Assembly: GCA_050259135.1 (NCBI GenBank)
Contig: JBLNAA010000071.1
Location: forward strand, 1-63,723
Source: Methylocystaceae bacterium
Lineage (GTDB): Bacteria; Bacillota; Syntrophomonadia; Syntrophomonadales; JBLNAA01
DNA: 63,723 bases
Direction: 5' to 3'
The notes below the pieces were generated by a model, which saw nothing but the letters and a program-made list of their open reading frames with translations, was not told the origin of the DNA and made no database searches. Made by a program: the position numbers and the translations under genes. Positions 1 to 63,723 of this stretch are shown here, one piece after another (position 1 is the first letter of the stretch; each line of letters begins with the position of its first letter).

Positions 1-424
1 CTGATAATTCGGGCAAAGGTTCCAAAAGATAGAATATATTGGCTACATCAGCAGCCAGCTGCTGCTGATATTCATGGCTCCAGCTATGACGGCTGCATTC
101 AGCCGCAAACTTATTTACATAGTCCTGGGCTGAATGGAGCAAAAGATTCTTTAACTTAATGGCATCCTCTTCATCCATATAAACAGGAATTTCCGCCTTG
201 CGCTGCATCCAACCAGCTAACCCCAGGTGATCGTGATGATAATGTGTCAGATATACTGCAGAAAGCTGTTTCCAGGTGATACCGATATCCTTAAGGGCGT
301 TTTCCCATATTTGCTGATTAGTCTCAGTATTGACACCACCGTCTATGATTACCCAGCCCTGTGCAGATTCGGCAATAAAGCCGTTGCTGGCTTTAAGGGG
401 GAAGGGCATAGGGGTAGTTACCAT
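1..424 (-). CDS. MBL-fold metallo-hydrolase, N-terminal part (gene runs off the window start)
   Basis: Absent from the ORF track because there is no stop codon in the window. Minus-strand reading from ATG 424-422 gives MVTTPMPFPLKASNGFIAESAQGWVIIDGG...LTHYHHDHLGLAGW, which contains the HxHxDH zinc motif of the metallo-beta-lactamase fold. Confidence 0.7.
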   Translation of the reverse strand, partial: MVTTPMPFPLKASNGFIAESAQGWVIIDGGVNTETNQQIWENALKDIGITWKQLSAVYLTHYHHDHLGLAGWMQRKAEIPVYMDEEDAIKLKNLLLHSAQDYVNKFAAECSRHSWSHEYQQQLAADVANIFYLLEPLPELS

Positions 425-542
425 ATAAAACCCTTCATTTGGCCTGGTTAATCCCCACTTCTTTCCGGCTGACAAAATTCATTCCCCCCCGCAGATTTCC
501 CAATCTGAAACTTCGCCAAATAGCAAAATTATCCTGCCGCTT

Positions 543-1388
543 TCAGTAGCTCAGGGTATTAAGCAGCGATTTGGGCAGCGGGTTACTGCATTTCTCAGCA
601 AACACCGGCAAAGTATGACGAACATAAAGATGCGGCAAGTGTTGAGGCAGGCAGAGAATAACTGCAGATACAGTTGTGGCCGTCTGCAATCGATTCGCCG
701 CCGCAGCCAAAATCGGCAAGAAGTCTTCTTTGGCAGCATAGAGCGGCAGGTCTAAATAGCACACCCGGCCCACGTCCGCAGGCTGTAGTTCCATATCGGC
801 GATTATGGATTCCACTTCCGGGTTACTGGAGCAGGCTGTACCTATAGCTTCCGATGTCCAGGCCTCCCACCAGCTGCTATAAATGAAATTGCCGGGAATC
901 ACCACCTTTGAACTATCGGGTGCCGAATGACCAGGGAGAAAAGTATAGGCAGCCACCTGCAACTGAAAAGTATATTCATCTTTCCTGGCCGTGGCCACCA
1001 GTTTCTCATTATCCGCCTCTATTTTTAGTTCATATCCGAGTTTCAGCCAATGGGCGCTGACTTCAGTCAGTAAAGCGGTGTCACTGTAAAGCAGCGGTTT
1101 TTTCAGGTAATCAATTAAAAGATCGAAACCATCGGCTATCTCCAATGATTTTAGATTGCGGGCCAGTCCTGCGACCATCAGCAGTGTGGCAGCGTTGCTT
1201 AATGGTTTCCCTTTTTGCAGGGTTTCCTGGGTTTTTTCCACTTCCTTAAACAACAAACCCAGGGGATGAACATTAGTCAGCTGTTTACGGTTAACAATAC
1301 CTTTTATCGGCAGGTTAGCAGCAGCTTTCATATTCTTTTTAACCCACATGGGGCCGAGATACTCTCTGGCCGTTTCCACTAATGACAT
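543..1388 (-). CDS. hypothetical cytoplasmic protein (about 281 aa)
   Basis: The track ORF 543..1490 overlaps the upstream gene by 35 nt. The internal ATG at 1388 (MSLVETAREYL...) avoids that overlap. I recognise no family motif. Confidence 0.5.
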   Translation of the reverse strand: MSLVETAREYLGPMWVKKNMKAAANLPIKGIVNRKQLTNVHPLGLLFKEVEKTQETLQKGKPLSNAATLLMVAGLARNLKSLEIADGFDLLIDYLKKPLLYSDTALLTEVSAHWLKLGYELKIEADNEKLVATARKDEYTFQLQVAAYTFLPGHSAPDSSKVVIPGNFIYSSWWEAWTSEAIGTACSSNPEVESIIADMELQPADVGRVCYLDLPLYAAKEDFLPILAAAANRLQTATTVSAVILCLPQHLPHLYVRHTLPVFAEKCSNPLPKSLLNTLSY

Positions 1389-1455
1389 GATTTCCTGCAG
1401 GCTAACCTCTCCCCGGCTGCTCACTATCGATAACCCCCTTTGTCCTGATGCTGGT

Positions 1456-2688
1456 TTATTTCCTCCGCATCCATGCCGTAAGTGCGGCACTGCTTATGAC
1501 TACCAATCCCATGGATAATAGTAAAACTGCCGTATGCTGTTTGGGCCTGGCAGTAGTCACAGGGACCGGGGCAGCCGGGCGGGCCAGATACTGGCTGATA
1601 GTTTTTTCAGCCCAGTTTTTAAGCAGTTCGACACTAACGCCGGTAAGATCGGATTCCTTAAACTGTCCGATATCACGAAGTGATTGCCCGGCAGCTGTCT
1701 GCTGATTCAGCTGCAGACTATTTAATATATGGTAATAGATGTAGGTGCCGTCTTTGACGGTTAGCTGGTTTAATATATCAGCAGCCATTTCATAATCCTG
1801 GTTCTGATAAGCCAGATATAGTTTCAGCATGGTCACATCAACTGGTGAGAGCACACCTTCCTCCGTCAGGTTAGCGGCAAAAAGCTGCAAATTGCCATAG
1901 GCAGCCTGATAATTGCCGCTGTTTATGCTGGGCAGCAATGATGCGCCGAATTTACTAACCGCCAGCCGCTTCAGGGCCGCTTCTGGACCGCGCAGCTGAT
2001 AGTAAAAGTAAATGTCCTGACGCTGAACCCGGGGATCAATTAAATAGGAAAAAGTCCCTTTATAATCCATAGTCTGAGGTAAGGCGCCCAGCTCCGGATA
2101 TAACATAACATTAAAATATGGTTTAAAATTGGTGATTTTAATATCGAACTTCTTTAATCCTGTATCCTTCCATCCGCCCGATTGATGGTTATTATAAACA
2201 ATCAATCGGCCCAGGGTGGTATCAGTGGGCAAACTAACAAAGTAGCTGTTACGTACGGTACAGCTTTCACCCGCAGCTAGAGGAAAACTAAAAACATTAT
2301 AGACTGTGGTTTCATTATCAAGCTGATAACCGCTGCCTGGTGGTTGACGCCGGACCTTTACTGACAAGGGCTGGGAGTTTTTGCTGACGGCAAATCCATA
2401 TATTAATGGCTGGTTTCCCTGATATAAGACCGGGTAACCGGCGGTAACCGTCTGATTAGTCCCCTGGTTATTCAGCTGATAATCACAGGTAACCAAAGCC
2501 CGATCACCAGTTACGTCAATTTTTACCAGTGTTGACACAATTTCAACATTGGTACCCGTCTGCAGCAGCATATTACCCAGGTATGGTATCGAGGCATCCA
2601 AAGCCGCGGCTTTGCTGGCTGTGCCTAATAGTAAAAGCAAAGTGATGGCGGCGGATATCATTATTGATCTTGGGTTTAGGCTGGACAA
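1456..2688 (-). CDS. exported protein with N-terminal signal peptide and C-terminal TM anchor, function unknown
   Basis: 410-aa ORF. The N-terminus MISAAITLLLLLGTASKAAA looks like a signal peptide. The C-terminus AVLLLSMGLVVISSAALTAWMRRK is a hydrophobic anchor followed by basic residues. The first half is beta-rich and the second half is helical and repeat-like. Confidence 0.6.
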   Translation of the reverse strand: MSSLNPRSIMISAAITLLLLLGTASKAAALDASIPYLGNMLLQTGTNVEIVSTLVKIDVTGDRALVTCDYQLNNQGTNQTVTAGYPVLYQGNQPLIYGFAVSKNSQPLSVKVRRQPPGSGYQLDNETTVYNVFSFPLAAGESCTVRNSYFVSLPTDTTLGRLIVYNNHQSGGWKDTGLKKFDIKITNFKPYFNVMLYPELGALPQTMDYKGTFSYLIDPRVQRQDIYFYYQLRGPEAALKRLAVSKFGASLLPSINSGNYQAAYGNLQLFAANLTEEGVLSPVDVTMLKLYLAYQNQDYEMAADILNQLTVKDGTYIYYHILNSLQLNQQTAAGQSLRDIGQFKESDLTGVSVELLKNWAEKTISQYLARPAAPVPVTTARPKQHTAVLLLSMGLVVISSAALTAWMRRK

Positions 2689-2725
2689 ATCCCTTTCCCC
2701 CTTGTAACTTTTTGCCCAAGTTGGC

Positions 2726-2754
2726 TTGACTCTCTTATTTCTCCTAGCTATTAT
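2726..2754 (+). promoter_or_regulatory. sigma-A-type promoter for tRNA-Gly
   Basis: TTGACT (2726-2731), 17-nt spacer, TATTAT (2749-2754), about 27 nt upstream of the tRNA 5' end. Confidence 0.5.
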
Positions 2755-2780
2755 ATCTTATAGACTGTAAACAATCGATT

Positions 2781-2855
2781 GCGGAAGTAGCTCAGTGGTA
2801 GAGCATCGCCTTGCCAAGGCGAGGGTCGCGAGTTCGAATCTCGTCTTCCGCTCCA
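2781..2855 (+). tRNA. tRNA-Gly (anticodon GCC), CCA encoded
   Basis: Hand-folded cloverleaf: acceptor GCGGAAG/CTTCCGC, D arm GCTC-AGTGGTA-GAGC, anticodon arm TCGCC-TTGCCAA-GGCGA, T arm GCGAG-TTCGAAT-CTCGT, discriminator U, then CCA. Confidence 0.93.
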
Positions 2856-2866
2856 TGAAATTTTAA

Positions 2867-2883
2867 CCTCGGCGTTGCCGGGG
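2867..2883 (+). terminator. hairpin after tRNA-Gly (weak intrinsic terminator)
   Basis: CCTCGGC-GTT-GCCGGGG forms a 7-bp stem, followed by a moderately T-rich tract (TATTGTAGTTTTA). Confidence 0.35.
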
Positions 2884-3120
2884 TATTGTAGTTTTAAATT
2901 GGATTTATTTTAGTTTTACGGTACATTTGATGAGATGTACAGTCAATGGGAGTGCCGACTGGGATTGGCAAAAGTTGGGGAGAATTATACTAAGGAGTGA
3001 AGGGCAGATAGGGGAAGATAAGCAGGATTTATACCCGCTGTTGTAGAAGTCAAAACACAGCGGAAGCAGAAGGCAAAACACTAATTTTACGCAGGCATCA
3101 GCAAGACGGGAGGAGCATAT

Positions 3121-4425
3121 ATGAAAACTACCGTGGAGACAATAGAGAAGAATAAGGTGGCCATGGAAGTGGTTATTGACCAGGAACGCCTGGATCGTTC
3201 CCTGGATCATGCATATCGCAAACTGGCTGGCAAGGTTAATATTCCTGGGTTTCGGAAGGGCAAAGCACCCCGGCCGATTGTTGAGTCATTTATTGGTTAT
3301 GAGGCACTTCTGGAAGAAGCTCTGGAAGAAGTAGTGAATGATACTTACAGTGAAGCTATCAAGGAAAATGATATTGAACCGGTAGCTCAGCCCCATATTG
3401 ATTTGGTCAGTACGGAAAAAGGGCAACCGGTGGTATATAAAGCCACGATAGTTACCCGCCCGGAGGTTGAACTGGGTGCGTATACAGAAATCGCAGTCAG
3501 CGTACCGACCATGGATGTTACCGAAAACGATATTGAAAATCGACTTAACCTGATGCGCAATCGCTATGCGCAGTTGGAAACTGTAGATGCAGATATTCCT
3601 GCCGAAATGGGCAACACCCTCCTTATTGACTTTACTGGCAGTTTAGAAGGAGTTCCTTTCCCTGGCGGCAGTGCTGAAGATTATTCACTGGAGCTGGGCT
3701 CTGGACGTTTTATCCCTGGCTTTGAGGAGCAATTGGTAGGGGCCAAGACCGGGGAAGACGTACAGGTTAATGTTACCTTCCCGGCTGATTACCATAGTGC
3801 TGATCTGGCAGGTAAAGAAGCAGTTTTTGCGGTTAAGGTAAAAGAAATAAAGCGTAAGGTACTGGCAGAATTAAGTGATGAGTTTGCTCAGGAAGTAAGT
3901 GACTATGACACCCTTGATGAACTCAAAGAAAGCATCAAGAAGAGTATGGAAGAAATGGCAGTCGTACGGCGTAAGCAGCTGGCAACTACCTCGGTTGAGG
4001 ATCAAGTCATTGCTAATGCCAGTGTAGATATACCAGAGGAAATGGTTCAAAACCGTACCTATCAGATGATTGAGCAAATGGGAGAACGTCTGGCTTACCA
4101 GGGCCTCAGCCTGGAAGAATATATGAAGAGTACCGAAACCAGCTGGGAAGATCTGGAGAGTGAGTTTAAAGCCGATGCTGAAAAATTAGTCCGGCGGGAA
4201 CTGGTGCTGCTGGCGGTAGCCAAAGCTGAAGGTCTGACTGTCGATGAAGAAGATTTTGAAGAATCAATGAGCAAAGCCGCCGCTGATTACGGGGTATCAG
4301 TTGAAGAGGTTAAGAAATCGGTAGCTTCATCCCGTAAGCGAATTGAAGAGGGTATTCTTCTGGATAAGGCTGCTGAATTCTTGTATGAAAAGGCTCAGGT
4401 TACCGTTGAGAATACAGCCGAATAA
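3121..4425 (+). CDS. tig: trigger factor (ribosome-associated PPIase chaperone)
   Basis: 434-aa ORF with SD GGGAGGAG upstream. Contains NIPGFRKGKAP (ribosome-binding motif region) and the FKBP-type segment IDFTGSLEGVPFPGG. Shows tig-clpP-clpX synteny. Confidence 0.95.
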   Translation: MKTTVETIEKNKVAMEVVIDQERLDRSLDHAYRKLAGKVNIPGFRKGKAPRPIVESFIGYEALLEEALEEVVNDTYSEAIKENDIEPVAQPHIDLVSTEKGQPVVYKATIVTRPEVELGAYTEIAVSVPTMDVTENDIENRLNLMRNRYAQLETVDADIPAEMGNTLLIDFTGSLEGVPFPGGSAEDYSLELGSGRFIPGFEEQLVGAKTGEDVQVNVTFPADYHSADLAGKEAVFAVKVKEIKRKVLAELSDEFAQEVSDYDTLDELKESIKKSMEEMAVVRRKQLATTSVEDQVIANASVDIPEEMVQNRTYQMIEQMGERLAYQGLSLEEYMKSTETSWEDLESEFKADAEKLVRRELVLLAVAKAEGLTVDEEDFEESMSKAAADYGVSVEEVKKSVASSRKRIEEGILLDKAAEFLYEKAQVTVENTAE

Positions 4426-4474
4426 GATTAACCAAGCCTGTAATATCATTATAGGAAGTAAGGGGGTATAGGGT

Positions 4475-5077
4475 ATGTCATATCTGGTTCCCATGGTAGT
4501 TGAACAAACCAATCGTGGTGAAAGGTCTTACGATATATATTCTCGGTTACTGAAGGATCGTATTGTTTTCTTAGGAAGTCAGGTGGATGACCAGGTGGCT
4601 GACCTGATTATTGCCCAGCTGTTATTCCTGGAAGCAGAAGACCCGGATAAGGATATACATCTTTATATCAACAGCCCAGGCGGATCCATAACTTCTGGTA
4701 TGGCCATTTTTGATACCATGCAGTATATTCGTCCTGATGTGTCGACTATTTGTGTGGGGATGGCTGCCAGCATGGGAGCATTTTTGTTGGCTGCCGGGGC
4801 TAAGGGCAAACGGTTTGCCTTACCGAACAGTGAAATTATGATTCATCAGCCGGCGGGTGGCACCCAAGGTCAGGCAACTGACATTGAAATTCATGCCCGG
4901 CGTATAATAAAGATGAAGGAACAATTAAATCGTATATTGGCTGAAAGAACGGGGCAAAGTCTGGAAGCTATAGCACGGGATACCGAAAGGGACCATTTTA
5001 TGACCGCCGAGGAAGCCAAACAATACGGTATCGTTGACGAGGTCTTGGTGAAGGCGCGGAATACAGGTAAGCGCTAA
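4475..5077 (+). CDS. clpP: ATP-dependent Clp protease proteolytic subunit
   Basis: 200 aa. Contains [29 protein letters not shown] (active-site Ser) and MIHQP (His). Confidence 0.97.
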
Positions 5078-5099
5078 AGCCAGCCAGAGAGGTGAGTTT

Positions 5100-6350
5100 A
5101 TGCAAAAATACGGAGATGACCGAGGCCAGCTCAGATGTTCATTTTGCGGTAAATCTCAGGATCAGGTAAAAAAACTGGTGGCTGGACCTGGAGTTTATAT
5201 ATGCGATGAATGCATTGAACTGTGCAATGAGATTATCGAGGAAGAACTGGCCGAAGATCTGGGACTGGAATTAGGTGATATTCCTAAACCTCAGGAAATT
5301 AAGGAAATCCTCGACCAGTATGTAATTGGTCAGGAAAAGGCCAAAAAGATCTTAGCTGTCGCTGTGTTTAATCACTACAAGCGCATCAATCTGGGTATGA
5401 AACTGGATGATGTCGAACTGCAGAAAAGTAATATTCTCATGCTGGGACCGACCGGAAGCGGCAAAACCTTGCTTGCTCAAACCCTGGCCAAGATCTTGAA
5501 TGTACCTTTTGCGATCGCTGATGCCACCTCTCTAACCGAAGCCGGTTATGTTGGCGAGGATGTAGAAAACATTCTGCTGAAGTTAATTCAGGCTGCTGAT
5601 TACGATATTGAAAAAGCGGAAAAGGGTATTGTTTATATCGATGAAATCGATAAAATTGCCCGGAAGACGGATAATCCATCGATCACTCGTGATGTATCGG
5701 GTGAAGGTGTCCAACAAGCGCTTTTGAAAATATTAGAGGGCACTGTAGCCAGTGTTCCTCCCCAGGGAGGGCGCAAACATCCCCATCAGGAGTTTATTCA
5801 GATCGATACCAGCAATATTCTGTTTATCTGCGGTGGGGCCTTTGAAGGTGTTGACAAGATAATCAACCAGCGGGTCAGTGATAAAAGCATGGGGTTTGGT
5901 GCTGATATCAAGTCTAAACAGGAAAAGAAGATCGGGGAAATCCTTGATCAGATACTGCCGCAGGACTTGCTGAAGTTCGGACTTATTCCGGAATTTGTGG
6001 GCCGGGTACCGATTTTAGTAACCCTGGATAGTTTGAATGATGCTGACCTGATTCGCATTCTCACTGAACCGAAAAATGCTTTGGTCAAGCAGTACCAAAA
6101 GATGTTTGAGCTTGACGGGGTAGCTCTGGAATTTACTGAGGATGCTCTAAAAGGGATAGCAGAGGAAGCCCTGCGCCGTAATACCGGGGCTCGCGGCTTA
6201 CGCGCCATTATCGAAGATATCATGCTCGATGTTATGTATGATGTGCCATCGCGCGCTGATGTCACTAAAGTACTGATGACCCGTGAAGTGGTGCTTAAGA
6301 AGGAAAAACCTCTCCTGGTTACGGTGGATGCCAGACGCAAAGTAAACTAG
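5100..6350 (+). CDS. clpX: ATP-dependent Clp protease ATP-binding subunit ClpX
   Basis: 416 aa. Has the N-terminal zinc finger CSFCGK...CDEC, Walker A GPTGSGKT and Walker B VYIDEIDK. Confidence 0.97.
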
Positions 6351-6362
6351 AGGAATATATAA

Positions 6363-6395
6363 GAGGGTTTCGGGGTTGCCGAAGCCCTCTTTTTT
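6363..6395 (+). terminator. intrinsic terminator after clpX
   Basis: GAGGGTTTCGG-GGTTG-CCGAAGCCCTC forms an 11-bp stem with one G:U pair, followed by TTTTTT. Confidence 0.8.
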
Positions 6396-6481
6396 GTTCT
6401 TGAATTGGCCCTTTATAAAAAGTTGCCTCTCTCGGATTACTATTAACATCCGGCTCCGTGCAATGTTTGCCTGGCATTTTA

Positions 6482-7789
6482 TCATCGGGTGTTTAGCAAA
6501 TCCTCGGGCTGTAAGTCAGACAGTTTACGTTTCCCGAGAACTAACAAGCCCAGTTTGATTTCCTCCAGGCAGGCGTTCAAGTATTTAACCAGGCTGTTGG
6601 CCGCCTGCTCACGATTAAGATTATCTTCTATTTTGCCTTCTGCCATATAAAGGCTGCCCAGTGGATGCCATGGTACCGCCTTCTCAATTTGTTCTTCCAA
6701 CATGGCATATAGCAAAACGGTATCTAAAACTACGGCGTCAGCTCCCATAGCCAGGGCTTTTAAGATTGACCCTGGTTCCCATAAACCACCGGCAATTACC
6801 AGGCTAGGAGAGCTTTCCGGCTTGATGGCAGCTTTCGCCCTTTTAATGGCTTCCAGCATTGGTAAACCAACCTGTCCCATTAAAATAGCCGGTGCTAATA
6901 TGCTTCCGCTTTCCCTGGTTTCCAGCAGCAGTACATCAGCCCCTGCCTGCAGGCATAAACTAATGTCGTTTTCTATATTATCCGACGCCCAGAGCCGTAC
7001 TGCTATGGGGGCTCCATTCAGAACCTCCCGCATGGAACTGATGGTTTCCCTCAGGTTACGGCTGCTGTTTATCAGGGGAGGAACTGTCCTATACATATGA
7101 GTTTGAGTATTTTGCTCTCGGTCTTTCCAGACATCTTTGCCAATTAGATCGGGCCAGGAGAGCCGAATCTCAGTCATGGCTGGCTGCAGCCCTTTTGCTT
7201 TGAATACATTCAACTCCTCAACACTGGTCATGGTTGGAATAATAGATTTAGAACCGCATAAGGGGGTTAATGACTGGCCGCCGATAAATAAAGGAGCTCC
7301 AATCTGGCTGGCGGCATCCGCCAGAGCCTGCAGGGCAGTTTCACTGACAACTATACCGTTGACCGGGGAGGCCAAAATAATTGGATGGGGCATTTTGAGC
7401 GGGTGACGGGAATTGGCTCCCAATTGGGTCGATATATCGATGTCATCTATAGACAAACCATCGAACCAGCGGTTGATATCGCCCGGATTTAGCTTAAGCT
7501 GGTCCATAGAATGCCCCTCCGATGAGCTTTCATAAGGCTTTAAGAGCGGCCGACCCAGAAATGCTCTCCGGGCGGTTTCTATGTGAACCTGCAGCGGAAC
7601 ATTTTTTATTTCATAAAGATAAGAAAGCAATGGATCGCGGGTAGAAGGACTGGTTATAAGCTGACGGATAATTTTGTCTATGGTCCAATTAACAACGATG
7701 GGTGTAAATATTCCAGTTAACAAGGAACCAATTAAAGCACCGGTAAAGCTGGAAATAAGCTGGGTTACCACCATGAAAACATCCTCCAA
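6482..7789 (-). CDS. membrane-anchored glutamate-synthase-domain-2-like (FMN TIM-barrel family) protein, divergent
   Basis: 435 aa with an N-terminal TM helix (VVTQLISSFTGALIGSLLTGIF). The C-terminal half resembles the GltS FMN-binding barrel (PIAVRLWA...AGADVLLLETRESGS...GLPMLEAI...VIAGGLWEPGSILKALAMGADAVVLDT). The usual GGTGA-type motif is replaced. Confidence 0.5.
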   Translation of the reverse strand: MEDVFMVVTQLISSFTGALIGSLLTGIFTPIVVNWTIDKIIRQLITSPSTRDPLLSYLYEIKNVPLQVHIETARRAFLGRPLLKPYESSSEGHSMDQLKLNPGDINRWFDGLSIDDIDISTQLGANSRHPLKMPHPIILASPVNGIVVSETALQALADAASQIGAPLFIGGQSLTPLCGSKSIIPTMTSVEELNVFKAKGLQPAMTEIRLSWPDLIGKDVWKDREQNTQTHMYRTVPPLINSSRNLRETISSMREVLNGAPIAVRLWASDNIENDISLCLQAGADVLLLETRESGSILAPAILMGQVGLPMLEAIKRAKAAIKPESSPSLVIAGGLWEPGSILKALAMGADAVVLDTVLLYAMLEEQIEKAVPWHPLGSLYMAEGKIEDNLNREQAANSLVKYLNACLEEIKLGLLVLGKRKLSDLQPEDLLNTR

Positions 7790-8004
7790 TAATTCGGTTA
7801 ATAATATTGTTCCCCAACCGAAACCATACCATTAACCAAAGGCTTAAGAACAGAACTGACGGTTTAAATGAGTGTAAGTGTGGCTGCTCTTTTTTAAAAT
7901 CAGAATTGGCTATATTGCCTAATTTTACTTGCTTAGAAATCGAACTTTCCTGTTGTCGGTCGGGAATACTACCATCAGGTTACGAGGAAAGGTAAGATAG
8001 CGCT

Positions 8005-9657
8005 ATGCATGATATAGTTGGCAACTATGGCACACTTCTATATTTAATTCAGTTCTTTTTTGCTATCGTTATCGGTCTTTACTTCTGGAACCTGCTTAAG
8101 CAGGATCGGGGAAGCAAAAATGCTATCAGTCGGGAATCTGATCGAGAGCGAAAACGCCTGCAAGCTATGCGTAAGATTAAACTCAGTGAACCATTATCAG
8201 CTTTAACCCGTCCGACATCAGTAGACGAAATAATAGGACAGGAAGATGGGGTGGCTGCACTTAAGGCAGCACTTTGCGGCCCTAACCCGCAGCATGTGAT
8301 TATTTACGGCCCACCGGGGATTGGTAAAACGGCAGCGGCCCGGCTGGTACTCGATGAGGCACGCAAGAACAGCCTGTCACCTTTTAATAGTACCGCTGCT
8401 TTTGTGGAAGTTGATGCTACCATCAGCCGCTTTGATGAACGGTCGATTGCCGATCCTTTGATTGGTTCAGTTCACGATCCAATTTATCAAGGCGCGGGTG
8501 CTCTGGGGTTGGCGGGGATACCTCAACCTAAGCCCGGAGCAGTTACCAAAGCGCATGGCGGTATACTGTTTATTGACGAAATTGGTGAACTTCACCCCCT
8601 GCAAATGAATAAATTACTTAAGGTGTTAGAGGAGCGCATAGTATTGCTGGAGAGTGCTTATTATAGCCAGGATGATGAGAATATCCCGCCCCACATCCAT
8701 GAAATCTTTAAGTCAGGGTTACCGGCAGATTTTAGGCTGGTGGGGGCTACCACCCGATCACCGCAGGAAATATCCCCGGCTATTCGGTCACGCTGTTTAG
8801 AGGTGTTTTTCCGACCCTTAGAAGCAGAAGAAATAGTAGAAATAGCCAAAAGAGCTGTTCTTAAAATAGGTTGGCAGATTGATGAGGATGCCCTGAAGCT
8901 GATTGGCGAATATGCAACCAATGGCCGGGAAGCGGTAAATATTGTTCAGCTGGCAGTCGGGCTGGCCCAAACCGCAGGTGATCAGCAGGTAGGAATTGCT
9001 ACCGTCGAGAAAGTCTTAAATAACTGCAACCTTTCTCCCCGGCCTCGTTTTAAGGCTAACCCTTTTCCCCAGGTGGGAACCGTTAACGGCCTGGCTTTGA
9101 CCGGTAATGTAGGCCAGGTAATAGAAATTGAGGTCTCAGTACTGGAGACCAAATCAGCTGAAGGTAAATTTAAGGTCACTGGTATAATCGAGGAAGAACA
9201 AATTGACAATGGAGGCAGGGTATTCAAGCGGCAGAGTATGGCCGTGTCAGCTGGTCAGAATGTAGTGACAGCTCTCCGCCGCCTCGGTGTTTCCCCAGAA
9301 CGCTTTGATATCCATGTTAATTTTCCCGGGGGGATTCCCGTGGATGGACCGTCAGCCGGTATCAGTATGGCAGTAGCTATATATTCAGCCATCACCAACG
9401 TTCCTGTTGACAACCAAGTGGCGATGACTGGAGAAATAACCGTATTGGGCAAGATTAAGCCAGTAGGGGGGATAATGGCTAAAGTCGATGCTGCCAGACG
9501 GGCGGGCTTGAAAAGGGTTATAATTCCAGCAGATAATTGGCTGCATATATTTGATCATTATACCGATATAGATATTATTCCGGTTAGTGAATTTACGTTA
9601 GGGCTGGAAGCCGCTTTGAGCAGTGTATCTCAGGATCTGGTACGAATAGTAAATTAA
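8005..9657 (+). CDS. lonB: sporulation protease LonB (membrane-anchored AAA+ Lon-type protease)
   Basis: 550 aa. Has an N-terminal TM helix, Walker A GPPGIGKT, Walker B LFIDEIGE, and a C-terminal Lon protease domain (DGPSAGISMAVAIYSAI, catalytic Ser). Sits in the canonical position between clpX and lon. Confidence 0.9.
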   Translation: MHDIVGNYGTLLYLIQFFFAIVIGLYFWNLLKQDRGSKNAISRESDRERKRLQAMRKIKLSEPLSALTRPTSVDEIIGQEDGVAALKAALCGPNPQHVIIYGPPGIGKTAAARLVLDEARKNSLSPFNSTAAFVEVDATISRFDERSIADPLIGSVHDPIYQGAGALGLAGIPQPKPGAVTKAHGGILFIDEIGELHPLQMNKLLKVLEERIVLLESAYYSQDDENIPPHIHEIFKSGLPADFRLVGATTRSPQEISPAIRSRCLEVFFRPLEAEEIVEIAKRAVLKIGWQIDEDALKLIGEYATNGREAVNIVQLAVGLAQTAGDQQVGIATVEKVLNNCNLSPRPRFKANPFPQVGTVNGLALTGNVGQVIEIEVSVLETKSAEGKFKVTGIIEEEQIDNGGRVFKRQSMAVSAGQNVVTALRRLGVSPERFDIHVNFPGGIPVDGPSAGISMAVAIYSAITNVPVDNQVAMTGEITVLGKIKPVGGIMAKVDAARRAGLKRVIIPADNWLHIFDHYTDIDIIPVSEFTLGLEAALSSVSQDLVRIVN

Positions 9658-9778
9658 AAAGGTATATAAGAAACAGCAGGTTATTAGATTTTACGAACCA
9701 GTAATTGGTCAAAATGTACCAGCTTTTTCCCGGTTTGTGCTATGCTTAATAATTGATACCATGCCGTGGAGGTAGATT

Positions 9779-12106
9779 ATGGAGGCAAAAATTAGAGAAC
9801 TGCCATTACTGCCCTTAAGAGGAGTGCTGGTTTTCCCTTATATGGTTATTCATTTGGATGTGGGGCGGGAAAAATCAATTAATTCAATTGATGAGGCTAT
9901 GATTAACGACAAGCTGATTTTCCTGGCCACACAGAAGGAGGCCCAAACCGATGATCCTTCTGATGATGACATATATTTAACTGGTGTAGTAGCCGAAATT
10001 AAACAGGTCCTGAAAATGCCGGGCGGTACTATGCGTGTGCTGGTAGAGGGATTAAACCGGGGGACTGTTAAGGAAGTACTTAGTTTTGACCCTTTTATGC
10101 AGGTGCGTATTGAGCAGTATAATGAAGAGCTATCAGAAAAGACTGCGGAAGTTGAAGCACTGGTGCGTACTTTAATCAACCAGTTCGAACAGTATGTACG
10201 CATGTCCAAGAAGGTACCACCAGAAACAGTATCCTCGGTGGTAGCGATTGAGGAAGGCGGACGGCTGGCTGATACTATTGCTTCTCATCTCAATCTGCGG
10301 ATTCAAGACAAACAATCTGTATTAGAGGCATTTGGTACCCGCGAACGGCTGGAAATGGTTTGTGGAATTCTGGCCAAGGAAATGGAAGTCCTGGAACTCG
10401 AACGCAAGATTAATATTCGGGTTCGCAAGCAGATGGAAAAGACTCAGAAAGAGTATTACCTGCGTGAGCAGATCAAGGCCATTCAAAAGGAATTAGGAGA
10501 TAAAGAAGACCGATCGAGTGAAGTTGAGGAACTAAGGGAAAAGATTGCTGAGGCCAAGCTGCCGCCGGAGGCACATGAAAAAGCGATCAAGGAATTGGAA
10601 CGCTTAGAGCGGATGCCGCCCATGGTTGCTGAAGGAGTGGTGGTACGCAATTATTTGGATACCCTGCTTTCACTGCCCTGGAGCAATGAAACCCGTGACC
10701 GCCTGGAAATGAAGGCAGCAGAAAAAATTCTGGATGAGGATCATTTTGGGCTGGAAAAACCCAAGGAAAGAATACTTGAATATTTGGCCATTCGGAAACT
10801 GGCTAAGAAAATGAAAGGACCCATTTTGTGCCTGGTTGGGCCTCCGGGGGTAGGTAAAACCTCATTGGCCAAGTCGGTAGCCCGAGCGATGGGCCGCAAC
10901 TTTGTCCGGATTTCCCTGGGGGGAATGCGTGATGAAGCGGAGATTCGCGGCCATCGGCGCACCTATGTGGGCGCAATGCCGGGACGTATAATTCAGGGTA
11001 TGAAACAAGCGGGCAGCAGAAATCCGGTCTTCCTGCTCGACGAAGTTGATAAGCTCAATTCTGACTTCCGGGGTGATCCGGCCTCGGCGCTGCTGGAAGT
11101 ACTTGACCCGGAACAAAATAACAGTTTTTCTGATCATTACATTGAGGTTGCTTTTGACTTGTCCAAAGTAATGTTCATTACTACTGCCAATTCGGCTCAT
11201 AATATACCCCGTCCGCTGCTCGATCGGATGGAGGTAATATATATATCCGGTTATACCGAGGAAGAAAAGCTGCGTATTGCCCTTGATCACCTGGTACCCA
11301 AACAGATTAAGGAACATGGGCTCAAAATAAACAGTATCAGCTTTTCTGAAGGTGCCATCCGCAAGATTATCCGTGAATATACCCGGGAGGCCGGGGTGCG
11401 TAACCTGGAACGGGAAATCGCCTCTATCTGCCGTAAGGTAGCGCGTCAGGTAGTGGATAACCCCAAACTGGTTTTAAAGGTTACAGCTAACGGTATTCCT
11501 GGTTATCTGGGGACGGAGCGCTTCCGCTTCGGGGTGGCGGAAAAGGAACCAGTGGTCGGAATGGGAACCGGTTTGGCCTGGACGGAAGTCGGCGGTGATA
11601 TTTTAAATATCGAGGTAGCATTGCTTAAAGGTAAAGGCGGAGTAACCTTGACCGGTCAATTGGGCGATGTAATGAAGGAGTCGGCTCAAGCCGGGTTGAC
11701 CTATGTGCGTTCACGGTCACAGGAGCTTGGTATTCCCGAGGAGACCTGGGAAAAGTATGATGTCCATGTTCATGTACCGGAAGGTGCCATTCCCAAGGAT
11801 GGGCCGTCAGCTGGTATTACCATGGCTACGTCGATAGCCAGTGCCCTGTCCGGGCAGGCGATACGCAATGACCTGGCGATGACCGGGGAAATTACTCTGC
11901 GGGGTCGGGTGCTGCCGGTTGGCGGGATTAAGGAAAAAGTGCTGGCTGCTCATCGGGCGGGAATAAAGAAGGTTATTTTGCCCATCGATAATAAAAAAGA
12001 CCTGGATGAAGTGCCTGATAATGTGCGTCGCCGTATGGAGTTTGTTTTAGTGGGCAGTATGGACGAAGTATTGCAGCAGGCCCTTTTAAGAGCTGATGAA
12101 CTTTAG
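9779..12106 (+). CDS. lon: ATP-dependent protease Lon (LonA)
   Basis: 775 aa. Has the LON N-terminal domain ([16 protein letters not shown]), GPPGVGKTS, and the protease domain [17 protein letters not shown]. Confidence 0.97.
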
Positions 12107-12680
12107 AAAAGCGGCATTTACCTGCTCTTATGTCAATATCAATGATTTGCCGACGGATAATTATCCCGAGGTGGCTTTTGCCGGCCGCTCCAATGTCGGC
12201 AAATCATCACTGATCAACTGCCTGGTAGGGAGAAAAGGCCTGGCCAAGACCAGCTCGACTCCTGGCAAAACCAGAATGTTAAATTACTATACTATTGATG
12301 AAGCGATGTATCTGGTTGACCTGCCCGGATATGGGTTTGCCCGGGTAAGTCAGGCCGAGAAGAGAAAATGGGGCTGCTTAATTGAGGATTATCTGACCAA
12401 AAGAGACCAGTTAAAAGGGGTTATTCAGCTGGTTGACATTCGTCATCCGCCCACGGTGGATGACGTTATGATGTGGCAGTTCCTGGCCCAGATTCAAGTA
12501 CCGGCGGTGGTAGTCGCTAACAAAGCCGATAAAATATCCCGGGGGCAGTGGCTGAAGCAGGACAAGATCATTCGAGAGACCCTGGGGTTGGGACAGGGAA
12601 AGATTATTATCTTTTCTGCCGAAACCCGGCAGGGGATGGAAGAGGTTCAGCGCACAATTATAAGCTGGGTTGAAACATAG
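12096..12680 (+). CDS. engB: ribosome-biogenesis GTPase YsxC/EngB
   Basis: 194 aa. Contains [14 protein letters not shown] (G1), DLPGYG (G3) and NKADK (G4). Overlaps the lon stop by 11 nt. Confidence 0.93.
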
Positions 12681-12700
12681 TCTAAAGTGAAAAATTTGAG

Positions 12701-12733
12701 CCGGCACCTCTTGCTGAGGTGCCGGTTTTATTT
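12701..12733. terminator. bidirectional intrinsic terminator between convergent engB and the DUF1232 gene
   Basis: CCGGCACCTC-TTGC-TGAGGTGCCGG forms a 10-11 bp stem. It is followed by TTTTATTTT on the plus strand and preceded by AAAAATTT. Confidence 0.8.
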
Positions 12734-13087
12734 TCTCCAGACCAGGATAAGTACGACAATAATTATCAGCCAGACCGCAGCGACTATTATTATACCGGCT
12801 TTTAAAGGCGGCAGTGAAGCTGAAACAGCTTGAGCACGGTATTCTGCCTTATAAGTTTCCGGGATGAATTTAAGTGCCAGAATGATCCCCAACGGCAGCA
12901 GCAGCAAATCATCCAGGTAACCAAGTACCGGGATAAAATCAGGGATCAGATCAATCGGGCTCAAGGCATAGGCCAATACCAGCCAGGGAATAACCCTTAC
13001 ATACCAGGGCAGCCTTTTATCCTGGACTGCCTGGTACACGATAACCAGCTGTAACTTTATCTCTTTTACACGCTCCCGCCAACTCAT
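12728..13087 (-). CDS. DUF1232 (YkvA-like) small membrane protein
   Basis: Contains the signature SPIDLIPDFIPVLGYLDDLLLLPLG. ATG 13087 lies 7 nt after AGGGAG; the track start 13093 is a TTG two codons upstream. Probably co-transcribed with the EamA gene. Confidence 0.8.
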   Translation of the reverse strand: MSWRERVKEIKLQLVIVYQAVQDKRLPWYVRVIPWLVLAYALSPIDLIPDFIPVLGYLDDLLLLPLGIILALKFIPETYKAEYRAQAVSASLPPLKAGIIIVAAVWLIIIVVLILVWRK

Positions 13088-13099
13088 GGGCAAAACTCC

Positions 13100-13996
13100 C
13101 TATCCTTTTTGAGCACTCCATAACTCAGCAATAAGCATTCCGGCAATTATAAGGAACCCTCCGATAATAACCGTAGTGGTCAAGGCTTCACCGGCATACA
13201 GATGGGCAAAAACAGCAGCAAACACTGGTTCGGTAGTAAAAATGATGGCGGTACGGGATGGAGTAGTATGTTTCTGCATGGCATTTTGCACCAGAAAGGC
13301 CACGGCGGTGGCAGGAACAGCGGTTAAGAGCAGGGCAATAATAACATCCTGGCCCAACTTTTCTGGTACCGGATCAAAGAATATTCCGCCGATAAAACTG
13401 AGTATACCCACCGTCAGGATTTGAACCATGGTAAAGGGGAAGGCGCGGAACTTCGGCGAATATTTGGACACCATCACGATCTGAAGAGCAAAGCCTACTG
13501 CACAAATCAAAACCAGAAGGTCGCCATATGAAGGGATAAATGATCCAGTAGTGCCAAAAGACATCATATAGAGGCCGCCGCCGGCCAGTAATACTCCGAA
13601 GATACTACCAATGCCCGGAAAGGTTCGAGTCATTAGACCGTAAATCGGCGGTACCAGAACCACTGATAAACCAGTAATAAATCCGGCATTGGTTGCAGTG
13701 GTAAACTCTAATCCCACGGTTTGGAAGGTATAACCGATAAACATGAATACACCGACCAAACTGCCAGACAAAACCAACGACCGGTTTAAACTCTGGAAAA
13801 AGGAGGGGAAAATAAAGGCTAGAGATAAAAATGCGAGTAAAAAACGAACTCCATTAAAATAAAAGGGGCCGATATGGGCAAGGCCGCCTTTAACAATAAC
13901 AAAAGTAGTACCCCAGACCAGGGCTACCAGAAGTAAATAAAATTCAGCTCTGACACCACGAACGCGGGATGCATTCACCAGCTTCACCTGCTCCAT
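13100..13996 (-). CDS. EamA/DMT-family permease
   Basis: 298 aa with about 10 predicted TM helices arranged as two EamA-like repeats. Confidence 0.85.
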   Translation of the reverse strand: MEQVKLVNASRVRGVRAEFYLLLVALVWGTTFVIVKGGLAHIGPFYFNGVRFLLAFLSLAFIFPSFFQSLNRSLVLSGSLVGVFMFIGYTFQTVGLEFTTATNAGFITGLSVVLVPPIYGLMTRTFPGIGSIFGVLLAGGGLYMMSFGTTGSFIPSYGDLLVLICAVGFALQIVMVSKYSPKFRAFPFTMVQILTVGILSFIGGIFFDPVPEKLGQDVIIALLLTAVPATAVAFLVQNAMQKHTTPSRTAIIFTTEPVFAAVFAHLYAGEALTTTVIIGGFLIIAGMLIAELWSAQKG

Positions 13997-14031
13997 TTAT
14001 ATCCGCCTGCACCCGGTATTATATGCCTAAC

Positions 14032-14373
14032 ACCGGATAAAAATCCGACTACATTATAGACAAAGAACTAAGCAACACCTATTTTAAATGATTACTAAGA
14101 AAGATAGCCTGTCTAGAAGCCCCCAGGTGCTAGGCGGCCGCTGGCCAGCTTACGCTTGGTCGCTGGTGAGCCTCCGGCTCACTATCCGCGACACTCGCTG
14201 ATACATAGTCAGCGTCGCTATTTCCGCGGCACTAGGCGAAACATCGTCGCCGTCGCAGATGCGGACTGGAGAGAGCGGAGTTCTTAGCGCTTTAGCGTTT
14301 AGAACTCCGGCCTGCCCCTTGCGGGTACAACGCAGATGGGGGTTTATCGACAGGTTGACCGGATAAAAATCCG
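14032..14373. repeat. 16-bp direct repeat ACCGGATAAAAATCCG (14032-14047 and 14358-14373) bracketing a 310-bp insert-like segment
   Basis: Exact 16/16 match read directly from the sequence. The second copy is part of the perfect palindrome CCGGATAAAAATCCGG. Confidence 0.85.
14118..14346. other. GC-rich, hairpin-dense non-coding element (candidate structured RNA or MITE-like insert); strand unknown
   Basis: Hand-folded features: closing helix 14120-14130 / 14332-14342, and hairpins 14166-14182, 14188-14218, 14235-14251 and 14276-14309. No credible ORF. Composition clearly differs from the AT-rich flanks. Confidence 0.45.
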
Positions 14374-14609
14374 GCAGCCTGATGACAAGCGACATATTTA
14401 GGATAAAATAATAATGATAAGCTTAAAACCCAAAGGTAAAATCGTAAGCTTGCTTGGACTTCGCCTGTTTAAATAATATCGGTCAGTTTGGCTGCCATCT
14501 GATTATTAATCAGGATGATACCCAGAACTAAGACCAGCAAATGGGGGATCAACTTAACAGGCGGGATAAGCTTATTATACATAACCCCAAGAAGGAGGGT
14601 ATTAATATT

Positions 14610-17267
14610 TTGCTGAATGCTGAAAATCTGCCCAGTGTTTATAACCCGGCTTTAGTTGAGGACAAGTGGTACCGTTGGTGGGAGGAAGAAGGTTTTTTTA
14701 TCCCCAGTGGTAATCGGAAAGCTGAACCATTTTCCATTGTTATGCCGCCTCCCAATGTAACCGGGCAGCTGCATCTGGGACACGCGATAGATAATACCAT
14801 GCAGGATATAATTGCCCGGTTTAAGCGGATGCAGGGATTTGATACCCTGTGGTTGCCCGGGACTGATCATGCAGGTATTGCTACTCAGGCTAAAGTTGAA
14901 GAGGCGTTGGCCGAACAGGGTATTTCCCGCTATGACCTTGGCCGGGAAAAATTCCTGGAACGGGTCTGGGAATGGAAGAACGAGTACCACGGACGCATAA
15001 CCCATCAGCTAAGATTACTTGGTTCCTCCTGTGACTGGACCCGGGAACGCTTTACCATGGATGAGGGCTGCTCCGAAGCAGTGCGCGAGGTATTTGTCAG
15101 CCTCTACGAACAGGGTTTAATTTATCAAGGAGATTACATTATTAACTGGTGTACCAAATGTAAAACCACCATTTCTGATATTGAGGTGGAGCATGAGGAG
15201 GAGGCCGGTCACCTCTGGCATATCAAATATCCGGTGGTTGACAGTGATGAATATCTGGTGGTTGCTACTACCCGGCCGGAAACCATGCTTGGTGATACCG
15301 GGGTGGCAGTTCACCCGGAAGATGAGCGTTATCGGCATCTGGTAGGCAAAGAGGTGCTGCTGCCTCTAACCAACCGGCAAATTCCGATTTTTGCCGACGA
15401 CTACGTAGACCGCGAGTTCGGTACCGGGGCAGTAAAAGTAACCCCGGCTCATGATATTAATGACTTTGAAATGGGAAGACGCCACAGCCTGGATAGCATT
15501 ACCGTAATCAATCTTGACGGCACCATGAACCAGGCAGCGGGAGACGATTATCAGGGACTTGATCGATACCAGTGCCGTAAAAAGGTGGTTGACGATCTAA
15601 AACAACAGGGCTTCCTGGTCAAGATAGAGGATCACACTCATGCGGTCGGACACTGTTATCGCTGCGATTCGACTATTGAACCGATGGTATCAAAACAGTG
15701 GTTTGTGCGGATGAAACCTCTGGCCGAACCCGCTATTGAGCGGGTGTTAGCCGGAGATACCAAGTTTGTTCCTTCCCGGTTTACCAAGGTTTATACCAAC
15801 TGGATGGAGAATATCCGCGATTGGTGCATTTCCCGCCAGTTATGGTGGGGGCATCGGATTCCGGTGTGGTATTGTGACTGCGGGGAAGTTATAGTCAGCC
15901 GTCAGGATCCCACTGTCTGTCCAACTTGTGGTTCAAAGAACCTGGTTCAGGATGAAGATGTGCTGGATACCTGGTTTTCTTCTGCCCTGTGGCCTTTTTC
16001 GACTATGGGCTGGCCCAAGAAGACCGCAGATTTCAAGCGCTATTTCCCGACCACCGTACTGGTCACCGGCCGTGATATTATTTTCTTCTGGGTAGCCAGG
16101 ATGATTTTTTCCGCTATCCATCATACCGGACAGGTACCGTTTGCCGACGTGCTCATCCATGGTTTGATCCTGGATGAAAAGGGACGTAAAATGAGCAAAT
16201 CATTAGGTAACGGTATCGATCCGCTGGATATTATAGACAAGTATGGTGCGGATACCTTGCGGTTTTCCCTGGTAACCGGCAATACTCAGGGCAATGATGT
16301 GCGCTTCCATATGGATAAAGTAGAAAACACCAGGAACTTTGCCAATAAGATCTGGAATGCTTCCCGCTTTGTAATTATGAATCTGAAGGATTACGAGCCT
16401 ATTCAATGGACAGATGATGAGTTAACAACTGCTGACCGTTGGATTTTAACCCGAGTCAGTCAGGTTATATCGGAAGTTACAGAGCGTCTGGAGGCCTATG
16501 ACCAGGGTGAGGCTGCCCGACTGGTTTACGATTTCATCTGGGATGAGTTTTGCGATTGGTATATTGAATTGAGTAAACCATGCTTATATCAGCCCCTCAC
16601 CCCCAGACACAAACAGGTGGTGCAAAGTATACTGATCGAAGTTTTATCAACGGTATTACAGCTGCTGCATCCCTTTATGCCGTTTATCACCGAGGAAATC
16701 TATCAATTCATGCCGGGTCATACCAAAAGCATAATGATATCTTCCTGGCCGAAGCCCCATCCGCAGCATACCTGGAGCAATGCGGTGGAGGAGATGAAGA
16801 TGGTCATGGAAGTAATCCGGGCTATCCGTAATCTGCGGGCCGAGGTTGGTGCTAACCCCGGGGTAACTGTGGCTGCTACCCTGATAGCTCATAATAAACA
16901 GGCTGAACATACCTTGGAACAGGGTAAAAACTATATTTCCGGGTTAGCCAAAGTAGGGGAAATGGTTATTGCCCAGGCAGATAATGCGTTGACACCCGAT
17001 CAAGCTTTAAGTACTCATTTGGCAGCAGTTGATATTTACCTGCCGCTGAAAGGGCTGGTAGATATCGAAAAGGAAATGGCCCGGCTGGAAAAAGAAATGG
17101 ACAGCCTGCTTAAAGATGAGAATCTGATGCGGGGCAAGTTAGGAAATGAAAAGTTTATTGGTCGGGCACCCGCCGAGGTAGTGGCCAAAGAACGCGAAAA
17201 GCTGGAGGAGGTACTTCGTAAAAAGGATGGTGTCAGCCTACGCTTGCAAGCACTGAAGCAGCTATAG
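14610..17267 (+). CDS. valS: valine--tRNA ligase
   Basis: Class I aaRS with PPPNVTGQLHLGHA (HIGH) and KMSKSLGN (KMSKS), plus a C-terminal coiled coil. TTG 14610 lies 9 nt after GAAGGAGGG. The track start 14541 adds 23 aa not typical of ValS. Confidence 0.95.
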   Translation: MLNAENLPSVYNPALVEDKWYRWWEEEGFFIPSGNRKAEPFSIVMPPPNVTGQLHLGHAIDNTMQDIIARFKRMQGFDTLWLPGTDHAGIATQAKVEEALAEQGISRYDLGREKFLERVWEWKNEYHGRITHQLRLLGSSCDWTRERFTMDEGCSEAVREVFVSLYEQGLIYQGDYIINWCTKCKTTISDIEVEHEEEAGHLWHIKYPVVDSDEYLVVATTRPETMLGDTGVAVHPEDERYRHLVGKEVLLPLTNRQIPIFADDYVDREFGTGAVKVTPAHDINDFEMGRRHSLDSITVINLDGTMNQAAGDDYQGLDRYQCRKKVVDDLKQQGFLVKIEDHTHAVGHCYRCDSTIEPMVSKQWFVRMKPLAEPAIERVLAGDTKFVPSRFTKVYTNWMENIRDWCISRQLWWGHRIPVWYCDCGEVIVSRQDPTVCPTCGSKNLVQDEDVLDTWFSSALWPFSTMGWPKKTADFKRYFPTTVLVTGRDIIFFWVARMIFSAIHHTGQVPFADVLIHGLILDEKGRKMSKSLGNGIDPLDIIDKYGADTLRFSLVTGNTQGNDVRFHMDKVENTRNFANKIWNASRFVIMNLKDYEPIQWTDDELTTADRWILTRVSQVISEVTERLEAYDQGEAARLVYDFIWDEFCDWYIELSKPCLYQPLTPRHKQVVQSILIEVLSTVLQLLHPFMPFITEEIYQFMPGHTKSIMISSWPKPHPQHTWSNAVEEMKMVMEVIRAIRNLRAEVGANPGVTVAATLIAHNKQAEHTLEQGKNYISGLAKVGEMVIAQADNALTPDQALSTHLAAVDIYLPLKGLVDIEKEMARLEKEMDSLLKDENLMRGKLGNEKFIGRAPAEVVAKEREKLEEVLRKKDGVSLRLQALKQL

Positions 17268-17287
17268 AAGAATATTTAAAAGGATTA

Positions 17288-18544
17288 TTGCAATATGGGG
17301 CCAAACCGGGTTTAGAAAGGATTTTCCGCCTGACTGAACTGCTGGGGAGGCCCCAGCATGATTTTGCGTCCATTCACATTGGAGGTACCAATGGTAAGGG
17401 TTCAACCTCGCTTATGCTGTCACGCATTTTAACCGCCAGCGGATATAAAACCGGGATGTTTGTATCACCGCATCTTCATTCCTATCGTGAGCGCATGCAG
17501 ATTAATGGGGTAATGATTAGTACTGCTGATCTGGCTTTCTGTTTATCGAGGGTTGATGAGCTGCTGCCGATATTAGCTGCCGAGGGTTTTTCTCACCCTA
17601 CTGAATTTGAAGTGTTGACAGCGGCTGCTTTTCTCTATTTTAGCCAGCAACAGGTTGAAGTGGCGGTGATTGAAGTAGGAATGGGCGGCCTTTATGATTC
17701 CACGAATGTAATTAATCCTCTGGTTTCGGTAATCACTAACATTGAAATGGATCATACAGCTTTTCTTGGTCATACGATTGCTGAAATTGCGGTTAACAAA
17801 GCGGGAATAATTAAACCACGGATACCGGTAGTAACTGGAGAAACCAAACCAGAGGCACTAAAGGTTTTAGCTGCCGGAGCCAGAGAAAAAGGGGCAGAGC
17901 TACTGGTAGCCCCTGAGTTGGTGGGGATTGAAACCAGGACGGGTAATATCAAGGGACAGGAACTGCTGGTAAATTACCATGGTGATCAGTCGCAGGTCGA
18001 TTTAGGGCTGCCGGGTACTTACCAGCGAGAGAATTTGGCTGTGGTATGGGTAGCGCTGGACTGTCTTCAGCAGCAGGGATTAGTGTTATCACTGACAGCA
18101 GTGAAACAGGCTTTAAAGGATTGCCGCTGGCCCGGTCGGCTGGAATTAATTAGTGAAGATCCGATGATAATTTTGGATGCAGGTCATAATGAAGCTGGTG
18201 CCAAAGCTCTGCAGACCGCTATAAATGAACTGCTGCCAGATCGGGGTATAATAGTGGTAGCAGGTATACTTGACGACAAAGATGCTCGTGCTTTTATCGC
18301 TAATATGCCGACTAATACCAGGGCGGTAGTAATTACCCACCCGGATAGCCCGCGGGCAGATAACTGGAGACAAAAGGCGGATTTGGCACGTGAATATTTC
18401 GAGCAGGTTTATGAGGTGGAACTGATTGAACAGGCGGTTAACCTGGGCCTTTCACTGACCAGGCCCGAAGAAGCTTTACTGGTAACAGGATCCTTTTATG
18501 TTTTGGACCGAGCCCGTAAACACTTGTTAAAGATAGTGCAATAA
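17288..18544 (+). CDS. folC: bifunctional folylpolyglutamate synthase / dihydrofolate synthase
   Basis: 418 aa. Contains GGTNGKGST (Mur-ligase P-loop). Shows valS-folC synteny. TTG start. Confidence 0.9.
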   Translation: MQYGAKPGLERIFRLTELLGRPQHDFASIHIGGTNGKGSTSLMLSRILTASGYKTGMFVSPHLHSYRERMQINGVMISTADLAFCLSRVDELLPILAAEGFSHPTEFEVLTAAAFLYFSQQQVEVAVIEVGMGGLYDSTNVINPLVSVITNIEMDHTAFLGHTIAEIAVNKAGIIKPRIPVVTGETKPEALKVLAAGAREKGAELLVAPELVGIETRTGNIKGQELLVNYHGDQSQVDLGLPGTYQRENLAVVWVALDCLQQQGLVLSLTAVKQALKDCRWPGRLELISEDPMIILDAGHNEAGAKALQTAINELLPDRGIIVVAGILDDKDARAFIANMPTNTRAVVITHPDSPRADNWRQKADLAREYFEQVYEVELIEQAVNLGLSLTRPEEALLVTGSFYVLDRARKHLLKIVQ

Positions 18545-18578
18545 AACCAGTTTTTTTGTATACAATTATTACGTAGAA

Positions 18579-18606
18579 TTAACATGCGCTTAACAGTAGT
18601 AACCAA
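18579..18606 (+). promoter_or_regulatory. candidate Pho box (PhoP-type direct repeats)
   Basis: TTAACA-N5-TTAACA-N5-AACCAA has 11-bp periodicity and matches the B. subtilis PhoP TT(A/T/C)ACA repeat pattern. It lies directly upstream of the DUF47/Pit phosphate genes. Confidence 0.4.
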
Positions 18607-18658
18607 ATGCGTTGATATAATTAATAGGTACTTAACAATACAAGGGAGGACTTACTCG

Positions 18659-19291
18659 TTGGCAGCCATGCGTTTTAAACCCAAGGATCACTATTTCTTT
18701 GATAGCTTTGACCAGCTGGCCCGGCTATTGATTGAAGGAACAGCCGCACTGAAGGATTATGTTGTAAACGACGGCGATCCTCTTCCCCGGCTGGAAAAAC
18801 TTAATCAGCTGGAAGCTGAAGGTGACAATATTTTTGGTGCCATTCTGGACAAGCTCAACACAACGTTTATAATTCCTTTTGACCGGGAAGATATTTATGA
18901 ACTCTCCAAAGAGCTGAATAAAATCCTTGATCATATTCAAGGGACCATGGAAAAAATAGTACTATATAAAGCCGGACAGCCCAAGGATACCAGTGTGCGT
19001 GAGATGGTACTGCTTTTGGAAAGCTCAGTTATAGAAGTAAAGAAAGCCGTTGGCGATCTGCGCCAGTTAAACCAAAACTACCAGCAGGTTTTGGCCTCCT
19101 GTGATTTGATTAGGCAATATGAAAATGATGGTGATCACCTGTATCGGCAGGGACTGGCTCAGCTTTTTGATACCAAAGATGCTATCGAGATTATTAAATG
19201 GAAAGAGATACTGGAGCATTTGGAAAGCACATTGGACTACTGTCAGGATGTCAGCTATGTCTTAAAAGGGGTTGCCGTAAAATATGTTTAG
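18659..19291 (+). CDS. DUF47 / PhoU-like phosphate-transport regulator (YkaA-like)
   Basis: About 210 aa and helical, paired with and overlapping a Pit transporter by 8 nt. TTG 18659 lies 9 nt after GGGAGG; the track start 18584 is probably an extension. Confidence 0.8.
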   Translation: MAAMRFKPKDHYFFDSFDQLARLLIEGTAALKDYVVNDGDPLPRLEKLNQLEAEGDNIFGAILDKLNTTFIIPFDREDIYELSKELNKILDHIQGTMEKIVLYKAGQPKDTSVREMVLLLESSVIEVKKAVGDLRQLNQNYQQVLASCDLIRQYENDGDHLYRQGLAQLFDTKDAIEIIKWKEILEHLESTLDYCQDVSYVLKGVAVKYV

Positions 19292-20273
19292 TCTTATCAC
19301 TCTGATTGTGGTTATAGTGCTTGCCCTGGCTTTTGACTACGTAAACGGTTTTCATGATACTGCCAATGCAATTGCTACTTCGATATCAACGAAAGCTCTA
19401 TCACCAAGGGTTGCCGTTATTTTGGCCGCAGTGCTGAATTTTGTCGGGGCCTTGTCAGGTACCGCGGTAGCACTTACTATCGGTAAAGGAATAGTTGAAC
19501 CAAATGCGATTACACCACCGGTTCTGATTTCTGCTTTGATCGCCGCCATTTCCTGGAATCTGATTACCTGGTATTTTGGTATTCCTTCCAGCTCATCACA
19601 TGCACTGATTGGCGGTCTTACCGGAGGTACCCTGGCTGCTCTGGGAATGAGCGGTGTCAAATGGGGCGGCTTTGTTAAAATTGTAACTTCGCTGATAGGA
19701 AGCCCGCTGATCTCCTTTGTCATTGGATCATTGATTATGTCAATTTTGTTCTGGGCTTGCCGGGGCCTTTATCCAGTGCGCATAAATAACATTTTTCGGA
19801 GATTACAGATATTATCAGCCTCAATGATGGCTTTTTCTCACGGTACCAATGATGCTCAGAAATCCATGGGCATTATCACCATGGCTCTGATGGGAGCAGG
19901 CTTTTTGGATAGTTTTCATGTGCCGACCTGGGTAATTTTGTTATGTGCTACCGCAATGGCTTTAGGTACCATGAGCGGGGGATGGAGAATTATCCGCACC
20001 ATGGGAAACAAGATTTTCCGTATTGAGCCGATCAATGGGTTTGCAGCTGATCTGGGATCATCGCTGGTTATTTATACCTCATCATTACTTGGTTTTCCAG
20101 TCAGCACCACCCATGTAGTGTCGGGTTCTATTATGGGGGTAGGTTCAGTAAAACGCTTTCGAGCTGTACGCTGGGGTATCGCGCAGCAGATGGTAACTGC
20201 CTGGGTGGTTACTATTCCGTGTACCGCGTTGGTAGCAATACTGGTTTATCAAGTAGTAAAGTTGTTCTTTTAA
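19284..20273 (+). CDS. inorganic phosphate transporter, PiT (PHO4) family
   Basis: 329-aa polytopic protein. Has GFHDTANAIATS and SHGTNDAQK, the duplicated PiT signatures. Confidence 0.92.
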   Translation: MFSLITLIVVIVLALAFDYVNGFHDTANAIATSISTKALSPRVAVILAAVLNFVGALSGTAVALTIGKGIVEPNAITPPVLISALIAAISWNLITWYFGIPSSSSHALIGGLTGGTLAALGMSGVKWGGFVKIVTSLIGSPLISFVIGSLIMSILFWACRGLYPVRINNIFRRLQILSASMMAFSHGTNDAQKSMGIITMALMGAGFLDSFHVPTWVILLCATAMALGTMSGGWRIIRTMGNKIFRIEPINGFAADLGSSLVIYTSSLLGFPVSTTHVVSGSIMGVGSVKRFRAVRWGIAQQMVTAWVVTIPCTALVAILVYQVVKLFF

Positions 20274-20303
20274 CGCTAAACTTAAATTGTCATCACATAA
20301 AAA

Positions 20304-20331
20304 CCTGACTTTTAATGGTCAGGATTTTTTT
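20304..20331 (+). terminator. intrinsic terminator after pit
   Basis: CCTGAC-TTTTAATG-GTCAGG followed by ATTTTTTT. Confidence 0.7.
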
Positions 20332-20450
20332 ATGGCTTAATATATGTTAAATTTGAGCAGTTAAGGCCGATACTTTCAGACAATACAGTATTTATCGACA
20401 TAACGATGGCTTATTTTGGGAGCCAAAAGAATATTGAGTCTAAGTAAAAA

Positions 20451-20481
20451 TTTATGATTGTTATCATAAATATGTTAGAAT
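20451..20481 (+). promoter_or_regulatory. perfect 8-4-8 palindrome (candidate Rex-type operator) overlapping an extended -10 promoter for rex
   Basis: TTTATGAT-TGTT-ATCATAAA (20451-20470) is followed by TG-n-TAGAAT (20473-20481). It has the same architecture as the Rex consensus TTGTGAA-N4-TTCACAA but a divergent sequence. Confidence 0.4.
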
Positions 20482-20534
20482 CTTTGGTACGAGTGAGAAT
20501 TAAGGAGATTTTTATAGAAAAGAGGTTGTCATTG

Positions 20535-21164
20535 GTGAAGGCATTTAAAATACCGGAAGCCACTGTAATGAGATTATCCGTATATTCTCGACATTTAGCC
20601 CAGTTGATGAACGAAGGTATTATAACAGTATCATCGGGAGAGATCGCCCGGGGTGTAGGTGTGAGTTCAGCTCAGGTGCGCAAGGATCTGGCTTACTTTG
20701 GAGATTTTGGCACCCGGGGGGTTGGATATAATGTTCAGGAGTTGTATAACCATATAATGCGCATACTGGGCCTTAATGGGCGCTGGAACGTGGTTATGGT
20801 TGGGGCAGGCAGGTTGGGATCAGCGCTGGCTGGCTATCGTGGATTTGAAGAACGCGGTTTTAACATAGTCGGACTTTTAGATAATAATGCTGATCTGGTA
20901 GGAAAACAGATTGATCACCTGATAGTAGAGCCGCTGGAACGTTTGGAAGCTATTATCAAGGAGCAAAATGTTCGGATTGGTATTGTTTCAGTTCCCGGTA
21001 ATGCGGCTCAGGAAGTTACCGACTTATTAGTGAAAGCCGGGGTTAAAGCGGTGTTGAATTTTGCTCCCCGGATCATTAAAGTGCCTAACAATGTTATCCT
21101 TCGTAATGTTGACTTGACTGTTAACCTGGAAGTTCTGAGCTTTAATCTGGCTAATCGGGGTTAA
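20535..21164 (+). CDS. rex: redox-sensing transcriptional repressor Rex
   Basis: Contains KIPEATVMRLSVYSRHL (winged helix) and VVMVGAGRLGSALAGY (Rossmann NADH site). The start is GTG 20535 or TTG 20532, after AAGAGG. The track start 20454 lies inside the promoter palindrome. Confidence 0.9.
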   Translation: MKAFKIPEATVMRLSVYSRHLAQLMNEGIITVSSGEIARGVGVSSAQVRKDLAYFGDFGTRGVGYNVQELYNHIMRILGLNGRWNVVMVGAGRLGSALAGYRGFEERGFNIVGLLDNNADLVGKQIDHLIVEPLERLEAIIKEQNVRIGIVSVPGNAAQEVTDLLVKAGVKAVLNFAPRIIKVPNNVILRNVDLTVNLEVLSFNLANRG

Positions 21165-21194
21165 TGGCGTTAAAGTTAAGATAAGAGTTATTAT

Positions 21195-21247
21195 AATCCT
21201 CCTTATGCACTTCCCTTAAAGGTGAATTACATCAAGGAGGATTTTTT
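21195..21247 (+). terminator. terminator after rex
   Basis: AATCCTCCTT...AAGGAGGATT forms a 10-bp stem with a structured 29-nt apical region, followed by TTTTT. Confidence 0.6.
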
Positions 21248-21357
21248 AGTGTGTTGGCTGGATATATGTCGTCAGGTATCTCCGATGATTGGATATGGTG
21301 TTTTCTTCCTACTGGTACTGGGTTACAATAACAAATGAATCAATCGAGGTGATAATA

Positions 21358-21615
21358 GTGAATAGTCGTCATACCAGCTGGAGCATGCTTCTATTATTGA
21401 TGGTGGTTGGTGCCTTAATATTTGCTTACCTGGGTGAGTTGGTGGTAGCTTATGTGCCTGGCCTGGCACGTTGGGGCAGTGGTTCAATGGTCGGAGTTCC
21501 GGCAGTAACACTTAATTTATCAGTTATTAAACTTTCGTTATCATTACTTATAAAGGTAAACCTATTTACTGTTTTGGGATTGATTACCGGATTTTTAGTA
21601 TTCCGGCGATTGTAA
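21358..21615 (+). CDS. small membrane protein, DUF4321-like
   Basis: About 85 aa with two hydrophobic helices. It occupies the conserved position just upstream of maf in Clostridia. GTG 21358 follows GAGGTGA. The family name is from memory and has not been searched. Confidence 0.5.
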   Translation: MNSRHTSWSMLLLLMVVGALIFAYLGELVVAYVPGLARWGSGSMVGVPAVTLNLSVIKLSLSLLIKVNLFTVLGLITGFLVFRRL

Positions 21616-21655
21616 TCACTGACTATAATGTTAACTTGAAAGGTGACAGGAAAGT

Positions 21656-22231
21656 TTGCAGATCATCCTTGCATCGGCTTCACCCCGTCGTTATCAGTTG
21701 TTACAGCAATTAGGCCTGGATTTTTTAGTAGTGCCTGCTGATGTAAATGAGAACATTACCGCTGCTTCACCATGGGAGTTGGCTGAGGAGTTAGCCAGGC
21801 AGAAAGCACGCCGGGTAGCTTCTCTTTACCCCCAGGCAATAGTCATCGCCGCTGATACCATGGTGGTTATTGACGGTCAAATATTAGGCAAACCCGGCAG
21901 CCAGGATGAAGCCCGCTCCATGTTAAATCGGCTGTCAGGCCGTGAACACCAGGTAATAACTGGTGTATCGGTACAGTGCCAGACTCGGGGTTATAATAAA
22001 ACAGAAACTGAAACCACCAGAGTGGTATTCCGTGAACTGCAATCGCGAGAAATTGAGGCTTATATCGATAGTCGAGAATCTTTTGATAAAGCTGGTGCTT
22101 ATGGTATTCAAGGCCGGGGGGCGTTATTGGTAACCAGAATTGAGGGTTGTTATTTTAATGTGGTAGGGCTGCCCTTAAATCGATTAGGTTTAATGCTTCG
22201 GGATCTGGGGATATATCTATTGGGGGGATAA
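21656..22231 (+). CDS. maf: Maf-like nucleoside-triphosphate pyrophosphatase (septum formation protein)
   Basis: Contains IILASASPRR and AGAYGIQG. TTG start. Confidence 0.92.
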   Translation: MQIILASASPRRYQLLQQLGLDFLVVPADVNENITAASPWELAEELARQKARRVASLYPQAIVIAADTMVVIDGQILGKPGSQDEARSMLNRLSGREHQVITGVSVQCQTRGYNKTETETTRVVFRELQSREIEAYIDSRESFDKAGAYGIQGRGALLVTRIEGCYFNVVGLPLNRLGLMLRDLGIYLLGG

Positions 22232-22236
22232 ATAGG

Positions 22237-22938
22237 ATGGATGCGGCAGTTTACCGAACCATTCCTGAGTTACCTCTTGACCTTAGACCACGTGAAAGGT
22301 TAAAGGAACACGGAGAAGGAGCACTTTCCAGTGCCGAACTGTTGGCCATATTATTGGGATCAGGTACTCATCAGCAATCAGCTCTGAGTCTGGCTGCCGA
22401 ATTGTTGAGTCATAATGAGGGACTTCGCTTTTTGGCAACCTCCAGTTTCAGTGAACTGGAGCAGATCAAGGGTTTAGGTATGGCTAAAACCGCCCGCATC
22501 AAAGCAGCTTTGGAGTTAGGAAGAAGAATCGCTATCCAAACCCTCAATCGACCGCTGATTAAATCGGCCGAAGATGTTAAGAATATGGTCATGGAAGAAA
22601 TGCGTATGCTGGATCGCGAACATTTTCGGGCGCTTTATCTGGATCGCAAGCTGAGGCTTATTGCTCTGGAGACGATAGCTATTGGGGGACTGTCCAGCGC
22701 ACTAATCCATCCGCGGGAGGTATTTAAACCCGCAGTTCAACGCAGTGCGGCTTCAATTATTCTGGTACATAACCACCCAAGTGGCGACCCTGCACCTTCG
22801 GCGGAAGATATTGAAATTACCCGCCGTATGAAAGCTGCCGGACAGGTTATGGGTATTGATATATTAGATCACATTATTATTGGTGATAATCGCTATGCCA
22901 GCCTTAATGGAATGGGGCTGCTAGCTGAAAACAAATAG
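22237..22938 (+). CDS. radC: RadC-family JAB-domain protein
   Basis: Contains HNHPSGDPAPSAED (JAMM motif) and an N-terminal HhH region. Confidence 0.92.
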   Translation: MDAAVYRTIPELPLDLRPRERLKEHGEGALSSAELLAILLGSGTHQQSALSLAAELLSHNEGLRFLATSSFSELEQIKGLGMAKTARIKAALELGRRIAIQTLNRPLIKSAEDVKNMVMEEMRMLDREHFRALYLDRKLRLIALETIAIGGLSSALIHPREVFKPAVQRSAASIILVHNHPSGDPAPSAEDIEITRRMKAAGQVMGIDILDHIIIGDNRYASLNGMGLLAENK

Positions 22939-22967
22939 ATTAATGGTAAACCAAGGAGGCAAGTTAG

Positions 22968-23987
22968 ATGTTTTTCGCTAAAGATATGGGGGTAGACCTG
23001 GGAACCGCTAATACTCTGGTTCATCTCAAAGGCAAAGGTATAGTACTCCGGGAACCATCAGTGGTTGCTATTCAAAGTGATAGCGGTAAAGTCTTGGCCG
23101 TTGGTTCGGAGGCCAAGCAAATGATAGGCCGTACACCTGGTAATATAGTAGCTATTCGACCGATGAAGGATGGAGTAATTGCCGATTTTGATATTACTCA
23201 ATCCATGCTCAAATATTTTATCAGTAAGGCCATGGGACAGGGGACCTTGTTAGCCAAACCCCGTGTGGTCGTCAGCGTGCCGACCGGGGTAACCACGGTA
23301 GAGGAAAGAGCGGTTCGCGAAGCCGCTTTACAGGCAGGAGCTAAAGAAGCTTATTTAATTGAAGAGCCTATGGCAGCTGCAATCGGTGCCGGTCTGCCGG
23401 TACATGAACCCACCGGTAATATGATTGTTGATATTGGCGGCGGCACTACCGAAGTAGCTGTAATATCACTGGGAGGGATTGTGACTGCTCGTTCAGTACG
23501 GGTTGCTGGTGACGAAATGGATGATTCCATCATCCAACACTTGAAAAAGACCTACAGCCTTTTGATTGGTGAGCGTACGGCCGAAGATATTAAAATTAAT
23601 ATCGGCTCTGCTCTGTGGGAAGGCGAGGCTGCTTATTATGAAGTTCGGGGACGTGATTTGATTACCGGATTACCGAAAACCATTCAGGTTTCATCTTTGG
23701 AGATTCAGGAAGCTTTATCGGAACCGGTGGCAGCAATAATTGAAGCTATTAAAGTATGTCTGGAGAAAACACCTCCGGAATTGGCTGCTGACATTATGGA
23801 TCGGGGTATAGTGCTGGCCGGTGGCGGATCATTGCTGCGGGGACTTGATACCCTGGTAACTCAGGAGACTAACATGCCGGTCTATGTGTGTGAAGAACCA
23901 CTGTTGGCAGTAGCACGAGGTACCGGTAAAGTGCTCGAAAATATTGAAGTCTTAAAGAGGGTTTTAATCAGCCCCCGTCGGATTTAG
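22968..23987 (+). CDS. mreB: rod-shape-determining actin homologue MreB
   Basis: Contains DLGTANTLV and [25 protein letters not shown]. Confidence 0.96.
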
Positions 23988-24014
23988 TCAATATGGCAGA
24001 GGAGAATAGGTGAA

Positions 24015-24899
24015 GTGGGGGCAATTTGGAGAAATCGATGGTGGTGGCTGGTAATAGTTATAATACTAGCCCTGCTGTCGCTTGCCCATTGGAGCGGTCA
24101 AGAAAGATCAGGCTTAACTGTACCGGAAAGAGTGGTACGGGTATTTTATGGTTATCTGCAGACCGGAGTTGCCGAGACCGGTTCTGTTTTTGATAACTTC
24201 GGTTTTTATTTGACCAGCAAAGAACGTTTGCACAACGACAACAAACGGCTGCAAGCCGAAGCTGATCAGTTGCGGTTGGAGATTCAACGTCTCAAGGAAT
24301 ATCAAATGGAAGCCCAGAGATTACAGCAATTATTGGGTTTCCGCAATTACTCTCCCCAGTATCAGCAGTTAGGGGCGAAGGTAATTGCCCGCAGCCTGGG
24401 TTACTGGAATGAGACTGTATTTATTGACCGGGGAAGTGCTGATGGCGTAAAACGCGATCTGGCAGTTATCACTCCTGATGGGTTAATCGGCCGGATTATC
24501 AATGTTCAGAAAAATACCAGCGAGGTTTTACTGATCACCAGCCGTCAAAGCGGTGTCGGAACGGTAGTTCAACAAACCCGTGCCCCGGGTATTGTTAATG
24601 GTTTGGGCAACGACGGCTATCTGGCTATGAACAATATCCCTTATTTCGTTAAAATCTATAAGGATGATCAAGTTATTACTTCGGGTTTAAGCAGTGTATT
24701 TCCGCCGGGGATACCGGTCGGCAAAATAGTTGATGTCAAAACTGATCAAAATGGTCTGACCCGCAGTGCCAGGTTAAAGCCGTCAGCGGATATGGATAGG
24801 CTGGAAGAGGTTATAGTGGTGATAGGGTATAATCCTCAGGCGGCACCTTCCATACAAAACACTGGAACCGGGGATGCCAGCCAGGGGAGGACACCATAG
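24015..24899 (+). CDS. mreC: rod-shape-determining protein MreC
   Basis: Has an N-terminal TM helix, a coiled coil (NKRLQAEADQLRLEIQRLKE) and a beta-barrel C-terminus. Shows mreBCD synteny. Confidence 0.9.
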   Translation: MGAIWRNRWWWLVIVIILALLSLAHWSGQERSGLTVPERVVRVFYGYLQTGVAETGSVFDNFGFYLTSKERLHNDNKRLQAEADQLRLEIQRLKEYQMEAQRLQQLLGFRNYSPQYQQLGAKVIARSLGYWNETVFIDRGSADGVKRDLAVITPDGLIGRIINVQKNTSEVLLITSRQSGVGTVVQQTRAPGIVNGLGNDGYLAMNNIPYFVKIYKDDQVITSGLSSVFPPGIPVGKIVDVKTDQNGLTRSARLKPSADMDRLEEVIVVIGYNPQAAPSIQNTGTGDASQGRTP

Positions 24900-25400
24900 A
24901 TGAGCTATTGGCGTCTGATGGTGTTGATAATCTTGCCAGTTTTTTCAATTTTACTGGAGAGTACGTTTTTTTCATCTTATCATTTTTGGGGTATTACTCC
25001 CGATCTGTTGTTAATTTTCGTGGTTTTCATTAGTATACTTGACGGCCGGAAGGCGGGGGCTATCTATGGATTTACCTGCGGTTTGCTGTTAGATTTATTT
25101 CTGGCTCGATATATTGGGGTTAATGCCCTGAGTTTGGCTATAACCGGATATATAACCGGTATCTTCCGCCGTCTCGTCTACCCGGAACACCTGTTAGCGC
25201 CGTTACTGGCAGTGGCAGTCGGCACCTTGTTAAACCAGATTGCCACCTTTGTCATCATGTATTTGATCGGGGCTAGTGTTGGTATCACCCAGAGCTATAT
25301 TCTGGGTACCGCGATACAGGCTGGTTTTAATATCCTACTGACCATCCCCTTATACATCTGGTATTATAAGTCCTATCATCAAGGAGCTCTGCGGCCCTAG
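24900..25400 (+). CDS. mreD: rod-shape-determining protein MreD
   Basis: 166-aa polytopic protein that starts immediately after the mreC stop. Confidence 0.85.
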   Translation: MSYWRLMVLIILPVFSILLESTFFSSYHFWGITPDLLLIFVVFISILDGRKAGAIYGFTCGLLLDLFLARYIGVNALSLAITGYITGIFRRLVYPEHLLAPLLAVAVGTLLNQIATFVIMYLIGASVGITQSYILGTAIQAGFNILLTIPLYIWYYKSYHQGALRP

Positions 25401-25420
25401 CAAGGAAGTGATCAATTTTC

Positions 25421-27490
25421 ATGCATAACGACGAAATTAAGAAAAATCTCAGGGCTTTCTGGTGGGTAGCCCTGGGTTTTTATTTCTTATTGTTAGGACG
25501 CCTCGCCATAGTTCAATTCATTCAGCAGGATAAATATGAGACCCTGTCCAAGGAAAATCGTATGCGGCTGGTCAGCATCAAAGCCCCTCGCGGAGAAATA
25601 CTTGATCGTAACGGGAAAATTTTAGCCCAAAACAAATTGGTTTACACGGTTTATATAAGTCCGACCGGAGTTAAAAATCAAGATAAAAGTATCGATCATC
25701 TGGTCAGTATACTCGGTGGGCGTTATCCCGAAGTAACCCGGGACTATATTTTATCACTGGTTGAAAAACAGAAATATAAGCTTTTTGAACCAATTGCCCT
25801 GGTTCGAGATATTGATTGGCAGACGGTTACCAAAATCCAGGAGTCGGCCAACGAACTGCCGGGGGTTACGATCGGTATAGAGCCGCTGCGCTACTATGCC
25901 AATCTGGACCTGGCCGGACATATAATGGGTTATGTGCACCCAATCTACAGTAAGGAAGAACTGGCCAAATACGATGAGAATGCTTATAGTATCGGTGATT
26001 TGGTTGGTAAGGACGGTATTGAAAAAGTCTATGAGAAATGGCTTAAAGGTAAAGATGGTGCCCGTCGGGTAGAAGTGGATGCCTATGCCAGGCCAATTCG
26101 CGAGTTGGTAACTCTGCAGCCCAAGGCCGGTAACAATGTAAAGCTCACTATTGATGCCGATTTGCAAACCGTTCTTCAGCAATCAACGGCCAATGTTCTA
26201 TCCAACCTTCCGAATCCCAAGGCCAAGGTTGCTTCAGCGGTAGTAATTAATGTCAAAACGGGTGCGATTCTAGCTCTTACCAGTTTCCCTGAGCTTAATC
26301 CTAATGATTTTACTAAGAGTATGAATGCCCAAACTGCCCGCTACTATTTCCCTGATACCAAGGATGAACAAGGTAACTCGGTTTATGATCCAAGAGAACC
26401 AGGGGCGGCAACCAATCGTGCACTGCAGGCAACCTATCCCCCAGGCTCCACTTTTAAGCCGATAGTGGGAATGGCAGCTATGGAAAGCGGCCGTATGACT
26501 CCCACTGCCGATTATGTCAATTGTACCGGACGCTATTGGCTGCCGCCATATATAGCCTGTACGGGAGTTCACGGCAACGTTAACCTTAACCGGGCGATGG
26601 CAGTTTCATGTAACGTATACTTTCAGGAAATGGGCCGCCGTGCGGGCAAAGATGAGCTAATTAAAGTTGCCTCTCAATTTGGTTTGGGCTCTAAAACCGG
26701 GGTTGATCTGCCGTTTGAAAAGTCGGGATTATTACCAACCCCTCAATGGAAAAAGGATATCAATGGCGTAATAATCGACCGGCGCTATGAAAATCGCCGT
26801 GATGAAGTAAATCGCAAATATGAGCTCCTGCTGAGTAATGCCCAGGACGAAAAACAGAAGGCGGAGTTAAATAAGGAGAAACAAAAGGAACTGCGGAAAT
26901 TAAAGGCCTGGTATGAAATTGATTATAACTTTAATACCAAGTGGCAGCCATTTGATACCTATAATATGTCGATAGGTCAGGGGAATAACAGTTATACACC
27001 AATCCAGCTCGCCAATTATGTTGCTGCCATCGCTAACAACGGCGTTCGAATGAAGCCTTATGTAGTTGACAGTATTATTTCCCCCGAGGGTAAAGTCCTA
27101 AAGCAAAATCAGCCACAGGAAGTTGAACATTCGACGGTGCCGCCTGAAGTCATAAGCAGTGTCAAGCGAGCTATGTTGGAAGTAGGAGAAAACGGTACCG
27201 CAGCTTTTCTATTTGCAAATTTTCCCCAGAATATTCAAGTAGCAGCTAAGACTGGTACGGCTCAAACCGGCAGAAAGGGAGATATCAAGGACAAGGACTT
27301 TCATGGTGTATTTATTGCCTTTGCCCCTTATGATAACCCGGAGATAGCCTTTGCCGGTGTGGTTGAGTATGGACTTCATGGTGGGTCTTCAGCCGGGTTA
27401 ATCTGTAAAGATGTTTTTGAACATTACTTCAAGGTTAAAAATCATTTAGATGTTACGAAGCCGGAAAATGTCGGCTTGCTTACCGAATAA
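25421..27490 (+). CDS. mrdA: penicillin-binding protein 2 (class B, elongasome transpeptidase)
   Basis: Has STFKP (SxxK), SCN (SxN) and KTGTA (KTG). Lies in the mreBCD / mrdA / rodA neighbourhood. Confidence 0.92.
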   Translation: MHNDEIKKNLRAFWWVALGFYFLLLGRLAIVQFIQQDKYETLSKENRMRLVSIKAPRGEILDRNGKILAQNKLVYTVYISPTGVKNQDKSIDHLVSILGGRYPEVTRDYILSLVEKQKYKLFEPIALVRDIDWQTVTKIQESANELPGVTIGIEPLRYYANLDLAGHIMGYVHPIYSKEELAKYDENAYSIGDLVGKDGIEKVYEKWLKGKDGARRVEVDAYARPIRELVTLQPKAGNNVKLTIDADLQTVLQQSTANVLSNLPNPKAKVASAVVINVKTGAILALTSFPELNPNDFTKSMNAQTARYYFPDTKDEQGNSVYDPREPGAATNRALQATYPPGSTFKPIVGMAAMESGRMTPTADYVNCTGRYWLPPYIACTGVHGNVNLNRAMAVSCNVYFQEMGRRAGKDELIKVASQFGLGSKTGVDLPFEKSGLLPTPQWKKDINGVIIDRRYENRRDEVNRKYELLLSNAQDEKQKAELNKEKQKELRKLKAWYEIDYNFNTKWQPFDTYNMSIGQGNNSYTPIQLANYVAAIANNGVRMKPYVVDSIISPEGKVLKQNQPQEVEHSTVPPEVISSVKRAMLEVGENGTAAFLFANFPQNIQVAAKTGTAQTGRKGDIKDKDFHGVFIAFAPYDNPEIAFAGVVEYGLHGGSSAGLICKDVFEHYFKVKNHLDVTKPENVGLLTE

Positions 27491-27521
27491 TGTCATAAAT
27501 AAATTAGCTTAAACCTTCATT

Positions 27522-27561
27522 ATTAGGGGGATTTAGACCATATTCCCCCTAATATTTTTTT
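27522..27561 (+). terminator. intrinsic terminator after mrdA
   Basis: ATTAGGGGGA-12 nt-TCCCCCTAAT forms a 10-bp stem followed by ATTTTTTTC. Confidence 0.8.
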
Positions 27562-27625
27562 CTTCTCTGGAGGAAAAAAATGGAATTCATTGAATTAAAA
27601 GTTAATTATAAAGGGGGTGGACCTG

Positions 27626-28264
27626 ATGCCAGTTGAAGAGGTAATGGTTAAAGGTAACCAGCAGGGTGTGATCATTCAGCTGGATTCGAAAGCGGGATTC
27701 TCTGCCTTAAAGGAGCAGCTAAAATCTCGAGTTAAAAACTTGGATCATGCCCTGATGGGGGCTGAGGTCACGATTAACATCGGCAATAAATTACTTACCC
27801 GCAATGAAATAGATGAAATGCGTGAAATTTTAGAGGCCCGTGGTCTTAATCTGGTTCAGGTGGTCAGCAAAGAACACACTATTGAAGTACCGCCGCTGAC
27901 CAGCGATGAGGCTGAGCCGCTGACCCGACTGACTACAGGGCGGACCCTGTTTATCACCCGTCATTTAAGGTCCGGTCAGCAGGTAAGCTTTGCTGGTAAT
28001 GTGGTAGTTTTGGGGGATGTAAATCCGGGAGCTGAGATAATTGCCACCGGGCACATCTTGATTATGGGTACTCTAAGAGGTTTAGCCCATGCAGGATGTA
28101 AAGGCGATGAGCGGGCGATTGTTACTGCTCTCAAACTGTCTCCCACCCAACTCCGAATTGCCAACCATATCACCCATGCTCCCGAAAATCAGACCCCGGT
28201 TGATGTACTGCAGCCGGAGGTTGCCCTATTCAAGGATAACCGCGTAGTTATTGAAAAGCTGTAA
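27626..28264 (+). CDS. minC: septum site-determining protein MinC
   Basis: The C-terminal beta-helix motif region reads GDVNPGAEIIATGHILIMGTLRGLAHAG. ATG 27626 lies about 9 nt after AAGGGGG; the track GTG 27617 abuts the SD. Confidence 0.9.
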   Translation: MPVEEVMVKGNQQGVIIQLDSKAGFSALKEQLKSRVKNLDHALMGAEVTINIGNKLLTRNEIDEMREILEARGLNLVQVVSKEHTIEVPPLTSDEAEPLTRLTTGRTLFITRHLRSGQQVSFAGNVVVLGDVNPGAEIIATGHILIMGTLRGLAHAGCKGDERAIVTALKLSPTQLRIANHITHAPENQTPVDVLQPEVALFKDNRVVIEKL

Positions 28265-28336
28265 ATGACGATTTAAGCGCGGAGAAGATATATGTACCAG
28301 GTTTGGCTATATCAGGAGGAAATGGAGGAGGGCCTA

Positions 28337-29137
28337 ATGACTACTGGGATGGTTTATGTTATTACATCAGGCAAAGGAGGAGTAGGTAAGACTACTACAA
28401 CTGCTAATTTAGGAACTGCATTGTCTTTAATGGGTAACAAAGTGGTTATGGTCGATACTGACATTGGCCTGCGTAATTTAGATGTGGTTATGGGTCTTGA
28501 AAATCGGATTGTGTTTGATCTGGTTGATGTCGCAACTGGACACTGCCGGCTTAAACAGGCCCTGATAAAAGACCGTCGGGTGGAAGGACTCTCCTTACTC
28601 CCGGCAGCACAAACCAAAGAGAAAACGGCGGTAAGTCCGCATCAAATGCGGGCTATTTGTGAGGAACTAAAAAAAGAATATGATTATGTGCTGATTGATT
28701 GCCCGGCTGGTATCGAACAGGGTTTCAAGAATGCTATTGCCGGGGCTGATGAAGCGATTGTGGTTGCCACACCTGAGGTATCATCAGTTCGGGACGCGGA
28801 CCGGATTATTGGATTGCTGGAAGCAGCCGGGATGACTGAACCGCTGCTGGTCATTAACCGTTTTCGCCCTCGAATGGTGCGACGTGGTGATATGATGGAT
28901 ACCACTGACATGCTGGAAATCCTCGCTGTTGACCTCCTGGGGGTAGTACCTGAGGATGAAGCGATTGTGGTTTCAACCAATCGTGGTGAGCCGTTGGTTC
29001 TGGAAAACGGGACCCGGGCCGGTGAAGCTTACCGGCGTATCTCTCGGCGTCTATCTGGAGAAGAAGTGCCCTTTATTCCACTGGAGAGCGACGGCCTGTT
29101 TACACGTTTGGGGCGTATGCTGAAGCTGGCTAGATAG
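28337..29137 (+). CDS. minD: septum site-determining ATPase MinD
   Basis: Has the deviant Walker A SGKGGVGKTT and a C-terminal amphipathic helix (LFTRLGRMLKL). ATG 28337 follows GGAGGAGG. Confidence 0.95.
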   Translation: MTTGMVYVITSGKGGVGKTTTTANLGTALSLMGNKVVMVDTDIGLRNLDVVMGLENRIVFDLVDVATGHCRLKQALIKDRRVEGLSLLPAAQTKEKTAVSPHQMRAICEELKKEYDYVLIDCPAGIEQGFKNAIAGADEAIVVATPEVSSVRDADRIIGLLEAAGMTEPLLVINRFRPRMVRRGDMMDTTDMLEILAVDLLGVVPEDEAIVVSTNRGEPLVLENGTRAGEAYRRISRRLSGEEVPFIPLESDGLFTRLGRMLKLAR

Positions 29138-29140
29138 AGG

Positions 29141-29425
29141 GTGATGGTTATGGTGTTGATCGAATTTGTAGCTCGCCTGCTGGCGCGAACCGACACTCCC
29201 AGGCAGGTGGCTAAAGAAAGGTTGAGGCTGGTGCTGGTTCATGATCGGGGTGATGCTTTACCACCAGGATTTTTAGAATCCTTAAAGGAAGACCTGATCA
29301 AGGTAATTTCAAACTATTTTGAAATCGATGAGCATGATCTGGAAGTAACTTTTTCCAATTATGACAACACGGTGGCTTTGGTAGCTAACATACCTTTCGT
29401 CAGTATTAAAAGAGTGGCTGGTTAG
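29141..29425 (+). CDS. minE: cell-division topological specificity factor MinE
   Basis: Contains VAKERLRLVLVHDR. The start is uncertain: GTG 29141 or ATG 29150. Confidence 0.88.
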   Translation: MMVMVLIEFVARLLARTDTPRQVAKERLRLVLVHDRGDALPPGFLESLKEDLIKVISNYFEIDEHDLEVTFSNYDNTVALVANIPFVSIKRVAG

Positions 29426-29449
29426 ACTAATAATAATTATAGATTTCAG

Positions 29450-29479
29450 GGAGCTTCTTAAAAATGGGAAGCTCCTTTT
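29450..29479 (+). terminator. intrinsic terminator after minE
   Basis: GGAGCTTC-10 nt-GAAGCTCC followed by TTTT. Confidence 0.7.
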
Positions 29480-29526
29480 ACTTTGTCTCCGGTTAGCTTT
29501 GGTTTAATCCAGGTAAATGCTCAAGG

Positions 29527-29556
29527 TTTACAGCGTTTTGCTGCTATGCGTATAAT
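29527..29556 (+). promoter_or_regulatory. sigma-A-type promoter for rodA
   Basis: TTTACA, 18-nt spacer, TATAAT. Confidence 0.5.
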
Positions 29557-29599
29557 CAAAGGGAAATTTTAATGTGTTTGATCTTTTAAGGAGCCAGTT

Positions 29600-30745
29600 A
29601 TGAATATAACCAAAAGACGTTGGCTGCGTGCCATTGATAAGCCATTTATCGTATCCGTCCTGTTAATAATAGTTCTTGGATTATTGATTTTAACCAGTGC
29701 CACGATTAATGCGGTTAAAGATAATCCATTTTATTATTTGGAGAAACAGCTGCTTCTAATAGGGTTCAGCATTATCCTTGCTTACCTGATCCTGCGGATT
29801 GAGGTAGGGCAGCTGCAAAAAGTAAGCTGGTATGTATATGGCCTGGCCCTGATTTTGCTGATTGTAGTTCTGGTATTTGGTTCAGAACAAAGGGGGACCA
29901 CTGGCTGGATTGGATTTGGCGCGGCTAAAATACAGCCGGCTGAGATTAGTAAGGTGTTGTTAATTACCTCATTTGCCAGTTTCCTGGCCAGGCGGCAGGG
30001 TGAATTAGAAACTCTGCAGCAGATGCTGCCAGCTTTCCTTTATGTGGGAGTTCCCTTTTTACTGGTGATGGCACAGCCTGATTTAGGTACCGGTCTGGTT
30101 TTTCTGGCCATTCTGGTAGGCATGATGCTGGTAGCCGGTGCCAATCCCAGAGTACTGTTGACCCTGGTTGGCGGTGCTATTCTATTGGCGGTGGTCTGGG
30201 TAGTACTTCATACCCATTTCGGTCTCTGGCTGCCGCTTAAGGATTACCAGCTCAGCCGCTTAACGGTATTTATCGATCCTTACAAAGATGGTATGGGCGG
30301 TCGGGGGGATGGCTGGAATACTATTCAATCCCTGGTTGCCATCGGCTCGGGAGGCCTGGTGGGCAAGGGATTATTTCACGGTACCCAGGCCCAGCTTCAG
30401 TTTTTACCCGAAAGGCATACCGATTTTATCTATGCCGTGCTTGGTGAAGAATTAGGATTTATTGGGGCAGCCGGGTTAATTATCCTGTATATTGTCATGA
30501 CCTACCGAGCGCTGATTATTGCTCTGGAAGCCCGGGATTTATATTCCACGTTATTGGTTTCCGGGGTTTTAACCATGTGGCTATTTCATATTTTAGAGAA
30601 CATTGGTATGTCTATAGGTATTATGCCGGTCACCGGTATACCGCTACCATTTGTCAGTTATGGGGGAAGTGCTATGCTGGCTAATTTTATGGGATTAGCC
30701 TTGATCCTGGGGGTAAACCTAAGAGGAAGAAAAATTTTGTTTTAG
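29600..30745 (+). CDS. rodA: SEDS-family peptidoglycan polymerase RodA
   Basis: 381 aa in the FtsW/RodA/SpoVE family (PDLGT, HTDFIYAVLGEELGFIG, GIPLPFVSYGGS). Confidence 0.93.
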   Translation: MNITKRRWLRAIDKPFIVSVLLIIVLGLLILTSATINAVKDNPFYYLEKQLLLIGFSIILAYLILRIEVGQLQKVSWYVYGLALILLIVVLVFGSEQRGTTGWIGFGAAKIQPAEISKVLLITSFASFLARRQGELETLQQMLPAFLYVGVPFLLVMAQPDLGTGLVFLAILVGMMLVAGANPRVLLTLVGGAILLAVVWVVLHTHFGLWLPLKDYQLSRLTVFIDPYKDGMGGRGDGWNTIQSLVAIGSGGLVGKGLFHGTQAQLQFLPERHTDFIYAVLGEELGFIGAAGLIILYIVMTYRALIIALEARDLYSTLLVSGVLTMWLFHILENIGMSIGIMPVTGIPLPFVSYGGSAMLANFMGLALILGVNLRGRKILF

Positions 30746-30765
30746 AATTCGGGGGTAAATTTAAA

Positions 30766-31173
30766 GTGCCGAAGTCAAGCGCCAAAGGGGTAGTTGTCGA
30801 ACTGCTCAAAGTGATTCCCAATCTGCTCAAGCTGCTTTACCGTCTGCTGGAAGACCCGCGGATACCTAAAACGGAAAAGGTAATTCTGGCTGGGGTGGCT
30901 GCTTATGTGGTTTCTCCTTTGGATTTAATTCCTGATTTTGTACCATTTTTGGGCAAAGTAGATGACCTGGTGTTAATCGCTCTGGTATTAAAGAGGCTGT
31001 TTAATGCAGCCGGGGAACAGGTGTTAAATGAACACTGGGACGGCGGTCAGGATTTATTGATGCTGGTCGATCGTATATTGGAATATGCTCTCAGATTTCT
31101 GCCATCAAAAATTTATAAACTGTTGGTTACCAGGGCTGGCACGGATTATATTGATATAACGCCCCGAGAATAA
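30766..31173 (+). CDS. DUF1232 (YkvA-like) membrane protein, second copy in the window
   Basis: Contains VSPLDLIPDFVPFLGKVDDLVLIALVL. GTG start after GGGGG. Confidence 0.8.
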   Translation: MPKSSAKGVVVELLKVIPNLLKLLYRLLEDPRIPKTEKVILAGVAAYVVSPLDLIPDFVPFLGKVDDLVLIALVLKRLFNAAGEQVLNEHWDGGQDLLMLVDRILEYALRFLPSKIYKLLVTRAGTDYIDITPRE

Positions 31174-31265
31174 ATGACCTTGCCGCTGGAAAAAACTGTA
31201 ATGAAGTAAACCCGGCATCAATAAAATACTTTAGGAGCATACGCTTTAAAGTTATTGACTGCGGG

Positions 31266-31850
31266 GTGACGAAGATGATAGCTAGTTTTCGGATACGTAT
31301 GTTTGCGGTGCTGGTAGTACTTTCGCTGCTGCTGGCATTACAGCAGTCGGGTTCCAATATGGTTATGGGCTCGGTAAGGCCATATATTAAATGGGTGGTA
31401 ACCCGTGATTATGGGGTTAAAGATAAACTGGCCCAATGGTGGTACAACAGCCGCGGAACTTCGTCCGGGGTTCTGCCGGCCCAGGCGCCGGTTTTAAACA
31501 GCCCGGTTACCGAAGGTAAAATAGCTCGTCATTATGGATGGTATTGGGATCCGGTAACCAACAAGCAGCAGTTTAGTGCCGGAGTAATCCTCACCCTACC
31601 CGAAAACACGGTTGTCAGTCCGGTTAGCGACGGACAGGTGGAGGAAATTATTAATAAAAAGGAAGGGCGAACCGTTAAAATAAGTCATGCAGGGAAGCTG
31701 ACAGTCTCTTATGGACGTTTACAGGAGGTGCTGGTCAAGGTGGGGGATAAGGTCGATGTTGATACTACAATCGGTAAAACCACCGACGGTTTTTCTCTGC
31801 AGCTGTTTAATGAGCAAGGAGCAGTCAATCCGGAATTTTTGTTCAAGTAA
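31266..31850 (+). CDS. SpoIVFA-like membrane protein with a degenerate LytM/M23 domain
   Basis: Has an N-terminal TM helix. The C-terminal M23-like fold lacks the HxH metal ligands (SLQLFNEQGAVNP where active enzymes have HLHFE...). It lies directly upstream of spoIVFB, as in B. subtilis. The start is 31266 (GTG) or 31275 (ATG). Confidence 0.65.
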   Translation: MTKMIASFRIRMFAVLVVLSLLLALQQSGSNMVMGSVRPYIKWVVTRDYGVKDKLAQWWYNSRGTSSGVLPAQAPVLNSPVTEGKIARHYGWYWDPVTNKQQFSAGVILTLPENTVVSPVSDGQVEEIINKKEGRTVKISHAGKLTVSYGRLQEVLVKVGDKVDVDTTIGKTTDGFSLQLFNEQGAVNPEFLFK

Positions 31851-31853
31851 CCG

Positions 31854-32711
31854 ATGTACATCGGCAGACTGCTGGGGATACCGGTCCGGGTCAGCCTGGG
31901 ATTCCTTATCCTGGCTGTTTTATATGCGGCTGCCGGCTTGATCGCTCCTCTGACCGCAGTTATGGTCGGACTTTTTCTCCATGAAGCCGCCCATGCCATA
32001 ACCGCGGTGATTTTTGGAGTAAAGGTTACTCGGGTGGAGTTACTGCCTTTTGGCGGACAAGCGGTTATTGAAGACATTATGGCGCTAAGCCCGGAGAAAG
32101 AAATGATTATTGCCCTGGCGGGACCGGCGGTAAGCCTGTTATTAGCCGGGCTTTCTTATGTCTGGCGCCAAACTCCGCTGGTAAATGTGTTCCTTTGGGC
32201 TAACCTGTTTCTGGCTTTATTTAATCTGCTGCCCGTTTTACCATTGGATGGCGGGCGGTTGGTGCGGGCAGCGATTTCTACGATTTTCGGTTTTAAAAAG
32301 GCTACTGCCTATATTGCCAGTCTGGGAATGGTTGTCGGCATAATCTTATTGCTGGCGGGAGCTGCCGGATGTATATACCGACAGCCGCTGGCAGTAAACC
32401 CTCTGGTTATGGGAGTGGTACTGTTACTGGCGGCTCGGCGTGAAAAGCAGATGATTTACTATAGTTTTGTCCGTTACCTCTTAGGTAAGCAGGGTATACT
32501 GGATAAGGAAGGCCAATTAAATGCGCGGACTATGATTGCGAGGGAAAATGTACCGCTGAAAAGGGTAATTGCGCATACCTCACCTCATGAATATCTGGTG
32601 GTTCTAGTAAGCCAGGAGGGGGGGAAAGTGGTCGGGGTGGTTACCGAAGAGAAAATGGTGGAGCAGTATATTAATCAGGGCCCTGCCGGACAGGTAAAGG
32701 ATTGTATGTAA
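31854..32711 (+). CDS. spoIVFB: site-2 intramembrane metalloprotease SpoIVFB (pro-sigma-K processing)
   Basis: Has HEAAHAI (HExxH), NLLPVLPLDGG (LDG motif) and a C-terminal CBS-like domain. Confidence 0.85.
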   Translation: MYIGRLLGIPVRVSLGFLILAVLYAAAGLIAPLTAVMVGLFLHEAAHAITAVIFGVKVTRVELLPFGGQAVIEDIMALSPEKEMIIALAGPAVSLLLAGLSYVWRQTPLVNVFLWANLFLALFNLLPVLPLDGGRLVRAAISTIFGFKKATAYIASLGMVVGIILLLAGAAGCIYRQPLAVNPLVMGVVLLLAARREKQMIYYSFVRYLLGKQGILDKEGQLNARTMIARENVPLKRVIAHTSPHEYLVVLVSQEGGKVVGVVTEEKMVEQYINQGPAGQVKDCM

Positions 32712-32868
32712 GTGGCAAAACCGGTGGCTCGGGTATATCCCCATGTCAGCTTGGCAATCACCGCCTTTGGTATTCTGCTCCCGTCGGCATGAAATTGTAT
32801 TGATAAATTGTACGGCTTCGGGTATGTTTTTTAGGTATTGTAATCCGTTTAAGGGGGTTAGTACAGGT

Positions 32869-34734
32869 TTGAATATTAAGGACAAGCTTTATCAGGATAT
32901 ATTGCCGCGGGTAAAAAAGCCAGCCCGTTATACGGGCGGTGAATATAACATGATGGTTAAGGATTGGGAGCGGGCCCGGGTTAAGATGGCACTGGCTTTT
33001 CCGGATGTATACGAGGTGGGTATGTCCCATCTGGGAGGCAGAATCCTATATGGCATTGTCAATGAGCAGCCAGACATGCTGCTGGAACGAGTTTATGCTC
33101 CCTGGCCCGATATGGAGGAACAGATGCGGTCTGAGGGTTTGCCCCTCTATTCCCTGGAGAGCTTCCATCCGGTGAGCGAATTTGATGTTATTGGGTTTTC
33201 ACTGATGTATGAGCTGTGCTATACCAATGTGCTTAATATGCTTGATCTGGCTGGCCTGCCGCTGTTAAGCAGACAGCGGGACCAAAATATGCCGCTGGTG
33301 GTAGCCGGGGGAACCTGTACGGTAAACTCCGAACCTATGGCTGACTTTATTGATGCTTTCATGATCGGTGACGGGGAAGAGGTACTGGTTGAACTGCTGC
33401 AGTGTGTGGCGGAACACCGGGATGAGGAAAGAGAAAGCCTGCTTCGCCGGTTGGCTGCCATACCGGGAGTATATGTCCCTTCCTTGTATGAAATTAATTA
33501 CTATACCGATGGGACGGTAAAACAGGTACAACCCTTAGCTGTTGCAGCTCCTACTCAGGTAAAACGCAGGGTGGTTGCTGATCTGGATGCCGCTTACTTT
33601 CCTACCCGACAGCTGGTGCCCTATTTAGATATCGTACATGATCGGGGTATTTTGGAGGTTATGCGCGGCTGCCAGCGCTCCTGCCGGTTTTGTCAGGCAG
33701 GTATGGTTTATCGCCCGGTTAGAGAGAGATCTTTAGCTACTCTTTTAGAGCAGGGAAAAGAGATTATTGAAAACACCGGACATGATGAACTGTCATTAGC
33801 TTCCCTTTCTACTGCCGACTACACCGAAGTAGGCAATTTAATACCGGCTTTGGTTGAGCGGATGGGCAATCAGGGAGTAGGGGTTTCACTGCCTTCTTTA
33901 AGAGTAGACGCTTTTTCAGTGGCGATGGCCAATGAAGTGCAAAAGGTAAGAAAGACCACCTTAACCTTTGCCCCCGAAGCCGGGACCCAGCGCTTGCGTG
34001 ATGTCATCAACAAGAATGTCCGGGAAGAAGATTTATTGGCCGCTGCCGAATCCGCTTTTACGGCGGGGTGGTCCAGTTTAAAGTTATATTTTATGGTTGG
34101 CCTTCCCACTGAAACCGAGGAAGATTGGCAGGGCATAATCGACCTGGTATTTAAAGTCCGAGCTATCGGCAGCCGTCTCTCACGGAGGCCGGTTAAAATT
34201 ACTGCTTCCATTGCCAACTTTGTTCCCAAACCACATACTCCTTTCCAATGGCATCCCCAGATCAGCCGGGAAGAGATGCGAACGGTAAAAGAATATTTTT
34301 ATCAACATGGCAAACGTAAGGGCGTCAGCTTTGACTTTCATGATGCCAATACCAGCTTCTTAGAAGGGGTTTTTGCCCGTGGCGATCGTCGCTTGGGGCC
34401 AGTTTTGCTGGAAGCTTATCAGCAGGGGGCCAAATTTGACGGCTGGCGGGAGATGTTTCAGATCATTTGGTGGGAAGATGCGTTTAAAAAGGTAGGAGTT
34501 GACCCGGCATTTTATATATATCGCCACCGGGAATATGATGAGTTATTACCCTGGGAGGTAATTGATATTGGAGTGGACCGGGATTATTTGATCGGAGAAA
34601 ACAAAAAGGCGGAAGCGGTGGCTCTGACTCCGGATTGCCGGGAAGGCTGTGAGGGCTGCGGTATCTGCCCCAGTTTTGAGGTAGACCTGGACTTAAAGGG
34701 GGAATGGCGGCATGCGACTCAGGATAATGTATAG
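32869..34734 (+). CDS. B12-binding-domain radical SAM protein (TIGR03960-type), function unknown
   Basis: Has the CQRSCRFCQAG radical-SAM cluster motif and an N-terminal B12-binding-like domain. TTG 32869 follows AAGGGGG; the track start 32743 is probably an extension. Confidence 0.85.
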   Translation: MNIKDKLYQDILPRVKKPARYTGGEYNMMVKDWERARVKMALAFPDVYEVGMSHLGGRILYGIVNEQPDMLLERVYAPWPDMEEQMRSEGLPLYSLESFHPVSEFDVIGFSLMYELCYTNVLNMLDLAGLPLLSRQRDQNMPLVVAGGTCTVNSEPMADFIDAFMIGDGEEVLVELLQCVAEHRDEERESLLRRLAAIPGVYVPSLYEINYYTDGTVKQVQPLAVAAPTQVKRRVVADLDAAYFPTRQLVPYLDIVHDRGILEVMRGCQRSCRFCQAGMVYRPVRERSLATLLEQGKEIIENTGHDELSLASLSTADYTEVGNLIPALVERMGNQGVGVSLPSLRVDAFSVAMANEVQKVRKTTLTFAPEAGTQRLRDVINKNVREEDLLAAAESAFTAGWSSLKLYFMVGLPTETEEDWQGIIDLVFKVRAIGSRLSRRPVKITASIANFVPKPHTPFQWHPQISREEMRTVKEYFYQHGKRKGVSFDFHDANTSFLEGVFARGDRRLGPVLLEAYQQGAKFDGWREMFQIIWWEDAFKKVGVDPAFYIYRHREYDELLPWEVIDIGVDRDYLIGENKKAEAVALTPDCREGCEGCGICPSFEVDLDLKGEWRHATQDNV

Positions 34735-35422
34735 CTTAAGCCCAGAATTGAAATTCCTCGGCAATCTGGATACCCTGCGGATGTTAGCCCGTTGTCTGCG
34801 CCGTGCTCGGGTACCATTCGCCCTTAGTGAAGGGTTTAATCCCCATATCAAAATGTCTCTGGGTACAGTTTTACCGGTCGGTATTTGGTCGGAAGGCGAA
34901 TGGCTGGATTTAGACCTGACCGAATCAATGCCGGCGGATGAAGTAATTCTGCGCATGAATTCTGCGGCCCCCGGCGGGCTTCATTTTATAAAAGCCGAGT
35001 ATATTGAGGCTAATATTCCCACATTAATGTCAATCGTTGACAGTGCCTGTTATTGTTTTGAAATTGCTGGTTTAGAGGCTGCGCCGGAAGTTATTGAAAG
35101 CATTGAGGGTTTAGACTCGAAAGATCACCTGAAAGTTCAATCCCGGGGTAAACAAAAGGATAAAGTAAAGGACTTGGCTCCTGGAGTTTACCGGATTAAG
35201 TACCAGCAAATCGAGCCAAACCGGGCAGTGATTTATGCCTGGGTGGCTTCTGGCAGCGTTTTTAATGTCCGCCCTGACGAGTTAATGGAAATTTTGAATC
35301 CCCTGCTTAATCCTGGGAGAATAATTGACTGTTACCGCAAAGGGAATTACATTAAAATTGAAGGGGAGTTTAAGCTTCCGGTAAAGGAAACGTTTACCAG
35401 TAAGGAGCAGGCAGGTGCATAG
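34712..35422 (+). CDS. radical-SAM-linked protein (TIGR03936 / DUF2344)
   Basis: 236 aa. Overlaps the radical SAM gene by 23 nt and rng by 8 nt, the usual partner arrangement. Contains FSEGFNPHIKMS. Confidence 0.8.
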   Translation: MRLRIMYSLSPELKFLGNLDTLRMLARCLRRARVPFALSEGFNPHIKMSLGTVLPVGIWSEGEWLDLDLTESMPADEVILRMNSAAPGGLHFIKAEYIEANIPTLMSIVDSACYCFEIAGLEAAPEVIESIEGLDSKDHLKVQSRGKQKDKVKDLAPGVYRIKYQQIEPNRAVIYAWVASGSVFNVRPDELMEILNPLLNPGRIIDCYRKGNYIKIEGEFKLPVKETFTSKEQAGA

Positions 35423-36830
35423 GGAAATAGTCATAGAGAAATATCCCTGGGAAACCAGGACTGGTATCCTGGAGGATGGTGAACTGGTCGAAGTATGGTG
35501 CGATGACCGGGAAGAAAAAGTGGGGAATATTTACAAGTGCCGGGTTGAAGATGTAGTCCCCGGTCTTTCCTGTGCTTTTGTTAACATTGGTCTGGCGCGT
35601 AATGCCTTCCTTTATGTAGCCGACATTTCAGTGCTGGAAGGAATTAAAGAGCAGAATATAACCAATTTGGTAAGACCTGGACAGGAACTGCTGGTACAGG
35701 TGCGCAAAGAAGCTTTTCAGGAAAAAGGGGCCCGAGTAACCACTAACCTGACTTTACCAGGCCGGTTTGTAGTACTGCTGCCTTTTAAGGATGACATCTC
35801 AATTTCGCGAAAGATAGAAGACAGCAGCCTGCGGCAAAAATTAAAAGCCGAAATAAGCAGCTTGAAGCCGGATGGGGTTGGCGTTATCATCAGAACGGCT
35901 GCGTCCTCCGTGCCGTTAAAAGAGGTCGAAGGTGAGCTGCAGGAGTTATTTGCACTCTGGAATGATATTTATCACCGATATAAAGAGCAACAGGCCCCGG
36001 CCATGCTTTATGAGGATGTGGGAACGGTTGAGCGGGCTCTGCGTGATTATCTGGATGGCAGTGCCACTTTAATTATCCTCAACGATGAACAGGCTCGAAC
36101 TGATGTCTTGAATATGATGGGCGGCAATAATCTACCTCAGGTAACTGTTAAGGTGGAAACCGGTGACGTGTTTGGCCGCCGTAACCTCGATAAGGAGATT
36201 AAGCGGGCACTAAGACGGCGGGTATGGTTAAAATCCGGAGGTTTTCTGATTGTAGATGAAACCGAAGCGATGACCGTGTTTGATGTTAACAGCGGACGCT
36301 ATATCGGACAGGATAACCTGGCCGACACCGTGCTTAAAATTAACCTGGAAGCAGCCAAAGAGATTCCTCGGCAGTTAAGATTGCGTGGGGTCGGCGGTAT
36401 CATTCTTATCGACTTCATTGACATGGAAAGCGAAGATCATCAACGGCAGGTTACGGAAGTGCTGAATAATGAGCTGGATCGTGATAAAGCTCATACCCGG
36501 GTATTGGGCTTCACCCGTTTGGGATTTTTGGAGATGACGCGAAAAAAATCGCGATATGGTGTACGAGAATACTTTGCTCGTGCTTGCACGCACTGCAACG
36601 GTATCGGCCTGGTATGGAAAGAGATAGCGGTGCTGAATGAAATCAAGCGGAAATTATCTTCCCTCCGCTATCTGCGCACCGATACTATTATCTGTGAATT
36701 AAGCAGCCACTTGGAACAATCGCTGCTTAAGGATAACCACTGGAATGATCTATTGACCTCCTTGCGGCAGGAAATACGGGTAGTGGTGAACAGTGACCTG
36801 GAACCGATGGAATACCGGCTTCTTTATTAG
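35415..36830 (+). CDS. rng: Rne/Rng-family ribonuclease (RNase G-like)
   Basis: Has an S1 domain (VGNIYKCRVEDVVPGLSCAFVNIG) and a DNase-I-like catalytic region (FLIVDETEAMTVFDVNSG, GGIILIDFIDM). GTG start. Confidence 0.9.
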   Translation: MHREIVIEKYPWETRTGILEDGELVEVWCDDREEKVGNIYKCRVEDVVPGLSCAFVNIGLARNAFLYVADISVLEGIKEQNITNLVRPGQELLVQVRKEAFQEKGARVTTNLTLPGRFVVLLPFKDDISISRKIEDSSLRQKLKAEISSLKPDGVGVIIRTAASSVPLKEVEGELQELFALWNDIYHRYKEQQAPAMLYEDVGTVERALRDYLDGSATLIILNDEQARTDVLNMMGGNNLPQVTVKVETGDVFGRRNLDKEIKRALRRRVWLKSGGFLIVDETEAMTVFDVNSGRYIGQDNLADTVLKINLEAAKEIPRQLRLRGVGGIILIDFIDMESEDHQRQVTEVLNNELDRDKAHTRVLGFTRLGFLEMTRKKSRYGVREYFARACTHCNGIGLVWKEIAVLNEIKRKLSSLRYLRTDTIICELSSHLEQSLLKDNHWNDLLTSLRQEIRVVVNSDLEPMEYRLLY

Positions 36831-36931
36831 CTGCTGGAATTGATGATTAGGGCAGCCTTCACCAGATTTACGAGTGGTAAACGATTAAATTAAAAACCAA
36901 CCTCGATCCTTAAGCAAAGAGCACTGTAGCC

Positions 36932-36961
36932 TTGACGCCGCCAGCAGAATTGTGGTAGATT
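36932..36961 (+). promoter_or_regulatory. sigma-A-type promoter of the rplU operon
   Basis: TTGACG, 18-nt spacer, TG-n-TAGATT (extended -10). Confidence 0.55.
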
Positions 36962-37064
36962 CTTCTATGGCGGTTTTTGCATTTTTGCAACCGCGCGGAA
37001 CAGGTTTGAAGTGGCTTTAAGTCCACCTGTCTTCCGGCGAGTATAATGAATGTGGAGGTGTACC
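36962..37064 (+). promoter_or_regulatory. structured 5' leader of rplU (position and shape consistent with the Firmicute L21 ribosomal-protein leader)
   Basis: Two hairpins by eye: GCGGTT...AACCGC (about 36971-36995) and ACAGGT-TTGAA-GTGG-CTTTAAGT-CCAC-CTGT (about 37001-37031). They lie just before SD GGAGG. Confidence 0.45.
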
Positions 37065-37373
37065 ATGTACGCAATCGTAGAAACTGGGGGTAAACAGTAC
37101 CGAGTTCAGGAAGGTCAGATGCTCCTGGTGGAGAAGCTTGATCAAGCAGTAGGTGAAGACGTTACTTTTGATCGAGTGCTCATGGTCAATAATGGTGAAA
37201 TTAAAGTTGGTTCTCCTTATGTTGACGGAGCAGTCGTTGTGGGCAGAGTAGTGGAACAGGGCAAAGCCAAAAAAATCCTGATCTTCAAGTACAAAGCCAA
37301 GAAAAATGAGAGAAAGAAACAGGGTCATCGGCAGCCGTTTACCCGGGTGCGGATTGAAAAAATCCAGGCCTAA
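37065..37373 (+). CDS. rplU: 50S ribosomal protein L21
   Basis: [17 protein letters not shown] 37065 follows GGAGGTG; the track start is 5 codons upstream. Confidence 0.97.
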
Positions 37374-37379
37374 TTAGAA

Positions 37380-37709
37380 ATGGTCAAGTATACCATTCAA
37401 ACCTCAAAACAGTTGATAGTTGGCTTTCAGGTAACCGGACATGCGGACTACCCGAAATCAGGTGACGATATTGTATGTGCGGGTGTTTCTGCCATCGCCC
37501 AAACCATAGCTCTGGGACTGGTTAAACAGCTGGGTCCGGATACTATGTGGCAGCAGAAAAAGGGAAAGCTATCCTGCCGGATAGGAAAGTTGTCAACTGA
37601 CGAGGAATTAATAGTCTCGCAAGCTATTTTAAAAAGCATGCAATTGGGGATTGAGGCCTTACAGGAAGCCTATCCCGATTTTATTAAGGTGGAGTATAAG
37701 GAGGTGTAA
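37380..37709 (+). CDS. prp: ribosomal-processing cysteine protease Prp (YsxB)
   Basis: 109 aa located between rplU and rpmA. Contains GHADY...DIVCAGVSA (His/Cys dyad region). Confidence 0.88.
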
Positions 37710-37714
37710 CCCCA

Positions 37715-38014
37715 ATGTTCAAAATGGATTTACAATTATTTGCTCATAAAAAGGGTGTTGGTAGTTCCAAGAATGGTCGTGACAGCGAATCCAAACGTCT
37801 GGGTATCAAACGTTATGATGGCCAGGAAGTCACCGCCGGAACCATTCTGGTTCGTCAGCGGGGAACAAAAATCCACCCGGGTATGAATGTTGGTATTGGC
37901 AGTGATGATACACTGTTTGCCAAGGTTGATGGTCATGTTAAATACCAGCCGAAGTGCAAAGGTAAAAAGCAGGTCAGCATCATTCCGGTTCAGGAGACCG
38001 CAATGACCGAGTAA
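37715..38014 (+). CDS. rpmA: 50S ribosomal protein L27 with N-terminal propeptide
   Basis: [10 protein letters not shown]|[14 protein letters not shown]. The Firmicute-type LQxFA extension is removed by Prp. Confidence 0.96.
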
Positions 38015-38078
38015 GAAACACAGCTATGACCCCTGGATGATTGTTGTCCAGGGGTTGTTTTTAATTGGGGGGAAGGAT

Positions 38079-38537
38079 ATGACCATGCATGACTCCGCAG
38101 AAGTGGTTGAACTGGTGAGGCAGATTCGCCATGATTACCTGAATTATTTTCAGGTGATAACCGGGTATCTGGAGTTAGGAATGCCGGAACGGGCGCAAAC
38201 ATTTATAAATGATATAATGGCCGGTGCCGCCCGCGAAAGAACCTTGTTAAGTCTTCAGCCTCCCCAGTTGGGTCTTACACTATACCGGCTCTACATGCAC
38301 TGGTATGTCCAGGGGATTATTTTAGAATTTACCCCCGAGAAGCTAAATGATGATTGGGATCTTACATGTTTAGAAGCCCAGATAGAAAAGCTTATTATGA
38401 ATCAGGGCTGGCACGCTCCTGATGAGAGCGATTTGGTTTTAAGTGTAACTTTGGAGCAGGTTGCACCCGGTCGGGTAAGAATGTCAATAACACCCGCCGA
38501 TGGCGAAGTGGTGCAAACCGAAATTACCAGGGAGTGA
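38079..38537 (+). CDS. Spo0B-like protein (SpoOB-type alpha-helical His-containing dimerisation domain)
   Basis: Contains IRHDYLNYFQVITGYLELG (H-box-like) and lies in the conserved position between rpmA and obg. The start is ATG 38079 or 38085, after GGGGGGAAGG. Confidence 0.6.
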   Translation: MTMHDSAEVVELVRQIRHDYLNYFQVITGYLELGMPERAQTFINDIMAGAARERTLLSLQPPQLGLTLYRLYMHWYVQGIILEFTPEKLNDDWDLTCLEAQIEKLIMNQGWHAPDESDLVLSVTLEQVAPGRVRMSITPADGEVVQTEITRE

Positions 38538-38543
38538 ATATAG

Positions 38544-39806
38544 TTGTTTGTTGATTACACCAAAGTCTATGTCCGCGGTGGTGACGGTGGAAACGGCTGC
38601 CTGGCCTTTCGACGGGAAAAGTATGTGCCGATGGGAGGCCCCGCAGGTGGGGATGGCGGCCGGGGCGGCAATGTAATACTGCTGGCTGATCCCCATCTTA
38701 CCACTTTGATGGATTATCGGTACCAGACTCATTATAAGGCTGATCGGGGCAGCCACGGGTCAGGAGCTAGAAAAACGGGTGCCGGGGCCGAGGATTTAAT
38801 CCTTAAGGTACCAGTAGGAACCTTGGTGAGGGATACCGAAACCCAGGCGGTACTGGCTGATCTATCCATGCCAGGAGAACAGTATATTGCGGCCAAAGGC
38901 GGCCGGGGCGGTCGGGGGAATGTCCGTTTTCGCTCCAATAAGCTGAAGGCACCTAATTTTGCTGAAAATGGTGAACCGGGAGATGAACACTGGCTGATAC
39001 TGGAGTTAAAACTTTTAGCCGATGTTGGCCTGGTAGGTTATCCTAATGCGGGTAAGTCAACCTTGATCTCCAGGGTCTCAGCTGCCCGGCCCAAAATTGC
39101 TGATTACCCTTTTACCACCCTGACTCCCAATCTGGGCGTAGTTAGCCTGGGACCGGAAGAAAGCTTTGTAATTGCCGATATACCAGGAATTATAGAAGGG
39201 GCGCACGAAGGAGCTGGCTTAGGGCATCGATTTTTACGCCATATTGAACGTACCCGGGTACTAATATATGTTTTGGATTGTGCACAAATCGATGGGCGAG
39301 ATGTAGTGGAAGATTTTAAGATATTGAGGCAGGAGCTGGCTTGGCACCGGGAGGATCTGGCCGCCAGACCGGCTGTGATTGCCGCTAATAAGCTGGATTT
39401 GCCAGGCGCTGAGGATAATTTGTCCCGGTTGCAGGACGATCTTGCTGATTACACCATATACCCGATTTCTGCTGCTACCGGCCAGGGAATTGATGCTTTG
39501 ATGCGTGAAGTATATAATCTGGTGCAAACAGTGCCCCTGCCCGAGCCTCCGCCTGAGGAAAGGGTTATTCACCGTCTGCCGGATGAAGAACCTTTGATCA
39601 TCGAAGTAGTGGATGGGGTTTATGAGGTAAAAGGTGAAAAAGTAGAGCGGCTGGCAGCAATGACCGACTTGATGAATGAGGATGCTCTGCCGCGTTTCTT
39701 TCAAATACTTAATAAGATGGGACTGGAAGAACAGTTATGTCAGATGGGGATCAAACCGGGCGATACAGTCAGTATCGGTGGGTTTGACTTTGAATATCAG
39801 GAATAA
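38544..39806 (+). CDS. obg: GTPase Obg/CgtA
   Basis: Has FVDYTKVYVRGGDGGNG (Obg fold), GYPNAGKST, DIPGIIEGA, NKLD and a C-terminal OCT domain. TTG start. Confidence 0.96.
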   Translation: MFVDYTKVYVRGGDGGNGCLAFRREKYVPMGGPAGGDGGRGGNVILLADPHLTTLMDYRYQTHYKADRGSHGSGARKTGAGAEDLILKVPVGTLVRDTETQAVLADLSMPGEQYIAAKGGRGGRGNVRFRSNKLKAPNFAENGEPGDEHWLILELKLLADVGLVGYPNAGKSTLISRVSAARPKIADYPFTTLTPNLGVVSLGPEESFVIADIPGIIEGAHEGAGLGHRFLRHIERTRVLIYVLDCAQIDGRDVVEDFKILRQELAWHREDLAARPAVIAANKLDLPGAEDNLSRLQDDLADYTIYPISAATGQGIDALMREVYNLVQTVPLPEPPPEERVIHRLPDEEPLIIEVVDGVYEVKGEKVERLAAMTDLMNEDALPRFFQILNKMGLEEQLCQMGIKPGDTVSIGGFDFEYQE

Positions 39807-39820
39807 AGGGAGAGGGTATA

Positions 39821-40957
39821 ATGGCCGGGGATTATCGGCAGGGTTTGAGCCAGGTTAAGCGGCTGGTGGTTAAAGTAGGCACCAGTACCATAACCTACCC
39901 CGGAGGACAAATGAATTTGCACCGCCTGGAAAAGTTGGCCCGTGAACTGGCTGATCTTCACCATCAAGGTTGCGAGGTTATTCTGGTTTCTTCCGGAGCA
40001 ATTGCCGCCGGCCGGGGACGACTTAATATGCATGACCAGCCAGCGACCATACCGGTTAAACAGGCTTTAGCTGCTATCGGTCAGGGGGCGTTAATGCAGC
40101 TTTATGAAAAGTTTTTCAGTGAGTATTCCCAGGTGGTGGCCCAGGTTTTACTGACCCGGGATGATTTCGCGGAAAGAGACCGTTATCTTAATGCACGGAA
40201 TGCCCTGACCACCTTGCTGGAACTGGGGGCCATACCGATTATCAATGAGAATGATACGGTGGCCTGGGAAGAAATCCGTTTTGGTGATAATGACACCTTA
40301 TCAGCACTGGTGGCATCAATTGTCAGTGCCGACCTGTTAGTTATTCTTACTGATATTGATGGGTTGTATGACTACGATCCCCGTAAAAATGAGAATGCAA
40401 GAATTATCAGTCAGGTAACGGAAATAACCGCCGAGATGGAAGCTAACTCGCATACTCGGGGCAGCAGCGGATCCAGCGGCGGAATGTTTACCAAACTGCA
40501 AAGCGCGCGGATAGCTATAAGCAGCGGTATACCTATGGTAATTACCCGCGGCGAGGAAGGAAATCTCCGCCGTATCCTGCAGGGGGAAGAGCTGGGTACG
40601 GTATTTATACCACGAGATGAAAAGATGCACGCCCGAGACCGCTGGTTAGCTTTTGGTTCACATCCGGTGGGCAGCATTATTGTCGACGATGGTGCAGCTG
40701 AAGCGATAAAAATTCGGGGTAAAAGCCTGCTGCCGACTGGTATATTAAGAATAGAAGGTGATTTCGACCGCGGGGCAGTGGTTACCGTGGTCGGTATACA
40801 GGATAATGAATTAGCCCGAGGTATTGTTAATTACTCCAGCCAGGAGATTGAAATGATTGCTGGTCACCGCAGCAGTGAAATAAGTAAGATACTTGGCCAT
40901 AAGGATTATGATGAAGTAATTCATCGCAACAATCTAGCCTTATTAAACATACTGTAA
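39821..40957 (+). CDS. proB: glutamate 5-kinase (with PUA domain)
   Basis: Contains VVKVGTSTIT, VSSGAIAAG and INENDTV. Confidence 0.94.
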   Translation: MAGDYRQGLSQVKRLVVKVGTSTITYPGGQMNLHRLEKLARELADLHHQGCEVILVSSGAIAAGRGRLNMHDQPATIPVKQALAAIGQGALMQLYEKFFSEYSQVVAQVLLTRDDFAERDRYLNARNALTTLLELGAIPIINENDTVAWEEIRFGDNDTLSALVASIVSADLLVILTDIDGLYDYDPRKNENARIISQVTEITAEMEANSHTRGSSGSSGGMFTKLQSARIAISSGIPMVITRGEEGNLRRILQGEELGTVFIPRDEKMHARDRWLAFGSHPVGSIIVDDGAAEAIKIRGKSLLPTGILRIEGDFDRGAVVTVVGIQDNELARGIVNYSSQEIEMIAGHRSSEISKILGHKDYDEVIHRNNLALLNIL

Positions 40958-40973
40958 AGGGGTGGCACATCAA

Positions 40974-42233
40974 ATGGGTGATATCAACACCATGCTGAGG
41001 GATCAGGGACTACTTGCCAAACAGGCAGCAAGAATGATGGCTACCGCCTCATCGGTTACACGTAACCAGGCCTTAACTGCCATGGCTAATGCCCTGCGCA
41101 AACAGATCACAGTTATTTTGGCAGCCAATCAGGAAGACATCGAGGTTGGCCGTCAAAAGGGCATGTCCGGGCAAATGCTGGACCGCTTGTTATTGACCGA
41201 ACAGCGGGTAGAAGATATGGCGGTTGGGCTGGAGACGTTAGTCAGCCTGCCTGATCCGCTGGGAGAAGTAGTAGCTGCCAGCCGCCGACCTAATGGTTTA
41301 GAGATAAGTCAGATCAGAGTACCGCTGGGAGTTGTCGGTTTAATCTATGAAGCCCGGCCCAATGTAACCGCTGATGCGGCAGGTATCTGTATAAAAACTG
41401 GAAATGCCATCATGTTACGCGGCGGGTCGGAGGCGATAAATTCCAATCGGGCGATTGTTGATACTATTGCCGCCGCTGCTGTGAATGCCGGAATGCCAAC
41501 TGGTGCCATACAGCTGGTGGCCAGTATCGAACGGGAATCAGCAACCCAGATGATGCGGTTAAATGGATTGATTGATGTTTTAATTCCGCGGGGTGGGGCA
41601 GGACTTATTCGCTCGGTGGTAGAGAATGCAACCGTACCGGTAATAGAAACCGGGGTGGGTAACTGCCATGTTTATGTTGACAAAAGTGCTGACCTAAAAA
41701 TGGCCCAGGATATAGTTTTTAATGCCAAGGTACAACGGCCCTCAGTATGTAATGCTGCTGAAACACTGCTGGTCCACCAGGCAATTGCCCGGGAGTTTCT
41801 GCCGGCCATGATTGAACGCCTGCAGGCAACCAAAGTCGAGGTACGGGGGTGTGAAATTACACAGCAACTGGGGAAAAACATTGTACCAGCCACCGAAGAG
41901 GATTTTGCCACTGAGTTTTTACAGTTGATTCTGGCGGTAAAGGTTGTCGCTGACCTGGAGGAAGCGATCAATCACATACAAAAATATGGCAGCGGACATA
42001 CGGAGGCAATCGTCACCAATGATTACCAGAACAGCCGCCGCTTTACTCATGAAATTGATGCTGCTTGTGTCATGGTTAACGCTTCTACTCGATTTACTGA
42101 TGGCTTCCAATTTGGATTGGGAGCTGAGATGGGTATCAGTACACAAAAGCTTCATGCCCGGGGACCAATGGGTCTTAAGGAGATGACTACCACCAAATAT
42201 GTTGTTAATGGTGATGGTCAGATCAGGACTTAA
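40974..42233 (+). CDS. proA: glutamate-5-semialdehyde dehydrogenase
   Basis: Contains LIYEARPNVT, GNAIMLRGG and VCNAAETLLVH (catalytic Cys). ATG 40974 lies 11 nt after AAAGGGG; the track GTG 40962 abuts the SD. Confidence 0.94.
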   Translation: MGDINTMLRDQGLLAKQAARMMATASSVTRNQALTAMANALRKQITVILAANQEDIEVGRQKGMSGQMLDRLLLTEQRVEDMAVGLETLVSLPDPLGEVVAASRRPNGLEISQIRVPLGVVGLIYEARPNVTADAAGICIKTGNAIMLRGGSEAINSNRAIVDTIAAAAVNAGMPTGAIQLVASIERESATQMMRLNGLIDVLIPRGGAGLIRSVVENATVPVIETGVGNCHVYVDKSADLKMAQDIVFNAKVQRPSVCNAAETLLVHQAIAREFLPAMIERLQATKVEVRGCEITQQLGKNIVPATEEDFATEFLQLILAVKVVADLEEAINHIQKYGSGHTEAIVTNDYQNSRRFTHEIDAACVMVNASTRFTDGFQFGLGAEMGISTQKLHARGPMGLKEMTTTKYVVNGDGQIRT

Positions 42234-42365
42234 TAACCCAAGGCTTATTTTTTGGCTTTCGGCAAAGGAATCCAGCCTTCAGGTGCGAATAATTTATATA
42301 GAACAACAAGAACCTGTAGGAATAATTATGGCTTTGGGTAAGGTTGTAGTGAAGGAGTGAGGGCT

Positions 42366-43007
42366 ATGGCAGAAAAATATTACACTACTGACTTCTATAC
42401 GGATATATTGCTGCAGATCAGGGAGGGTAAGTACTGGTTTGCCGTCGAGGACAAGGTTAAACGTGAATACCCATATCCGGATAAAATATTGGAGTTCTTA
42501 ACCGCTGAACATATTCCTCTTGGATACAGCCCCAAGGAAAGATACATTTTCCATCGTACTTCTACCTGCGACTTTTTACCGTTATACCCATTGTTTCCTG
42601 ATGAAGAAAATGCCCGTGATCAAATTGACGAATTGGTCAATTTTTATGCCTACCTGCATAAACGTGAGTTTACCAGAGAGTTGAAAAAGAGGGGTAAAGT
42701 AGCCCTTTTACGCGATGTGGTAGAGGGAGCACTGCAGTTGGCCCGGGCTGAAGGATGGGATAAGATAATTGCCATCTTTACCATCGAAGAGGGTGGGTTT
42801 GAAAAGACGGAGATTAATTTTGTCGGGTCATTAACCAATATCGAGGACAACCTGAAGAACAACCCGAATTTCCAATACTTTATCGACACATATGAGGATG
42901 TCCGCAAACGCATTGAATTGGAAGATATGAATACCATTTATTTTGAGCCTTATTTGGACGACATTCCGGAAATTAAAGGATATGCTTATCTAAGACGTCT
43001 GGCCTAA
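42366..43007 (+). CDS. hypothetical cytoplasmic protein (213 aa)
   Basis: ATG 42366 follows GAAGGAG. Acidic and helical. No motif recognised. Confidence 0.6.
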   Translation: MAEKYYTTDFYTDILLQIREGKYWFAVEDKVKREYPYPDKILEFLTAEHIPLGYSPKERYIFHRTSTCDFLPLYPLFPDEENARDQIDELVNFYAYLHKREFTRELKKRGKVALLRDVVEGALQLARAEGWDKIIAIFTIEEGGFEKTEINFVGSLTNIEDNLKNNPNFQYFIDTYEDVRKRIELEDMNTIYFEPYLDDIPEIKGYAYLRRLA

Positions 43008-43019
43008 GGTTGAATAAAT

Positions 43020-43056
43020 AAAGCGCCTTCGTTTTATAACGAAGGCGCTTTTGTTT
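43020..43056. terminator. bidirectional intrinsic terminator (convergent with spoVD)
   Basis: AAAGCGCCTTCGTT-TTAT-AACGAAGGCGCTTT forms a 14-bp stem with T-runs on both strands. Confidence 0.85.
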
Positions 43057-43084
43057 GGGGAAATTATGTTGCTTTATTTAATAG

Positions 43085-45271
43085 TTATTGTGCAGGTACA
43101 TGCAGTTTTTTATCGGCAGTATTATCCCCCGCCGGCAGTGGCTTTTCCTGGTCAGACAGTGAACCGAAGATAACACGGACCTCACTGCCGGAGGCCAGCG
43201 GATTGCCGGGAGCAGGATTCTGCTCCCGAGCCAGGCCAGAGCCCTGAGGCCGAATAATATACCCATTAGCTTTAAGAACTGCTGCGGCTTCCCGCATTGA
43301 TTTTCCACGTACGTCGGGTACCAAGGAAGCAGCAGTCTTATTTTCAGTACTGTTGGTTAAATAGATCTCGATAATCGAACCTGGCTTAACCTGAGCATAA
43401 GCTGACGGCTGTTGATCCCAAACGCGGTTTCCTTTACCAACCACTTTAACTTTCAACCCATGTTGAGCCGCTTTTTTCGCAGCATCCTTGGAACTTAGTC
43501 CTACCATATCGGGAACATAGGCTGTAGTTTCGGACTTTTTGGCTGGTGCCGGAGCAACTTGTCCCTGCTTTAATACCCCCAGATAAGGGAGGCTGTACTC
43601 AAATATTGCTCGGGTAGAAGGGGCGGCGGTGGTCGCCCCAAAGCGAAATGCACCCTTGGGATTATCGACGATAACCAGGGTTACCAAACGGGGAGTATTT
43701 ACCGGAGCTATGGCGATGAATGAAGTAACAAATGCGTCTTCCATATATCCGCCGTTAGGTGATATCTTTTGAGCAGTACCCGTTTTTCCACCTACCCGAT
43801 AACCGGCAATGTAAGCCCTTTCTCCGGTACCTTCTTTGACAACGTTCTCCAAAATTAACCGCAGCTGCCGTGAGGTTTCCGCGGAAATAACCTGTCTTAC
43901 AGTTTCGGGCTCAATTCTTTTGACCAGGTGCCCCTGGCTGTCTCTAATCTCTTTAACCAGATGTGGCCGCATCATCTTGCCGTCATTGGCGATAGCTCCC
44001 ACCGCAGCTACTAGCTGAATCGGGGTAGTGGCGTTGGCCTGACCAAAAGCCATAGTTGCCAGATCAATTTGGCGGGCAGATTTTTCCGGAACCAGAATCC
44101 CGGATGCTTCACCAGGTAAATCGATACCGGTCTTTTGCCCCAATCCAAAAGCCCGTACATAGCGATAGTAACGATCGAGACCCAGTTTAAGGCCAACCTG
44201 AACAAAACCGATGTTGGAGGACTTTTCCATCAATCCCTGAAATGTAAGTGTACCATATGCTTCATTGTGAGCCTCATGAATGGTGCGATCCTGAACCTTT
44301 ATGGTGGCGGGGCAATAAAAGTTGTCGCTGGGGCGTACCACGCCTTCCTCCAGGGCAGCAGCGGCAGTAACAATTTTACCGGTCGAGCCCGGCTCCAGAG
44401 CATTATTTACCGCAAAGTTACGGCGGTTTTTATTGGGATAGTCACTAAAATGATTGGGATCATAGTTGGGCCGGTTGGCCATGGCCAGAATTTCACCGGT
44501 TCGAGGGTCCATTACAATAATTGAAGCGGAATCAGGTGAGCGCTCCTGCCAGATCTTATCTAATTCCTGCTCAGCTACGTGCTGAATATTCGAATCTAAA
44601 GTAAGCACCAGATTCATACCGTCCTGTGACGGCATCGAATAATGCGCGGTTTCTGGTATCGGGTTCCCTTTACGGTCAGTTTCGGCTACCAGTACCCCCG
44701 GGGTTCCCGATAAGGTTTTGTTGTAATAAAAATCAATGCCTTCCAGCCCGACATTGTCCACCCCGGTGATGCCCACCACATGACAGGCAATTTCCTTTTC
44801 CGGGTAGAAACGGCGGCTTTCGGGTACGGTATATACACCCGGCAGATCCATAGCTTTCAGCTTTTTGTATTCTGTGCTGTTAGGCAGTAAGGCTTGACGC
44901 TTGATCCAGGCAAAGGAACTATTCCCTTTAATCTTTTTAAGAACTGTGGGTTCATCAAGTTTTAGAAGGGTTGCCAGGGCCCGGGCCGTCTTTTGGGGAT
45001 TCCCTGCTTCTTTTATTTTGGCCGGACTAACAAATACTGATTCGGTATCAATAGATATAGCCAGTTCTTTGTAGTTGCGGTCATAGATAGCTCCTCTTTT
45101 GGCTTCGACGGTAATAGAGTGAGTTCGGTTATTCAAGGCCTGGCTGGCCAAGGAAGCACTGCGAAAGGCTTGCAGGTAGATCATGCGCCCGGTGAGAAGC
45201 AATAAACCAAGAACAATTAAGCCAAAGATAATTATAATTCTATTTCGGTTATAGGTAACATTGGGCTTCAA
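43085..45271 (-). CDS. spoVD: class B penicillin-binding protein with two C-terminal PASTA domains (SpoVD/FtsI-type)
   Basis: Has STGKIV (SxxK), SSN (SxN) and KTGTA, plus two PASTA repeats at the C-terminus. TTG 45271 lies 9 nt after AGGAGG. Choosing spoVD over ftsI is an inference: the gene has PASTA domains and lies outside a dcw cluster. Confidence 0.75.
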   Translation of the reverse strand: MKPNVTYNRNRIIIIFGLIVLGLLLLTGRMIYLQAFRSASLASQALNNRTHSITVEAKRGAIYDRNYKELAISIDTESVFVSPAKIKEAGNPQKTARALATLLKLDEPTVLKKIKGNSSFAWIKRQALLPNSTEYKKLKAMDLPGVYTVPESRRFYPEKEIACHVVGITGVDNVGLEGIDFYYNKTLSGTPGVLVAETDRKGNPIPETAHYSMPSQDGMNLVLTLDSNIQHVAEQELDKIWQERSPDSASIIVMDPRTGEILAMANRPNYDPNHFSDYPNKNRRNFAVNNALEPGSTGKIVTAAAALEEGVVRPSDNFYCPATIKVQDRTIHEAHNEAYGTLTFQGLMEKSSNIGFVQVGLKLGLDRYYRYVRAFGLGQKTGIDLPGEASGILVPEKSARQIDLATMAFGQANATTPIQLVAAVGAIANDGKMMRPHLVKEIRDSQGHLVKRIEPETVRQVISAETSRQLRLILENVVKEGTGERAYIAGYRVGGKTGTAQKISPNGGYMEDAFVTSFIAIAPVNTPRLVTLVIVDNPKGAFRFGATTAAPSTRAIFEYSLPYLGVLKQGQVAPAPAKKSETTAYVPDMVGLSSKDAAKKAAQHGLKVKVVGKGNRVWDQQPSAYAQVKPGSIIEIYLTNSTENKTAASLVPDVRGKSMREAAAVLKANGYIIRPQGSGLAREQNPAPGNPLASGSEVRVIFGSLSDQEKPLPAGDNTADKKLHVPAQ

Positions 45272-45340
45272 ATCCGCAATCCTCCTTCCATTCCAACATA
45301 AATATAACACAGCTTTAAAGATTTTCTTACCAAATAAGCC

Positions 45341-45377
45341 AGTTAAAAACCGACCGCGCTTTGGCAGGGTCGGTTTT
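45341..45377 (-). terminator. intrinsic terminator after the Cys-cluster gene
   Basis: On the minus strand, AAAACCGACC-12 nt-GGTCGGTTTT followed by T. Confidence 0.7.
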
Positions 45378-45407
45378 AAGGCATTTATTTTCTGATTTGG
45401 GGGCTTA

Positions 45408-46025
45408 TCATAAGGGCCAGTTTTCCTTATATTCTAAATGCCGTTTAATCAACGCGGTACTCGGGGCAGGTGAACTGACCGGCAGGTCCTTTACTATAGC
45501 AGGAACAATTTGTTTCAGTTCGGCTAACCATGCTGACCGCTGTTCCGGACTGCGTAAAGACAGTCCCTGAGCTGATAAACGACTGGCAATAATTTGATTG
45601 AGTTCAATTTCCTTGTCCTCTAAAGCGGCAAAAAAGTTCTTCCAGTCAGACAGGGATGCCTCTGCCTGCCAGTTGATGCCGGGACAGACAAAATGACGGC
45701 ATACGGATTCGCGCCATTCCTGTTTTAGCCGACACCCTCCCTCGCGACGGTGAAATTGACAATAATAACCCCCGTTGGGGTCGGGAAAAGAATTAACCGT
45801 TATCGAATGATCGAGAACAGTAAGATGGGGTAAATGCCAAATATCGTTTAATATTTGGGAAGCATTTTCCTGCAGGTAATAGATGTCTAACGGGTAAAAA
45901 ACCGGTGAATAGTAGCCGCAGCAGCCCTTGTCATCCTGGCGGGGACAATCAGCACAGAGATCGACCTCAATATAGCTGCGCAATCCCTGATTGTGAAAAA
46001 CCAATTTGATTTCAGTAGTATCCAT
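45408..46025 (-). CDS. YkgJ-like cysteine-cluster (CxxCxxCC-type) protein
   Basis: 205 aa. Contains DLCADCPRQDDKGCCGYY, YYCQF...GGCRL and VCRHFVCPG, a Cys pattern typical of the UPF0153/YkgJ Zn/Fe-chelating family. Confidence 0.6.
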   Translation of the reverse strand: MDTTEIKLVFHNQGLRSYIEVDLCADCPRQDDKGCCGYYSPVFYPLDIYYLQENASQILNDIWHLPHLTVLDHSITVNSFPDPNGGYYCQFHRREGGCRLKQEWRESVCRHFVCPGINWQAEASLSDWKNFFAALEDKEIELNQIIASRLSAQGLSLRSPEQRSAWLAELKQIVPAIVKDLPVSSPAPSTALIKRHLEYKENWPL

Positions 46026-46149
46026 TCGATCCCCCTGCCCTTAGATAATTGGTACCAGCAGCCCATGCTGTTTTTATCAGCCTTGGAAATGACTTTTTAT
46101 ATAGTAAAGCATGAAAAGATAAAATTGAAGGTGTATATCCACACCTAGC

Positions 46150-46181
46150 AAAAAAAACTGCCCGCCAAACTCGGCGGGCAG
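46150..46181 (-). terminator. intrinsic terminator after rubrerythrin
   Basis: On the minus strand, CTGCCCGCC-GAGTTT-GGCGGGCAG followed by TTTTTTTT. Confidence 0.85.
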
Positions 46182-46186
46182 TTAAA

Positions 46187-46717
46187 TTATTCTTGGTAAT
46201 CTAATTCATAATAAGCTCGCGGGTGTTTACACAGGGGGCATACTTCAGGTGCTTCATGGCCGGTGTAGATAAAACCACAATTGCGGCATTTCCAGCGCCT
46301 GGTTTCGGTCCGCTTAAAGATGGTGCCTTCCTTAATGTGGCGCCGCAGAGCTCCATAACGCTGTTCATGCTCCTTCTCGACCTGTGCAGTCAGCTCAAAT
46401 AAATCCGCGATATCATTAAATCCTTCTTCCCGGGCAATTTTTGCAAATCCCGGGTACATAGAGGTATTCTCTTCGTGTTCCCCATCCATGGCAGCCAGCA
46501 GATTGCTGAGGGTGTCGCCCAGTCCTCCCAGCGTTTTGAACCATAGTTTGGCATGCTCTCTTTCATTCCCGGCGGCTTCTTCGAAGAAGGCGGCTATGTG
46601 CTCATACCCTTCCTTGCGGGCTGTTGAAGCAAAATAAGTATACTTGTTACGGGCCATCGATTCACCGGAAAAGGCCTCCTGCAAACATTTTTCAGTACGT
46701 GAACCTTTTAATTCCAT
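46187..46717 (-). CDS. rbr: rubrerythrin
   Basis: Has ferritin-like diiron motifs ([24 protein letters not shown]) and a C-terminal rubredoxin-like CRNCG...CPLC. ATG 46717 follows GGGGAGG. Confidence 0.93.
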
Positions 46718-46810
46718 TAAACCTACCTCCCCGTCTTTTAAAATCAAGTTACCATATCTTGCTGCGGGAAGAAAGACGATAAAGTAAAGATCATGCTTAA
46801 TTTCGTAAGC

Positions 46811-46855
46811 CTGACTGCATTTGGGGTACCGCAGTCAGTATGATAATATTTATAG
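46811..46855. promoter_or_regulatory. 8-bp perfect inverted repeat plus a Fur/PerR-family-like 7-1-7 box in the rbr/nadD divergent region
   Basis: The inverted repeat is CTGACTGC-N12-GCAGTCAG (46811-46838). The box TGATAATATTTATAG (46841-46855) matches 12 of 14 positions of the PerR-type consensus TTATAATnATTATAA when read on the minus strand. Confidence 0.35.
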
Positions 46856-46886
46856 AGAAATATTGGTGTCATACAGGAGATTATTT

Positions 46887-47480
46887 ATGAAACTGGGTGT
46901 GATGGGGGGAACCTTTGACCCCATACATTTGGGCCATTTGGCGGCAGCCGAAAATGCCAGGTTCTACCTGGAATTGGATCGGGTGTTGTTTATGCTGTCT
47001 GCCCAACCGCCGCATAAACTGGATATGCAGGTTACGTCTGCTCACCACCGGCTAAAGATGGTGGAATTAGCAGTTGCAGATAATCCACATTTTGAGGTAT
47101 CTACTCTGGAAATGCAGAGAAAAGGGGCTTCTTATACCGTTGATACCATAAAACAATTGCATGTTCAGTTTGCGCAGCCGGAAATCTATTTTTTAATGGG
47201 ATCGGACTCTCTGTTTGATCTGGTCAATTGGTATCATTATGAAGAAATAGCGCACCAGTGTTTGCTGGTTTCCATTTCCCGTCCGGGTTTTGCCAATGAA
47301 GATGCCTATCAATCGTTACCGCTGGCGGTGCGGGCCAGCACCAGGATATTAGAAGTACCAAAACTTGAGATCAGCTCTACTGAGTTAAAGCGGCGGCTGA
47401 AGAGCGGTGAACCAGTTCGTTACCTCTTGCCGACATCAGTAGAGGCTTATATTAAGGAGCACCACCTTTATGAAGAATAA
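46887..47480 (+). CDS. nadD: nicotinate-nucleotide adenylyltransferase
   Basis: MKLGVMGGTFDPIHLGH (HxGH). ATG 46887 follows CAGGAG; the track start is an extension. Confidence 0.94.
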   Translation: MKLGVMGGTFDPIHLGHLAAAENARFYLELDRVLFMLSAQPPHKLDMQVTSAHHRLKMVELAVADNPHFEVSTLEMQRKGASYTVDTIKQLHVQFAQPEIYFLMGSDSLFDLVNWYHYEEIAHQCLLVSISRPGFANEDAYQSLPLAVRASTRILEVPKLEISSTELKRRLKSGEPVRYLLPTSVEAYIKEHHLYEE

Positions 47481-48072
47481 CGGCCTGCCAATTAGTTTGG
47501 GCCAAGCTCGTGATATTATTGAAAAACGCCTCAGCCCTCATCGTTTTCAACATTCCCTGGGAGTGGCATCCGCGGCCGCCAAATTAGCTGCCCAACATGG
47601 AGAAGATCAGCAAAAGGCAGAGTTGGCCGGCCTGTTGCATGATTATGCGAAAAATCTGGATGCCCCAACTCTGATCGCTGTGGCCGAGTACCTGGGAATC
47701 GAACTTGCTGCCGAGGACCGGCTGCTGCCTGACCTGCTGCATGGACCGGTGGGTGCCTTGCTGGTAAAACAGGATTTAGGGCTGCAGGATCAGCAGATAC
47801 TGGCTGCCATCTCATCACATACTATGGGCGGGCTGTCGATGAGTAACCTGGATAAAATTATATTCCTGGCGGATATGATTGAACCGGGACGTGATTATCC
47901 GCTGTTGGAGCGGTTGACTTGTTTATGCGAACGGGATCTGGATAGTGCCATGATTTTTGGCCTGGATTTGACTATCAAGTATTGCCTGGAGCAAAGACGG
48001 TTGCTGCACCCGCTGACGGTAGCTGTACGTAACCATTTCCTCATACTTTTTCCAGAGGCGGTCATATGCTAA
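47470..48072 (+). CDS. yqeK: HD-domain bis(5'-nucleosyl)-tetraphosphatase YqeK
   Basis: Contains RFQHSLGV...LLHDYAK (HD motif). Shows nadD-yqeK-rsfS synteny. Overlaps nadD by 11 nt. Confidence 0.88.
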   Translation: MKNNGLPISLGQARDIIEKRLSPHRFQHSLGVASAAAKLAAQHGEDQQKAELAGLLHDYAKNLDAPTLIAVAEYLGIELAAEDRLLPDLLHGPVGALLVKQDLGLQDQQILAAISSHTMGGLSMSNLDKIIFLADMIEPGRDYPLLERLTCLCERDLDSAMIFGLDLTIKYCLEQRRLLHPLTVAVRNHFLILFPEAVIC

Positions 48073-48114
48073 ACTAAAAGCGAATGAAATCACCTTAGAT
48101 AAGGAGTTGATCTA

Positions 48115-48459
48115 TTGTTGCAGGAGGAGGAGTTGGTCCGTCGGATAGCGGTATTGGCTCAGGATGAAAAAGCGATCAATGTTTCCATTCTTGATATCAG
48201 AAAATTAACTGTTTTAGCTGATTATTTTATCATTGCCAGCGGCCGTAGTGTATTACAGGTGAAAAACCTGGCTGACACTATAGTCAACACGCTATCGGAA
48301 GAGGCAGACCTGCATCCCTTGCGCCAGGAGGGGCTTTCAGAAGGTAAATGGGCAGTATTGGATTATGGTATGGTTATAATCCATTTGTTCAGGCAGGAGG
48401 AAAGGGAATTCTATCAATTGGAAAGCCTGTGGGGTGATGCTCTACCGGTGATGGTTTAA
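48115..48459 (+). CDS. rsfS: ribosome silencing factor RsfS
   Basis: 114 aa. Contains DYFIIASGRS and VLDYGMVIIHLF. Confidence 0.92.
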   Translation: MLQEEELVRRIAVLAQDEKAINVSILDIRKLTVLADYFIIASGRSVLQVKNLADTIVNTLSEEADLHPLRQEGLSEGKWAVLDYGMVIIHLFRQEEREFYQLESLWGDALPVMV

Positions 48460-48475
48460 ATCAGATACTTATAGT

Positions 48476-48505
48476 AAGACGCGGCCAATAGCGCGCGTCT
48501 TTTTA
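48476..48505 (+). terminator. intrinsic terminator after rsfS
   Basis: AAGACGCG-10 nt-CGCGTCTT followed by TTTT. Confidence 0.75.
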
Positions 48506-48563
48506 TATGTCGGCGCTTTAAAGAGGCAGGGGTAAAAATAATAAGTCGCAGGGAGTGGGTAAT

Positions 48564-49409
48564 ATGGGTATACGAATAGCCACAGACAATTGTTGTGATC
48601 TCGATCAGGAATTATTGGATAAGTATAGAATTGCCGTAGGTCATCTGCGGGTTCGTTTTGGAGAAAAGGAGTATGCCCCCGGTCAGCTCAGCAATGCGGA
48701 ATTTTATCAAATGATGTCCTCGGCTGCTGTTTTACCTACTACCAGTCAACCTTCGGTTGACGACCTGGTTGAAATTTACACTGGAATGCTGGCCAGCGGT
48801 GATGAGGTTATTGCCATTCACCTTTCATCTGGTATTTCGGGTACGGTTCAGGGAGCGAACCTGGCGGCCGAGCTGGTAAATAATCCGCGTTTACACATCA
48901 TTGATTCATTAAAAGCATCTGTCGGTGAAGGACTTTTAGTCCTTCAGGCCGCCCGTATGGCAGATGGTAATCAGTCAGTTGACAGCATTCTTAGGCGCTT
49001 ACAGGAAATGCAGGACCGACTGCAATGCATATTCTTTGTCGGTAATCTGGATGCTTTGATCAAAGGTGGCCGCATATCGAAAGCCCGGGCCGCCATCGCC
49101 GGCGCTCTGGACATAAAACCGGTATTGTATTTTGATGAGCAGGGAAAAATCATGCCCTTAGAAAAAGTGCGTGGATTTAAACGGGGATTGAAGAGGTTGG
49201 TAGACATTATGGGGGAAATGAGCAGTACCCTGTCTGATCAGGTAGTGGGAGTATGCCACAGTGCTGATCCGGAAACCGCAGAATATATTAAAGCGGAAAT
49301 AATTAAGCAATACCATCCCCGTGAGGTAGTGGTAGGTGAGGTTGGACCGGTTATTGGTTCTCATGTAGGACCGGGAACTTTTTCGGTATTCTTTGAAAAG
49401 GATGCTTAA
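48564..49409 (+). CDS. DegV-family fatty-acid-binding protein
   Basis: Contains [16 protein letters not shown] and SSGISGT (DegV signatures). Confidence 0.9.
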
Positions 49410-51349
49410 GACGGATCTTTAAGCAGTCCTAAATCTTTTAGCCGACGGTAAAGAGTGCGCCGTGAAATACCCAGGGCCTCTGCTGTCTTCGTCTTATTAA
49501 AGCGATTGTCGAGCAGACTGGCCAGAATGGCATGCTGGTCGGCATCCATCTGCGGCAGATTACCGGTGGGGTAGTCAAGGCCTGACGATGCCGGGCTTTC
49601 CATGTTCGGCAGTACTAAATCCAGGGTAATCACTGATCCCTGTACCATAGACACTGCTCCTTCTATTAAATTTTGTAATTCTCGGACATTACCCGGCCAA
49701 TGGTAATTAATGAAGGCCTGTTCCACCTCGGGAGCAAGCCGCAAACGGGGTTTGTTTAGCCGGGTGCAGATACGATCGAGGAATAGATTGGCCAGCAGCA
49801 GTATATCATCTCCCCGCTCGCGAAGCGGGGGAAGAGTTATCTTAATTACACCCAGCCGATAATAAAGATCACGCCTGAAGAGCCCCTTACTGATGTCTGC
49901 TTCCAGGTTGCGGTTAGTAGCAGCAATAATCCTTGCTCCCATAGGTATAACCTTATTTCCCCCCAACCGCATAATCTGTTTATCATCAAGCACCCGCAGC
50001 AGGGTGGCCTGCAGATCCAGCGGCATATCACCGATTTCATCGAGGAATATGGTGCCATTTCCAGCCAGCTCGAATTTTCCCATATTACCGCCTTTGCGAG
50101 CCCCGGTAAAAGCACCTTCATCATAACCAAATAATTCACTGGCAATCAGTTCCCGGGGAAGGGCGGCACAGTTGACTGCTACAAATGGCTGCATATGCCT
50201 CGGGCTGCCGTTATGCATAGCCTGAGCCAGAATATCTTTCCCGGTGCCGCTTTCACCCAATAACAATACATTGGATTTGGCGGCTGCTGCCACCCGGGCA
50301 TTATTGATTGTCTGACGAAATCCCTCATGGTTACCAACCAGGTCATCAAAATTCTTTTGAGCATTGCCGCCTACCATATTTCTTACCATGGATTTTAAGC
50401 GATGGCTTTCTCGAATTATCACCACCGTACCACCGGGGGTATCATTATGTGATTTCAAGGTATTACAGGTAATATTGAGACTTACCCGGTCTTTGCCGAT
50501 AACCAGCGATACCGGCTCATCATGGATATTTCTTTTTTGGGTTATGAGGTCAATCAGGTATTGATTGTCAGGGCTGATTTTTAGCAGGTCATAAATCGAG
50601 TGTCCCATTAAGGCGCCGCAGGTGCTGAATAAAAGGGAGGCACACTTGCTGTTAATAAAAGTGATTCTGCCCTTAAAGTCTACCACCATTACCCCGTCAA
50701 ACATTGATTCCATTATGATCTGGTGATAGCGATTGGCACGATCAAGGGTAATATTTGATTCAATGTGTTTAACCGCGGCTACCACCATCCCCAGAGTATG
50801 ATTGGAAAACCGGTTATGGGGAGCAATCATTCCCAGAGTGCCGATAATTTTGCCGTCATCGGTAATAGGGCAGAAGGAGCAGGCAGCGACATGGCAGAAC
50901 ATACAGAAATGCTCATAACCGGTTACTGATATCGGTTGTCCCAGGATAATGGAAAGGGCGCCCGCATTGGTTCCCATCATTGATTCCGGCCAGTTGGAGC
51001 CAATTACGATTTTACCGCGATCAGCCCAGGCCATCGCTTCAACGTCCCCAACCGTCTGCAGGGCACACAGCTTATCATCAGTCAAGCAGACTACAAAGCC
51101 CGTACCAGCAACAAATGCCGATAAGCTATTTATTACCGGCAAAGCCATATCTATTAAATAACGCGAATTGTTCTGCGCTTCACTGAGTTCGAGCTGGGTG
51201 CAGATATAGCAGTTTTCCTTTAGTTCCGGGTTAACCTGGTATTCGTAGCTGCGTTCCCAGGATTGGGCGATTTCAGGCCTTAATAATTTCCGCATATGGG
51301 TGTTGGCATGCAGTCCCTCCCACATGATGCGCAGGTCGCGGTTATCCAA
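49406..51349 (-). CDS. sigma-54-dependent transcriptional activator (GAF-like N-terminus, PAS, AAA+, Fis-type HTH)
   Basis: 647 aa. Contains GESGTGKD (Walker A), GAFTGA (sigma-54 contact loop), and the C-terminal [26 protein letters not shown] start after GGGGG. Confidence 0.92.
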
Positions 51350-51790
51350 CCTAATACCCCCTAGAGCCCCTTAAGGTAAAACCTGTATTGCTGCAACACT
51401 ATTTATGAGCATTATATAATATTGAACAATTCCGACAGTGGGGGAAAATGCAAGATAATGTCGTTGGCCGAAAAAAATATGATCCCGGAAGTAAAATCCG
51501 GGGTCATATTTAACTTAAGTTGATCCTGATTAAGCCCAAAGGCCGCCTCCAGTGCGGCAAACTTCCTGGTAAAGCTGGCACTTTCCTGGTTAACCGCAAT
51601 AAACTGGCCAATTTTAGTAGTCATTATTAAGGGCTTGCCTTTGCCCTGGGTAAAATTACGGCTTATTTATTGCAGAATTTACCGAATAGTATGGAATTTT
51701 TAACTTTGTTGATAAACGTTAAAAATTTATAAGTTTTGTGGCACAATTAAATAATTGGGGGATTAGATAATTAAGGGGAGGGTAATTAAT

Positions 51791-53620
51791 ATGTCATCTA
51801 ATTTCATGAATTCCACCCGGGATCACAAGTTTATTTTCCGGGAATGGCTTGATATGGAAAAGGTCTTGTCCACTGAACGGTTTAAAGATGGATATGCAGT
51901 CGAAGATATCGATTTTATTCTCGATAACGCACTCAAGGGCTGCAAGGAAGTGATTGCTCCCACCTGTGAGGACTCTGATAAGATCGGGAGCCATTATGTT
52001 AACGGCAAGGTTGTGACTCCTGAATCTACGAAGACCGCATACTGGTTTATCCAGAATAATGGCTTGTGCAGCAGCAATTATGACCCAGAAGATCCATCTG
52101 CCGTCCCTTTGTCAGTACTATGGGCCATGCTCGAGTATATTATCGGCGCCAATCCTTCGATGGGAACGCTTTACCTGGCTACCGGCAGTGCCGCCGGATT
52201 AATTCAGGATTTTGGCAGTGAAGAATTAAAGGCAGCTTATCTGGCCAAGATGTACAGCGGACAATGGGCGGGTACCATGGATTTAACCGAACCTTCAGCC
52301 GGATCTGAAGTAGGCAACCTCACCACCAAGGCAGTGCCTACTGAAACTCCAGGGGTTTACAAAATAAAAGGCAGCAAATGCTTCATCAGCGGCGGGGAAC
52401 AGGACATGACTGAAAACATCATTCATCTGGCGTTAGCCAGGATAGAAGGATGCAGGCCTGGTACTGCCGGTATATCGCTGTTTGTTGTCCCCAAGTTCTT
52501 GCCGGATGAAAACGGTAATCCCGGTAAGTTTAACGATATCAATTGTGCCGGAATAGAACATAAATTAGGCTTGAAAGGCAATCCCACCTGCATAATTAAC
52601 TTCGGTGAAAATAGTGACTGCCTGGGCTTTCTGCTTGGTGATATTCCTGGTGAAGACGGTATCGGCCAGGGTCTGGCGCAGATGTTCAATATGATGAATG
52701 AAGAACGCCTGATGTCTGGATTATCGGCCACCGCCTGCGCCGCAGTGGCTTATAACAACGCGGCTGATTATGCCCGGCAGCGGATACAGGGCAAAACCAC
52801 TGCTGATCCCAAGGGTGGCTCAGTTCCCATCATCAAACACGAGGATGTGCGTCGCAGCCTGATGTTCCAGAAATCACACATAGAAGCCTTCCGGGCCATG
52901 ATTATTGGTACTTTCTTTATGGTTGACCTGAAAAACTACAGCAGCGATCCTGAACTGGTTAAATGGGCTAAAGATCGAATCGAGGTAAACACCCCGCTGG
53001 TAAAAGCCTATTGCTCGGATTTGGCCTTGGAGTGTATCAGTTCCGCACTGCAGGTTTATGGTGGTTATGGGTTCTCCGAAGAGTATCCTTGCGCCGAGCT
53101 TTATCGGGATGCCCGTATTTATCCGATCTGGGAAGGAACCAACTATATCCAGTCGATGGACTTATGCGGCCGGAAAATGACTATGAAAAAAGGCCAGGTA
53201 TTTGCTGACTGGCTGCAGGAGATCAAGGACTTTGCCGCTAAACCGACGGCGGAATTTACTCGCGAATATGAGCTGTTAAATCGGGCGATTGGCAAATATG
53301 ATGAGTTGTTCTCGGTCTTTAATGGTTACCGGGCAGAAGGAAAAGAAGCAGTGATTAAACTGTATGCCACCCGAATGCTGCACGCCACCGGCAAACTATA
53401 TGCCGCCAAGCTGCTGCTGGAGATGGCTTTAATAGCCCAAAAACAGTGCGATACTCTGGGCAGTGAACATTATGACTATGCTTTCTATGCCGGAAAGGCA
53501 GCCTCAGCTCGTTTCTTTATCCGCAATGTTCTTCCGGAAATTGGAGCTTTCCTGGAGGTGGTGCAGGAGTGTGATACCACTGCTGTTGATATAGTGGAAG
53601 ATGCTTTAGGTATTGCCTAA
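51791..53620 (+). CDS. long-form acyl-CoA dehydrogenase (about 600-aa class with extra N- and C-terminal domains)
   Basis: 609 aa. Contains TEPSAGSEVG and IYPIWEGTNYIQSMDL (catalytic Glu region). SD AAGGGGAGGG. Confidence 0.88.
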   Translation: MSSNFMNSTRDHKFIFREWLDMEKVLSTERFKDGYAVEDIDFILDNALKGCKEVIAPTCEDSDKIGSHYVNGKVVTPESTKTAYWFIQNNGLCSSNYDPEDPSAVPLSVLWAMLEYIIGANPSMGTLYLATGSAAGLIQDFGSEELKAAYLAKMYSGQWAGTMDLTEPSAGSEVGNLTTKAVPTETPGVYKIKGSKCFISGGEQDMTENIIHLALARIEGCRPGTAGISLFVVPKFLPDENGNPGKFNDINCAGIEHKLGLKGNPTCIINFGENSDCLGFLLGDIPGEDGIGQGLAQMFNMMNEERLMSGLSATACAAVAYNNAADYARQRIQGKTTADPKGGSVPIIKHEDVRRSLMFQKSHIEAFRAMIIGTFFMVDLKNYSSDPELVKWAKDRIEVNTPLVKAYCSDLALECISSALQVYGGYGFSEEYPCAELYRDARIYPIWEGTNYIQSMDLCGRKMTMKKGQVFADWLQEIKDFAAKPTAEFTREYELLNRAIGKYDELFSVFNGYRAEGKEAVIKLYATRMLHATGKLYAAKLLLEMALIAQKQCDTLGSEHYDYAFYAGKAASARFFIRNVLPEIGAFLEVVQECDTTAVDIVEDALGIA

Positions 53621-53651
53621 TCAGGCACATAAATAAAACAAGATCTGATGG

Positions 53652-53677
53652 AGGGCGGCTGTAATCAGCCGCCCTTT
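53652..53677 (+). terminator. hairpin after the acyl-CoA dehydrogenase gene
   Basis: AGGGCGGCTG-TAAT-CAGCCGCCCT forms a 10-bp stem, but only a short TTT follows. Confidence 0.6.
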
Positions 53678-53801
53678 ACATTGGGAAAAACCATAGGACC
53701 CGGGCTTGCCGGATTTGATCTATTCAGTGGTATTTTCAAAGTTTGGACATGCTATCATGTAAGAGTGATTGTCCGGCAACATTTATCCCGGGAGGATAAC
53801 T

Positions 53802-54488
53802 TTGATAAACAAGAAAACACAGATAATTATATATGCCGGGGTTGGTATCATATTATTAGGCTTGATGATTTACTTTACTATAACCCTGGTCCCCGATATC
53901 AGAAAGCTGGTAGGAGATTCTGAGCATTTTAAAGCTTATCTGCTTTCATTTGGCCCTTTTGCGGCCGGTGTTTTTATTCTGCTGCAAATTATTCAGGTGG
54001 TATTGCCAGCGGTACCCGGGGAACTGCTTCAGTTTGCCGGGGGTTATGTCTTTGGTATCTGGCGCGGTACTCTTTATAATGTAGTCGGAATTTTCCTGGG
54101 CAGTACCATTGCATTTTTACTGGCCAGACTAATCGGGCTGCCGTTAGTCAGATACCTGGTTCCAGAACAGCAGCTGCAGCGATTTGATTTCGTGTTTAGG
54201 AGCCGGAAAGCCGACTTAATCATAATTGTGCTTTTCTTCATCCCCGGGCTGCCCAAGGATTTTCTCACCTATATAGCTGGTTTAACCCCGGTACATCCAG
54301 TTACTTTTTTATTAATTACCACTATTGCACGTTTCCCGGCTAATTTTGCCGCTACTTATATGGGAGCCAACCTCATCAGGGGTAATACCAATATGGTGGT
54401 TCTGTTGGTGGCGGCTGCCCTGATTTTGCTGATTGCGGCCTATCTTTTCCGTCAGCGGATTATGGACTACCTGCGCCAGCTGGGTTAG
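53802..54488 (+). CDS. TVP38/TMEM64 (DedA/SNARE-associated) family membrane protein
   Basis: Contains VPGELLQFAGGYVFGIWRGTLYNVVG. TTG 53802 lies 6 nt after GGGAGGA. Confidence 0.85.
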   Translation: MINKKTQIIIYAGVGIILLGLMIYFTITLVPDIRKLVGDSEHFKAYLLSFGPFAAGVFILLQIIQVVLPAVPGELLQFAGGYVFGIWRGTLYNVVGIFLGSTIAFLLARLIGLPLVRYLVPEQQLQRFDFVFRSRKADLIIIVLFFIPGLPKDFLTYIAGLTPVHPVTFLLITTIARFPANFAATYMGANLIRGNTNMVVLLVAAALILLIAAYLFRQRIMDYLRQLG

Positions 54489-54562
54489 AATACTTGTACT
54501 CTATAATGGGTTATGATACCATTTTCCAAATTCCATAAAAGCTGTTGTTAGGGAGATGTAAT

Positions 54563-55075
54563 ATGAATTTTGATTATGTTGAGGAAAAAATGTGGAAACA
54601 GTTAGCTATTGATTTTGCCAAACGCTGGTCATCTCATGATGGACTCTGGTTTCAAGCGGCAGAACTGCATTTTGGTATCGAGAGTGCGATAGAGCTTGAT
54701 ATAGAAGCCTGGGAGCGGCAGACGGTTCTGGAGGCCAAGCGAATAATGACCTTGCTGGAACTGCAGCCCGGAGGTGGACTTAATGCATTGGAGACCTGCC
54801 TCAAGTATCGCCTGGCTGCCTTTATCAATGAACAGCATTCCGAGCGAACTGATGATAACACCCTGATTTTTTATATGGATGACTGTCGGGTGCAGCGGGC
54901 ACGTGAGCAAAAACAGCTGGAGGCCTTTCCCTGTAAACCGGTGGGATTGATCGAGTATCGCAAATTTGCGGAGACTATTGACCCCCGAATTGAAACTGAG
55001 TGTTTTGGATGCCCGCCTGATGCCAAAAATGACAGCTGGCATTGTGCCTGGAAATTCACAATTGCTAAAGCATAG
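54563..55075 (+). CDS. conserved hypothetical protein with C-terminal Cys residues (DUF6125-like; family name from memory)
   Basis: 170 aa. Contains HDGLWFQ, FPCKPVG, ECFGCPPD and WHCAW. ATG 54563 follows AGGGAG. Confidence 0.6.
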   Translation: MNFDYVEEKMWKQLAIDFAKRWSSHDGLWFQAAELHFGIESAIELDIEAWERQTVLEAKRIMTLLELQPGGGLNALETCLKYRLAAFINEQHSERTDDNTLIFYMDDCRVQRAREQKQLEAFPCKPVGLIEYRKFAETIDPRIETECFGCPPDAKNDSWHCAWKFTIAKA

Positions 55076-55080
55076 ATCAT

Positions 55081-55118
55081 ACCACCCGCCAGGGCAAGCC
55101 TGGTTGGGTGGTGTTTTT
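55081..55118 (+). terminator. intrinsic terminator
   Basis: ACCACCCGCCAGG-GCAAG-CCTGGTTGGGTGGT followed by GTTTTT. Confidence 0.8.
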
Positions 55119-55285
55119 CTGCTGCCATCCGGGTTGGCAATTTTGACAATGCAGGGTCAGATCGCCCCATAACTGGGTACAGAAGGGCCCAGGCACCAGG
55201 CGTAGCAAATCAAGTATGGTAATCTTCGCTAGACCGCGGTCACAAAAAACTACTTCTTAACCATAAGTTATCAGGTACTGCCCTT

Positions 55286-56572
55286 TTATCCGGCAGTTTT
55301 CCGCAAAATAGTTACCCCGCAGCAGAATTCCTCGACTGATACCACCCCGCCGCCGTTCTCAACCAGACCGATTTCCGCATCCTTGACCTGCCGTTGCCCG
55401 GCTTCACCGCGAAGCTGGATAATAATTTCATTTATCTGACTGAGTCCGGTGGCTGCCACCGGATGCCCTTTCGATTCTAATCCCCCGGAGGTGTTGATCG
55501 GCGTTTTGCCGTCATAGCGGGTAGCTCCGGATTCAATAAGTTCGCCGCCCTGGCCTACCGGACAAAATCCCAACATTTCAGCTTGATAGATTTCACAAAA
55601 GGCGGTAGCATCATGAACCTCTGCCAGATCGATGTCAGAAGGTTCGATTCGGGCTGACTGATAGGCTCTTTGAGCTGCCCAATGGCTGAGAGAAGGCTCA
55701 ACAATGCTGCGTTCATGGCCTCCGGATATAACACTGGCCAAAACTTGAACTGCCCGGCTGCGGATGGACAGCGGCAGGTTTTTCAAATAATCTTCGGAAC
55801 AGAGGATGGCAGCAGCAGCGCCGTCGCCTAAGGGTGCGCACATGGCTCTGGTTAACGGCCAGCTTACTTCATAATCGCTCAGGACTTTTTCTACCGGCAC
55901 GGGAAACTGATACTGGGCCAGCGGGTTTAATGAACCGTGAAAGTGGTTCTTAGATGCAGCTATCGCCAGCTGATTTCTGGTAGTTCCCCACTTCCACATG
56001 TGCCAGGCCGCCTGGGTTGCGTAGGTGTCCATAAAGAGCGTATGGCTTACACCGCCGCTCCATATCTTGCCGCATTCCTGACCTATTTCCTGGTATTGCT
56101 TAATGAGGCTGGCCAGCTCAGAAACGTCGACACCCCCGGTAAAAGCCTGAATAACCATGGCCGGGTGTTTTGGATACCAGGTTTTTTCCACCCCCAGAGC
56201 CAGTGATACCTGCACCAGGCCGCTCATAATATCTTTATAAGCGCCGTGGAAAGCCAGGGAACCACCAGCACATGCCCCTTCAACGTTAATACAGGGAATA
56301 CGTTTAGGAACCAAACCTTCATTTACCAGGGGAGCCATAGCGACCTGACCGCGGACATTCATCTGCCCGGGAATGCCGGGGTCATCTTCTGATGGGGGTA
56401 CACTGTTGCCCCAGCCGGAGTTGGAAAACCAGATAAATTCAAGATCTTCGGCCGGAATGCCAGCATCATCTCTTACCCCCAAATAAGCCATTCGGGTCAA
56501 GTCTTTATGGGTTTTGTCTTCCCAGCGTTTGAACTGGGTGGAATAAGAACCGATGACATACACCTTTGTCAT
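55286..56572 (-). CDS. thiolase-like protein (SCP-x / non-specific lipid-transfer-type thiolase family)
   Basis: 428 aa. Contains INVEGACAGGSLAF (nucleophile Cys region), EVHDATAF and NTSGGLESKGHP (C-terminal His region). SD AAAGGAGTG. Confidence 0.85.
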   Translation of the reverse strand: MTKVYVIGSYSTQFKRWEDKTHKDLTRMAYLGVRDDAGIPAEDLEFIWFSNSGWGNSVPPSEDDPGIPGQMNVRGQVAMAPLVNEGLVPKRIPCINVEGACAGGSLAFHGAYKDIMSGLVQVSLALGVEKTWYPKHPAMVIQAFTGGVDVSELASLIKQYQEIGQECGKIWSGGVSHTLFMDTYATQAAWHMWKWGTTRNQLAIAASKNHFHGSLNPLAQYQFPVPVEKVLSDYEVSWPLTRAMCAPLGDGAAAAILCSEDYLKNLPLSIRSRAVQVLASVISGGHERSIVEPSLSHWAAQRAYQSARIEPSDIDLAEVHDATAFCEIYQAEMLGFCPVGQGGELIESGATRYDGKTPINTSGGLESKGHPVAATGLSQINEIIIQLRGEAGQRQVKDAEIGLVENGGGVVSVEEFCCGVTILRKTAG

Positions 56573-56623
56573 TGAAAATCACTCCTTTTAACTATTGGAG
56601 ATAATGCTTTCAACTTGGATAAC

Positions 56624-56639
56624 AGCAAGATATATGCCA
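56624..56639 (-). promoter_or_regulatory. sigma-54 (-24/-12) promoter of the thiolase-like gene
   Basis: The minus strand reads TGGCATATATCTTGCT, matching TGGCAC-N5-TTGCW with exact GG-N10-GC spacing. It lies 52 nt upstream of the ATG, and a sigma-54 activator gene is adjacent and divergent. Confidence 0.8.
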
Positions 56640-56844
56640 AATAGCAGCCGCCCAATTAATCGGCAGCTGTGATAACCGACTGCAGCTTCCGGTTGCACTA
56701 TTGAGACAGTGTACTCTGGGCATTGAAAAAACAGCTGAATTAACCTGTTGCAGTTCTGCATCACCCTTTATAAGAGGTGAAACATAAAATTGCCGATGGA
56801 CAAATATTCTAACTACTATAGAAGGGCAGAAAGGGGGGGTGATT

Positions 56845-58575
56845 ATGAAAACGGATTTCACTGGTTGGTTGTGGGCAGAACTGGCAGGGTACTTGCCCCC
56901 GGTATGGGTGGTGCAGCCAGACGGGAAAATACTCTGGAGCAGCTGTCCGGATACGGGGAAGGGGTTATTTATCCAGGGGGATAGCCTGAGCGCTGATATT
57001 GCGGAGCTAATCACCAGTGAAGCCGGAGAAGCCAGATTGAACATAGCCGAAGAAGCTTATGAGGTTGCCTGGATGCCTGCTCATTTAGCCGACCAAGAAG
57101 TCCTACTGGTGATTGCGGACCCTTATTCATATACTGCCTGGTTAAAAACAGCTTATCGGCAAATTCAGAAGCAGAGCCAAACCCTGAGGCAGCTCTTCAA
57201 TCTCCCTTACGAAGGGACTATCTACGTCGACAGCGGCGGCATTATTCAAATGGTTAATGATGCGTTTTGCACCTATGTCGGAATTAACGCGGAGGATTTA
57301 ATCGGTCATGCTCTGGATGACTACAAAATCGACCCGGGTTTATTAGAAACCATTCGCACGGGTAAGCCCGATTACCTGGCCTTTTATCCCCAACCCAAGC
57401 TGATTGCTTCCCGGCAGCCGGTATTTCAGTCTGGAAGAGTTATTGGCGCTTTTGGCCGTTATGGAGCCCTGGATCTTAAGTGTATTGAGCGCAGGATATT
57501 GGATGCCAACGATTACATTGATATTGTTTCCGGTATGAAGACCAGAGATATCCTGTTCAATGTCAGTCAGTTCTTAATCGAGCTTAATTCTTATAAGGAT
57601 GAATTTCGGCGGTTACACTCCAGTAATGCTGGTATCGAGAGCATTAAGGGCAGCTCTCCGGCAATAACCAAACTGAAAGCCGATGTGCTGCAGATTTGCC
57701 ATTCGCCGTCCTCAGTTTTAATCACCGGTGAAAGTGGAACCGGCAAGGAATTGTTTGCTCAGGCGATTCATTATCATGGTGACCGGCGGATATATCCTTT
57801 TGTGAAAGTAAATTGTGCTGCTATTCCTGAAAGTCTTCTAGAATCAGAGCTGTTTGGCTATGTAGAAGGGGCTTTTACCGGTGCCCGTAAAAAAGGGAAG
57901 ATGGGCAAATTTGAACTGGCCAACCAGGGGGTGGTATTCCTTGATGAAATTGGGGACATGTCATTAGCCATGCAGGCCAAATTGCTGCGGGTCCTGCAGG
58001 AAAAGGAAATCGAGAGGGTGGGGGATGAAAAAAGTATTGCCATTGATGTACGGATTGTATCAGCCACCAACCAGGACCTAATGCAGTTAGTTAATCAGGG
58101 ACGGTTTCGGCCCGATTTATATTATCGCCTAAATGTAATTAACCTGCATATTCCCCCCCTGCGGGAACGTCGTGATGACATCTCCGAAATCTGTGAATAT
58201 GTGATTGAGGAGCTAAACCGTAAGCTGCACCACAGTATCACCCAAATTTCTCCGCAGGCATTGGAATTATTGACTGCCTATAACTGGCCCGGCAACATCA
58301 GAGAATTAATTAATGTACTGGAAACGGCCATGAATTTCTGCCGGGGAAACGTTCTAGAGGCCGAAGGCCTGCCCATTTTTTTGCAGCCGGCAGGTAGAAT
58401 TGGTAATGCTGAAGTAACCGGACAGGATTTACATAGTGATTTGACCAGATTAGAAAAGGAAAAAATTCTGGCGGCATTAAAATGCAGTCAGGGAGAACGT
58501 CAGATGGCAGCAGAGCTGCTGGGGATATCCCGCAGTACCTTGTATCGGCTGATGAAAAAACACCGCTTGCTGTAA
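56845..58575 (+). CDS. sigma-54-dependent transcriptional activator (unknown N-terminal sensor, PAS, AAA+, HTH)
   Basis: Contains GESGTGKE, GAFTGA and the HTH MAAELLGISRSTLYRLMKK. ATG 56845 follows AAAGGGGGGG. Confidence 0.92.
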   Translation: MKTDFTGWLWAELAGYLPPVWVVQPDGKILWSSCPDTGKGLFIQGDSLSADIAELITSEAGEARLNIAEEAYEVAWMPAHLADQEVLLVIADPYSYTAWLKTAYRQIQKQSQTLRQLFNLPYEGTIYVDSGGIIQMVNDAFCTYVGINAEDLIGHALDDYKIDPGLLETIRTGKPDYLAFYPQPKLIASRQPVFQSGRVIGAFGRYGALDLKCIERRILDANDYIDIVSGMKTRDILFNVSQFLIELNSYKDEFRRLHSSNAGIESIKGSSPAITKLKADVLQICHSPSSVLITGESGTGKELFAQAIHYHGDRRIYPFVKVNCAAIPESLLESELFGYVEGAFTGARKKGKMGKFELANQGVVFLDEIGDMSLAMQAKLLRVLQEKEIERVGDEKSIAIDVRIVSATNQDLMQLVNQGRFRPDLYYRLNVINLHIPPLRERRDDISEICEYVIEELNRKLHHSITQISPQALELLTAYNWPGNIRELINVLETAMNFCRGNVLEAEGLPIFLQPAGRIGNAEVTGQDLHSDLTRLEKEKILAALKCSQGERQMAAELLGISRSTLYRLMKKHRLL

Positions 58576-58623
58576 TCTGTGGACCTCATTAGCATCCCGA
58601 CAGCGACGTTACCAAGTAGGCAG

Positions 58624-58676
58624 TTCCCCAAGAGGGTTTTCCCCCAAGAGGACTTCCTCGTTACGCACCCCAAGGG
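58624..58676. repeat. three copies of a C-rich decamer (TTCCCCAAGAGG, TTCCCCCAAGAGG, ACCCCAAGGG) in a GC-rich intergenic island
   Basis: Read directly from the sequence at 58624-58635, 58639-58651 and 58667-58676. Confidence 0.8.
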
Positions 58677-58773
58677 CACTTCCGTTGGGCGCTCACAGCG
58701 CCTCGCTATGCTCGGGCATTTTCGCTAGAACGGACGTAGAGTAAAGGAATGGATCAGTCTACAGAAAAAAGGC

Positions 58774-59361
58774 TTATATCAGGGACTGTTGTTCTAAGAC
58801 GAGCATTTGTTCCTTATAATCCACACCCGTACCACCGCTAAAGCCGCCAATACCTGACTTGGCCACTACCCGGTGACAGGGAATAATTAATGGTATCGGG
58901 TTTATACGCATAGCACTGCCCACCCCCCGGGCATGGTGATTATCACTGTAAACCAGATTGGATAACTCACCATAGCTGATGGTGCAGCCGTAGGGAATGG
59001 CAGCAGTTGCGGCTAGGATTTTCCGGCTGGCCGGTGGTATGCCGGAGAGATCAAGGGGTATCTCAACCGTTAGCAGAGGTTTGCTGATAGATGGGACGAT
59101 TTGATTCCACCAATATCGCGCCAGCTTATAAGTCTCGGTAAGTTCAGGATCAGACCATACCACTTGGAAACAAACTGGCTTACCGAGAAAGTAGGCGGCT
59201 ACAGCCTCACTTAATTTATAATCACAGGTTTCAGAGTTAACGGTGAACGACGGGGCAGGCTCCAGCTCCTTAATCGGCAGTAAAAGCCGGGACAGCATGC
59301 TGCCCCGGCTTGTCACTTTCACATTACCCCAGGCGGTCGGAATAAGATGTGTTGTTTCCAT
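58774..59361 (-). CDS. ogt: methylated-DNA--protein-cysteine methyltransferase (Ogt/Ada C-terminal-type domain)
   Basis: Contains IPCHRVV (active-site PCHR) and IPYGCTISYGELS. The ATG lies 1 nt after the leuS stop. Confidence 0.85.
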   Translation of the reverse strand: METTHLIPTAWGNVKVTSRGSMLSRLLLPIKELEPAPSFTVNSETCDYKLSEAVAAYFLGKPVCFQVVWSDPELTETYKLARYWWNQIVPSISKPLLTVEIPLDLSGIPPASRKILAATAAIPYGCTISYGELSNLVYSDNHHARGVGSAMRINPIPLIIPCHRVVAKSGIGGFSGGTGVDYKEQMLVLEQQSLI

Positions 59362-59362
59362 G

Positions 59363-61822
59363 TTACTTTACCACGATATTGACCAGTTTTCCTGGCACAA
59401 CTATCACTTTGACCACTTTGCTGCTGCCCAGCAAATCTTTGACTCTGGGCATAGCCATTATCAGAGCTTCAACTTCCTGGGAGCTCAGTCCATTTGGTAT
59501 CTGCACCCGTTCTTTGACTTTGCCGTTTATTTGGATAACAATTTCGATTTCATCCTTGATTAGAGCTGTCTCATCCCAGGAAGGCAACGGCGTGTTGCTC
59601 AAGGTAGCCTTATGCCCGGTTGCCTGCCATAATTCCTCAGCTACATGGGGAGCAAAAGGCTCCAGTAAGGAGACCAGGGCTGATGCTGCTTCGGTTAAAA
59701 TCGCCGATTTGGCAGTTGCCAGTTCCTTGTAGCCAAACAGGTCATTCACCAGTTCCATGATGGAGCTGATGGCAGTATTAAAATTAAAGCGTTTTTCAAC
59801 GTCATCGGTAACCTTTTTAATCGTATAGTGAATACGGTAGCGCATGGCCTTGTCGTCAGCGGTAAGATCACTATCAGCCTGCCCCTTGGATTCATTTAGC
59901 TCCATTACCAGCCGCCATACCCGGTTTAAGAAGCGGTAGCATCCCTCAACCCCCTGGTCGCTCCATTCCAAATCACGTTCCGGAGGAGAGGCGAAAAGGA
60001 TAAACAAGCGGGCAGTATCAGCACCGTAACGGTTGATTATGTCTTCCGGGCTGACTACATTTCCTTTGGACTTTGACATCTTGGAACCTTCTTTGAGGAC
60101 CATACCCTGGGTTAAGAGGTTGGTAAAAGGCTCCTGTACTTTTACCAGGCCGGCATCATAAAGCACTTTAGTAAAGAAACGGGCGTACATCAGGTGGAGA
60201 ATAGCATGCTCCACGCCGCCGATGTACTGATCCACACTCATCCAGTAATCAACATCTTCCTTATTAAACGGCAGTTCACTGTTATGGGGACTGCAGTAAC
60301 GCAGGAAGTACCAGGAAGAACAAACAAAGGTGTCCATGGTATCTGTTTCCCGCTTGGCCGGCTTGCCGCATAGCGGACAGGTGGTGTTAACAAAGTCTTC
60401 AACATAGGTCAGGGGTGATTCCCCGGTCGGCCGGAAAGCTACATCTTCAGGCAACATTACCGGCAGCTGGTCATATGGTACCGGAACCGGGCCGCAGTCC
60501 GGACAATAAACCAGGGGAATGGGAGCACCCCAGAAACGCTGACGGGATATCAGCCAATCCCGCAAGCGGTAATTAATCGTACCAGTACCAATACCGAGCT
60601 GTTCCATTTCCTTAATAACAGCAGTAATACCTTCATCCACGGAATAGCCGTCAAACTCACCAGAGTTGGCCATTTCGCCCTCACCGGTGTAGGCTTCGGT
60701 CAGAGCATCACCGTCAAGATTTTCACCCTCCGGTTGGATGACCACCCGGATCGGAATGTTGTATTTGCGAGCGAAGTCGAAGTCGCGCTGGTCATGGGCT
60801 GGCACTGCCATAATGGCGCCAGTACCGTATTCAATTAATACATAGTTGGCAATCCAGATTGGCACCTTATCCCCATTCATCGGGTTAATGGCATAGGCAC
60901 CAGTAAAGACGCCTTCTTTTTCAGCTTCGGTGGAAGTGCGGTCCAGTTCGTTTAAGTATTTCATCCGGTCCTGGAAAGCTTTAACCGCTGCTGCTTCCGG
61001 TTTGCCGGCTACCAGTTTATCCACCAGCGGATGCTCGGGAGCCAGCACCATATAGGTTACTCCGAAGATGGTGTCCGGGCGCGTGGTAAAGACCGTCATC
61101 TTATCATCCATACCATCAACGGCAAGCTCAAACTGGCAGCCGGTAGAACGGCCAATCCAGTTGCGCTGCATTATTTTTACCTTTTCCGGCCAGCCCGGCA
61201 ACTGCTCCAGGTCATTGAGCAATCTTTCAGCATAAGCGGTAGTTTTAAAGAACCACTGTTCCAGGTAACGCTTTTCCACTGAAGTTTCACAGCGTTCACA
61301 GGCGCCATCCACTACCTGCTCATTAGCCAGTACGGTTGAGCAGGATGGGCACCAGTTGACCGCGCCCTGTTTTTTATAGGCCAGTCCCATTTCATAAAGC
61401 TTTAAGAACATCCACTGCGTGAACTTATAGTAATCAGGTTTACAGGTGGCCACTTCCCGATCCCAATCATAGGATATTCCCAGGCTTTTAAGCTGGCTGC
61501 GCATATTATCAATATTGGAGTAGGTCCAGATGGCCGGGTGGGAATTATTCTTAATAGCGGCATTCTCAGCCGGCAGCCCGAAAGCATCCCAGCCCATCGG
61601 ATGAAGTACATTAAAACCCTGACGGGCTTTGAAACGGGCGATAACATCACCAATGGCATAGTTACGAACATGTCCCATATGCAGATTGCCGGATGGGTAG
61701 GGGAACATTTCCAGATTGTAATACTTGGGTTTAGAGGGGGCGGTTTCTACTTTAAAAGAATGTTTCTTTTCCCAGTAAGATTGCCATTTCGGCTCAATAG
61801 ACTTGAAATCATACCGATCCAC
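59363..61822 (-). CDS. leuS: leucine--tRNA ligase
   Basis: 819 aa. Contains [11 protein letters not shown] (HIGH) and KMSKSKGN (KMSKS). GTG start 7 nt after AGGAGG. Confidence 0.97.
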
Positions 61823-61937
61823 TTTACTACCTCCTGGGTATTAATAATGAGCGCTTGCGCGAATTATGCGCCAAAATGCGGGTGCTTTAGCACCTACAAT
61901 GTGCATTTTGTGTGCATCGCACCGCGAGATAAATAGC

Positions 61938-62236
61938 AAAAAGTCTTCCTTCCCCAAAGGGACGGAAGACTAACTTTCCGCGGTACCACCCTGATTGACA
62001 GATAAAATGGTGGAGATGAGGGGATTCGAACCCCTGACCTCCTGCATGCCGAGCAGGCGCTCTCCCAACTGAGCTACACCCCCACGTCACTGTCCGCTTG
62101 ATGGCTATAACGTTACCACCGGCAGTCACTACTAATTTCGCAACTGCAGCTCCCCGGTGAGTTCAGCGTTGTTTGCTGGCTCACACCTGCCGCCAGCTCT
62201 CTGTATAAAACGCCTACTGCTCCGTCTCATTGCCAA
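61938..62236 (-). promoter_or_regulatory. T-box riboswitch leader, Leu specifier (CUC), interrupted by a tRNA-like insert
   Basis: On the minus strand, Stem I carries AATGAGA (GA motif), AGTA (S-turn), the AGAGAG bay and the distal loop GGCAGGTGTGAGCC. The specifier loop reads GAA-CUC-A (CUC at 62161-62159). An F-box-like CGTTA lies at 62112-62108. The T-box core AATCAGGGTGGTACCGCGG lies at 61996-61978. The terminator AGTCTTCCGTCCC-TTTG-GGGAAGGAAGACT plus TTTTT spans 61971-61938. Confidence 0.85.
62008..62083 (-). tRNA. tRNA-Ala-like (anticodon GGC, G3:U70, CCA encoded, C at position 33), embedded in the leuS T-box leader
   Basis: Hand-folded 76-nt cloverleaf: acceptor GGGGGTG/CATCTCC (with G3:U70 and G5:U68), D arm GCTC-AGTTGGGA-GAGC, anticodon arm CCTGC-TCGGCAT-GCAGG, variable loop AGGTC, T arm AGGGG-TTCGAAT-CCCCT, discriminator A, then CCA. 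Confidence 0.8.
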
Positions 62237-62257
62237 TTTATGCGGTTAACAATGAAC

Positions 62258-62286
62258 AGTATATAATCATTTGGGGAGCTAGTCAA
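62258..62286 (-). promoter_or_regulatory. sigma-A-type promoter of the leuS leader
   Basis: On the minus strand: TTGACT (62286-62281), 17-nt spacer, TATACT (62263-62258). Confidence 0.6.
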
Positions 62287-62394
62287 CTGGAAAACCATGT
62301 TTTCCGCAAAAATCCTATATTTTATCGTATATATATAAATTAAAAAATTGCGGCCTTTTTCTGCCAAGTATACAGAATATCTTTATCAAGGGTA

Positions 62395-62423
62395 TTGTCA
62401 AATTAATGGGACCCACATAAAAT
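62395..62423 (+). promoter_or_regulatory. sigma-A-type promoter of the ANTAR-regulator/glnA operon
   Basis: TTGTCA (62395-62400), 17-nt spacer, TAAAAT (62418-62423). Confidence 0.6.
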
Positions 62424-62469
62424 GTCTATAGGCAATGAAGCTTTAAGCCCTTGAAAATTTAATTAACCT

Positions 62470-62531
62470 AAGACAAAGGCGTCTTTAAGATTGGTGGTGT
62501 AATTAGGCACCCTGTCTTAAAGACGTTTTTT
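62470..62531 (+). promoter_or_regulatory. ANTAR-type leader: two small hexaloop hairpins competing with an intrinsic terminator
   Basis: P1 is AAGAC-AAAGGC-GTCTT (62470-62485). P2 is GGTGT-AATTAG-GCACC (62496-62511). The terminator stem CGTCTTTAAG (62480-62489) / CTTAAAGACG (62516-62525) is followed by TTTTTT. The P1 3' arm is the terminator 5' arm, so the two folds are mutually exclusive. Confidence 0.5.
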
Positions 62532-62576
62532 ATATCTTGAGGGCTTATGATATACAGTTCTGGTTGTTGAAGGCAG

Positions 62577-63143
62577 GTGGTGCCATTGGCGGGCAAAATC
62601 TTAATAGCAGACAGTACAGGTATTCAACGAGCGCAGATCGCAGATGCCCTAAAACATGCGGGATATCAGGTTGTGGCTGAGGTTGGTGATATGGGTCAGG
62701 CGTTACGAAAAACGCGTACTCTGATGTGCGATCTGGTAATCATCGATTCGGCACTTGATGGTGGTAAAGGCATCAAGACTGCTCAGATTATTGACGAAGA
62801 CCAACTGGCAGCTGTCCTGCTGCTGGTAAACCGGGAAGTTCTGGTCAATGCGACCCGATTGCCGTACCTGGTCAAACCAGTTTATGACTACACTCTGATT
62901 CCAGCTGTAGAAACGGCACTACTCTACTGGCAGCGGTACAGCCAATTAAAGAGTGAAATATTGAAACTCGAGGAAAAACTGGAGACCCGAAAGTTAGTTG
63001 ATCGAGCTAAAGTGATGATAATGACCAAATTACATTTAAGTGAACCTGAGGCTCACCGGTTCTTACAAAAGGAGGCCATGAACCGCGGTTTGACTCTCAT
63101 GCAAGTAGCCCGGGAGGCAATACGACGCCTGGATGAGAAATAA
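62577..63143 (+). CDS. ANTAR-domain response regulator (REC + ANTAR RNA-binding antiterminator)
   Basis: The REC domain carries DLVIID (acceptor Asp region). The C-terminal ANTAR helices read [39 protein letters not shown]. The start could be GTG 62577, GTG 62580 or TTG 62586. Confidence 0.88.
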
Positions 63144-63163
63144 AAAGGGAGGATGGGGCAAGA

Positions 63164-63723
63164 ATGACAATGATAATGAGTAAGGACAAAAAAGCAGAGG
63201 TTTTAGAAAAGGTAAGAGCTAATGGGGTGCGTTTTATTCGCTTACAGTTTACCGATGTGCTCGGTATTATGAAAAATATTGCCATACCCTCGAGCCAGTT
63301 GGAGAAGGCCCTGGATGGTGACTTGATGTTTGACGGTTCATCTATTGTTGGTTTTAAGGAGATTGAGGAATCTGATATGTTCCTTATTCCTGATGCCGAT
63401 ACTTTTAACGTTTTTCCCTGGCGCCCGAGCAATGGTTCAGTAGCACGCTTGATTTGTGATGTCTATAATCCCGATGGCACTCCTTTCCACGGTGATCCAC
63501 GGATGAATCTGAAACGGGTACTTAAGGAAGCTTCTGATCTCGATCTGGTTATGAATGTAGGACCAGAAGGAGAATTCTTTCTATTTACGGTTGACGAAAA
63601 TGGCCATCCGGTATTAAACACTCAGGATGAAGCCGGCTATTTTGATCTGGCGCCGGTGGATTTAGGGGAAGATGCGCGCCGGGACATGGTTTGCACCCTG
63701 GAAGATATGGGATTTGAAATCGA
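63164..63723 (+). CDS. glnA: glutamine synthetase type I, N-terminal part (runs off the window end)
   Basis: Not in the ORF track. Translation reads [42 protein letters not shown]...DGSSIVGF...FPWRP...GPEGEFFLF, which covers the GS beta-grasp and the start of the catalytic domain. SD AAGGGAGG. Confidence 0.9.

Follow-up and report, generated by a model that had tools for sequence, protein, structure and literature searches.

The window, as we call the whole stretch of DNA analysed here (63,723 nucleotides), carries a gene for leucyl-tRNA synthetase, leuS, on the minus strand at positions 59363-61822. The gene was identified by homology and is predicted to encode a protein of 819 aa from a GTG start; the closest named homologues of this LeuS belong to Syntrophomonadaceae (about 70% identity), while two MAG proteins reach 87%. 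All the features described below lie on the same strand, and their coordinates are given in the direction of transcription. Upstream of leuS is a promoter-like site of the sigma-70 type, TTGACT-17 nt-TATACT (62286-62258), with 10 of 12 matches to the consensus. It is followed by a leader that matches the T-box covariance model RF00230 from 62239 to 61955, over the whole model (1-219), with 116.3 bits against a gathering score of 93 (E 4.7e-25). In the aligned match, 84 inserted nt that contain a tRNA fall in the Stem III loop. The leader had been estimated at about 315 nt in the initial annotation; the RF00230 span is 285 nt. The GA/K-turn motif of Stem I, the specifier loop, the AG bay and the distal loop were aligned to the model at high posterior probability. 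The specifier loop, located from the sequence and from the RF00230 alignment, reads GAA-CUC-A (62164-62158), in which the Leu codon CUC (62161-62159) precedes the conserved purine. This specifier agrees with the amino-acid class of the downstream leuS, the presumed regulated gene.

The region 3' to the specifier begins with AAGCG (62099-62095), corresponding to the RRRxG motif, and GACAG (62094-62090), the 5' strand of the Stem III closing helix. The 3' strand of this helix is CTGTC (62001-61997), followed by AA and the T-box core AAUCAGGGUGGUACCGCGG (61996-61978; RF00230 model positions 183-200). The flanks AAGCG-GACAG...CUGUC-AA fit the RRRxG-Stem III-AA motif, which is part of the T-box discriminator (PMC7583486). 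Between the two strands of the helix are TGACGT (62089-62084), which forms the tRNA 5' leader and places U at position -1; a 76-nt tRNA-Ala(GGC) with an encoded CCA (62083-62008), found by both ARAGORN and RF00005; and a 3' trailer, TTTTAT (62007-62002). The 5' spacer had been given as the 7-nt GTGACGT and is corrected here to 6 nt. The T-box bulge is UGGU (61988-61985), and helix A2 begins with a G.U pair. The window contains no tRNA-Leu gene with which the discriminator base could be compared; bacterial tRNA-Leu carries A73. Downstream of the core is an intrinsic terminator, AGUCUUCCGUCCC-UUU-GGGGAAGGAAGACU followed by a U-run (61971-61938), an inverted repeat with 92% complementarity. Its 13-bp interrupted hairpin (61971-61942) has a free energy of -23.8 kcal/mol, and the 5' strand of the hairpin overlaps the 3' strands of the antiterminator (helices A1/A2), making the two folds mutually exclusive. 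A scan for terminator-like sites overlooked this terminator, owing to an internal mismatch in its hairpin.

When the sequence was re-read, the promoter, the T-box landmarks, the specifier, the strands of Stem III, the core and the terminator were all found where the initial annotation had placed them. The nesting that it had proposed was also borne out, with the RF00230 match spanning the tRNA detected by RF00005 and by ARAGORN. An independent promoter or terminator that parts the tRNA from either half of the leader would have spoken against nesting; a scan for promoter-like and terminator-like sites found none from the leader promoter to the tRNA, and none from the tRNA to the T-box core. Judged from these sequence features, the leader is most likely a working Leu-specific (CUC) T-box transcription attenuator of leuS.

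The tRNA itself was called as tRNA-Ala(GGC) by ARAGORN, at 62083-62008 inside the Stem III insertion, and matched RF00005 with 65.8 bits against a gathering score of 29 (E 4.5e-12). It has G3:U70 (62081/62014), A73 and the anticodon GGC at 62050-62048, and is 84% identical across 76 nt to E. coli genes annotated as tRNA-Ala. Thus the earlier description of it as Ala-like, and as mismatched to the Leu specifier CUC, holds. It had also been called flawless; the cloverleaf is indeed complete, but the tRNA has C33 (62051) and a G5.U68 wobble. U33 is near-universal in elongator tRNAs and is present in 63 of 65 distinct related copies; C33 recurs in loci L017 and L121, the closest relatives of the window. 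Together, C33 and G5.U68 are unexpected for a heavily used elongator tRNA. The presence of C33 in this clade lowers our confidence in normal decoding by the window copy, while the class as a whole is unaffected. The codons GCC and GCU make up 72% of Ala codons in the long ORFs of the window, which indicates a high demand for the GGC anticodon. A site for RNase P is predicted between 62084 and 62083. The cloverleaf did not emerge from minimum-free-energy folding, whether of the entire leader or of the tRNA alone; we treated this as the usual weakness of such folding on tRNAs, and it is covariation (below) that carries the argument. Weak matches to tmRNA and permuted tmRNA were discarded, as they reflect merely the tRNA-Ala-like domain. 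A possible pairing of a leader GCC with the nested anticodon was likewise dropped, since this GCC, in the linker of the window leader, is absent from the relatives.

The arrangement had been regarded as a singular oddity. A collection of one genome per species, 185,579 species in all, was searched with a pattern independent of tRNA type: GTTCRANTCY (T-loop), a gap of 14-44 nt, and GGGTGGNACCGCG (T-box core). About 34 chance matches to this pattern are expected over the whole collection, and at least 120 matches were found. Among the 120 matches listed, 104 had an ARAGORN tRNA over the match, which in 104 of 104 cases was tRNA-Ala(GGC), and four more had the same tRNA clipped at the end of the locus. 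The nested tRNA/T-box arrangement is therefore present in at least 108 species genomes. The other matches listed were a decayed remnant in Symbiobacterium (L097), which retains the terminator region but, of the tRNA, just the 3' half; three ordinary T-boxes with a chance T-loop-like word (L019, L043 and L105); one locus with a tRNA 3' end clipped at the locus start, whose type is not assignable from the remaining sequence (L047); and seven chance matches without a T-box. The carriers are independent assemblies and include cultured strains. Those listed comprise about 29 Syntrophomonadaceae, including Syntrophomonas wolfei subsp. methylbutyratica, S. palmitatica and Thermosyntropha lipolytica, as well as Peptococcaceae, Thermacetogeniaceae, Desulfofundulus and Desulfitispora. 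About 39 carriers among the matches listed are Chloroflexota (Thermomicrobiales, Chloroflexia, Anaerolineae, Ktedonobacter, Caldilineae and Sphaerobacter), and further phyla represented there are Armatimonadota, Coprothermobacterota and Caldisericota.

Full-length RF00230 matches spanning the tRNA were obtained for 19 loci besides the window, from different phyla. Seven of these reach the RF00230 gathering score and ten fall below it, with 48-91 bits and E values from 1e-7 to 1e-18. The remaining two are L122 and L124, which came from a metagenome scan with the N-terminus of LeuS. That scan returned mostly LeuS from taxa without T-boxes; informative in it were only L122 and L124, which have the tRNA, and L135, which has a T-box without one. 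In L135 a leuS T-box with a CUC specifier has a 259-nt leader and a plain, longer Stem III hairpin, and this locus shows an example of the insert-free state.

The context of the nested tRNA is as constant as its type. By regular expression, 96 of 105 leaders have a GAA-CUC-R specifier at an unvarying distance, and a CUC specifier, either displaced or slightly variant, could be seen by eye in most of the remaining leaders. The first downstream gene is leuS in at least 76 loci. Elsewhere the first ORF encodes a class IV aminotransferase (ilvE-like), an AMP-binding enzyme or an alpha/beta hydrolase, and leuS is present behind such first ORFs wherever the locus is long enough. Since leuS lies downstream in all sufficiently long loci, these leaders can be taken as one orthologous leuS-operon leader. 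At least 15 loci from Chloroflexota have a tRNA-Ala(CGC) gene on the same strand, just upstream of the 5' domain of the T-box. The order there is tRNA-Ala(CGC), Stem I/II, tRNA-Ala(GGC), discriminator, and leuS or ilvE-leuS, so that in these loci the riboswitch is interleaved with an alanine tRNA cluster. No second tRNA-Ala(GGC) gene was found in any of the loci examined, which are segments rather than whole genomes. Far from being a singular case, the arrangement is a widespread conserved class at one orthologous leuS locus, and it looks old.

The comparison of related leuS leaders that the initial annotation had proposed showed the insert to be conserved, with covariation both in its cloverleaf and in the Stem III helix that closes around it. 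G3:U70, A73 and the anticodon GGC are each present in 105 of 105 copies of the tRNA. A CCA is encoded in 80 of these and absent from 25 (24%), and position -1 is U in 68. Covariation was assessed on an alignment of 65 distinct sequences with 21 cloverleaf pairs. All 1365 of the 1365 cloverleaf cells (100%) are standard pairs, and compensatory changes are seen in 16 of the 21 pairs. Covariation scores 0.496 on this alignment; sliding the 3' partners lowers the value to 0.04-0.10, and 0 of 500 shuffles reached the observed value. Across the 65 distinct copies there is no variation at U8, A14, G18, G19, A21, G53, T54, T55, C56, A58 and C61. Alanyl-tRNA synthetase (AlaRS) recognises G3:U70 and ignores the anticodon; the invariance of GGC therefore points to decoding. 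Invariant GGC together with the invariant identity pair is as expected for a charged, decoding tRNA rather than a scaffold. Use of the 25 copies that lack CCA would need 3' cleavage and CCA addition, and for the same reason these copies have no ACCA to expose in cis.

For the flanking T-box, Stem III was anchored at RAGNG on the 5' side and, on the 3' side, at an AA lying 2-4 nt (usually three) before GGGTGG. With this anchoring, 80 distinct flank pairs were compared. The six closing pairs are 79% paired, against 25-60% in slid controls; their covariation score is 0.60, against 0.09-0.22 when slid, and compensatory changes occur in six of six pairs. Examples of the closing helix are GACAG/CUGUC, GAUAGG/CCUAUC, GGUAAAU/AUUUACC, GUCGGU/ACCGGC and GGCCAG/CUGGCC. 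A search for the Stem III helix without anchoring, in which the register sometimes slipped, gave a mean of 6.2 bp against 4.9 bp in a cross-locus control. Just past the core, 85 of 104 loci have a terminator-like hairpin with a T-run, the criteria being a dG no higher than -10 kcal/mol and a hairpin end no more than 3 nt from the T-run. The 5' spacer is between 0 and 27 nt long, and the distance from position 73 to the T-box core is also widely variable. In some loci the closing helix abuts the acceptor stem (5' spacer 0-2 nt), a geometry that could slow cleavage by RNase P. Over a shorter evolutionary distance, the window, L017 and L121 (LeuS about 87% identical) have the promoter hexamers and the entire T-box in common. 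Within the leader, conservation in this clade is highest in the tRNA, where 1 of 76 positions differs among the three species, while divergence or indels are seen in the unconstrained parts of the region.

These leaders share with canonical leuS leaders of the RF00230 family a Stem I with CUC, a Stem II S-turn, Stem IIA/B, the RRRxG-Stem III-AA motif, the UGGU bulge, competing antiterminator and terminator folds, and leuS downstream. They differ in that Stem III, a short hairpin in the canonical leaders, has as its apex a complete 76-nt tRNA gene. T-boxes with genus-restricted stem-loop insertions resemble them in tolerating large structured insertions in or near the discriminator, with cleavage affecting the fate of the mRNA; however, those insertions are plain stem-loops, whereas the insert described here encodes another functional RNA, and its conservation extends across phyla. 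Genes for tRNAs expressed from the promoter of another gene are familiar from rRNA operon spacers (tRNA-Ile and tRNA-Ala(UGC)) and from E. coli tufB, with which tRNA genes are co-transcribed. Release by RNase P and 3' processing, as in those cases, would apply here as well. Those tRNAs lie between functional units, while here the tRNA is inside a helix of a regulatory RNA, and its excision would split the riboswitch. The nearest analogue that we found is GOLLD RNA, which can have an embedded tRNA, for example tRNA-Phe in Mycolicibacterium GOLLD (PMC12990946). In both cases a tRNA sequence is nested in a large structured non-coding RNA, but GOLLD is not a cis-regulatory switch and the type of its embedded tRNA varies; here the mechanism of the host RNA is known, and the type and the site of the tRNA are fixed. 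As to cleavage of leaders, PMC7913692 describes the Bacillus subtilis thrS T-box leader as cut just upstream of its terminator, with the remaining hairpin stabilising the mRNA, and RNase P as reported to cleave riboswitch leaders such as pbuE. An endonucleolytic cut upstream of the leader terminator, parting the sensor from the mRNA, would be common to those leaders and to the ones considered here. The thrS and pbuE cleavage sites are not tRNAs, whereas in the present leaders a genuine substrate of RNase P and RNase Z would supply the sites.

From the sequence comparisons we think it probable that this is a leuS T-box attenuator with a bona fide tRNA-Ala(GGC) gene as the apex of Stem III, and that its leader doubles as a tRNA precursor. 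Of the three readings put forward in the initial annotation, the leader as precursor is the best supported, because the cloverleaf, the AlaRS identity elements and the anticodon are very strongly selected across phyla. The leader promoter would fire constitutively, and one promoter would serve both functions. Stem I/II, with its capture of tRNA-Leu, would be transcribed first, followed by the 5' strand of Stem III, the tRNA, the 3' strand of Stem III and the discriminator. The tRNA would fold independently, as a closed module, at the tip of Stem III that faces the solvent and is known to accept insertions (PMC7583486). Uncharged tRNA-Leu would stabilise the antiterminator, and the terminator would otherwise form, the decision presumably being co-transcriptional as in other T-boxes. 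Terminated and read-through transcripts would both contain the tRNA, the 5' end of which would be cut by RNase P. The 3' end would be made by exonucleases where CCA is encoded, and by RNase Z with CCA addition where it is not. The product would be a mature tRNA-Ala(GGC), likely to be aminoacylated and used in decoding. As a side effect, excision would part the decoding domain from the discriminator and the mRNA, after the decision has been taken, and the read-through mRNA would then start just upstream of the terminator/antiterminator hairpin.

An alternative use of the same cleavage is that the tRNA is kept mainly as a processing handle for RNase P and RNase Z, integral to leuS regulation, with usable tRNA-Ala secondary. 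Excision would then serve to remove Stem I/II and leave a protective 5' hairpin on the read-through mRNA, and it would also destroy terminated leaders that would otherwise sequester tRNA-Leu. Precedent exists in the cleavage of the B. subtilis thrS leader and in the reported action of RNase P on other riboswitch leaders (PMC7913692), and in every locus the position of the nested tRNA is exactly upstream of discriminator and terminator. A handle, however, needs the shape of a tRNA and not G3:U70, A73 or GGC, all of which are invariant in 105 copies. We regard this explanation as unlikely in its own right; it is compatible with a dual-use leader, to which it would add a function.

It is rather improbable that the cloverleaf serves the riboswitch as a structural or regulatory module without ever being released. 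Such a module might pair its ACCA with UGGU in cis, dock its elbow on the Stem I platform, or lengthen the window for tRNA-Leu binding. In the window the ACCA is 19 nt upstream of UGGU, and the bulge would match, as A73 is carried by both tRNA-Ala and tRNA-Leu; unexplained insertions in every T-box domain have moreover been noted in a review (PMC7583486). Against a cis-acting ACCA or other fixed module, which had been offered earlier as a possible function and is disfavoured as a general one, are the 25 of 105 copies without an encoded CCA, together with the widely varying spacing from tRNA to T-box core and the 0-27 nt range of the 5' spacer. Under the steric-sieve model (PMC7583486), an internal ACCA, from which the chain continues 3', would be rejected like a charged tRNA. 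A scaffold or delay element would not need an invariant anticodon or AlaRS identity. The possibility that a recent insertion has disabled or altered leuS attenuation, or that the locus is an artefact of assembly or chance, has nothing more in its favour than the unusual architecture and can hardly be entertained. The same architecture in at least 108 species genomes, from independent assemblies and with cultured strains among them, argues against both. Scores for the T-box and for the tRNA are far above chance, and Stem III covaries around the insert; with a terminator-like hairpin in 85 of 104 loci, these observations refute the earlier suggestion of a recent, disabling insertion. True decay looks different, as the Symbiobacterium remnant illustrates.

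The constant pairing of Ala(GGC) with Leu(CUC) is most simply seen as a frozen accident at the ancestral leuS locus: loss of the tRNA from Stem III would be the loss of a needed tRNA, and the pairing would thus be frozen. A functional link behind the pairing is also conceivable. More tentatively, and with some doubt on our part, the leader may be an obligate and ancient two-in-one RNA, in which excision resets the T-box, by parting the decoding domain from the discriminator, and sets the stability of the read-through mRNA, and which is the main or only source of tRNA-Ala(GGC), the reader of most alanine codons.

No account of a T-box with a nested tRNA gene was found in full-text literature searches or in T-box reviews and databases; older comparative papers might mention one. 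To our knowledge, this would be the first riboswitch with a functional gene for another RNA within its own fold. The tolerance of T-box Stem III for a 76-nt folded module is useful for structural work and for engineering. A built-in cut by RNase P and RNase Z between sensor and message is predicted, which opens the long-standing question of T-box leader turnover to direct testing, and several cultured carriers exist for experiments. The insertion also creates a blind spot in annotation, as it pushes the T-box below the Rfam gathering score in 10 of 20 related loci tested. As a rare leuS-linked structural marker, the arrangement is common to Bacillota, Chloroflexota, Armatimonadota and other lineages. 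If the leader is a tRNA precursor, the aborted transcripts of the attenuator would be productive tRNA precursor rather than waste. If it is in addition the obligate two-in-one RNA described above, the control of LeuRS, the supply of tRNA-Ala and the turnover of the leader would be coupled in one transcript across several phyla, and its spread would reflect either descent from an early ancestor of these groups or its transfer along with leuS.

The tRNA-Ala(GGC) nested in the leuS T-box leader of the window carries C at position 33 (62051), where 63 of the 65 distinct related copies among the matches listed have U, and a G5.U68 wobble pair (62079/62016). Both features are common to the window and the related loci L017 and L121. 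LeuS is about 87% identical between the window and these two loci, and only one of the 76 positions of the nested tRNA differs among the three. The variant is thus stably kept rather than a product of decay. L017 is also one of six carriers of the arrangement (with L006, L020, L048, L096 and L108) whose record titles give the source as Methylocystaceae, proteobacterium, Bacteroidales, Desulfarculaceae or Bdellovibrionales, but whose leuS genes and leaders are Bacillota- or Chloroflexota-like. The odd labels probably reflect mis-binned MAG contigs.

In the window, the leader terminator is separated from the leuS ribosome-binding site by roughly 85 nt (61845-61930) that contain small hairpins and repeats, namely TGCACA...TGCACA and GGTGCTAAAGCACC. 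L017 shares this stretch with the window but L121 lacks it, so the spacer is prone to indels. On the other side of the leader, the divergent intergenic region that precedes a plus-strand ORF (62577-63143) contains a 16-nt inverted repeat (62475-62490 / 62515-62530) for which an alternative pairing is possible. The repeat is conserved in L121, where the corresponding ORF encodes an ANTAR-domain response regulator and genes for glutamine synthetase and glutamate synthase come after it. An Rfam search gave no match for 62475-62530; the repeat may be a leader element of the operon that begins with this ORF. Other RNA elements of the window are an L21 leader (RF00559, 44 bits; 36979-37054, plus strand) and a tRNA-Gly(GCC) gene (2781-2855, plus strand). 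In L122, a leuS locus from the LeuS-based metagenome scan, a c-di-GMP-I riboswitch (851-937, minus strand) adjoins the leuS leader.

Full-length T-box matches spanning the tRNA scored only 48-91 bits in 10 loci (L053, L005, L089, L042, L064, L028, L103, L096, L012 and L091), against an Rfam gathering score of 93; annotation with the curated threshold would leave these leaders undetected. The discriminator base of bacterial tRNA-Leu is A73, and the nested tRNA-Ala likewise has A73. In L036, L073, L086 and L103 the T-box bulge is nevertheless UGGC, not UGGU; these four loci lack the usual match between bulge and discriminator base.

In 15 Chloroflexota loci (L020, L021, L033, L036, L040, L044, L052, L054, L059, L068, L080, L096, L112, L116 and L119), the nested tRNA-Ala(GGC) is preceded, on the same strand and at a distance of about 75-360 nt, by a tRNA-Ala(CGC) gene. 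In most of these the T-box 5' domain comes immediately after that gene, so that the two alanine tRNA genes are separated by this domain. One of the 15, L119 (Anaerolineales; 4300-4720, minus strand), consists of a promoter-like site, tRNA-Ala(CGC), an 80-nt spacer, tRNA-Ala(GGC), the T-box core with its terminator, and leuS. Neither Stem I nor a specifier is recognisable in this interval, and the Rfam search returned no T-box match; L119 looks like a derivative without the decoding domain. Upstream of leuS in a Symbiobacterium thermophilum MAG (L097, 1-360), three elements are left: the 3' half of tRNA-Ala(GGC), from the anticodon arm through CCA; the 3' strand of Stem III; and the antiterminator/terminator, matching positions 188-215 only of the Rfam T-box model. 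With GGGGACGGCC-type repeats in place of the 5' part of the leader, L097 looks like a relic of the T-box/tRNA arrangement.

Downstream of the leader, 15 loci have an extra gene, of one of three kinds, between the T-box/tRNA leader and leuS. An ilvE-like gene occupies this position in L012, L028, L051, L056-L058, L064, L080, L094 and L112, a gene for an AMP-binding enzyme in L023, L065 and L114, and an alpha/beta hydrolase gene in L020 and L024. The presence of these genes ahead of leuS means that the same leader controls small operons, for example ilvE-leuS.
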